Shown here one piece after another: positions 1 to 42,818 of a DNA stretch of 42,818 nucleotides (position 1 is the first letter of the stretch; the number at the start of each line of letters is the position of its first letter). Under the pieces are notes generated by a model. The model was given only the letters and a program-made list of their open reading frames with translations, was not told the origin of the DNA and made no database searches. The stretch spans positions 1-42,818 of the forward strand of contig JAFGOT010000024.1 of assembly GCA_016926395.1 (NCBI GenBank), written 5' to 3'. Source of the stretch: Candidatus Woesearchaeota archaeon. GTDB lineage: Archaea; Nanobdellota; Nanobdellia; Woesearchaeales; SKGA01. The translations under genes were made by a program, and so were the position numbers.

Positions 1-1
1 A

Positions 2-496
2 CTACAAGAAAGCACAATTCAAAAACATCTAGAAAATCTTGTTGAACATCATCAATTACAATTAAGAGAAGTTATGAAAACATGGAAGGTTAAGATAATA
101 CTCAAAAACATAAAAACATCAACAGATACAATAAAAAGTATTGATAAAAAAATAAATAATAAACAAATATCTTTAGATGATATCAGCCTAGTATTAGCAA
201 TAATCAAAGGCAAGTATAAAAAGAAAAGCTCAACATACTTTATTCAATGGTATCAAAAAGTTAACTGTCAAAGAAAATGTTATAATAATCAAAACCAAAT
301 ACTTAGTTGTAGAATAAAGTTTCAAAAACTACAAGCAACAATAAATAACTTAGAATTTAATAAAAAAGAATTCTTAGAACTAATAAACAACCAAACAACA
401 ATCTGTGAACTATCCAAAAAAGAAAAAAGCAAATTTGTAAGCTGGCAAGAACACAAAAATAACATTAGCGTATTACATACTCCGAGCTCGCAATAA
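2..496 (+). CDS. 5'-truncated protein with HTH_40-like (RecQ C-terminal type) helix-turn-helix
   Basis: Frame is open from base 2 (LQESTIQKHLENLVEHHQL...ISLDDISLVLAII), upstream of the Met at 74. This resembles the HTH_40 pattern (L.ESTI..HL..L....ISY.EI.LVLA). Confidence 0.55.
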   Translation, partial: LQESTIQKHLENLVEHHQLQLREVMKTWKVKIILKNIKTSTDTIKSIDKKINNKQISLDDISLVLAIIKGKYKKKSSTYFIQWYQKVNCQRKCYNNQNQILSCRIKFQKLQATINNLEFNKKEFLELINNQTTICELSKKEKSKFVSWQEHKNNISVLHTPSSQ

Positions 497-521
497 AAAC
501 AGTCTCAAACATATTCTTTGT

Positions 522-1031
522 ATGGAATACAAACGTGAACCTTTAGAAGAAGATGAAGTAATGCTACTGCGTAAATCATGCCATAACTTCGAAGAAGAAC
601 TCGCCATTAACATACTTCTTGATACGGGAATGAGAGTCTCTGAACTGGCAAATCTCAAAGAAGAAAATATTAGTTGGCAAAGAGGATGCATCACTATTAT
701 CGGTAAAGGAAAGAAACGACGAGTCATACCTTTAAGCAAGCTCGCAAAGTTCTACGTAACTCAGCTTTTTACAAAAGAAACTAAATTTCCGTTAGCGATG
801 AGAACAATACAAAAATATGTGAAAGTAGTTGCAGAAAGAGCAAGGATAAGAAAGCCTGTAAGCCCGCACGTGCTACGACACACCTTCGCTGTAACCTACT
901 TACATAAAGGTGGAAATCTTCGAGCATTACAGGCCATTCTTGGGCACAGTAGCATCACAACAACAGATATTTATCTAAACTACAGCGGAAAAAGAGTTCT
1001 TGATGATTTTGCAAAGGTGTGGGAACAATGA
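522..1031 (+). CDS. Tyrosine recombinase (Xer/integrase family), catalytic domain only, 169 aa
   Basis: TGMRVSEL, GKGKKRR, HVLRHTFA, LQAILGH and TTDIY give the R-K-HxxR-H-Y set; no N-terminal core-binding domain. Confidence 0.92.
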   Translation: MEYKREPLEEDEVMLLRKSCHNFEEELAINILLDTGMRVSELANLKEENISWQRGCITIIGKGKKRRVIPLSKLAKFYVTQLFTKETKFPLAMRTIQKYVKVVAERARIRKPVSPHVLRHTFAVTYLHKGGNLRALQAILGHSSITTTDIYLNYSGKRVLDDFAKVWEQ

Positions 1032-1555
1032 TGCGAAAACATCGTGAAGACATGATTAATCTTGACCTTGATTGTTTTTTGTTTCGTAATGATGATTTAG
1101 ATTATGAAGAATATTATTATCTGGAAAATCACGGTTACGAGTATGGAGAGTTTGTACCAATTGGTAAAAATTGTCAAGAAGAATTTCTTATTAAGAAAAA
1201 TACTCGCGAGTCGCTAGGTCATACATTTCTTGTTCATAACATTAAACAAGAATTAGAAAAATGTGGTGTTGAGGTAAAAACATACATTACAGTAAAACCA
1301 GACCTGATTTTTACCACAAAGAAAAACAAAATTTTTGTAGTTGAAGTTGAAACAGGAAAACAATTTCGAAGAAGAAAACAAAGAATAAAAAACAACTTCG
1401 AAAAAGTAAAACAAAAATATTCAAACGTTGTAATTGTTGTAACGACAACTAAAGTAAAAAGACACTACCAAAGACTATTACCAAACAACACAATAATGGT
1501 AAGAACAGATATACAAAAATGGATAGCCTCGCTCAAGAAGAATAAAGAGTTATAA
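1028..1555 (+). CDS. PD-(D/E)xK-like (restriction endonuclease fold) protein
   Basis: KPDLIF...VVEVETG motif; ATGA overlap with the recombinase stop suggests translational coupling. Confidence 0.6.
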   Translation: MMRKHREDMINLDLDCFLFRNDDLDYEEYYYLENHGYEYGEFVPIGKNCQEEFLIKKNTRESLGHTFLVHNIKQELEKCGVEVKTYITVKPDLIFTTKKNKIFVVEVETGKQFRRRKQRIKNNFEKVKQKYSNVVIVVTTTKVKRHYQRLLPNNTIMVRTDIQKWIASLKKNKEL

Positions 1556-1663
1556 TTACGGTACCAACAGCATGGCCGGAAACCGTTTAGAAACAAATAA
1601 TTATGCAAGCTAAGGGGGTGAAAAAGAGGGTGCAACGCACCCCAAGATAACACCCAAAAAATA

Positions 1664-2410
1664 CTAAACAGAACTCAAGTTACAAAGCAACAAATATTGC
1701 TCTTCAAAAGCTTCCATACTAATTTCTCCACTAGCAAAGCGAAGTTTCAACACTTGTAGAGGATCCTCTATTTTCTCGAAATGTTTAGTATGACTTTGTT
1801 TTTTGCCAAAAGCTAAGTTAATTTTATTTTGCAAATCTTTATTACTGATATATGCATAGACTTGTGTTGTGTGTATATCAACATGACCTAAAGACCTTTG
1901 CACATAATACAAATCAACACCTTGCTCCAACAAATAGGTAGCATAAGTATGCCTTAATGTGTGAAAACTGTAAGCATACCTTTGTTGTCCAATAGTTGAT
2001 TTGAAAGTTTTAATACTAAGTTTAGCTTTTTCAAGATATTCCTTAAATTTTCTTGATAAAAGATTTGTCACATAAGGATTTTCATATTCATTACAAATAA
2101 AAAATTCACTTTCTTTATTGTAACGAAACCATTTTTCAAGCAAAGGCTTTAGAGCAGTTGGCAACATTACAACTCTATCTTTTGCGCCTTTTCCTTGACG
2201 AACAATTACTTTCTCAGATTCCAAATCAACATCTTGCTTTTTCAAATTGCAAACTTCACTTATTCGAAGCCCGCAAAACAAAGCAACCATACAACCCATA
2301 AAAACAGGCGCATCATCAATGTTCTCAAATAAAGAAATTAATTGTTTCTTATTCAAAACATTAGGAAGTGTTCGTTTGTTAGCGTTTGGTCGAGCAAAAT
2401 TAGTTGCCAT
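1664..2410 (-). CDS. Tyrosine recombinase/integrase with C-terminal SHOCT-like helix pair
   Basis: GLRISEV, RQGKGAKDR, HTLRHTYAT, SLGH, TTQVY; C-terminal DPLQVLKLRFASGEISMEAFEE matches the SHOCT pattern. Confidence 0.92.
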   Translation of the reverse strand: MATNFARPNANKRTLPNVLNKKQLISLFENIDDAPVFMGCMVALFCGLRISEVCNLKKQDVDLESEKVIVRQGKGAKDRVVMLPTALKPLLEKWFRYNKESEFFICNEYENPYVTNLLSRKFKEYLEKAKLSIKTFKSTIGQQRYAYSFHTLRHTYATYLLEQGVDLYYVQRSLGHVDIHTTQVYAYISNKDLQNKINLAFGKKQSHTKHFEKIEDPLQVLKLRFASGEISMEAFEEQYLLLCNLSSV

Positions 2411-2411
2411 T

Positions 2412-2804
2412 TTACATCCCTCTAATTAATGTTAAGCCCATCTGCTTAACACTCAAGCTAATAGTCTCGCTTGTTTCTTGTTTGCGCTTGAAAGCCTCAC
2501 TAATCGCCTTACGTTGTGATAACTTATTCTCTTTGAGTTGATACTTGATATCTTCAGGAACTTTTTCTAAAAGCAACCATCGGTAAACCGTAAAAGGATT
2601 AAAACCGCTATCCATTAAGAAATTGTACAAGTCTCGATCCTCACCAAGCAAAATAAACTGCTTCTTATTGTAATGATAATGACCAAGCTTACTCATTAAT
2701 TTCACTAAATCACGCCCCTCTAACCAACTATACTCGCTATAAAGCCGTTTTTTAAGGCTTGTAAGCCTTCTCAAATAGTCTTTCTGCACATAGTCTTGTT
2801 TCAC
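2412..2804 (-). CDS. Element-associated protein with ParB/KorB-like HTH C-terminal region
   Basis: Likely GTG start at 2804, 6 nt after GGAGGTG. TVYRWLLLEKVPEDIKYQLKENKLSQRKAI resembles the ParB HTH/post-HTH segment; it ends 1 nt before the integrase start. Confidence 0.6.
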   Translation of the reverse strand: MKQDYVQKDYLRRLTSLKKRLYSEYSWLEGRDLVKLMSKLGHYHYNKKQFILLGEDRDLYNFLMDSGFNPFTVYRWLLLEKVPEDIKYQLKENKLSQRKAISEAFKRKQETSETISLSVKQMGLTLIRGM

Positions 2805-2913
2805 GCATGCCACCTCCATGGCAAAGGCGAAAGCCCAGAATACTGGCGACACAAAAGCCAACGCACAAGATGCAGAATCTATAAATATTTCGTTTTATAG
2901 TCACTTGTAAGTA

Positions 2914-2941
2914 GTAACTTATAACAACATTTATAAATAAC
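2914..2941. other. dif-like 11-6-11 inverted-arm site (overlaps probable TATA box of the 2960 gene)
   Basis: GTAACTTATAA-CAACAT-TTATAAATAAC; arms match 9/11 as an inverted repeat with a TAA-N6-TTA core. Confidence 0.4.
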
Positions 2942-2959
2942 TCCGTTTTACAAAAAAAC

Positions 2960-3202
2960 ATGGGAATAAGTGATTTGTATAAACGATTAGTTGGTAAAGA
3001 ACAAACCAAACCAGAAGCAAACATAGATTTATTTTTGAGAGGATTAAATGATATTTATTTAAATCAAAAAATACAAACTGAGCCGGTGAAAGAATTTAAA
3101 CCTAATCCTTTAACAGGCCTTGGAATTAATCCTGTAACTGGACAAAGTATTCTTGGTCGAGGAAAAATAACTCCTTATGAAGGTCATAAAAGAAAAAAAT
3201 AG
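2960..3202 (+). CDS. Hypothetical protein, 80 aa
   Basis: ORF with TTTATAAA about 25 nt upstream (leaderless start). Confidence 0.65.
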   Translation: MGISDLYKRLVGKEQTKPEANIDLFLRGLNDIYLNQKIQTEPVKEFKPNPLTGLGINPVTGQSILGRGKITPYEGHKRKK

Positions 3203-3295
3203 TTCTATTTTTTTATTTCGAAACATTTAATAAATAAAATTCTGCTTGAAACTCCATATGGTTAATTTCATAGTGACTTATGAGGTGTTTTCTTA

Positions 3296-3736
3296 ATGAG
3301 AAGATACTATCACAACCAAGGAGGGATAGATAGACGAAATAAGCTTGCTTCTTTTTTAGCTATAGTGTCCGGAGCAATGTTAATCGCATCTGGAACAACT
3401 GGTGTGAGTTCTTGGCAAAGAATACATGATGCAACAATTGCAGTCATAAACATTCCTTTAGTTGAACGATTATTCTTTTTAGTTTTTATATTGGCATCAC
3501 TTGGCGGACTAACTGTTATTTGGGGCGCAATATTAATCAGAAAAAATTTTGTAAGAACGGGAAAATTATTGATTTGGTTAGGATCGGGAATTGGTCTTGT
3601 TTCTTTATTGGTTGACTTGTTTACGACTGTATCAAATGATGGTTTATCTCTGGCAATATTATTCTCTTTGGCTCCTCTTGGTGTATTGCTCTCTTTTGTA
3701 GCGCAAATAATTGCCAAGCCAACTAGGTATTATTAA
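3296..3736 (+). CDS. Hypothetical 4-TM membrane protein
   Basis: GAGGTG SD 8 nt before ATG; four Gly-rich hydrophobic segments. Confidence 0.8.
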   Translation: MRRYYHNQGGIDRRNKLASFLAIVSGAMLIASGTTGVSSWQRIHDATIAVINIPLVERLFFLVFILASLGGLTVIWGAILIRKNFVRTGKLLIWLGSGIGLVSLLVDLFTTVSNDGLSLAILFSLAPLGVLLSFVAQIIAKPTRYY

Positions 3737-4264
3737 TTAAAAATCTTTTAGGCCGTGACTTTTTTGTGTTATATATTCTTTAACTTCTGTTAATTTAGAA
3801 TTATCTTTTAGACTTTTAACAAAGAAAACATCAGGTGTTTGACCATCATAAAGAGGCGTAGTCATAATTGGTTTGTAGCCAAGTTGGATAAGAAATGAAT
3901 AAACATCTATTTTATTGGCTGGAGCATCAACAACAATCAAATCATAATCTTCTTTATCTTCTAACTCTGCTTGCTTGGTTGCAAAGTATGCACAACCATG
4001 ACCTTGTGCTAAAGGATTGACACGGATGTTTTTTATCTCTTTAGTTCTAGGAAGCGATTTATGTGGTTGCCAAATAACATCTCCAACTAATTTACCTTCA
4101 GAATGTATTGTGATTGCTTTTTTATATTCAATACTCAGTTCAAAACGTGCTTTCTCAACCCAATCATCATAATTTTTGTAACCAAGATTTAAAAAATGAA
4201 GAAATGTTGCAAGTTCATCTAACTGTTTTATGGACTGAATATCTTTAAAGCTAAAATCAATCAT
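3737..4264 (-). CDS. GNAT-family acetyltransferase-like protein
   Basis: IKNIRVNPLAQGHG (motif A-like) and FLIQLGY (motif B-like). Confidence 0.6.
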   Translation of the reverse strand: MIDFSFKDIQSIKQLDELATFLHFLNLGYKNYDDWVEKARFELSIEYKKAITIHSEGKLVGDVIWQPHKSLPRTKEIKNIRVNPLAQGHGCAYFATKQAELEDKEDYDLIVVDAPANKIDVYSFLIQLGYKPIMTTPLYDGQTPDVFFVKSLKDNSKLTEVKEYITQKSHGLKDF

Positions 4265-4308
4265 AAAAAACCAAAATATGATGTTAATTATAATATTGTC
4301 TTTTTTAT

Positions 4309-4737
4309 TTAAAAATAGTCTTCATTGACCTTAAAGCCTAATTCTAAAAATTTATGGGTGTATGGGAAAAGTTTGTTTTCTTTAACAGCGAAACAACGAG
4401 GGGATAATCTTATTTCTTTTTTTTCTTCATCAACAAAAATAGGAAATTTTTCACACGTCAAAGGTCTTTTAGGATTTTTATGAATCATACATTTAGAATC
4501 GTTTAATTGTGGACAAGAACCAAGATGATTGCTAAAATTTAGAGAAAATTTGTTACCTTCTTGTTGTTTGATAAATTCTCTATCTTCAAGCTCTTTTCGT
4601 TTATCTTGAGTTAGGAGGTTTAATTCTTCTTCGTTTAAAATTAAATAGCCTTTTCTACAACAGTATGCATGACATTCATTAATGCAGTAATTGCTTATTG
4701 AATTTCTTGCTTTTGACGCAATTTGTTGGATGTTCAC
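4309..4737 (-). CDS. YkgJ-family (UPF0153/CxxCxxCC) cysteine-cluster protein
   Basis: YCINECHAYCC...CPQL...CMIH..RPLTCEKFP cysteine pattern. Confidence 0.85.
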   Translation of the reverse strand: MNIQQIASKARNSISNYCINECHAYCCRKGYLILNEEELNLLTQDKRKELEDREFIKQQEGNKFSLNFSNHLGSCPQLNDSKCMIHKNPKRPLTCEKFPIFVDEEKKEIRLSPRCFAVKENKLFPYTHKFLELGFKVNEDYF

Positions 4738-4810
4738 AAAGTTAGATTGATTACCTCTTATTTAATGTTTTTTAATAAAAATTAAATAGATATTATCTTG
4801 ATTTTATCTT

Positions 4811-5308
4811 GTGAAGAAAATAGTTGTTAATGATAAGATGCAAAAAGGTTACTATTATTATTTAACCGAGCCGATGGGCAAGAATTTTGACCTTGATTTC
4901 AAACCTGAACTGAGTCCAAAAGAGATGTTAGAGCTTGGAGTGTTTGGGGGAAAATATCTAAATGACTGTAAATCTGAATTTCCAAAAGAGTGGTTTAAAA
5001 ACGCCAAAACTTCTTTAGTGAGAAATATTGAATTAAACTTCTTTAAGGTTGATGCTTCAAAACCTTTAATTTATTGGGAAAACAAGGGTTGGATACATCC
5101 GCAAGATCCTAGGGGTTGGTTTCAATGGTACTGTAGGTATTATTTTGGCAGAAGGAGCGATGATGATGCTAGGCAGATAAAACGCTGGAAAGCTATGACT
5201 CGTCATATTGCACAATTAAAAAAGCACTGTCCTAAAGGTGTACTAGATTGTAGAAGAAAGCAAAGACAAGCTCTTCTTCACTGGGCGTATGATAGTAGAT
5301 TAATCTAA
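4811..5308 (+). CDS. Conserved hypothetical protein (DPRGWFQWYCRY family)
   Basis: PKEMLELGVFGG...KGWI..QDPRGWFQWYCRYY.GRR..DD.RQI.RW...RQALLHWAY; I recall this as a widespread uncharacterised family. Confidence 0.8.
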   Translation: MKKIVVNDKMQKGYYYYLTEPMGKNFDLDFKPELSPKEMLELGVFGGKYLNDCKSEFPKEWFKNAKTSLVRNIELNFFKVDASKPLIYWENKGWIHPQDPRGWFQWYCRYYFGRRSDDDARQIKRWKAMTRHIAQLKKHCPKGVLDCRRKQRQALLHWAYDSRLI

Positions 5309-5371
5309 TTTTAAGGTTTTATCCTATTTTAATAGTAAGTTTTTTATTCTCTTATATGAAGAAATTTCAAT

Positions 5372-6427
5372 ATGGCTGTTAAAAAGGTGTTAAAAGGAAC
5401 CCTTAGAATAAAAACCAAAGATTTGCAGCTATATGAAAAAACTGATTCCAACAAAGATTATTGGAAGAGATCAGACATAAGCTTGCCAGAAGCAAAGCAA
5501 GTTATTCATTTGTTTAAATCTCATAAAAACTTAAAATTATTGGTTGATTCTAAAGATTCTCGTTTTCTAAAGGGACAACTTTACAAAAATAAAATTCAAG
5601 GAGAAAGAATAAAATCACTGCCAAACGGACAAGAGGTTGATAAAGCATATTCTTTATTTTCTCCTCATTTAAATATTCATGACCAAACGTCAAATGAACA
5701 TTGGGATGTTATTTTTATGAATCCAAATGGTTCTTTTTCTTATATTTATACTCTTAATAAAAAACAAAAATCAATAAGGAAAAAATATACTAAAGTAAAA
5801 GAATTTGAAAATTGTTATCCAAAACTAAAAAGAAATGTTTTAGCTGGAATGAAAAATAATGATGAGATGGCAATTTTAATTTATACTTTGTTAAAAACGC
5901 ACATGAGGGTTGGAAATGAAATATACTTTAAACTAAGTGGTCATAAGGGATTAACAACCTTAACTAAAAAAGATATTTCTATTGATGGAAATAAACTCAC
6001 TTTTAATTATTTGGCTAAAGACGGTGTTCCAATAACAATAACGGAAAATTTTCCAGAAACATATGTTAAAAGTATGAAGTCTAAGCTATCTAAACTAAAA
6101 AGCAACGACTTTGTTTTTGCTACAAAATCAGGACATCCAATACATGAAGAAAAAATAAAATTAGCTTTCAAAAAATATTGTGGTGTTGAGTTTTATCCTC
6201 ATATTATAAGGAGTTATTATGCTACAACTGAAACTAAAAAGTTCTTAGAACTCCATAAGAAACCAAGCAAGGACGAAGTACGCAAATTATTCTTATCTAT
6301 TGCAAAAAAACTTGGTCACAAGAAATTCAGTAAAAAGCACGACGCTTGGGAAGAAAATTTTACTGTGACTTTAAATCATTACGTCGATCCAAGTTTAGTT
6401 AAAAAAATAAAAAAAATAACAAATTAA
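5372..6427 (+). CDS. Short (bacterial/poxvirus-size) DNA topoisomerase IB
   Basis: MRVGNEIY...GLTTL...FNYLAKDG...HIIRSYYAT...KLGH...HYVDP; the catalytic R-K-R-H-Y set is present. Confidence 0.8.
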   Translation: MAVKKVLKGTLRIKTKDLQLYEKTDSNKDYWKRSDISLPEAKQVIHLFKSHKNLKLLVDSKDSRFLKGQLYKNKIQGERIKSLPNGQEVDKAYSLFSPHLNIHDQTSNEHWDVIFMNPNGSFSYIYTLNKKQKSIRKKYTKVKEFENCYPKLKRNVLAGMKNNDEMAILIYTLLKTHMRVGNEIYFKLSGHKGLTTLTKKDISIDGNKLTFNYLAKDGVPITITENFPETYVKSMKSKLSKLKSNDFVFATKSGHPIHEEKIKLAFKKYCGVEFYPHIIRSYYATTETKKFLELHKKPSKDEVRKLFLSIAKKLGHKKFSKKHDAWEENFTVTLNHYVDPSLVKKIKKITN

Positions 6428-6428
6428 T

Positions 6429-8222
6429 TTATCTAGTTCTCTTCTTACTAAATGATTTTTTACTAGAACTATCTCTTTGTGGTGGTCTGTTTGCTCCTTT
6501 GTTATTTGGTTTTCTGTCTCTTGATTGGGATCTGCCTGATTCTCTATTGGAGTTGTTTTTAGATTTTTCAAATCTTGGACCTCTTGATTCGCTTCTTGGT
6601 GTTCTATCGTTTCTTTGATTTACTCTTCTATCTGGACTGGATCTTTGAGGTCTATCATTTGATTTGGATGGGCGATCGCTCCTTTGCGGCCTATCTCCTC
6701 GAGGTTTAAAACCAGGTTTGTCATCTGATGTTCTTCTTTCTCTATCATTGCTTCTAAAATTAGAACGACCTTCGCTTCGTCTATCGCCTCTTGGTCGATC
6801 ACTTCGAGAACTAAATCCTCGTCTATCTCCACCATCTCTTCTATCTCTACGAAAACCGCCTGAGTTTCCAGAACGAGAAGATCCTCCTCTTGAAGGAGCT
6901 GGCTCAGCAATATCTTTATACCTTATAGTATCAAGATCGTGTTTGAAATTATATTTAAGAAGGGCTGAAACAATTTTCATAGGGGAATGTTCTTCTAATA
7001 ATTCTTTAGCCATCAAATTATATTTTTCTGATTTAGATGAGTCATCGTTAATAATGTTTTGAATTAGTGTTTTTACTTGTTCTTCTTTGTGTGCAATAAC
7101 TTCTTTAGCAGATGGAAGTTTATGTTTTTCTAATTTACAATTGTTAACTTTTTCAAGAAGACTTAACTTTCGAGACTCAGATGGAATAACTAATGTTATA
7201 GAAATTCCTGTTTTGCCTGCACGACCAGTACGTCCGATACGATGAACATATGATTCTGGACTTTGAGGAAGAGAGAAATTTATAACATGAGATAAATCAT
7301 TAACATCAATACCTCTGGCTGCAACATCGGTAGCAACAAGGATGTTTATTTGTTTATTTCTAAATTGTTGAAGAATTTTTTCTCTTTGACTTTGAGTAAT
7401 ATCTCCATGGAGAGAAGCAGCGCTATAATCCATAGAAACAAGTTTTTGAGTAACCATATCAACTGAAGATTTTGTATTACAAAAAATAATTCCATAAAAA
7501 TCAACGTAATAATCAATGATTCGTCGGATACCTTCAATACGGTCTTTAGCACTTATATCGTAATAGATTTGTTGAATAGTATTAGTTGTAATTTGAGATT
7601 TTTCTATTTCAATAATCTCATGTTCTTTCATGTATTCTTTAGCAATTTTAAGAATTGGTGTTGGCATGGTTGCTGAAAAAAGTAACATACTCTTTTCTTT
7701 TGGAGAATTTTCTAAAATTTCTTTAATGTCATCAACAAAACCCATATTAAGCATTTCATCAGCTTCATCAAGAACTGCATATTGGATGTTGTTTAATTTT
7801 AGAACGCCTCTTTTTTGTAAATCAATAACTCTACCCGGAGTACCTACAACAATATCCACTCCTTGTTTGAGTTGCTTGATTTGAGGATCGATAGGACTTC
7901 CACCATAGATTGGTAAAACAAAAACTTTTTTGTCGCCTTTTAATGAAATAATCTCTCCTGCAACTTGCATAGCAAGTTCTCTTGTTGGAGTTAAAATTAT
8001 TGCTTGAACAGTTTTGCTATTCTCTTTAATTCTCTCAAGAATAGGAAGTGCAAAACTAGCTGTTTTTCCAGTTCCAGTCTGTGATTGACCCACAACATCC
8101 TTTTTACCCTCTAAAAGGAGGGGGATGACTCTCGCCTGAATAGTTGTGGGAGTTGTATAACCTTTCTTTTCTAATGCTTTAACAGTATTATCAGATAATC
8201 CTAATTTTTTGAATTCTTCCAT
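6429..8222 (-). CDS. deaD: DEAD-box RNA helicase (DeaD/CshA-like) with R/S/D/G-rich disordered tail
   Basis: QSQTGTGKT, PTRELA, GTPGR, DEAD, SAT, HRIGRTGRAG motifs. Confidence 0.95.
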   Translation of the reverse strand: MEEFKKLGLSDNTVKALEKKGYTTPTTIQARVIPLLLEGKKDVVGQSQTGTGKTASFALPILERIKENSKTVQAIILTPTRELAMQVAGEIISLKGDKKVFVLPIYGGSPIDPQIKQLKQGVDIVVGTPGRVIDLQKRGVLKLNNIQYAVLDEADEMLNMGFVDDIKEILENSPKEKSMLLFSATMPTPILKIAKEYMKEHEIIEIEKSQITTNTIQQIYYDISAKDRIEGIRRIIDYYVDFYGIIFCNTKSSVDMVTQKLVSMDYSAASLHGDITQSQREKILQQFRNKQINILVATDVAARGIDVNDLSHVINFSLPQSPESYVHRIGRTGRAGKTGISITLVIPSESRKLSLLEKVNNCKLEKHKLPSAKEVIAHKEEQVKTLIQNIINDDSSKSEKYNLMAKELLEEHSPMKIVSALLKYNFKHDLDTIRYKDIAEPAPSRGGSSRSGNSGGFRRDRRDGGDRRGFSSRSDRPRGDRRSEGRSNFRSNDRERRTSDDKPGFKPRGDRPQRSDRPSKSNDRPQRSSPDRRVNQRNDRTPRSESRGPRFEKSKNNSNRESGRSQSRDRKPNNKGANRPPQRDSSSKKSFSKKRTR

Positions 8223-8378
8223 TGTATGCCTTATAAATAGTTTATATAGTAATTATGATTTTTTATAAATAAGGGATTGACTTGTTTGTTTATAAAGCTA
8301 CGTAATGAACTAATAATCAAGAAAATGCTAAAATTAACAAAATAAATGTTTAAAAATTCATTCTTATTTCTATATTTT

Positions 8379-17174: not shown

Positions 17175-17933
17175 ATGAAAACACAAATGCCTATTAAAAA
17201 AGAACAAGTAGAACAATTAATCGGTGGCGTAGTTGCTGGTTACAATGGATTAGTTAATATGTCTGGTTTAGAACAAGACAAATCTGCAGAAACAGATATT
17301 TTTGTTGGAGTCTCAACTGTTGGTTTAAGAAATCAATCTGAATTAGGAAAAATTGTAAACAATATGTTTTCTTTTGGACTAAAAGATGTATTTCAAGCAA
17401 ACGATTTTTTCAAAAGACAAATTGAAGGAGCTGGAGTCCCAAGTGAAGAACAATTAACTGCATTACTAAACACATACAAAACTGATGTTAATAATACTCG
17501 AGAAAAAGTAAATAATTACTTAAATGCAATCGAACAAAGAGCAGAAATTAAAGTTGAAGCTTTCAAAGATAAAGTAGAACTTCTAAATTTATCATTACAA
17601 ACAAAAAAAGTTCAAACAGTTGCTGATGCATTAGAATCAATTGCAGAGCTAGCTGGTTGGAATGCAGAAGTGAATACTAAATCAGTATATGATGCAGGAA
17701 AAGCAATTGGTGTTCTAGCACAATATAATTCTGATTTTGGATTTAATCAAGCAAATAAAATTGTAGTAGATATTGCAAGTGCATTAAATCAATCTCACGT
17801 AAGAAATGCGATTGGATATAATCCTTTTAGTGGTAAACTAATTCCTGGATTTGTTAAATCTGCACCTGATCAAACCTACAAAGGAAACCTAGATGTTGAA
17901 TTAATTGCAACAGAAATGGTAAGAAAAAGCTAG
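17175..17933 (+). CDS. Hypothetical helical/coiled-coil protein, 252 aa
   Basis: Long ORF followed by a CTAGA-GCAA-TCTAG hairpin and T-run. Confidence 0.85.
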   Translation: MKTQMPIKKEQVEQLIGGVVAGYNGLVNMSGLEQDKSAETDIFVGVSTVGLRNQSELGKIVNNMFSFGLKDVFQANDFFKRQIEGAGVPSEEQLTALLNTYKTDVNNTREKVNNYLNAIEQRAEIKVEAFKDKVELLNLSLQTKKVQTVADALESIAELAGWNAEVNTKSVYDAGKAIGVLAQYNSDFGFNQANKIVVDIASALNQSHVRNAIGYNPFSGKLIPGFVKSAPDQTYKGNLDVELIATEMVRKS

Positions 17934-17977
17934 AGCAATCTAGTTTTCTTTTTCTTAATTTTTTTAGAGGAACGAAA

Positions 17978-19012
17978 ATGAAAAGGGCGAATTTAGTTAA
18001 AACTTTAGGACTTGCAACAGCTTTAGCTTTTGGAGGCTTAGCAAACGCACAAGTAGATACTACAAAAACTAACTATGTTAACAATATAGAAGCAAACGTT
18101 TTATCAACACCAGATATGAGTAGATTTAGAGCTGTTCTTGAAACTAAAGATTTTACAATAAAAGGATTTGAAAAAACAACTTCTGACACCACTATTTATG
18201 GTGGTCATGTAAAAGTTAATATTCCTAAAACTAAAACGTCGCTTTGGTATAGACATGATGAAGGATTAAACGCTTTTACTCTTTCAACAGAAATAAAAAA
18301 ACAATCTATTTTTCCATTTTATTTACAATTTGATGATAAAACAAACGAGTACCTTGGAACAATGTCTTTATTGATGGGAAATATTCCTGTTAATAATAAA
18401 AATAATATTGATTACGGTGCTTGTTGGGTTGTTCCATGTGATGGAAAAAACTTGGTTGGTGGAAAACAACAACTTGCTGGTTACGCTTTGTTAGAAAGAC
18501 CAAATTCCACTACAGGAATAATAAAAGAATATGATCAAACATATCATTTAATTCATGGTTTTGATACTCCTGATTTAGGTGCATTACTTGATGGTAAAGT
18601 GGACTTTGAAACAGGAGATTGGAACGCTACTGCTGTTATTGCAGAAAATCCTGGTTTAATAACAAGCAAGAAAGGACCGCATGAATTTGCAGTATTTTAT
18701 GGGCTTGGTTATTTTGAAGAACATGTTCCTTATTTTTCATCAACAGGAACAAAAAGTAAACGAGGTTCATCTGCAAAAATATCTATTGGTGAATTGGCTG
18801 ATAATCTGATGTTAAACTTAGAAGCAGGTTACAATACTGGGAAAGTTGGATTTAGTGCTGGAGCACATTACAAAGAAGGTGCTAATTTAGCAGTCAAACC
18901 ATATGCTGCTATTGCTTACAAAGGAGAAAATACTTTTTCAGAATTAAAATTCTCAAAAGATGATAACAACAATTCAACGCTTAGTCTTTACTTTGCAATA
19001 GATTTGAAATAA
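17978..19012 (+). CDS. Secreted beta-strand-rich protein (outer-membrane beta-barrel-like)
   Basis: Signal peptide ...LAFGGLANA-Q; many short amphipathic aromatic-rich strands; ends LSLYFAIDLK. Confidence 0.6.
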   Translation: MKRANLVKTLGLATALAFGGLANAQVDTTKTNYVNNIEANVLSTPDMSRFRAVLETKDFTIKGFEKTTSDTTIYGGHVKVNIPKTKTSLWYRHDEGLNAFTLSTEIKKQSIFPFYLQFDDKTNEYLGTMSLLMGNIPVNNKNNIDYGACWVVPCDGKNLVGGKQQLAGYALLERPNSTTGIIKEYDQTYHLIHGFDTPDLGALLDGKVDFETGDWNATAVIAENPGLITSKKGPHEFAVFYGLGYFEEHVPYFSSTGTKSKRGSSAKISIGELADNLMLNLEAGYNTGKVGFSAGAHYKEGANLAVKPYAAIAYKGENTFSELKFSKDDNNNSTLSLYFAIDLK

Positions 19013-19024
19013 AGGCGAGTAGAT

Positions 19025-19708
19025 ATGAAATCAAAAAAGGATGCAAAAAAAGATTTATCTTTTTTGGATAAATCAAAACAATTTTATCATAAAGCGCTTA
19101 ATACTAAACAATATCAAAAACGTGTTGAATTTGAGAACTTAAAAGAGCAAGCTTTAGCTAAATTAAGTTATTATAGGAATATTTATCGTATTAATGATAT
19201 TTTTGATTATTACAAAGATCAAGTTGTGGACCATGTTGAAAAATCAGTGACTCAAAATGATTCTGATCAGTTATCTGTTGATAAGTCTGTTATTCATTCT
19301 CGGCAAAAAATACAGCGATTAAGACAAATTGTTACAAATGCTTATCGTGATAATCCAGATGGTTTAAAACGGTACTTTAATTATGATTTGCCTGTTTTTG
19401 CAGGACTTGCTTCTTCTGCTTATTTTCAATTAACTGGAGATATTTCTCCTTGTCTTAGTTTGGTTTATGGTGGTTTAGGTAGTGTTGTTAATGATTCTCC
19501 AGAAAATCTTAAAATTGGAAGATGCCAATTTCATTATTCAACTATAGGAAAACATGCTTTTGGAAAAGCTTCACTTGATGACTTGGCTTTAATGGGTTCA
19601 GAAGTTTTTAATTATGCTGATAAAGAATTATCTTTCAAAGATCGTGCTACTCGTTCTGTTTTTGATATTTTTGTTACAAAATCAACTGTTGATAAAAATG
19701 AAAAATAA
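19025..19708 (+). CDS. Hypothetical protein
   Basis: 227 aa ORF in an apparent operon. Confidence 0.75.
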   Translation: MKSKKDAKKDLSFLDKSKQFYHKALNTKQYQKRVEFENLKEQALAKLSYYRNIYRINDIFDYYKDQVVDHVEKSVTQNDSDQLSVDKSVIHSRQKIQRLRQIVTNAYRDNPDGLKRYFNYDLPVFAGLASSAYFQLTGDISPCLSLVYGGLGSVVNDSPENLKIGRCQFHYSTIGKHAFGKASLDDLALMGSEVFNYADKELSFKDRATRSVFDIFVTKSTVDKNEK

Positions 19709-20093
19709 ATTGATAAAAACATTTGGATTAGCTGCATTGGTTACTCTTGCTTCTTGCCAATCATATTCTCCAAATAATGTGAGAGATATGCCTTTGGATG
19801 ATTCAACGTTTGTTGATTTTCAATATTATTCTAATGGACAATCTTATCTTGTTGTAAAAGAACCGATTAAAGTTAAACGCTATGTGTTTAGAGATGATTT
19901 TCCCAAGAATGTTGCTTTTCAAGGTTTAGAGATATTTGTAAAAGATTCTGTTGGTAATTTTAATCTTATTGAGGATGTTCAATTAAAACATATTTCATTT
20001 AAAGAACGACGTGAATTAGAATCAACAATATATAATTTATGTGAAAAAATAAGTGAATATAATTATGATGTTTTGAAATCTAATTTTAGATGA
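19698..20093 (+). CDS. Putative lipoprotein
   Basis: MKNKLIKTFGLAALVTLAS-C lipobox; start reassigned to 19698. Confidence 0.7.
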   Translation: MKNKLIKTFGLAALVTLASCQSYSPNNVRDMPLDDSTFVDFQYYSNGQSYLVVKEPIKVKRYVFRDDFPKNVAFQGLEIFVKDSVGNFNLIEDVQLKHISFKERRELESTIYNLCEKISEYNYDVLKSNFR

Positions 20094-20534
20094 TTATTTT
20101 TTTAATGGTTGATATTTGCCTGTTGGAACTATTTTAACTGTGTAGTTTGCTTGAAGAGAGTCCGATAGTGCTTTTGTTTTTTCTGTTAAAAAATGCTCTG
20201 GCATTCCAAGATACGAATTCCATAAATCAACAAATTTAACAACATCTTTAGGAACTAATCTTTCACCGTCTTTAGTTGTAAACTCTTTATATTTTTGATA
20301 GTTATAAGCATCAGTTTCACCATTTTTCATATGTTCTTCTATCTCTGATTTTACTTTATCAAAAAGTTTTTTACCGCCAAATGTATATATCATCATATCT
20401 TCGGTATCAACATAATCTTTTCCTCCTTTGGCTGCATAGAGTGCCTGAGGTATTACTCTTGAAACTAATGTTCTTGCATCATGTGGGTCATCCAATCTAT
20501 ATTCGTCGAAGTTTGTTAATGATCTATAATTATC
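20094..20534 (-). CDS. In-frame continuation of the kinase ORF after its TAG (or separate TTG-start ORF 20094-20495)
   Basis: Frame is open from the codon after the TAG at 20535-20537 to the stop at 20094. Confidence 0.55.
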   Translation of the reverse strand, partial: DNYRSLTNFDEYRLDDPHDARTLVSRVIPQALYAAKGGKDYVDTEDMMIYTFGGKKLFDKVKSEIEEHMKNGETDAYNYQKYKEFTTKDGERLVPKDVVKFVDLWNSYLGMPEHFLTEKTKALSDSLQANYTVKIVPTGKYQPLKK

Positions 20535-22001
20535 CTAATTTTCTTGTAGTCCTTCACTAAACATTGCGCCTCCTCCAAGTGAAGTTGCTGCTTTAATGTA
20601 TGCTATGGAAAGATTAAGAATGTGAAAATTATTTCTTGCATTTAATCTATATTTGTCTGTTCTATTTGCCATGTCCATTGCCATTCCAATAGTGCATGTT
20701 TCTTCAGGAATGAATGGTTCTCTATCAAATTTTATGGTATCTTGTTTTTCAGCTTGATTTCCTAGTTCTATTAATTCCATTACTGGGATTGCTTCAGGGT
20801 ATGTTAGATCTTTAGGTTCATAAGTTCTATTTAGATAAAAACCGAATAATAAACCTGCACCAATAACTGTTGTGAATGCTAATGGTCCAATTGATTTTCT
20901 AGCAACTTTTTTAAGATATTTTGAACCAATTTGGTTTTGTTTAATTTCTTCTAATGCTTCTAGAATTTCTTTTCCATTTTGGTAACGGAAACTTCTTTTT
21001 CCTCTAATTTTATTGATGTTTTTTTCTTCATACTTGTATTGTTCTGGTCTTATCATATCAAAAATTGTATTTCTAATTTTTTTAGGAAGTTTCTTTACTT
21101 TTCTTTTATAATATTTTTTTAGTTCTTTTTCTTCTACTGTGGACATAAACTTTTCATACAAGTTTACTTTTTCAAGTAAATTTTTCCCTTCTTTTGTTAC
21201 TGTATCAAATAATTCTTTGTTCAAATCTTCGCCAGTAAACATATAATATGCGACAGCACCAAAACTATAAACATCATTTACTTTATCCGCTCTAAAATAT
21301 TCTTTGAATGTTTCTGGAGCTCGGTATAAGAAGTCGCCTGTTGCTTGTTTTTTATCCATGCTCCAAGATCCTTTAGAAGCGGTTCCAAAATCATTTAATT
21401 TAGGAATTTTTTTACTTGTATATTTAGAATCTGTGTATCTAAAGTGTTCTGGTTTGCCATCTCCCCAAATTTTATTTTTTGATGTGTGCATTGAGTTTAT
21501 TCCTTTTGCAAATCCTATTAAATCTTCTAAATTTTCATCAAACGTTCTATACTCAAAATTAATATCTTCAATGCTACTTGGTAGAAATTCTTCAACCATT
21601 GCTAATTCGCCATTTTTTAGAACTTCTTTGTAGGCGAAAGCTAATCCTTCAAGGGAGTTTGGGTTTCCATCAAGAAGTTCTTTTTTCATTAATTCTATTT
21701 TATCTTTAGAATCGGCGTCACGAAACATTTTTGTGAATTCTGTTTCGTTAATGATTTTGATAACACGAGGAATTTTAAGTTCACCTATGCTTTCATATAC
21801 AAGAGGTGCTTCTTTCCAAGATGCTGCTCCTAGTTTAGAAACATATTCAAACTTATCGGGGATTAATTCTTTAACATTAATTTCTTTTCTAGACCATAAG
21901 TGTTTTACAACAGGATCGTCTTTGTGTTCTTCAAGAACTGGATTGGATGGTCTTTGTCTAATTTCTTTTTCAGCAAGAATTAGTGTGTCGTCTAAAGTCA
22001 C
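20535..22001 (-). CDS. Membrane-anchored Hanks-type Ser/Thr kinase-like protein
   Basis: RVIKII, WGDGKPEHF (catalytic-loop variant), NDFG, YRAPE, DVYSFG; TM helix IGPLAFTTVIGAGLLFGFYL; GAGGTG SD before the GTG start. Confidence 0.85.
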   Translation of the reverse strand: MTLDDTLILAEKEIRQRPSNPVLEEHKDDPVVKHLWSRKEINVKELIPDKFEYVSKLGAASWKEAPLVYESIGELKIPRVIKIINETEFTKMFRDADSKDKIELMKKELLDGNPNSLEGLAFAYKEVLKNGELAMVEEFLPSSIEDINFEYRTFDENLEDLIGFAKGINSMHTSKNKIWGDGKPEHFRYTDSKYTSKKIPKLNDFGTASKGSWSMDKKQATGDFLYRAPETFKEYFRADKVNDVYSFGAVAYYMFTGEDLNKELFDTVTKEGKNLLEKVNLYEKFMSTVEEKELKKYYKRKVKKLPKKIRNTIFDMIRPEQYKYEEKNINKIRGKRSFRYQNGKEILEALEEIKQNQIGSKYLKKVARKSIGPLAFTTVIGAGLLFGFYLNRTYEPKDLTYPEAIPVMELIELGNQAEKQDTIKFDREPFIPEETCTIGMAMDMANRTDKYRLNARNNFHILNLSIAYIKAATSLGGGAMFSEGLQEN

Positions 22002-22129
22002 TTTTTCATCACCTCGTTTAGTGCGTACTCAAGTGCGTGTGATTTATTTCGAAACTTACCACTACGTATTCCTTCTCTAATTAGGATGATTGTTTTTTCA
22101 TCCACGGTAATACTTAGTCGGTGTTTCAT
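21998..22129 (-). CDS. Ribbon-helix-helix (CopG-like) regulator, 43 aa (absent from ORF track)
   Basis: MKHRLSITVDEKTIILIREGIRSGKFRNKSHALEYALNEVMKK; GGTGA SD; TGA stop overlaps the kinase GTG start. Confidence 0.85.
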   Translation of the reverse strand: MKHRLSITVDEKTIILIREGIRSGKFRNKSHALEYALNEVMKK

Positions 22130-22254
22130 TTTGTCACCTATAAGTAGTATTATTAAGTATTACTCATATTTAAATGTTTCGTTACTTTATCACTCAAAAG
22201 TGGTAATTTTATAAATTCACAATGTTTAAAAGGCATTTAGAAGGCTTAAAACTG

Positions 22255-22635
22255 ATGAAAAGAACAATTTTACTTAGTTTAATGGTTATTGTGGCTTTAA
22301 CACTCTCTGCTTGTGGTGTTGATAGTGCAGATGGTTCTGCTAACTATTCGCCAGAAGAAAAGGCTTCTATAAGTTCTTTTGCTCAGTGTTTGACTGATGC
22401 AGGGGCTGCAATGTATGGTGCAGAATGGTGTAGTCATTGTAAAGCTCAAAAAGCATTGTTTGGAGATTCTTTTGAAGATGTTTTATATTATGAGTGTACT
22501 GTTGAAGTTGATGCTTGTAATGCTGCAGGAATTGAAGGTTATCCAACATGGGTTGTTGATGGAAAAAAATATCCTGGGGAACAAAGTTTTCAAACACTTG
22601 GAGTTTTAACTGGATGTGAAGTTCCAACCATTTAA
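22255..22635 (+). CDS. Thioredoxin-like lipoprotein (VKOR-associated Trx type)
   Basis: Lipobox LSA-C; YGAEWCSHC...IEGYPTW. Confidence 0.85.
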   Translation: MKRTILLSLMVIVALTLSACGVDSADGSANYSPEEKASISSFAQCLTDAGAAMYGAEWCSHCKAQKALFGDSFEDVLYYECTVEVDACNAAGIEGYPTWVVDGKKYPGEQSFQTLGVLTGCEVPTI

Positions 22636-22736
22636 TTTTTTTATTTTTTTATGAGAACTTTTTTAAACAAATCAATATTATCTATTTTGGGTTGTTTCTT
22701 TTTCAAGGTTGCGTGTATTTGATTCTATAGTAAACT

Positions 22737-23291
22737 ATGGTTAATTTAAAGAAAACAGTATTGTTGCCTTTAGCAGCATTAACATTAGCTTTTGCTAAAG
22801 CAGATGTAGCTAAAATAGATAGTCTGAAATCTCCTTCTTCTTTGGAGCAGACAGTAGATTTTACAAAACGACATAAATTTATTCGATTCAGTGATAATAA
22901 TTTTGAAGGTGGTTTTGAACTTTCACCATTTCAAGATTTTGGAGTGAATATTAGTTTTCCTATACTTGATATTGGTGAATTAAGTTCCTTGTATTTTGAT
23001 GTATCTCTTAGTACGCCTTTTAATTCTCTAAGGCCATATTTTAGTCACGGTGTTACTGCAAGACTTGAAGATTTTGGAATTCAAGCAGGTCTTAATTATG
23101 TTGCAGATTCTAATGGTGCTCCTTTGCCACCAAATAAACTTAGTTATGATCCTGCACCGTATATTGGAATAAAACGTTTTTTCCCTGAAGAAGATGCTTC
23201 ATTCTTTTTTAGGTGGAATATGTCTAGAAATTCGTACGATCCTGCTTTCACAACTGGAATTTCGTTTGCGATTAATAGAAAACGAAGTTAG
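22737..23291 (+). CDS. Secreted beta-strand-rich protein (small beta-barrel-like)
   Basis: Signal peptide LAALTLAFAKA; alternating strands FEGGFEL, FGVNISF, LYFDVSL, FGIQAGLNY, YIGIKRF, FTTGISFAI. Confidence 0.6.
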   Translation: MVNLKKTVLLPLAALTLAFAKADVAKIDSLKSPSSLEQTVDFTKRHKFIRFSDNNFEGGFELSPFQDFGVNISFPILDIGELSSLYFDVSLSTPFNSLRPYFSHGVTARLEDFGIQAGLNYVADSNGAPLPPNKLSYDPAPYIGIKRFFPEEDASFFFRWNMSRNSYDPAFTTGISFAINRKRS

Positions 23292-23533
23292 TTTTTCTTT
23301 TATTTTTTTTTAAGTATTTTTAGAATTAGTCTGGGTGTTTTTTCTGGGTTATACTATGTTTATAATATAACATATATTTATATTTTTCGTTTTTATTTGT
23401 CATCACATAGGGGTAAAAAAACAAATCTTTAAATATGATGGTTGGGTAATAGACTATACTGGCTGTTTTAATTGAGGGTTGTTTTCTTGGATCAGCAAAT
23501 TTAACAGTCAAAGTCTGGGAGGTGTATGGGTTA

Positions 23534-25276
23534 ATGAAAGAGGAGTCTCTATCGTTGGGAGAATTTCTAAAAATAACTTGGTATTGGATTCCAAACAAAA
23601 TTCGCTTTTTATTCAATTTATTAATAAGAATAATTAGTGTTACCGGAGGATTTATCTCTGCGTATTTTTTAGGAAAGGCAATTGATAGTCTGGTTGCTGG
23701 AACAAATTTTAATTCTTTTATTTGGTTTGTTTTAATAATTGCAGGGATAGAATTAACAACAGTTTTTACTAGGTTTTACAGTAAATTTTACATACAATAT
23801 ACTGGAGCACAAATGGCTCAACGCTTAAGACGTGAAGGCTTTAAGAAATTGATGAGACTAAATATGTCTTGGCATGAATCTCAACAAACAGGTAAAAAAC
23901 TATCTCAAATAGAAAAAGGAGCGAGTGCAACTTCAGAACTTATGCGAATGTTTTCAAATGAAATAATCCAATTAATAGTAAGTGGAGCAGTGGTTTTATT
24001 TGTGTTCTTTAAAATTAATTTACTTTATTTAATTGTTATTTTAACATTTGCAATAGTTATTTTCTTATCAGAAAGATTTTTTGTGAAAAAAGTTTATGCT
24101 GCATCAAAAAGATATCATATCTACGAAGAAAAAGTTGGTGGTTTACTCTTTGAAGCAGGGAATAATTTATTATCAATAAAAGCTCTTGGCTATGAAGACA
24201 AAATATTAAGACTAATAAAAAATAAAGAAAAAAACTCTCTGCTGAATTGGACTAAAAGGAAAGTAGAGGGGCAGAAAAAATCCGTGACTGTTTTAGTTCT
24301 AACCGTGCTTGGTTACGCTGCTTTTTTTACTTTACTTGGAAGGGATGCAATATCTGGAGCAATAAGTGTTGGTAGTGTGGTTGTTTTTTTAGGATATTAC
24401 ACTAGATTCTCATCGGCGATGACGAATTATGCAAGTGTATCTTTAGGATTTGTGGCGTTAAAAGTGAGATTTGAGCGACTTAATGTTCTAATAAACGAAC
24501 CAGAAGAAAACGAAGATTTGCACGGTAAAAAACATTTATCAAAAAATTGGAAAAAAATTATTTTTGAAAATGTTGATTTTGCATACAAAGACAAAAAAGT
24601 CTTAAAAAAATTCAGTTTACAAATAAATAGAAATGAGAAAATAGGAATTGTGGGTTTGAGTGGGAGCGGAAAATCAACAATAGCTAAACTTCTACTAAAA
24701 TTATATGAGCCTCAATCTGGAAGAGTTTGTTTCGATGATAGGAATGTTAAAGAGATTAATAAAAAATCTTTACGAGAAGGGCTTTCTGTTGTTCTCCAAG
24801 ATCAAGAATTGTTTAGCACGACACTACAAGAAAATATAACTATGGCAGGGGTTGGAAGTGATACTTCTCGTCTTAATCAGGCTATTCATGTTAGTTATTT
24901 AAAGCCTGTTATTGATGAATTGCCTTTTGGGATTAAAACTCAAATCGGAGAAAAAGGTTTTAAACTAAGTGGTGGGCAAAGACAAAGATTGGGAATTGCA
25001 AGAGCCGTATATAGAAATACGCCTGTGATTATTCTAGATGAGGCCACGTCTAGTTTAGATAGTGCAAGTGAGTATCACATACAGAAATCTTTTGACGATT
25101 TGGGAAATACTACCTTGATAGTTATTGCACATAGATTAGCAACTCTAAAAGGAATGGACAGGATAGTATACTTGGAACATGGTGTGATAAAAGAAGAGGG
25201 TTCTTTTAGAAGTTTAATTGCAAAAAAGGGAAAATTCTATGAGCTTTACCAAAAGCAAAGACTCAAAGAAGTTTAA
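23534..25276 (+). CDS. ABC exporter, fused permease plus ATPase
   Basis: N-terminal TM domain; GLSGSGKS, LSGGQRQR, ILDEATSSLD, IAHRL; start placed after GGAGGTG SD. Confidence 0.95.
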   Translation: MKEESLSLGEFLKITWYWIPNKIRFLFNLLIRIISVTGGFISAYFLGKAIDSLVAGTNFNSFIWFVLIIAGIELTTVFTRFYSKFYIQYTGAQMAQRLRREGFKKLMRLNMSWHESQQTGKKLSQIEKGASATSELMRMFSNEIIQLIVSGAVVLFVFFKINLLYLIVILTFAIVIFLSERFFVKKVYAASKRYHIYEEKVGGLLFEAGNNLLSIKALGYEDKILRLIKNKEKNSLLNWTKRKVEGQKKSVTVLVLTVLGYAAFFTLLGRDAISGAISVGSVVVFLGYYTRFSSAMTNYASVSLGFVALKVRFERLNVLINEPEENEDLHGKKHLSKNWKKIIFENVDFAYKDKKVLKKFSLQINRNEKIGIVGLSGSGKSTIAKLLLKLYEPQSGRVCFDDRNVKEINKKSLREGLSVVLQDQELFSTTLQENITMAGVGSDTSRLNQAIHVSYLKPVIDELPFGIKTQIGEKGFKLSGGQRQRLGIARAVYRNTPVIILDEATSSLDSASEYHIQKSFDDLGNTTLIVIAHRLATLKGMDRIVYLEHGVIKEEGSFRSLIAKKGKFYELYQKQRLKEV

Positions 25277-25287
25277 TTTTATTTTTT

Positions 25288-26526
25288 TTATTTTCCATGA
25301 ACTCCAATGCCTTTGTAAATACAATTAGGGATGTTGTCATGAAACATGTTTCTACCATCAACAAAAACTTTAACTTTTGAGAAATCTATATTCTTAAAAG
25401 CATCATGGTTAGTTGCAAGTAAAATAGTGTCTGTTTTATTTTGTAATTCTTTAAGAGAATCAACATCGCTTTTAATGTAAGGATCAAACGTTATTACTTT
25501 TGCTCCTTTTTTTTCAAGAAATTTTTTAATTACTAAAGAAGGGCTTTCACGAAGATCTCCAACATTGGCTTTATATGATAGGCCAAGAAGACCGACAATT
25601 GTTCCATTAAGTGCTCTTTTATCTTCGTTTAATGCATCTTGGAGTAGATTGACTGTGTGTCCTGGCATGCTTTCATTTATTGTTCTTGCATTCCTTAAAA
25701 ACTTATGATCAAAACCTTTACTCTTAGCTTTTTCAATTAGATAATATGGATCTACAGGAATGCAATGTCCTCCAACCCCGCAACCAGGATAATGTGGCAT
25801 GAATGCAAAGGGTTTAGTTGAAGCTCCTCTAATTACCTCAACAACATCAATATCTAAAACCTCAAAACTTTTTGCAATTTCATTAATGAATGCGATGTTT
25901 ATATCTCTAAAACTGTTTTCTAATATTTTAGTAGCTTCAGCAGCTCTGATGTTTGACATCTTAACAACTTCTCCACTAATAATATTTGTATAAAACTCGT
26001 ATGCTTTTTCTAATCCTTCTGTTGTAAATGCTCCAACGACTCTAGGAATATTTCCAACATTCCACTTTGGATCTCCTGGGTTGATACGTTCAGGACAATG
26101 GGCTAAGAAATAATCTTTTCCAACTATAAATCCTTCTTTATCAAAAATTGGTTTAACAATTTCTTCCATAACTCCGGGATTAATTGTTGATTCAACAACA
26201 ACAAGTGGTTTGTTATTTTTGATATTCTCTTTAACTAAACTAACTGCTGAAATAACAGGTCTTAAATCAGGCATTTTAGTTTCATCAACAGGAGTTGGAA
26301 CACAAATAATTATAACATTGCTAGTTTGTAATGGCGTTGAATCCGTATTTGATGATTCAAAAACATCTTTGAAATTGCCTCCTTCAACAGGGTCAATTCC
26401 TTTAGAAATTTTATCTATTTTTACAGGGTCCTTATCAAACCCGAAAACATCAAATCCTTTTTGTTTACAAAGAACTGCTAATGGAAAACCTACATAACCT
26501 AAACCTACTATACTTATTTTTGTCAT
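25288..26526 (-). CDS. Nucleotide-sugar (UDP-GlcNAc/ManNAc-type) 6-dehydrogenase
   Basis: GLGYVG, CVPTP, VVESTINPG, PERINPG, GVGGHCIPVDP. Confidence 0.95.
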   Translation of the reverse strand: MTKISIVGLGYVGFPLAVLCKQKGFDVFGFDKDPVKIDKISKGIDPVEGGNFKDVFESSNTDSTPLQTSNVIIICVPTPVDETKMPDLRPVISAVSLVKENIKNNKPLVVVESTINPGVMEEIVKPIFDKEGFIVGKDYFLAHCPERINPGDPKWNVGNIPRVVGAFTTEGLEKAYEFYTNIISGEVVKMSNIRAAEATKILENSFRDINIAFINEIAKSFEVLDIDVVEVIRGASTKPFAFMPHYPGCGVGGHCIPVDPYYLIEKAKSKGFDHKFLRNARTINESMPGHTVNLLQDALNEDKRALNGTIVGLLGLSYKANVGDLRESPSLVIKKFLEKKGAKVITFDPYIKSDVDSLKELQNKTDTILLATNHDAFKNIDFSKVKVFVDGRNMFHDNIPNCIYKGIGVHGK

Positions 26527-26660
26527 TTATATTTACACCACATAACTATGTATTTTGTTTTTTGAATTTTGATTTATAAGGTTTATTGATTTTAAATCTG
26601 CTTTTTTAATCTATTTTACTTTCAAATATTTTAAAAAGGCTTATGATTAATTTATTTAAA

Positions 26661-27122
26661 ATGATTGATGTAGGAAAAAAAGCGCCTTCTTTTTCACTTT
26701 CTGATAAAGATGGTAAAAAAATTAGTTTGAAAGATGTGGATGCTAGTTATACTGTTGTTTATTTTTATCCAAAAGATAACGCTCCTGGTTGCACTATTGA
26801 GGCTCACGGGTTTGAGAAATTAAAAACAAAATTCAAAAACGCAAATGCTGTTGTTGTTGGAATTTCGGGTGGGGATGAAAAAAGCAAAACTAAGTTTTGC
26901 GAGAAACAAAACCTTTCCATTCTTCTTTTGTCTGATTCTGATTTTGCAGTTTCAACAAAATACGGTGTTTATGGTGAGAAAAAGTTTATGGGTAAAACAT
27001 ATATGGGAATAAATCGAGTTACATTTTTACTTGATAAGGATAAAAAGGTGATTAAAAGATATGATTCTGTTAAACCATTAACTCACCCTCAAAACGTGTT
27101 GGATGATATAACTAGCTTCTAA
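26661..27122 (+). CDS. bcp: Peroxiredoxin, BCP/PrxQ family
   Basis: YFYPKDNAPGCTIEA...VVGIS...LLSD...YGV...GINRVTFLLD. Confidence 0.92.
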   Translation: MIDVGKKAPSFSLSDKDGKKISLKDVDASYTVVYFYPKDNAPGCTIEAHGFEKLKTKFKNANAVVVGISGGDEKSKTKFCEKQNLSILLLSDSDFAVSTKYGVYGEKKFMGKTYMGINRVTFLLDKDKKVIKRYDSVKPLTHPQNVLDDITSF

Positions 27123-27175
27123 CGGTAACCATTAAAGGAAACCTTTAAATACTACTTTTTCTTTACTCTTTCTAT

Positions 27176-27688
27176 ATGGATCCTGTTCAAAAGCAAATAA
27201 TTACTCTTCTAAAAACTAAAAAAGAAGATATTACAATAAATCAAATAGCTGATGAACTAGGTATTGAACGACACACGGCTTCTCGTCATCTTGAATCATT
27301 AAAAGGTCTTGGAATCTGTACATTTAGATCCATCGGAAAATCGAAAGTCTGGAAATTAGCACCAAGTGCTTTTCTTAGTATAATGAGTGAAGAAAGTCCA
27401 TTACGAGATGAACTTGATATGTTCTTATCTTTAGTTGATAATAAAATAACTGTTCAAACACAAAATCATGATATTATTTGGGCAAATAAAGGAAAAATAA
27501 ACAAAAAATGTTATGAACTTCATGGAAAAAAAGAACATGAGTGTGATTGTTGTCCGGTTGAAAAAACATTTGCAACAGGAAAAACACAAAAATCAACCTG
27601 TCAACATAATGATATTGTAACAAAGCCTATCAAAGACAAAGACGGCAAAACAATTGCTGTAATAAACATACTCAAAAATAAGGACTAA
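27176..27688 (+). CDS. HTH transcriptional regulator with Cys-rich PAS-like C-terminal domain
   Basis: TINQIADELGIERHTASRHLESL winged HTH; IIWANK...KKCYELHGKKEHECDCCPVEKTFATGK PAS-like segment. Confidence 0.75.
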   Translation: MDPVQKQIITLLKTKKEDITINQIADELGIERHTASRHLESLKGLGICTFRSIGKSKVWKLAPSAFLSIMSEESPLRDELDMFLSLVDNKITVQTQNHDIIWANKGKINKKCYELHGKKEHECDCCPVEKTFATGKTQKSTCQHNDIVTKPIKDKDGKTIAVINILKNKD

Positions 27689-27703
27689 CTTTATTTTTGG
27701 TGT

Positions 27704-27736
27704 CGACAAAAAGTCGGAATAAATATTTTTTTGTCG
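27704..27736. promoter_or_regulatory. Inverted-repeat operator candidate upstream of suf operon
   Basis: CGACAAAAA-N15-TTTTTGTCG around a TAAATA box. Confidence 0.5.
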
Positions 27737-27759
27737 CAAACTAACATCCTAAAAGAAAA

Positions 27760-29157
27760 ATGAATGAAATAAAAGAATTATCCACTGAACTGTATGAAAA
27801 AAGCGACATCGTTGGAACTAAATTTGAAACTATTAAAGGATTAAATGAAGATGTTGTTAGACAAATTAGTGAATATAAAAAAGAGCCTGAGTGGATGCTT
27901 AATTTAAGATTACAATCATTAAAAATATTTCAAGAACTTGAAATGCCAAAATGGGGTCCTGATATTAGCGACCTTAATCTAAGCAAAATAACTTATTTCA
28001 ATGATCCTGAAAGTGTAAGTTCTAAATCTTGGGATGATGTTCCTGAAAATATAAAACGAACATTTGATGCACTTGGAATTCCTGAAGCAGAGAAAAAAGC
28101 ATTAGCAGGAGTTGGAGCACAATTTGATAGTTCTACAGTATATCATAATTTGGCAAAAGAATTAGAAGAAAAAGGAGTTATATTCAAAGATATGGATGAA
28201 GCTGTCAAAGATCATCCGCAGCTTATTCAAAAATATTTTATGAAACAATGTATATCGCCAAGTTTACATAAATTCGCGGCGTTACATGGAGCTGTTTGGA
28301 GTGGAGGAACTTTTATTTATGTTCCAAAAAATGTGGATGTGGGTCAACCACTGCAAGCTTATTTTAGAATGAATAAAATTGCGTTTGGACAATTTGAACA
28401 TACTTTGATAATTCTAGAAGAAGGAGCAAAATTACATTATATAGAAGGATGTAGTGCTCCAAAATATGATGAGAACTCGCTTCATGCTGGAGGGGTTGAA
28501 ATATTTGTTCACAAAAATGCAAACATGAGATACAGTAGCGTTGAAAACTGGTCAAAAAACACTTACAATCTAAACACTAAACGAGCGCTTGTTTATGAAG
28601 ATGCTAATATGGAGTGGGTTAGTGGGAACATGGGGAGTAAAAAAACAATGCTTTACCCTGCAACAATACTTATTGGAAAAGGAAGCAGTTCAACTCACAT
28701 AGGAGTTGCTTATGCAAGTAAAGATCAAGAACAAGATACTGGTGCTAAAGTATATCATATGGCTTCAAACACTACAAGCATAATCAAAAATAAAAGTATT
28801 TCACGAGAAGGCGGGATTACCAATTATAGGGGGATTGTAAAGGTTGCAAGAAATGCAGAAAACTGTAGTAGTGCTGTTGACTGTGATGCGCTGATGCTTG
28901 ATAATAAAAGTCAAAGTAATACTTTTCCAACAATGGATATTAACAACAAAAACGTTACAATTGCTCATGAAGCAAGAGTGGGAAAAATAAGTGATGATCA
29001 AATATTTTATTTACAATCAAGAGGAATTCCTGAAGAGCAAGCTATGCAAATGATTGTAAATGGTTTTATGGAACCTCTTGTGAAAGAATTACCTCTTGAA
29101 TATGCAAGTGAGATGAATAAATTAATAGAACTTGATATGGAAGGATCTCTTGGTTAA
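27760..29157 (+). CDS. sufB: Fe-S cluster assembly protein SufB
   Basis: GIPEAE..ALAGVGAQ.DS, LQAYFRMN, GQFEHTL, YIEGCSAP, HEARVGKI..DQIFYLQSRG. Confidence 0.97.
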   Translation: MNEIKELSTELYEKSDIVGTKFETIKGLNEDVVRQISEYKKEPEWMLNLRLQSLKIFQELEMPKWGPDISDLNLSKITYFNDPESVSSKSWDDVPENIKRTFDALGIPEAEKKALAGVGAQFDSSTVYHNLAKELEEKGVIFKDMDEAVKDHPQLIQKYFMKQCISPSLHKFAALHGAVWSGGTFIYVPKNVDVGQPLQAYFRMNKIAFGQFEHTLIILEEGAKLHYIEGCSAPKYDENSLHAGGVEIFVHKNANMRYSSVENWSKNTYNLNTKRALVYEDANMEWVSGNMGSKKTMLYPATILIGKGSSSTHIGVAYASKDQEQDTGAKVYHMASNTTSIIKNKSISREGGITNYRGIVKVARNAENCSSAVDCDALMLDNKSQSNTFPTMDINNKNVTIAHEARVGKISDDQIFYLQSRGIPEEQAMQMIVNGFMEPLVKELPLEYASEMNKLIELDMEGSLG

Positions 29158-29158
29158 A

Positions 29159-30115
29159 ATGGTTGAAACAAAAGTAAAGAGAGGATTGGGAATTGTAACT
29201 GATTTAGATTTGAAAAGTCCAATTTCCAATGGATTAAATAAAATCTCCATTGAAGGAGCATATCAAGAAATCTCTTTTGATGATAATTTAGCTTGTGTGC
29301 GAGATGCAAGAGCGGGAACAAATAATCATTTTGATGAAATTCATTTTGACAATTGTGAAACCAAAATATTGGAGATAAAAGGAAACACTATTATACGGCA
29401 AGAAATAGAGTCCCCCACACAACTAATTCTTTGCATAGATCAAACTGCTAATATTAATATTGATTTGAGAGGAAAATCAAATTCATTTCTATCTTCTGGA
29501 ATATTTATACATGTTCATAAAGATGTACATGCGAATATTTTAATTAAATCAGAACTAAAGGGAAATCAAAATTATTTAAGATTAATTCAAATACAAGAAG
29601 AGAATTCAAATATTAATTTTGCGTTGCAGTATTATTCTGAAAATCAATCTTTGTTATTTTTCAAAACTGATTTAGTTGGTGAAAATTCTGCTTTGGATAA
29701 AAGAGTATTCATAAAAGGAACTAATTCTGTTCTGGATAGTGACATTAAAATTATTCATAACGCTTCAAGAACCAAATCTAATATGGTTGTTAATGGAACG
29801 CTTGAAAAGTCTAGAATAATAAATGAAAATTCTATTAATATAACTAAAGATGCTGATACTTGTGAAGGTTATGAACATAGTAAATTCATAATTTTAGATT
29901 CTGAATCGGACGCTATTAGTATTCCTAATCTTGAAATATCCAATAACAACGTTAGTTGTTCTCATGGAAGTACAATAAGTAGTGTTGGAGAAGAGGAATT
30001 ATTTTATTTACAATCAAGAGGGCTAAATAAGAAAGACTCTGTTTCCTTAATAACTCAGGGACTTGAGTCATCTGTGGTTGATCATGTTTTAATTGGAAGT
30101 GGAATTGATGAATAA
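29159..30115 (+). CDS. sufD: SufD-like Fe-S assembly protein
   Basis: IPNLEI.NNNV.CSHG.T...EELFYLQSRG; follows sufB. Confidence 0.9.
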   Translation: MVETKVKRGLGIVTDLDLKSPISNGLNKISIEGAYQEISFDDNLACVRDARAGTNNHFDEIHFDNCETKILEIKGNTIIRQEIESPTQLILCIDQTANINIDLRGKSNSFLSSGIFIHVHKDVHANILIKSELKGNQNYLRLIQIQEENSNINFALQYYSENQSLLFFKTDLVGENSALDKRVFIKGTNSVLDSDIKIIHNASRTKSNMVVNGTLEKSRIINENSINITKDADTCEGYEHSKFIILDSESDAISIPNLEISNNNVSCSHGSTISSVGEEELFYLQSRGLNKKDSVSLITQGLESSVVDHVLIGSGIDE

Positions 30116-31295
30116 AAAAGATTTTCAAGTTTTTGAAAAAAATGATGTTGTGTATTTGGATAGCGCGGCAACAACTCAAAGACCAAAAGTAGTTGTTGAG
30201 GCATTGGTTGATGCATATGTGAATAGAAATGCCAATGCACATCGTGCAGGATATGAATTATCTATAAAAGCAACTGAAGGGATGGAAGAAGCAAGAGAAA
30301 AATTTGCTAAATTTGTTGGCGCAAGAAAAGAAGAAATAATTTTTGCAAAAAACACTACTGAAATATTAAATAATTTAGCAAGAAGTATTCCTATAAACTT
30401 GGAAGATGATGTTTTAGTAACTGATATGGAGCATCATAGTAATTTTGTTCCTTGGCAACAAGAGGCAAAACAAGTTGGTGCTACGTTTAGATCAGTTCCA
30501 TTAAATCCTAAAACTTATGAATTAGATTTTAATATAGATTTAATCAAATCAAATACTAAAGTTTTTTCATTTACAGGGATGTCAAATGTTAGTGGATACA
30601 TGCCAAACATAAAAGAAATTGTTAGACAAATTAGAGAAAAAAATCCCAATACAATAATTATTTTAGATGCTTGCCAATTAGCACCTCATAAGATAGTTGA
30701 TGTAAAAGAATTAGATGTTGACTTCATGGCTTTTTCCGTACATAAACTCTACGGCCCTTTTGGTGTTGGTGTTATGTATGGTAAATATGAATTATTAGAA
30801 AAACTAGAACCTTTTCTTTATGGAGGAAGTATGATTGGAAAAGTAAGTCTTGAAGTTACGACTTGGGCAGATATTCCTCATAGATTTGAAGCTGGAACAA
30901 TGGACTCAAGTAGTATTATGACTTGCGTAGCTGCAATAGATTATCTAAATAAATTGTCTATTGAAAAAATAGAAGAAAACGAAACAAAACTTTTAGAATT
31001 AGCAAAACAAAAACTAAACGAAATAGAAGGTGTTCATATAATAGGTCATCAAGATGAAAACAATTATGGTCCATTATTGAGTTTTTATGTGGATGGTGTC
31101 GATGCTGATGATATTGCAACCATGCTTGGAAGCAAAGGTATATGTGTAAGGTCTGGAAAACACTGTGCTGAACCATTTCTAAATGCAATTGGTGTCCAAG
31201 GAACAGTTAGATTAAGTTTTGGAATATATAATGATGAATCTGATGTAGAGAAATTTATTAGTGCTTTAAATGCAGCATTGAAATTATTAAGGTGA
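30108..31295 (+). CDS. sufS: Cysteine desulfurase, SufS family
   Basis: YLDSAATTQRP, MEHHSN.VPW, SVHKLYGPFG (PLP Lys), VRSGKHCA (catalytic Cys). Confidence 0.95.
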   Translation: MNKKDFQVFEKNDVVYLDSAATTQRPKVVVEALVDAYVNRNANAHRAGYELSIKATEGMEEAREKFAKFVGARKEEIIFAKNTTEILNNLARSIPINLEDDVLVTDMEHHSNFVPWQQEAKQVGATFRSVPLNPKTYELDFNIDLIKSNTKVFSFTGMSNVSGYMPNIKEIVRQIREKNPNTIIILDACQLAPHKIVDVKELDVDFMAFSVHKLYGPFGVGVMYGKYELLEKLEPFLYGGSMIGKVSLEVTTWADIPHRFEAGTMDSSSIMTCVAAIDYLNKLSIEKIEENETKLLELAKQKLNEIEGVHIIGHQDENNYGPLLSFYVDGVDADDIATMLGSKGICVRSGKHCAEPFLNAIGVQGTVRLSFGIYNDESDVEKFISALNAALKLLR

Positions 31296-31300
31296 ATAAA

Positions 31301-32035
31301 ATGACATTACTAAGAGTAGAAAACTTAAGTGCATTTATTGAAGATAAAAAAATACTTGATAAAATAAATTTATCTTTAGAAGAAGGTGAAGTTTTAGTTA
31401 TAATGGGTCCAAATGGAAGCGGAAAATCAACCCTTGCACAAAGTTTAATGGGAAGTCCTATTTATGAGCAAGAGGGAAATATTATTTTAGATGGTTTCTC
31501 ACTGAATGAATTAAGTGCTGATGAACGTTCTAAGAAAGGGTTATTTTTGTCATTTCAACATCCGGCTTCAATTGAAGGAGTAACTATAAGTAATTTTTTA
31601 CGCCAAGCAATAAATACTAGACTTGAAACTCCAATAAGATTAAGTGAATACAAAAGAGAATTAAATAAAAATATGGATGTATTAAAATTAGATTCTTCTT
31701 TTTCTCAGAGATATTTGAATGTTGGTCACTCAGGGGGAGAAAAGAAAAAACTTGAAACATTACAATTACTGATGTTAAAACCCAAAGTTGCAATATTAGA
31801 TGAAACTGATTCAGGTTTAGATGTGGATGCTCTAAAAATTGTGACTTCAGGAATAAATACAATAAAAAAAGAACACCCAAAGATGGGTATTATAGTAATA
31901 ACTCATTACAACAAAATCTTAGAATATTTAAAACCCAATAGGGTAATTGTTCTAAAAAAAGGGACTGTGGTTAAAGAAGGAGAATTAGAGCTGATAAAAC
32001 AAATAGAGGAAAATGGTTATGAGCAATTTACTTAG
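31301..32035 (+). CDS. sufC: Fe-S cluster assembly ATPase SufC
   Basis: MGPNGSGKSTL, FLSFQHP, SGGEKKK.E, AILDETDSGLDVDAL, ITHY. Confidence 0.96.
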   Translation: MTLLRVENLSAFIEDKKILDKINLSLEEGEVLVIMGPNGSGKSTLAQSLMGSPIYEQEGNIILDGFSLNELSADERSKKGLFLSFQHPASIEGVTISNFLRQAINTRLETPIRLSEYKRELNKNMDVLKLDSSFSQRYLNVGHSGGEKKKLETLQLLMLKPKVAILDETDSGLDVDALKIVTSGINTIKKEHPKMGIIVITHYNKILEYLKPNRVIVLKKGTVVKEGELELIKQIEENGYEQFT

Positions 32036-32084
32036 TATTAATGTGGATATGGGTTAGAAATAAAAAATATATGAGGTAAATAAA

Positions 32085-32702
32085 ATGTATGAACAAACAA
32101 AATTAAATTATGATTATGCGGACTTAGAACCGTATGTTGATAAAGAAACGATGCATGTGCATTATGACAAACATCATGCAGCTTACACCGCAAAATTAAA
32201 TGCTGCTATAGAAAAATATCCGGCATTATTTGAAAAAACTGCAGAAGAAATTTTGTCAAATGTTTCTTTGATTCCCGAAGATATTAGATCTGCTGTTATA
32301 AATAACGGCGGAGGTTATGTTAACCATAATCTTTTCTTTTCAATAATGGGCAAAGACAAAAAAATGAGCGTTGAGTTTGAAAATGTTTTAACTGATGCTT
32401 TTGGTAGTGTTGAAAAATTCAAAGAAGAATTTGAAAATGCAGCTCTTACGCAATTTGGTAGTGGTTGGGCTTGGCTGGTGATAACAGCGGATAGCGATCA
32501 GGGAACGGGCAAACAATTAGCTATCAGAAAGACTAGTAATCAAGATACTCCTTTATCAAATGGAGAAAAACCAATTTTATGTATTGATGTATGGGAACAC
32601 TCTTACTACTTAAAATACCAAAACAAAAGACCGGATTATGTTAAAGCATTTTGGAATGTTGTAAACTGGGAAGAAGTAGAAAGATTATACAAAGAAGCTT
32701 AG
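32085..32702 (+). CDS. sod: Fe/Mn superoxide dismutase
   Basis: HYDKHHAAY, NNGGGYVNH, FGSGWAWL, DVWEHSYY. Confidence 0.97.
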   Translation: MYEQTKLNYDYADLEPYVDKETMHVHYDKHHAAYTAKLNAAIEKYPALFEKTAEEILSNVSLIPEDIRSAVINNGGGYVNHNLFFSIMGKDKKMSVEFENVLTDAFGSVEKFKEEFENAALTQFGSGWAWLVITADSDQGTGKQLAIRKTSNQDTPLSNGEKPILCIDVWEHSYYLKYQNKRPDYVKAFWNVVNWEEVERLYKEA

Positions 32703-32777
32703 GTTTCTTTTCTTTTATTTTTTTGTTTAAATATTCTTTCGATGATTATAAATATTTGATTGATTTCAAATTTATTT

Positions 32778-33362
32778 ATGAAACAACAATCTTTTATCGC
32801 AAAGACCCCAAAACACGAGTTAGAGGTGGAAGTTCTTTCTAAACTCGTTTCAAGAGATGTTTTTGATGTTAAAAAAGAACAGTTTAGAAAAATGTGCGAA
32901 GATGGTTGTAGTAATTATGGTAAAAAATACTCTTGTCCTCCGTTTTCTCCTTCTTTTGAAAAATTTCAAAATAGTTTTGAGAACTTTTTAGTTGTAATGT
33001 ATTCTATTAATTTGAATCAGTTGGCCAATTTTGATTATTCTGATTATCAAAAATTACAGATAGGAAATGCGGTTATTAAACCGAGACTTGAAAAATACAT
33101 GCGAAGTTTAGAAAATAAAACCAATACTCAATTTTTTAGTACGGGTGCATGTCGTCTTTGTAAACCTTGTAAAGGTAAACTTGGAGAACCTTGTGCAAAA
33201 CCAAACGATAAACGATATAGTTTAGAAGCTTCTGGTGTTGATTGTAATAAGCTTGCAATGGATGTTTTTGATAGGCCACTTCTTTGGTATAAAAATAAAA
33301 CTGCACCTGAATACACTTCGGTGATTGCAGCTATTCCTGTGAGCGAGACTTTTTCTTTTTGA
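32778..33362 (+). CDS. DUF2284 predicted metal-binding protein
   Basis: C...CSNYGKKYSCPP...GACRLC.PC.....PC..P...RYSLEASGVDC. Confidence 0.85.
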   Translation: MKQQSFIAKTPKHELEVEVLSKLVSRDVFDVKKEQFRKMCEDGCSNYGKKYSCPPFSPSFEKFQNSFENFLVVMYSINLNQLANFDYSDYQKLQIGNAVIKPRLEKYMRSLENKTNTQFFSTGACRLCKPCKGKLGEPCAKPNDKRYSLEASGVDCNKLAMDVFDRPLLWYKNKTAPEYTSVIAAIPVSETFSF

Positions 33363-34095
33363 ATTCTTTTTCCTTTTCTTTTAATGATTCTAATGTGATT
33401 GGTTTTTGTTTTATGTAAGTATTTTCGAAAAGAATTTTCATAATCTGGATAAATTCTTGATCTCTAATTAGCATTGTTGTGTTTTGTTCAATTAGTGTAA
33501 TCATTACTTCGAAATCGGTTATTGCTAAAGCCACTGTTTTTGATTCAAATTCGCGCATTTCGTTTTGTCCGTGTTCAACAAATTTTTTTAGATTTGGTAT
33601 TGTTTTTTCATTTACGCGATTAAGACTTTTGTAATCAATTCCTTTTTCTTTGTTTTTTTTGATGTTGCTTAATGTTTTTGCCCAAATTGTTGAATGTGGT
33701 TTTATATTGTATATGAATTTTTCTCCACTTTTCATCTGATGTGCTATTTTATCAAAATTGGCTTTACCTTTTGCAATGATGATTGGTTCTTCTTCTTGTT
33801 GTTTGTAAATTTGTTGAAGGTGCTTGACATCTGATTCTAGTTGCTTTAGCTTTTCTTGTTTTTGTTGTATTAATTTATTCAAATGTTCGGGCTCGGTTGG
33901 AGCGAACTTTTTGGTTTTTTCAGGAATAACTTTTACTAACCCTTTAGCTTCAAGCCTGTCTAAAACTTCGTAAATTTTACCATATGAAACGTTGGATTCT
34001 CTACTTACTGTGCTAGCTGTTATTGCTCCATGTTCGACTAACGTTTGATAAATTCGTTGTTCGGCAGGTGTTAATCCTAGTTCTGATAAGTCCAT
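33331..34095 (-). CDS. TrmB-family transcriptional regulator
   Basis: LSELGLT..E..IY..L...G..TA..VS..S.V...KIYEVL.RL..KGLV. Confidence 0.92.
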   Translation of the reverse strand: MDLSELGLTPAEQRIYQTLVEHGAITASTVSRESNVSYGKIYEVLDRLEAKGLVKVIPEKTKKFAPTEPEHLNKLIQQKQEKLKQLESDVKHLQQIYKQQEEEPIIIAKGKANFDKIAHQMKSGEKFIYNIKPHSTIWAKTLSNIKKNKEKGIDYKSLNRVNEKTIPNLKKFVEHGQNEMREFESKTVALAITDFEVMITLIEQNTTMLIRDQEFIQIMKILFENTYIKQKPITLESLKEKEKEFKKKKSRSQE

Positions 34096-34122
34096 ATTGT
34101 TCTTATTTTAGTATTTGTGGTT

Positions 34123-34140
34123 TAAATACATTTGTATTTA
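34123..34140. promoter_or_regulatory. Palindrome overlapping the TrmB gene TATA box
   Basis: TAAATACA-TT-TGTATTTA. Confidence 0.45.
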
Positions 34141-34233
34141 CAACCTCTTAGGAGGGGGTGATATTTTATATATTAATTTCACCTAACAGTAGTAACAAAA
34201 GGCAAACAGATTGCTTTTTGGAGGTGAATTGAA

Positions 34234-34989
34234 ATGAATAAATTAAACATACAAAAAACAAGTTTTTACAACAAAGACACTCGGCCAAAATTTGAAGGAG
34301 CTTATGGAAATCCTATTTCAAAAGAATCTTTAGATACACTGCTTGGTGGAATAAAGACGATTTGTATTAGTGATGTTGATGGAACTTATATTAATACTAA
34401 TGGAGCTGTAAGAGGGGCTCAAGCTATGGCTCTTGCAAAAATTGCAAATACTAGTTATGAAGAAGCATACGCAAATCTAGAAGAACATGGTTTGAAAGGT
34501 GCTGTTGAACAGTATATGTCTTTAAATGATTTTTTTACGGGTCCATACAAAACATTTGATCCTTTTGAAGCTGTCAAGTCTGGTCAAATGAGTGTTTTTG
34601 AAGATGCACTTAGATTTACAAGAAGTGGTGTTCCAACAATTGCTATTTCTAACTCTAGTGAACAAGCAACAAAAAATAAATTGAAAGCGCTTGGAATTGA
34701 CGATGAATTTGTTGGTATTCATGCTGCATTTCTAAAAAATGAAGCTAAACCAAATATTTACTTGGCTGAAAAAGCAATAAAAGAACTAGATGATATGGGT
34801 TGGTATAATACAAATCAACAGATTATTCATGTTGGTGATCAAGAATATGATTTGCAATTTGGACATAACATAAAACAGATTCATCCAAATGCTGTTAGTG
34901 TTTTGATTACTCGTCCTGGTAATAGTTACAAAGGAAATACGAAAGCCGATTATGTAATTTCATCATTTGATGATTTGAATACTCTTTGA
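34234..34989 (+). CDS. HAD-superfamily hydrolase
   Basis: ISDVDGT (motif I), ISNS (II), KP (III), HVGDQEYD (IV). Confidence 0.88.
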   Translation: MNKLNIQKTSFYNKDTRPKFEGAYGNPISKESLDTLLGGIKTICISDVDGTYINTNGAVRGAQAMALAKIANTSYEEAYANLEEHGLKGAVEQYMSLNDFFTGPYKTFDPFEAVKSGQMSVFEDALRFTRSGVPTIAISNSSEQATKNKLKALGIDDEFVGIHAAFLKNEAKPNIYLAEKAIKELDDMGWYNTNQQIIHVGDQEYDLQFGHNIKQIHPNAVSVLITRPGNSYKGNTKADYVISSFDDLNTL

Positions 34990-34999
34990 GGTGATTGAA

Positions 35000-35971
35000 A
35001 TGACAAAGCAATTACTTCAAGATATGAAAGAACTTTATGGTTTAACTGTTAAAGAGATATTTAGATTTGGAAAAAGTGTTAATGCTACTTACAAATTAAT
35101 AACCAAAGATGGTGAATATTTCTTAAAGGAACTTTATTTCTTTAAGGGGACTAAAAAAGAACACTTCTTTGCCCAAGTGGATATAGTTTTGCACATGAAA
35201 AAGAAAGGACTTAATGTTTTAACTCCTTTGCAAACAAAGACGGGAGGATATGTTGGAGAAATAAATAATCGTTATTACCTGCTTTATCCTTACCACGAAA
35301 TTGATGCTCCTTTGAATAATGATGATAGACTAAACTTTGCAGCAAATACTTTAGCTGATTTTCACGAAGCGATGAAAGACTTCGAAACAAAATATGAAGT
35401 TCAAGAAAAATCCATTGAAAAAGATGTGGATACTATAACTTTGTTAACTGAAGAACCAAAAACATTCCATAGTGAACCTCTTGTTGATTCAGCAAAAAAA
35501 ACCAAACATCCTTTGAAAAAAGAATTCATAAAAGAACTACCTTTCTTAAAAAATGTCGCAATAAGAATAATGCGCCATCTTTGGGGAATGCCCTTTACTG
35601 AAAAATCTTTATTACATTATGATTTTGGACCTCACAACATATTTTACTCAAAGGGAAATTTTTTAGCTGTTTCTGACTTTGATTTTTCTCACTTTGGTTT
35701 TGTTGAAGTGGATGTTGCAAAAGCTGCGAAGTTTTGGTCTGAAAAAGAAGATGGAACTATTGATCTTAGAAAGTTTAGAAGATTTATTTATGTTTATTCC
35801 AAACAGAGAAACATGAAAATAGATTGGGGTGTTTATTATGGCTTAGCATTATTTATTGTGATGAGAAGACTTGTTTATGCTACAAACTATACTTTCACAA
35901 GAAAAGATTTAAAATTTTTATATGACAAGGATATAAAAACACTTCACTTTTTGATGGAAAATAAATTTTAA
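35000..35971 (+). CDS. APH/homoserine-kinase-type-II family phosphotransferase
   Basis: YFLK, LADFH, LLHYDFGPHNIF, VSDFD; GAGGTGA SD before 35000. Confidence 0.88.
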   Translation: MTKQLLQDMKELYGLTVKEIFRFGKSVNATYKLITKDGEYFLKELYFFKGTKKEHFFAQVDIVLHMKKKGLNVLTPLQTKTGGYVGEINNRYYLLYPYHEIDAPLNNDDRLNFAANTLADFHEAMKDFETKYEVQEKSIEKDVDTITLLTEEPKTFHSEPLVDSAKKTKHPLKKEFIKELPFLKNVAIRIMRHLWGMPFTEKSLLHYDFGPHNIFYSKGNFLAVSDFDFSHFGFVEVDVAKAAKFWSEKEDGTIDLRKFRRFIYVYSKQRNMKIDWGVYYGLALFIVMRRLVYATNYTFTRKDLKFLYDKDIKTLHFLMENKF

Positions 35972-37172
35972 TTTTTTTGTTTTTTTTCTTTTAATTTAGA
36001 AAAACATATTATACTTCCAATGAAAAATATACTTGAACAGCCAATAACATATTGTATTGGAAACACATCCATTAAAGCTCCTGCAATAATTACTATGACT
36101 GTGTTAATGCCTGTGTATATCATGCTTTCAATAGATGTTGTTGTGGCTCGAATTTTGGAAGGAATTAACTTTTGAAAGTAATGTTCAAGAATTGGTCTTT
36201 TAAGACCTCTAAACATTTCTGGAACTACAAATAAACTTGCAGCGATTATGAATCTTCCTTCTTTTATGAACAAGGTTCCTAATAGCAAAATTAATTGCAT
36301 AGATGTCAAAAACATAAGTGCTTTTTTTTCATCTTTTATTTTGGACGCTAATAATGGGATAAATATCATTACTGCTGCTAGGGCCGATATAAAATAACCA
36401 ATGGACTCAACTGGAAAACCTACCGTATCCACCATTAACGGAGTCCAACCATCTTCCGCCATTAAAGCAATCGATGCAAAAATACCCGCTCCAATAACTA
36501 ACATTAAATTTCTTGTTTTTTTAATATGTTTAAATCCTTTTTTTGTTGTTTGCCAATTATTTTTTAATGCTTTTTTTACAGTTGTTTTTGCAGGTTTAAA
36601 TTTCTCTGGGATTCTTGCAAAGATTACTGCTCCTAGAATGTGGCTTGCTCCAATAATGTACCAAAGAAGATCCATAGATAAATTCTTTACAATATAACTT
36701 CCTATTAATGGCGCTATTACAAAACCTGCGTATAAAATGCTTTGATATTTGATGAAATATGTTTGTTCTAATTTTTTTTTTTTTTGTTAAATTTTAAATT
36801 GTCCATAACCCATGCTACTTCTGCTCCACTAACAAGAGTTGTTCCAAGACCAAGAATTGACCATAGTACTAATGTAGTTAAAAATGAATTACTTAAAGGT
36901 ATTAGTCCAAATGATATGCCGACAATAATCATTCCTACAACAACTGACCATTTACGACTGTATTCATCAGCAAAAGCACCTGTTGGAATTTCAAGAACAA
37001 ATGTGCTAACACCAAATATTGCAAACATTATGGATATTTGAAGAAATGATAGTCCTGTATCTAAAAAATATATGACTGCATAAGGCATTGCGACGGCAAA
37101 AGCACCTATAACAAAATTGACCAAATAAAACAGGCCTAATTCTTCAAGTTCGTTTTCTTTAAATAATTTCAA
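35968..37172 (-). pseudogene. MFS transporter split by a frameshift in an A14 tract
   Basis: 5' part has EIPTGAFADEYSRK...SGAEVAW. After the A14 tract the shifted frame reads LEQTYFIKYQSILYAGFVIAPLIGSY... into ORF 35968-36675. Confidence 0.85.
36772..36785 (-). repeat. A14 homopolymer (T14 on + strand)
   Basis: Direct count across 36772-36785. Confidence 0.9.
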
Positions 37173-37216
37173 TGTCTTAATCCTCTGGTTTTAGTTTTAT
37201 AATGCTTTCTAAAAAA

Positions 37217-37240
37217 GAAGCGAAGAGAAACTCTTCGCTA
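37217..37240. terminator. Hairpin between ABC permease and MFS gene
   Basis: GCGAAGAG-AAA-CTCTTCGC perfect 8-bp stem; coordinates approximate. Confidence 0.45.
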
Positions 37241-37267
37241 AAATAAAAATTCCTTGGATGGTTGTGA

Positions 37268-38107
37268 TTAACCATTACGTTTAAGCTGTCCTTTTTTCTT
37301 AGCAATTTTTTCTGCTCTTGAGAAAATAAACATTCCAAGTGGAATGAATATTACACCCATTAAAGCTAGCGGTACTAAGTGGCTAAGTCCAAGACTGCTA
37401 ATGCTTGCTCCTTCAATTAGTGCTTTACGCATTCCTTCAAGAGCATACGTTGCTGGACTTATTTTGGAGATTGCTTGCATCCATCCAGGCAAGATACTTA
37501 TTTCGTAGTAAATACCTGAAACAAGCATCATTAATGCACTGAATATTTGCAATGCTTGAGATCCTCTTTCTGGACTCATAAGTGGTGCAATTGAAGCAAT
37601 CATTCCAAGACCGATGAATGAAAATGCACTCACAATCAAAATAACAAATGCTGCTAAGATATTTGCATTTGAGATATTAATTGCGAAAAGCATAATCACA
37701 AAAGCTAGGACAATTGCTGTTCTTGCAATACCGTAAATCACTGCGAAAGTGGAATTTCCAAGCAAATGCACGATACGTTTTACTGGCGCCATGAAAGTAT
37801 ACTCAATAGTGCCTTCCCAACGTTCATAACCAATTTGATTACCAACTTCGTTGAAGATACTTGATAGGTATACCCACATAACTGAACCAATCAAAAGGAA
37901 TAACAATAAACTGTCAAACTTTTGACCTGTAGGATCCATGCTCGTCGCTAAAAAACCTATTGCTAATGCACTAACAGTGTGGTATATTAGGAAAACAATT
38001 TCCCATTCCCAATATCTTTTAGTTAGGTTTGAGTTTCGAACGATGAATGCACGCAGTTGACGCAGTACATTATATTTCTTGCAAGTCTCATTTTCATGAA
38101 CTCTCAT
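37268..38107 (-). CDS. ABC-2 type transporter permease
   Basis: ERWEGTIEYTFMAPVKR, SGIYYEISILP.W.Q.IS...P.TYALEGMR. Confidence 0.93.
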   Translation of the reverse strand: MRVHENETCKKYNVLRQLRAFIVRNSNLTKRYWEWEIVFLIYHTVSALAIGFLATSMDPTGQKFDSLLLFLLIGSVMWVYLSSIFNEVGNQIGYERWEGTIEYTFMAPVKRIVHLLGNSTFAVIYGIARTAIVLAFVIMLFAINISNANILAAFVILIVSAFSFIGLGMIASIAPLMSPERGSQALQIFSALMMLVSGIYYEISILPGWMQAISKISPATYALEGMRKALIEGASISSLGLSHLVPLALMGVIFIPLGMFIFSRAEKIAKKKGQLKRNG

Positions 38108-38130
38108 TTTAGTTTACCTTTTGTAGCAAT

Positions 38131-38328
38131 CTAGTTTCTTTCTACCTGTATGATTGCACTATTAGTCAAAACTTGAAATTTTACAAAACAAAATTTGTTG
38201 CGAAGAGTTGTTATTTTCTTTGAAAATAATTTTATTTGCTTTTTGAGATTATGCGAATATTTTTTCGCATTCAAAAAACAAATCTTTTTCTTCAAGGCAA
38301 CTAATTTGTTTGTTTTGTATTTTCTCAC
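38131..38328 (-). CDS. Small basic ORF between ATPase and permease (uncertain)
   Basis: GTG start overlaps the ATPase TGA; Lys-rich, no family recognised. Confidence 0.3.
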   Translation of the reverse strand: MRKYKTNKLVALKKKICFLNAKKYSHNLKKQIKLFSKKITTLRNKFCFVKFQVLTNSAIIQVERN

Positions 38329-39347
38329 TCAAGATGTTTGCCAGTTAATTTAACAAACACATCTTCCAGAGAGGGGAGGATTTTGACTAAACCGATAAAA
38401 CCAATGTCATTATTATCAAGCGCACCAATTATTTCACTTGCAACGCTATCAATACGTTTAGTTTTGAAAGTTAATCGGTTGTTCTTCTTTTCATCAACTT
38501 CTAGTTTGATTTCATTAACCTTAATCATTTTTTCAAGTAATGATTTTGACTTTTCAGGTTCTGTTGTTTGCAGTTCAAAGAGGTTGTTATCTGAATATTT
38601 TTGTTTTAATTCTTTAACACTACCTTGAGCAATAACAGCTCCGTCATTCATAATAACTAAATCATCGCAAAGTTTTTCAATTTCATCCATATCATGGCTA
38701 GTGATGATTATAGTTATGTCACGTTCTTTCATTACTTTTTTCACAAACCGAAGTACATCAATCTTGGATACTGGATCAAGACCTGTTGTTGGTTCGTCAA
38801 GCAAAATGATTTTTGGTTTGGCTAAAAATCCTCTAGCTATTGCAATCTTTTGTTGTTGACCTCGAGAAAGTTTTTCAACAGGAGAATCTTCAATAAAAGT
38901 ATTTGGAGTTGATGTCGAAGAACAACCATCTAGAGTAAAAGATTTCATTGGCAGAGTTAGCGTGGATGCTTCATTTTTTATGAAATTAACACCACTTGAA
39001 AATCTCGACTATGCTGCAGGTCTTTACGGACTTGACAAAGAGAAAGCAAAAACAGAAGCAGAAAAAATATTAAAAGAACTTGGTTTTCCACAAAGTAAAC
39101 AACCTGTATCTGGAAGGATTAAAGTTGTCATCATACGAATTAACGTTGATTTACCACAACCATTAGGTCCTAATATTCCAAAAACACTTTTATTTTTTAC
39201 AGTAAATGAAATATTTTTTACTGAATGGAATAACTTAGCTTTCTTTAAACCAAGACGCTGTGCTAATCCGTTTGTGTTTGCGTCAGTGAAATATTTGTTG
39301 ACGTCTTTAACGACCAATGCATACTCTTCATACTTGTCTACATTCAT
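38325..39347 (-). pseudogene. ABC-2 (DrrA-like) ATP-binding protein interrupted by an internal inversion
   Basis: Walker A part (GPNGCGKST) and signature/Walker B part (LSRGQQQK, LLDEPTTGLDP) lie on the - strand; the middle part is on the + strand. The span is 1023 nt, or 340 aa once re-inverted. Confidence 0.9.
38890..39101 (+). other. Inverted internal segment of the ABC ATPase gene
   Basis: + strand reads SIKVFGVDVEEQPSRVKDFIGRVSVDASFFMKLTPLENLDYAAGLYG...LGFPQSK, which is the missing middle of the gene. Confidence 0.9.
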
Positions 39348-39531
39348 TTTGTTTGTATTACGTGTTGATGTTTTGGACGGCAAGGTCACAAGCACACGAT
39401 TTGTCGTTGAATTTTACCAACCGATAAAGAACTGCACACAAAATTATTGTTCTTTATTTTTTTAGAAATAAATTGTAGAGTAATTTCTACAACTTATATC
39501 ATAATGATTCGTCTAGGTTAAACACCTAAAC

Positions 39532-39597
39532 TTAGAATAAAGCATAGGCGTATCTAGAAACGATATCAAGGCCACTGATTCTTGTTATTTGTTTCAT
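39532..39597 (-). CDS. Putative 21-aa leader/small peptide upstream of the ABC-2 operon
   Basis: MKQITRISGLDIVSRYAYALF with GGTGA SD and upstream TTTATAAA; followed by two hairpins. Confidence 0.4.
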   Translation of the reverse strand: MKQITRISGLDIVSRYAYALF

Positions 39598-39742
39598 AGT
39601 TTCACCATAAATTTGATTATGTGTATTTAGCTTGATACTTTTTATTTATAAAAATTAGTGTTCTAGAGAATATAGTTATTACTTGACGGTGACATATATT
39701 TATTATAGTTATCTTTAAAAAAACCCTTTCTTAACAAACTGT

Positions 39743-40159
39743 ATGCTTCCAAAAAAATTACAAGAAATAATTGACGATTTTTCAATATTAGATACTCAAG
39801 AAGAGAAATATGAAGCTTTAATTGAATTTGGCCAAGAGTTAGGTTCTTTTTCTGATGATCTAAAAACAGAGAAAAATATGATTGCGGGCTGTATGTCTGA
39901 AGTCTATATTGATGTTGAGGTTGAAAATAATGTGGTTCATTTGAAAGGATGGGCTAGTTCAGTTCTCGTAAAAGGTTTGATTTCTATTTTAGTGATTGGT
40001 CTTGATGGTTTGAGTGTTGATGAGGTGCTCTCTTTAACGCCAGAATTCATAAAAGAGACGGGAATAACGTCTAGTTTAACAACTTCTAGGGCGAATACTC
40101 CTTTAAATGTTCTAACAACAATTCAAAGCAGAGTAAAACGTCAAATTAAATCTAATTAG
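39743..40159 (+). CDS. sufE: SufE-family sulfur acceptor
   Basis: EKYEALIEFG..L...K.EKN.IAGCMSEVY...S.LVKGLI.IL. Confidence 0.9.
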   Translation: MLPKKLQEIIDDFSILDTQEEKYEALIEFGQELGSFSDDLKTEKNMIAGCMSEVYIDVEVENNVVHLKGWASSVLVKGLISILVIGLDGLSVDEVLSLTPEFIKETGITSSLTTSRANTPLNVLTTIQSRVKRQIKSN

Positions 40160-40227
40160 TTCTTATTTATCTTTAAATTGTTTTTTTGACCTATTTTTTC
40201 TTTAGGCACCAGTTAAAATATTGTTTA

Positions 40228-40256
40228 AATCAGTCTAAACTGTCTTTAGACTGGTT
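40228..40256. terminator. Hairpin between convergent genes
   Basis: CAGTCTAAA-CTGTC-TTTAGACTG perfect 9-bp stem. Confidence 0.45.
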
Positions 40257-40329
40257 AGAAATTGCCTTTTATAACTATAAATTGTTTCTAAAATCAGAAT
40301 TAAAAAAATAAAAAATTGAGAAGAAAGAT

Positions 40330-40491
40330 TTACTCTTCTTCTTCAGCAAATTTCTTAATTTCGTCTATATTTGACATAATTAGTTTTGCTTTCATTTTTC
40401 CAAAAGAAAAAGGCCACTTCCCTTCAGGGTCGTTATCATTGATTAATTTAATCATTTTGTTTCCTTTAAATTCGCCGAATTCTACTGCCAT
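40330..40491 (-). CDS. Conserved small protein, 53 aa (absent from ORF track)
   Basis: MAVEFGEFKGNKMIKLINDNDPEGKWPFSFGKMKAKLIMSNIDEIKKFAEEEE; AGGTG SD. The EFKG...PFSFG..KAKLI...I..IK.F pattern matches a small conserved family as I recall it. Confidence 0.8.
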   Translation of the reverse strand: MAVEFGEFKGNKMIKLINDNDPEGKWPFSFGKMKAKLIMSNIDEIKKFAEEEE

Positions 40492-40569
40492 AATAAATCA
40501 CACCTAAATTTTTGTGTATGTAATCAAGGGCCTTTTGTATCATATATAAAGTTTATTGTTAGTCAAAAT

Positions 40570-41028
40570 TCATATGCTTTCCAAAACAACAAGGGTTTGT
40601 GTTTTGTCCACTCCTTCAATATTACGAAGTTTGTTGATGATAAATTCATTTAGTTCTTGAACGCTTTTTGTTCGAACTTTTATTACGATGTCGGTGCCTC
40701 CAGTAACTATATCTACACTTTGTGCACCTATTTTTTTGATCGATTTAGCCACTTCTGATTGAGAAATTTTATTTTTACTTGTTGTGTTATAATTGACTTC
40801 GATAAGTATTATTGCAAGAATTGGTTTGTTAATTTTTTCATAATCTAGTTTTATTGTATATTGTTTGATAATCCCTTCGGATTCCATTCGTTTTATGCGA
40901 TTGTGGACTGTGGTAATTGGGATTGTTGTTTTTTTAGCAATTTGACTGTTGCTTAGTTTAGCGTTGTTTTCTAGCATTTCAAGAATTTTCCAATCTTTGT
41001 CATCCATAATGGTGGAATAATATTCCAT
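40570..41028 (-). CDS. Lrp/AsnC-family transcriptional regulator
   Basis: MDDKDWKIL..L..NAKLS..QIAK....TTVHNRIKRME..GII; divergent from asnB. Confidence 0.95.
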   Translation of the reverse strand: MEYYSTIMDDKDWKILEMLENNAKLSNSQIAKKTTIPITTVHNRIKRMESEGIIKQYTIKLDYEKINKPILAIILIEVNYNTTSKNKISQSEVAKSIKKIGAQSVDIVTGGTDIVIKVRTKSVQELNEFIINKLRNIEGVDKTQTLVVLESI

Positions 41029-41134
41029 ATTTTATAAATTTTGTGGTGTTTTTAGATTATTTTTCCAATTTTTATCGGATAAATTTATATTACTCGTTCG
41101 AAAATTGGATTGTTACCTTATGTGGTGATACAAT

Positions 41135-42754
41135 ATGTGCGGAATAATAAGTATATTTGACATTGTCGAAGATGTAGAAACTCTTCGAAAGCGAACCCTA
41201 AAAATGGCTAGAACTATATGTCATAAAGGGCCTGATTGGAGTGGTGTTTATGTCGATGAAGGTTGCGTGATGGCGCATGAACGTTTAGCTATTGTGGATC
41301 CTGAAAGTGGTTCACAACCATTGCATGATATAAAAAATCAACGAGTGCTGGCTGTAAACGGGGAAATATACGATCATAAAGAATTGCGAAAAAAATTAAC
41401 TAAGAAGCATGACTTTCAAACTAAATCTGATTGTGAAGTATTACTGTATTTGTATGATGAATTAGGTGTTTCGTTTTTAGATCATATTGATGGAATATTT
41501 GCATTCTCTCTTTATGATAAAAAAACAGGAGAAGTTTTTGTAGCAAGAGATCATATAGGAATAATACCTCTCTACATTGGATGGGATATTCATGGCCAAA
41601 CATACGTTGCAAGTGAACTAAAAGCACTTGATGGTGTTTGCGAAATAATAAAGGAATTTCCTCCAGGACATTATTATTTATCGAGCGAAAAAGAATTTGT
41701 TAGATGGTATAAACGTGATTGGATGGAAAAAATACCTGAAGAAAAAGTTGACTTAACAAAACTAAAAACTGAAATGGAAGAAGCAGTAAAACGTCAATTA
41801 ATGTCTGATGTTCCTTTTGGATTGTTGATATCTGGAGGTTTAGATTCTTCAGTGATTGCAGCAATTGCACAAAAATATAGTGATGAAAAACTTCATTCAT
41901 TTAGCATTGGTTTAGAAGGATCTCCTGATTTATTTTATGCAAAAAAAGTAGCTGACTATTTAGGAACAAAACATCACTCTATAACCTATACAATAGAAGA
42001 AGGTTTTGATGCTATAAGAGATGTTATTCGCCACATAGAAACGTTTGATGTAACAACAATTAGGGCTTCAACACCAATGTATTTGCTTGCAAGAAAAATA
42101 CGTTCTTATGGTATTAAGATGGTGCTAAGTGGTGAAGGTGCTGATGAGGTATTTGGGGGATATTTGTATTTTCATATGGCTCCTTCAAAAAAAGAGTTTC
42201 ACGAAGAAACTGTTAGGAAATTGTTGGCTTTATCAAAATATGATTGCTTAAGAGCAAACAAATCTTTAGCGGCATGGGGAATAGAAGGAAGAGTTCCTTT
42301 TTTGGACAAATATTTTTTAGACTATGCAATGTCGATTGATCCTGAAGATAAAATGTGTTCAAAAATGAAAAAAGAAAAATGGATTGTTCGAGAAGCACTA
42401 AAAAGTTATTTGCCTGAAGAAATTATTTGGCGACAAAAAGAACAATTCAGTGATGGGGTTGGGTATGGTTGGATAGATTATCTAAAAGATTATGCTGAAA
42501 AAACAGTGAGTGATGAAATGCTAAAAAAAGCAAAATTCAAATTCCCTGTGAAAACACCTCTTTCAAAAGAAGAATATGTTTACAGAACAATATTTGAAGA
42601 AACATTTGCAAGTCCTTCTGCGGTTGAGACTGTTCCTGTTGGTCCGAGTGTTGCCTGTTCAACACCAACAGCAATTGCTTGGTCAAAACAGTTTGAAAAG
42701 GCAGACCCTTCAGGACGAGCAGTTCGAATGGTTCATGAACACGCTGTAAAATAG
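41135..42754 (+). CDS. asnB: Asparagine synthase B (glutamine-hydrolysing)
   Basis: N-terminal MCGI, HERLAIVD, VNGEIY, ARDHIGIIPLY, SGGLDSS, SGEGADE.FGGY, RQKEQFSDGVG. Confidence 0.97.
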   Translation: MCGIISIFDIVEDVETLRKRTLKMARTICHKGPDWSGVYVDEGCVMAHERLAIVDPESGSQPLHDIKNQRVLAVNGEIYDHKELRKKLTKKHDFQTKSDCEVLLYLYDELGVSFLDHIDGIFAFSLYDKKTGEVFVARDHIGIIPLYIGWDIHGQTYVASELKALDGVCEIIKEFPPGHYYLSSEKEFVRWYKRDWMEKIPEEKVDLTKLKTEMEEAVKRQLMSDVPFGLLISGGLDSSVIAAIAQKYSDEKLHSFSIGLEGSPDLFYAKKVADYLGTKHHSITYTIEEGFDAIRDVIRHIETFDVTTIRASTPMYLLARKIRSYGIKMVLSGEGADEVFGGYLYFHMAPSKKEFHEETVRKLLALSKYDCLRANKSLAAWGIEGRVPFLDKYFLDYAMSIDPEDKMCSKMKKEKWIVREALKSYLPEEIIWRQKEQFSDGVGYGWIDYLKDYAEKTVSDEMLKKAKFKFPVKTPLSKEEYVYRTIFEETFASPSAVETVPVGPSVACSTPTAIAWSKQFEKADPSGRAVRMVHEHAVK

Positions 42755-42818
42755 TTTTTATTTTTTTTATTTTTCTTATTCTATTTGTTGTAGCTTTTAA
42801 AACTACATTCATTAAAAT

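Follow-up and report, generated by a model that had tools for sequence, protein, structure and literature searches.

A balanced 212-bp inversion splits an ABC-2 exporter ATPase gene in a Woesearchaeota archaeon and is probably a one-off event

Introduction

How does a gene for an ABC transporter ATPase come to lie in three pieces, the middle one on the opposite strand, with every piece still open? This question is raised by a locus of a Candidatus Woesearchaeota archaeon, for which an earlier note, made from the letters alone, had offered three readings: an intragenic ON/OFF switch, a one-off illegitimate inversion, or an assembly or amplification chimera. We analysed the stretch of DNA that holds the locus (the window; 42,818 nucleotides), which is the whole of contig C30 of a 1.02-Mb, 40-contig, 82.5%-complete genome. 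Here we report that the locus carries a balanced inversion which, in our best reading, arose once and left a young null allele.

Results

A 212-bp inversion inside a DrrA-type ATPase gene

Upon re-inverting positions 38890–39101 in silico we obtained a single open frame of 340 codons on the minus strand, beginning with an ATG at 39347, with zero bases gained and zero lost; the inversion is therefore balanced and reciprocal. The inverted segment is 212 bp long and lies inside a gene for a DrrA-type ABC-2 ATPase, where, as present, it reads as nonsense on the minus strand and as an open 70-codon stretch on the plus strand. One junction lies within codon 82 (Gly) of the restored frame and the other within codon 153 (Gln). 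The earlier note had described a clean inversion of about 212 bp within an ABC ATPase gene, and this description held in every detail. The pieces of the gene, the junctions and the neighbouring operon gene are as follows.

39103–39347, minus strand: N-terminal piece of the ATPase, codons 1–81 plus 2 nt of codon 82 (ABC_tran positions 1–37, E 4.8e-10)
39101–39102: right junction, AA, one half of the 2-bp inverted microhomology
38890–39101, plus strand: inverted middle piece, residues 82/83–153 (SIKVFGVDVEE...GFPQSK), recognised by homologue match and codon usage
38889–38890: left junction, TT, the other half of the 2-bp inverted microhomology, the breakpoint being ambiguous inside it
38325–38888, minus strand: C-terminal piece, residues 154–340 and the stop codon (ABC_tran positions 106–137; DrrA1-3_C, E 6.5e-9)
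37268–38107, minus strand: partner ABC-2 permease, intact, 279 aa, downstream in the same operon (ABC2_membrane, E 1.9e-19)

The N-terminal piece carries Walker A (GPNGCGKST at residue 60) and, as present, continues into 26 nonsense codons up to a stop at 39024; minus-strand coding of the ATPase start spans 39395–39103. The middle piece is 57–76% identical to the corresponding part of full-length ABC ATPases of 311–346 aa, and its codon usage scores best in the plus-strand frame (26.8 vs. −10.6 for the best minus-strand frame). The signature LSRGQQQK, Walker B, the H-loop and the DrrA-type C-terminal domain are held by the C-terminal piece, which is presently called as a 207-aa open reading frame from a chance ATG at 38948. 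Across the pieces none of the motifs (Walker A, the signature, Walker B, the H-loop) is damaged. Assignment to the DrrA-type ABC-2 ATPases rests on the ABC_tran and DrrA1-3_C matches of the pieces and on the adjacent ABC2_membrane permease; full-length relatives carry PF00005 and PF13732.

Examination of both junctions revealed no inverted repeat longer than 2 bp, in agreement with the microhomology of TT (38889–38890) and AA (39101–39102) that had been noted earlier. Owing to this TT/AA pair the breakpoints can slide by up to 2 bp without changing the restored product, so that boundaries of 38889–39102 or 38891–39100 give a product identical to that of the 38890–39101 flip. When random pairs of sites were taken from this window at a spacing of 212 bp, 19.6% showed an inverted match of 2 bp or longer; the microhomology is therefore at chance level and carries no weight.

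The restored protein is collinear with intact homologues

We compared the restored protein with its homologues. It aligned with protein P0009 at 64% identity over 334 aa with no gaps, as expected if reversal of an illegitimate inversion restores a homologue-collinear sequence. With a protein from a Woesearchaeota metagenome-assembled genome (MAG) it shared 54% identity over 336 aa without an indel at either junction, and with a Sulfobacillus MAG protein 52% over 224 aa with no gaps; the closest genome match to the ATPase also comes from a Woesearchaeota MAG. Such exact restoration together with collinearity cannot be attributed to chance, and the intact arrangement is clearly the ancestral one. 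Within the genome itself, paralogues of the ATPase at about 30% identity are encoded on contigs C15, C19 and C35.

Related loci searched for in metagenome and genome collections yielded distant homologues only, at 52% identity or less. In a search of 40 related genomes, made with both DNA and protein, the C-terminal piece found matches of no more than 45% identity (30–38% in genomes of the same genus), and a synteny search via SufE met with SufE identities of only about 42% in same-genus genomes. Since these relatives are so distant (45% for the ATPase, 42% for SufE), orientation at the orthologous locus is not comparable in the 40 genomes, and since the nearest intact relative is just 64% identical, synonymous sites are saturated.

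The flipped arrangement recurs in per-run assemblies

We located the same locus in Logan assemblies, which use k = 31, by looking for exact copies of the proteins encoded next to it, namely the permease, SufE and the major facilitator superfamily (MFS) products. A Logan contig of run SRR13394436 (11,516 bp) matched window positions 33267–40411 at 99.986% and ran unbroken through both junctions, with the 600 bp of 38701–39300 identical base for base; the sole difference was the length of a T-run at 36772–36785. The corresponding contig of run SRR13394437 (4,862 bp), judged by gene calls and not by DNA, carries the 207-aa, 167-aa and SufE calls with exactly the spacing seen in the window, as is characteristic of the flipped form. 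The flipped form was thus found in all three assemblies from two runs, SRR13394437 being judged by its gene calls. Three agreeing assemblies with contigs unbroken at the junctions rule out an assembler artefact and indicate that flipped junctions dominate the reads; the two per-run assemblies in this way contradict the assembly chimera that the earlier note had considered.

The flipped orientation is the only one assembled, in the window and in the two per-run Logan assemblies, a minority of intact molecules being possible, and junction sequences of the intact orientation are absent from the bin. Among the 5.8 billion proteins of a collection, none of full length matched the middle piece exactly, the only near-identical match being the 167-aa open reading frame of the flipped form on two contigs. 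In our best reading the flipped allele is the dominant and probably the only form in the sampled population. No palindromic or hairpin-type chimeras were seen across the 1.0-Mb assembly.

Contig ends in this assembly overlap by 57 bp, as expected for short-read de Bruijn assembly. Contigs C6, C7 and C10 share an identical 57-bp end (the first 57 bases; inverted in C10), which probably reflects a repeat node in the graph of the assembly. Going by the offsets of its gene calls, the contig of SRR13394437 would start at window position 37957, inside the permease gene, and end exactly at the last base, 42818; the graphs may thus have branch points in common at 37957 and 42818, due to repeats or strain variation.

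The T-run mentioned above is a T14 tract (A14 in the gene sense) that separates two minus-strand open reading frames of 134 aa (36768–37172) and 235 aa (35968–36675). The 235-aa frame matches Pfam MFS_1 and the 134-aa frame resembles an MFS N-terminus by eye, and together they look like one MFS transporter gene adjoining the broken ABC operon. The tract is T13 in the SRR13394436 Logan assembly, and a T15 would give one open reading frame of 403 codons. The MFS gene may carry a frameshift, vary in the length of its tract or be rescued when slippage occurs at poly(A); alternatively, short reads may simply not give the tract length reliably.

The inversion is isolated in the genome

We scanned the genome for gapless frame/antiframe/frame tilings in which each part scores best in codon usage on its own strand, requiring flanks of 50 codons or more and a segment between 75 nt and about 4 kb in length. 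This codon-score filter was used in place of a triplet version with lenient thresholds, which had given 9,330 hits. The scan recovered the ATPase site among 59 raw candidates. Of the 58 others, ten were flanked on both sides by 85 codons or more, and each of these proved to consist of ordinary adjacent genes that have stop and start codons of their own, so that the ATPase site is the one broken gene among the 11 candidates with such flanks (the individual check covered these 11; the remaining 48 had shorter flanks). On this basis the inversion is isolated.

Recombinase genes lie far from the site

Four genes with a PF00589 match are present in the genome, the nearest 36 kb from the inversion. 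Two of these tyrosine recombinase (Phage_integrase) genes are found in the window, at 522–1031 (plus strand) and 1664–2410 (minus strand), and two more on contigs C18 and C6; the pair close together at the contig start could be the trace of an element that integrated at this end of the contig. No serine recombinase was detected as a PF00239 match in the 82.5%-complete genome. Half-sites of the serine-invertase kind were rejected upon inspection by eye, the 12-bp junction flanks matching at 4 of 12 and 2 of 12 positions.

A small topoisomerase IB (TopIB) of 351 aa is encoded at 5372–6427 on the plus strand (Pfam Topoisom_I catalytic core, E 1e-13); the earlier note had mentioned a TopIB in the window. 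TopIB is not known to belong to the standard archaeal topoisomerase set.

Consequence and age of the inversion

The gene as present would give no more than two products, a Walker-A stub of 123 aa and a C-terminal fragment of 207 aa. Split in this way into a stub, an opposite-strand middle and a C-terminal remnant, it would give no functional ATPase, and we predict that the exporter does not work, unless a different ATPase takes over. The ATPase and permease pair looks like an accessory exporter. Rescue at the RNA level, by trans-splicing of an opposite-strand exon (compare the split genes of Nanoarchaeota), was considered and rejected, there being no hint of it in the sequence.

None of the three pieces contains stops, frameshifts or damaged motifs. 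Since all pieces keep open frames and intact ATPase motifs, the inversion appears to be recent.

Discussion

Taken together, we regard it as quite likely that the locus records a spontaneous, conservative and illegitimate 212-bp inversion that occurred once and produced a young null allele, not a switch; among the three readings offered earlier, it is the one-off inversion that we favour. Such an event would have taken place in the lineage of this archaeon and would have hit an ABC-2 exporter operon of two genes in its ATPase gene. It could have proceeded by two breaks rejoined in flipped orientation or by an exact double template switch; the geometry would also be compatible with cutting at a 2-nt stagger, as by topoisomerase VI. 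We infer that the event was a one-off, and our best reading of the allele is a young pseudogene at or near fixation. Some points count against this reading: a balanced inversion with just 2 bp of homology is an uncommon product of the usual repair pathways, the relatives are too distant to date the event, and the absence of secondary decay is compatible also with a reversible element or an artefact.

An artefact would have to lie in the DNA itself, for example as an early whole-genome-amplification chimera that came to dominate the reads of both runs. Multiple displacement amplification does yield mostly inverted chimeras at short complementary stretches close to one another (PMC1855051), and the consecutive accessions SRR13394436 and SRR13394437 may share one DNA preparation. 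Chimeras of this sort, however, are single junctions, inverted and with an intervening deletion (PMC1855051), whereas the inversion described here is balanced: it would need two reciprocal junctions with exactly mirrored bases, both out-competing the native ones in two runs, and neither hairpin chimeras nor a second clean inversion were found in the assembly. Since it takes one amplified preparation behind both runs and an improbable double event that took over, we consider such an artefact unlikely.

The DNA might instead have been inverted, once, specifically by a topoisomerase, either TopIB cutting after TT on opposite strands or topoisomerase VI exchanging subunits between two 2-nt staggered breaks. 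Genes for both are at hand, TopIB in the window and the topoisomerase VI A subunit on contig C15. The TopIB link had been suggested on the ground that both cuts follow TT. There is indeed a TT at both; the two are one observation and not two, since the inverted TT/AA pair necessarily places TT on opposite strands. Poxvirus and bacterial-type TopIB enzymes cleave at (C/T)CCTT, and the junction sequences AGGTT and ATCTT are not CCCTT-like, although this consensus may not be the specificity of the archaeal enzyme; with a match that 19.6% of site pairs share, the TopIB link is left unsupported. Type IIB enzymes, for their part, cut with 2-nt overhangs (PMC12203943), and if an inverted dinucleotide were cut twice in this manner, the ends could be rejoined in flipped orientation without loss of bases, matching the geometry. 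Since the 2-bp match is at chance level and an enzyme is not identifiable from a single event, none can be assigned, and a topoisomerase-specific origin strikes us as distinctly unlikely.

It had also been proposed that the segment may be an ON/OFF switch. As such it would be an intragenic inverton that a recombinase flips reversibly, in a sampled population that happens to be mostly OFF. In its favour, the inversion is perfectly conservative, the frame is restored upon reversal, the pieces are undecayed, and the genome has four tyrosine recombinase genes, two of them on the same contig. Tyrosine recombinases, however, need identical overlap regions of about 6–8 bp, and the genes in question are at least 36 kb from the site with none linked to it; no serine invertase was found in the assembly. 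Intragenic invertons with premature stops have been documented, one of them in an archaeon, and are defined by flanking inverted repeats that an invertase recognises (PMC10028968), whereas the only bounding pair here is TT/AA, 2 bp at chance level. With one orientation in three assemblies, contigs unbroken through both junctions and no second such site in the genome, the switch is without positive support and we judge it very improbable. Even less probable, to the point of being remote, is a repeat-independent conservative inversion by a 2-nt-stagger enzyme (topoisomerase VI subunit exchange or an unrecognised recombinase) that would serve a DPANN archaeon as a reversible intragenic transporter switch.

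Read as a one-off event, the locus is a clean documented case of a balanced 212-bp and nearly homology-free inversion that has disabled the gene of an accessory transporter in an archaeon with a reduced genome, caught ahead of further decay, and it adds one data point on gene death in DPANN genomes. The mutation is of a known kind, of which this is another instance, and it opens no new mechanism. For annotation it carries a warning: a 207-aa 'ABC ATPase' and a 167-aa 'hypothetical protein' are fragments of one gene.

Among known systems, the locus resembles DrrA/DrrB-type ABC-2 exporters in its full domain set once restored, its adjacent permease and its full-length relatives at 54–64% identity; it differs in that its ATPase gene is interrupted and the system predicted to be dead. 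With intragenic invertons (Chanin, West et al., PMC10028968) it shares an inversion inside a coding sequence with premature stops in one orientation; those elements have recognisable inverted repeats and, via their invertase, mixed orientations in a clonal population, whereas neither repeats nor a mixture was seen in the assemblies here. The inverted chimeras of multiple displacement amplification (Lasken and Stockwell, 2007, PMC1855051) likewise connect sequences that lie close together on opposite strands, through a complementary stretch of very few bases; they have a single junction with a deletion and a low frequency per site, in contrast to the balanced, two-junction inversion that dominates three assemblies. 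Most described spontaneous inversions share 4–7 bp or more at their junctions, whereas the 2 bp found here are indistinguishable from no homology. The inversion is nevertheless like those of the E. coli lacZ type in being small, reciprocal and gene-inactivating, with no dedicated recombinase found, a single orientation in the assemblies and junctions that share a short inverted match; in lacZ, spontaneous inversions reportedly arose at short inverted repeats or microhomology in the work of Schofield, Agbunag and Miller from 1992.
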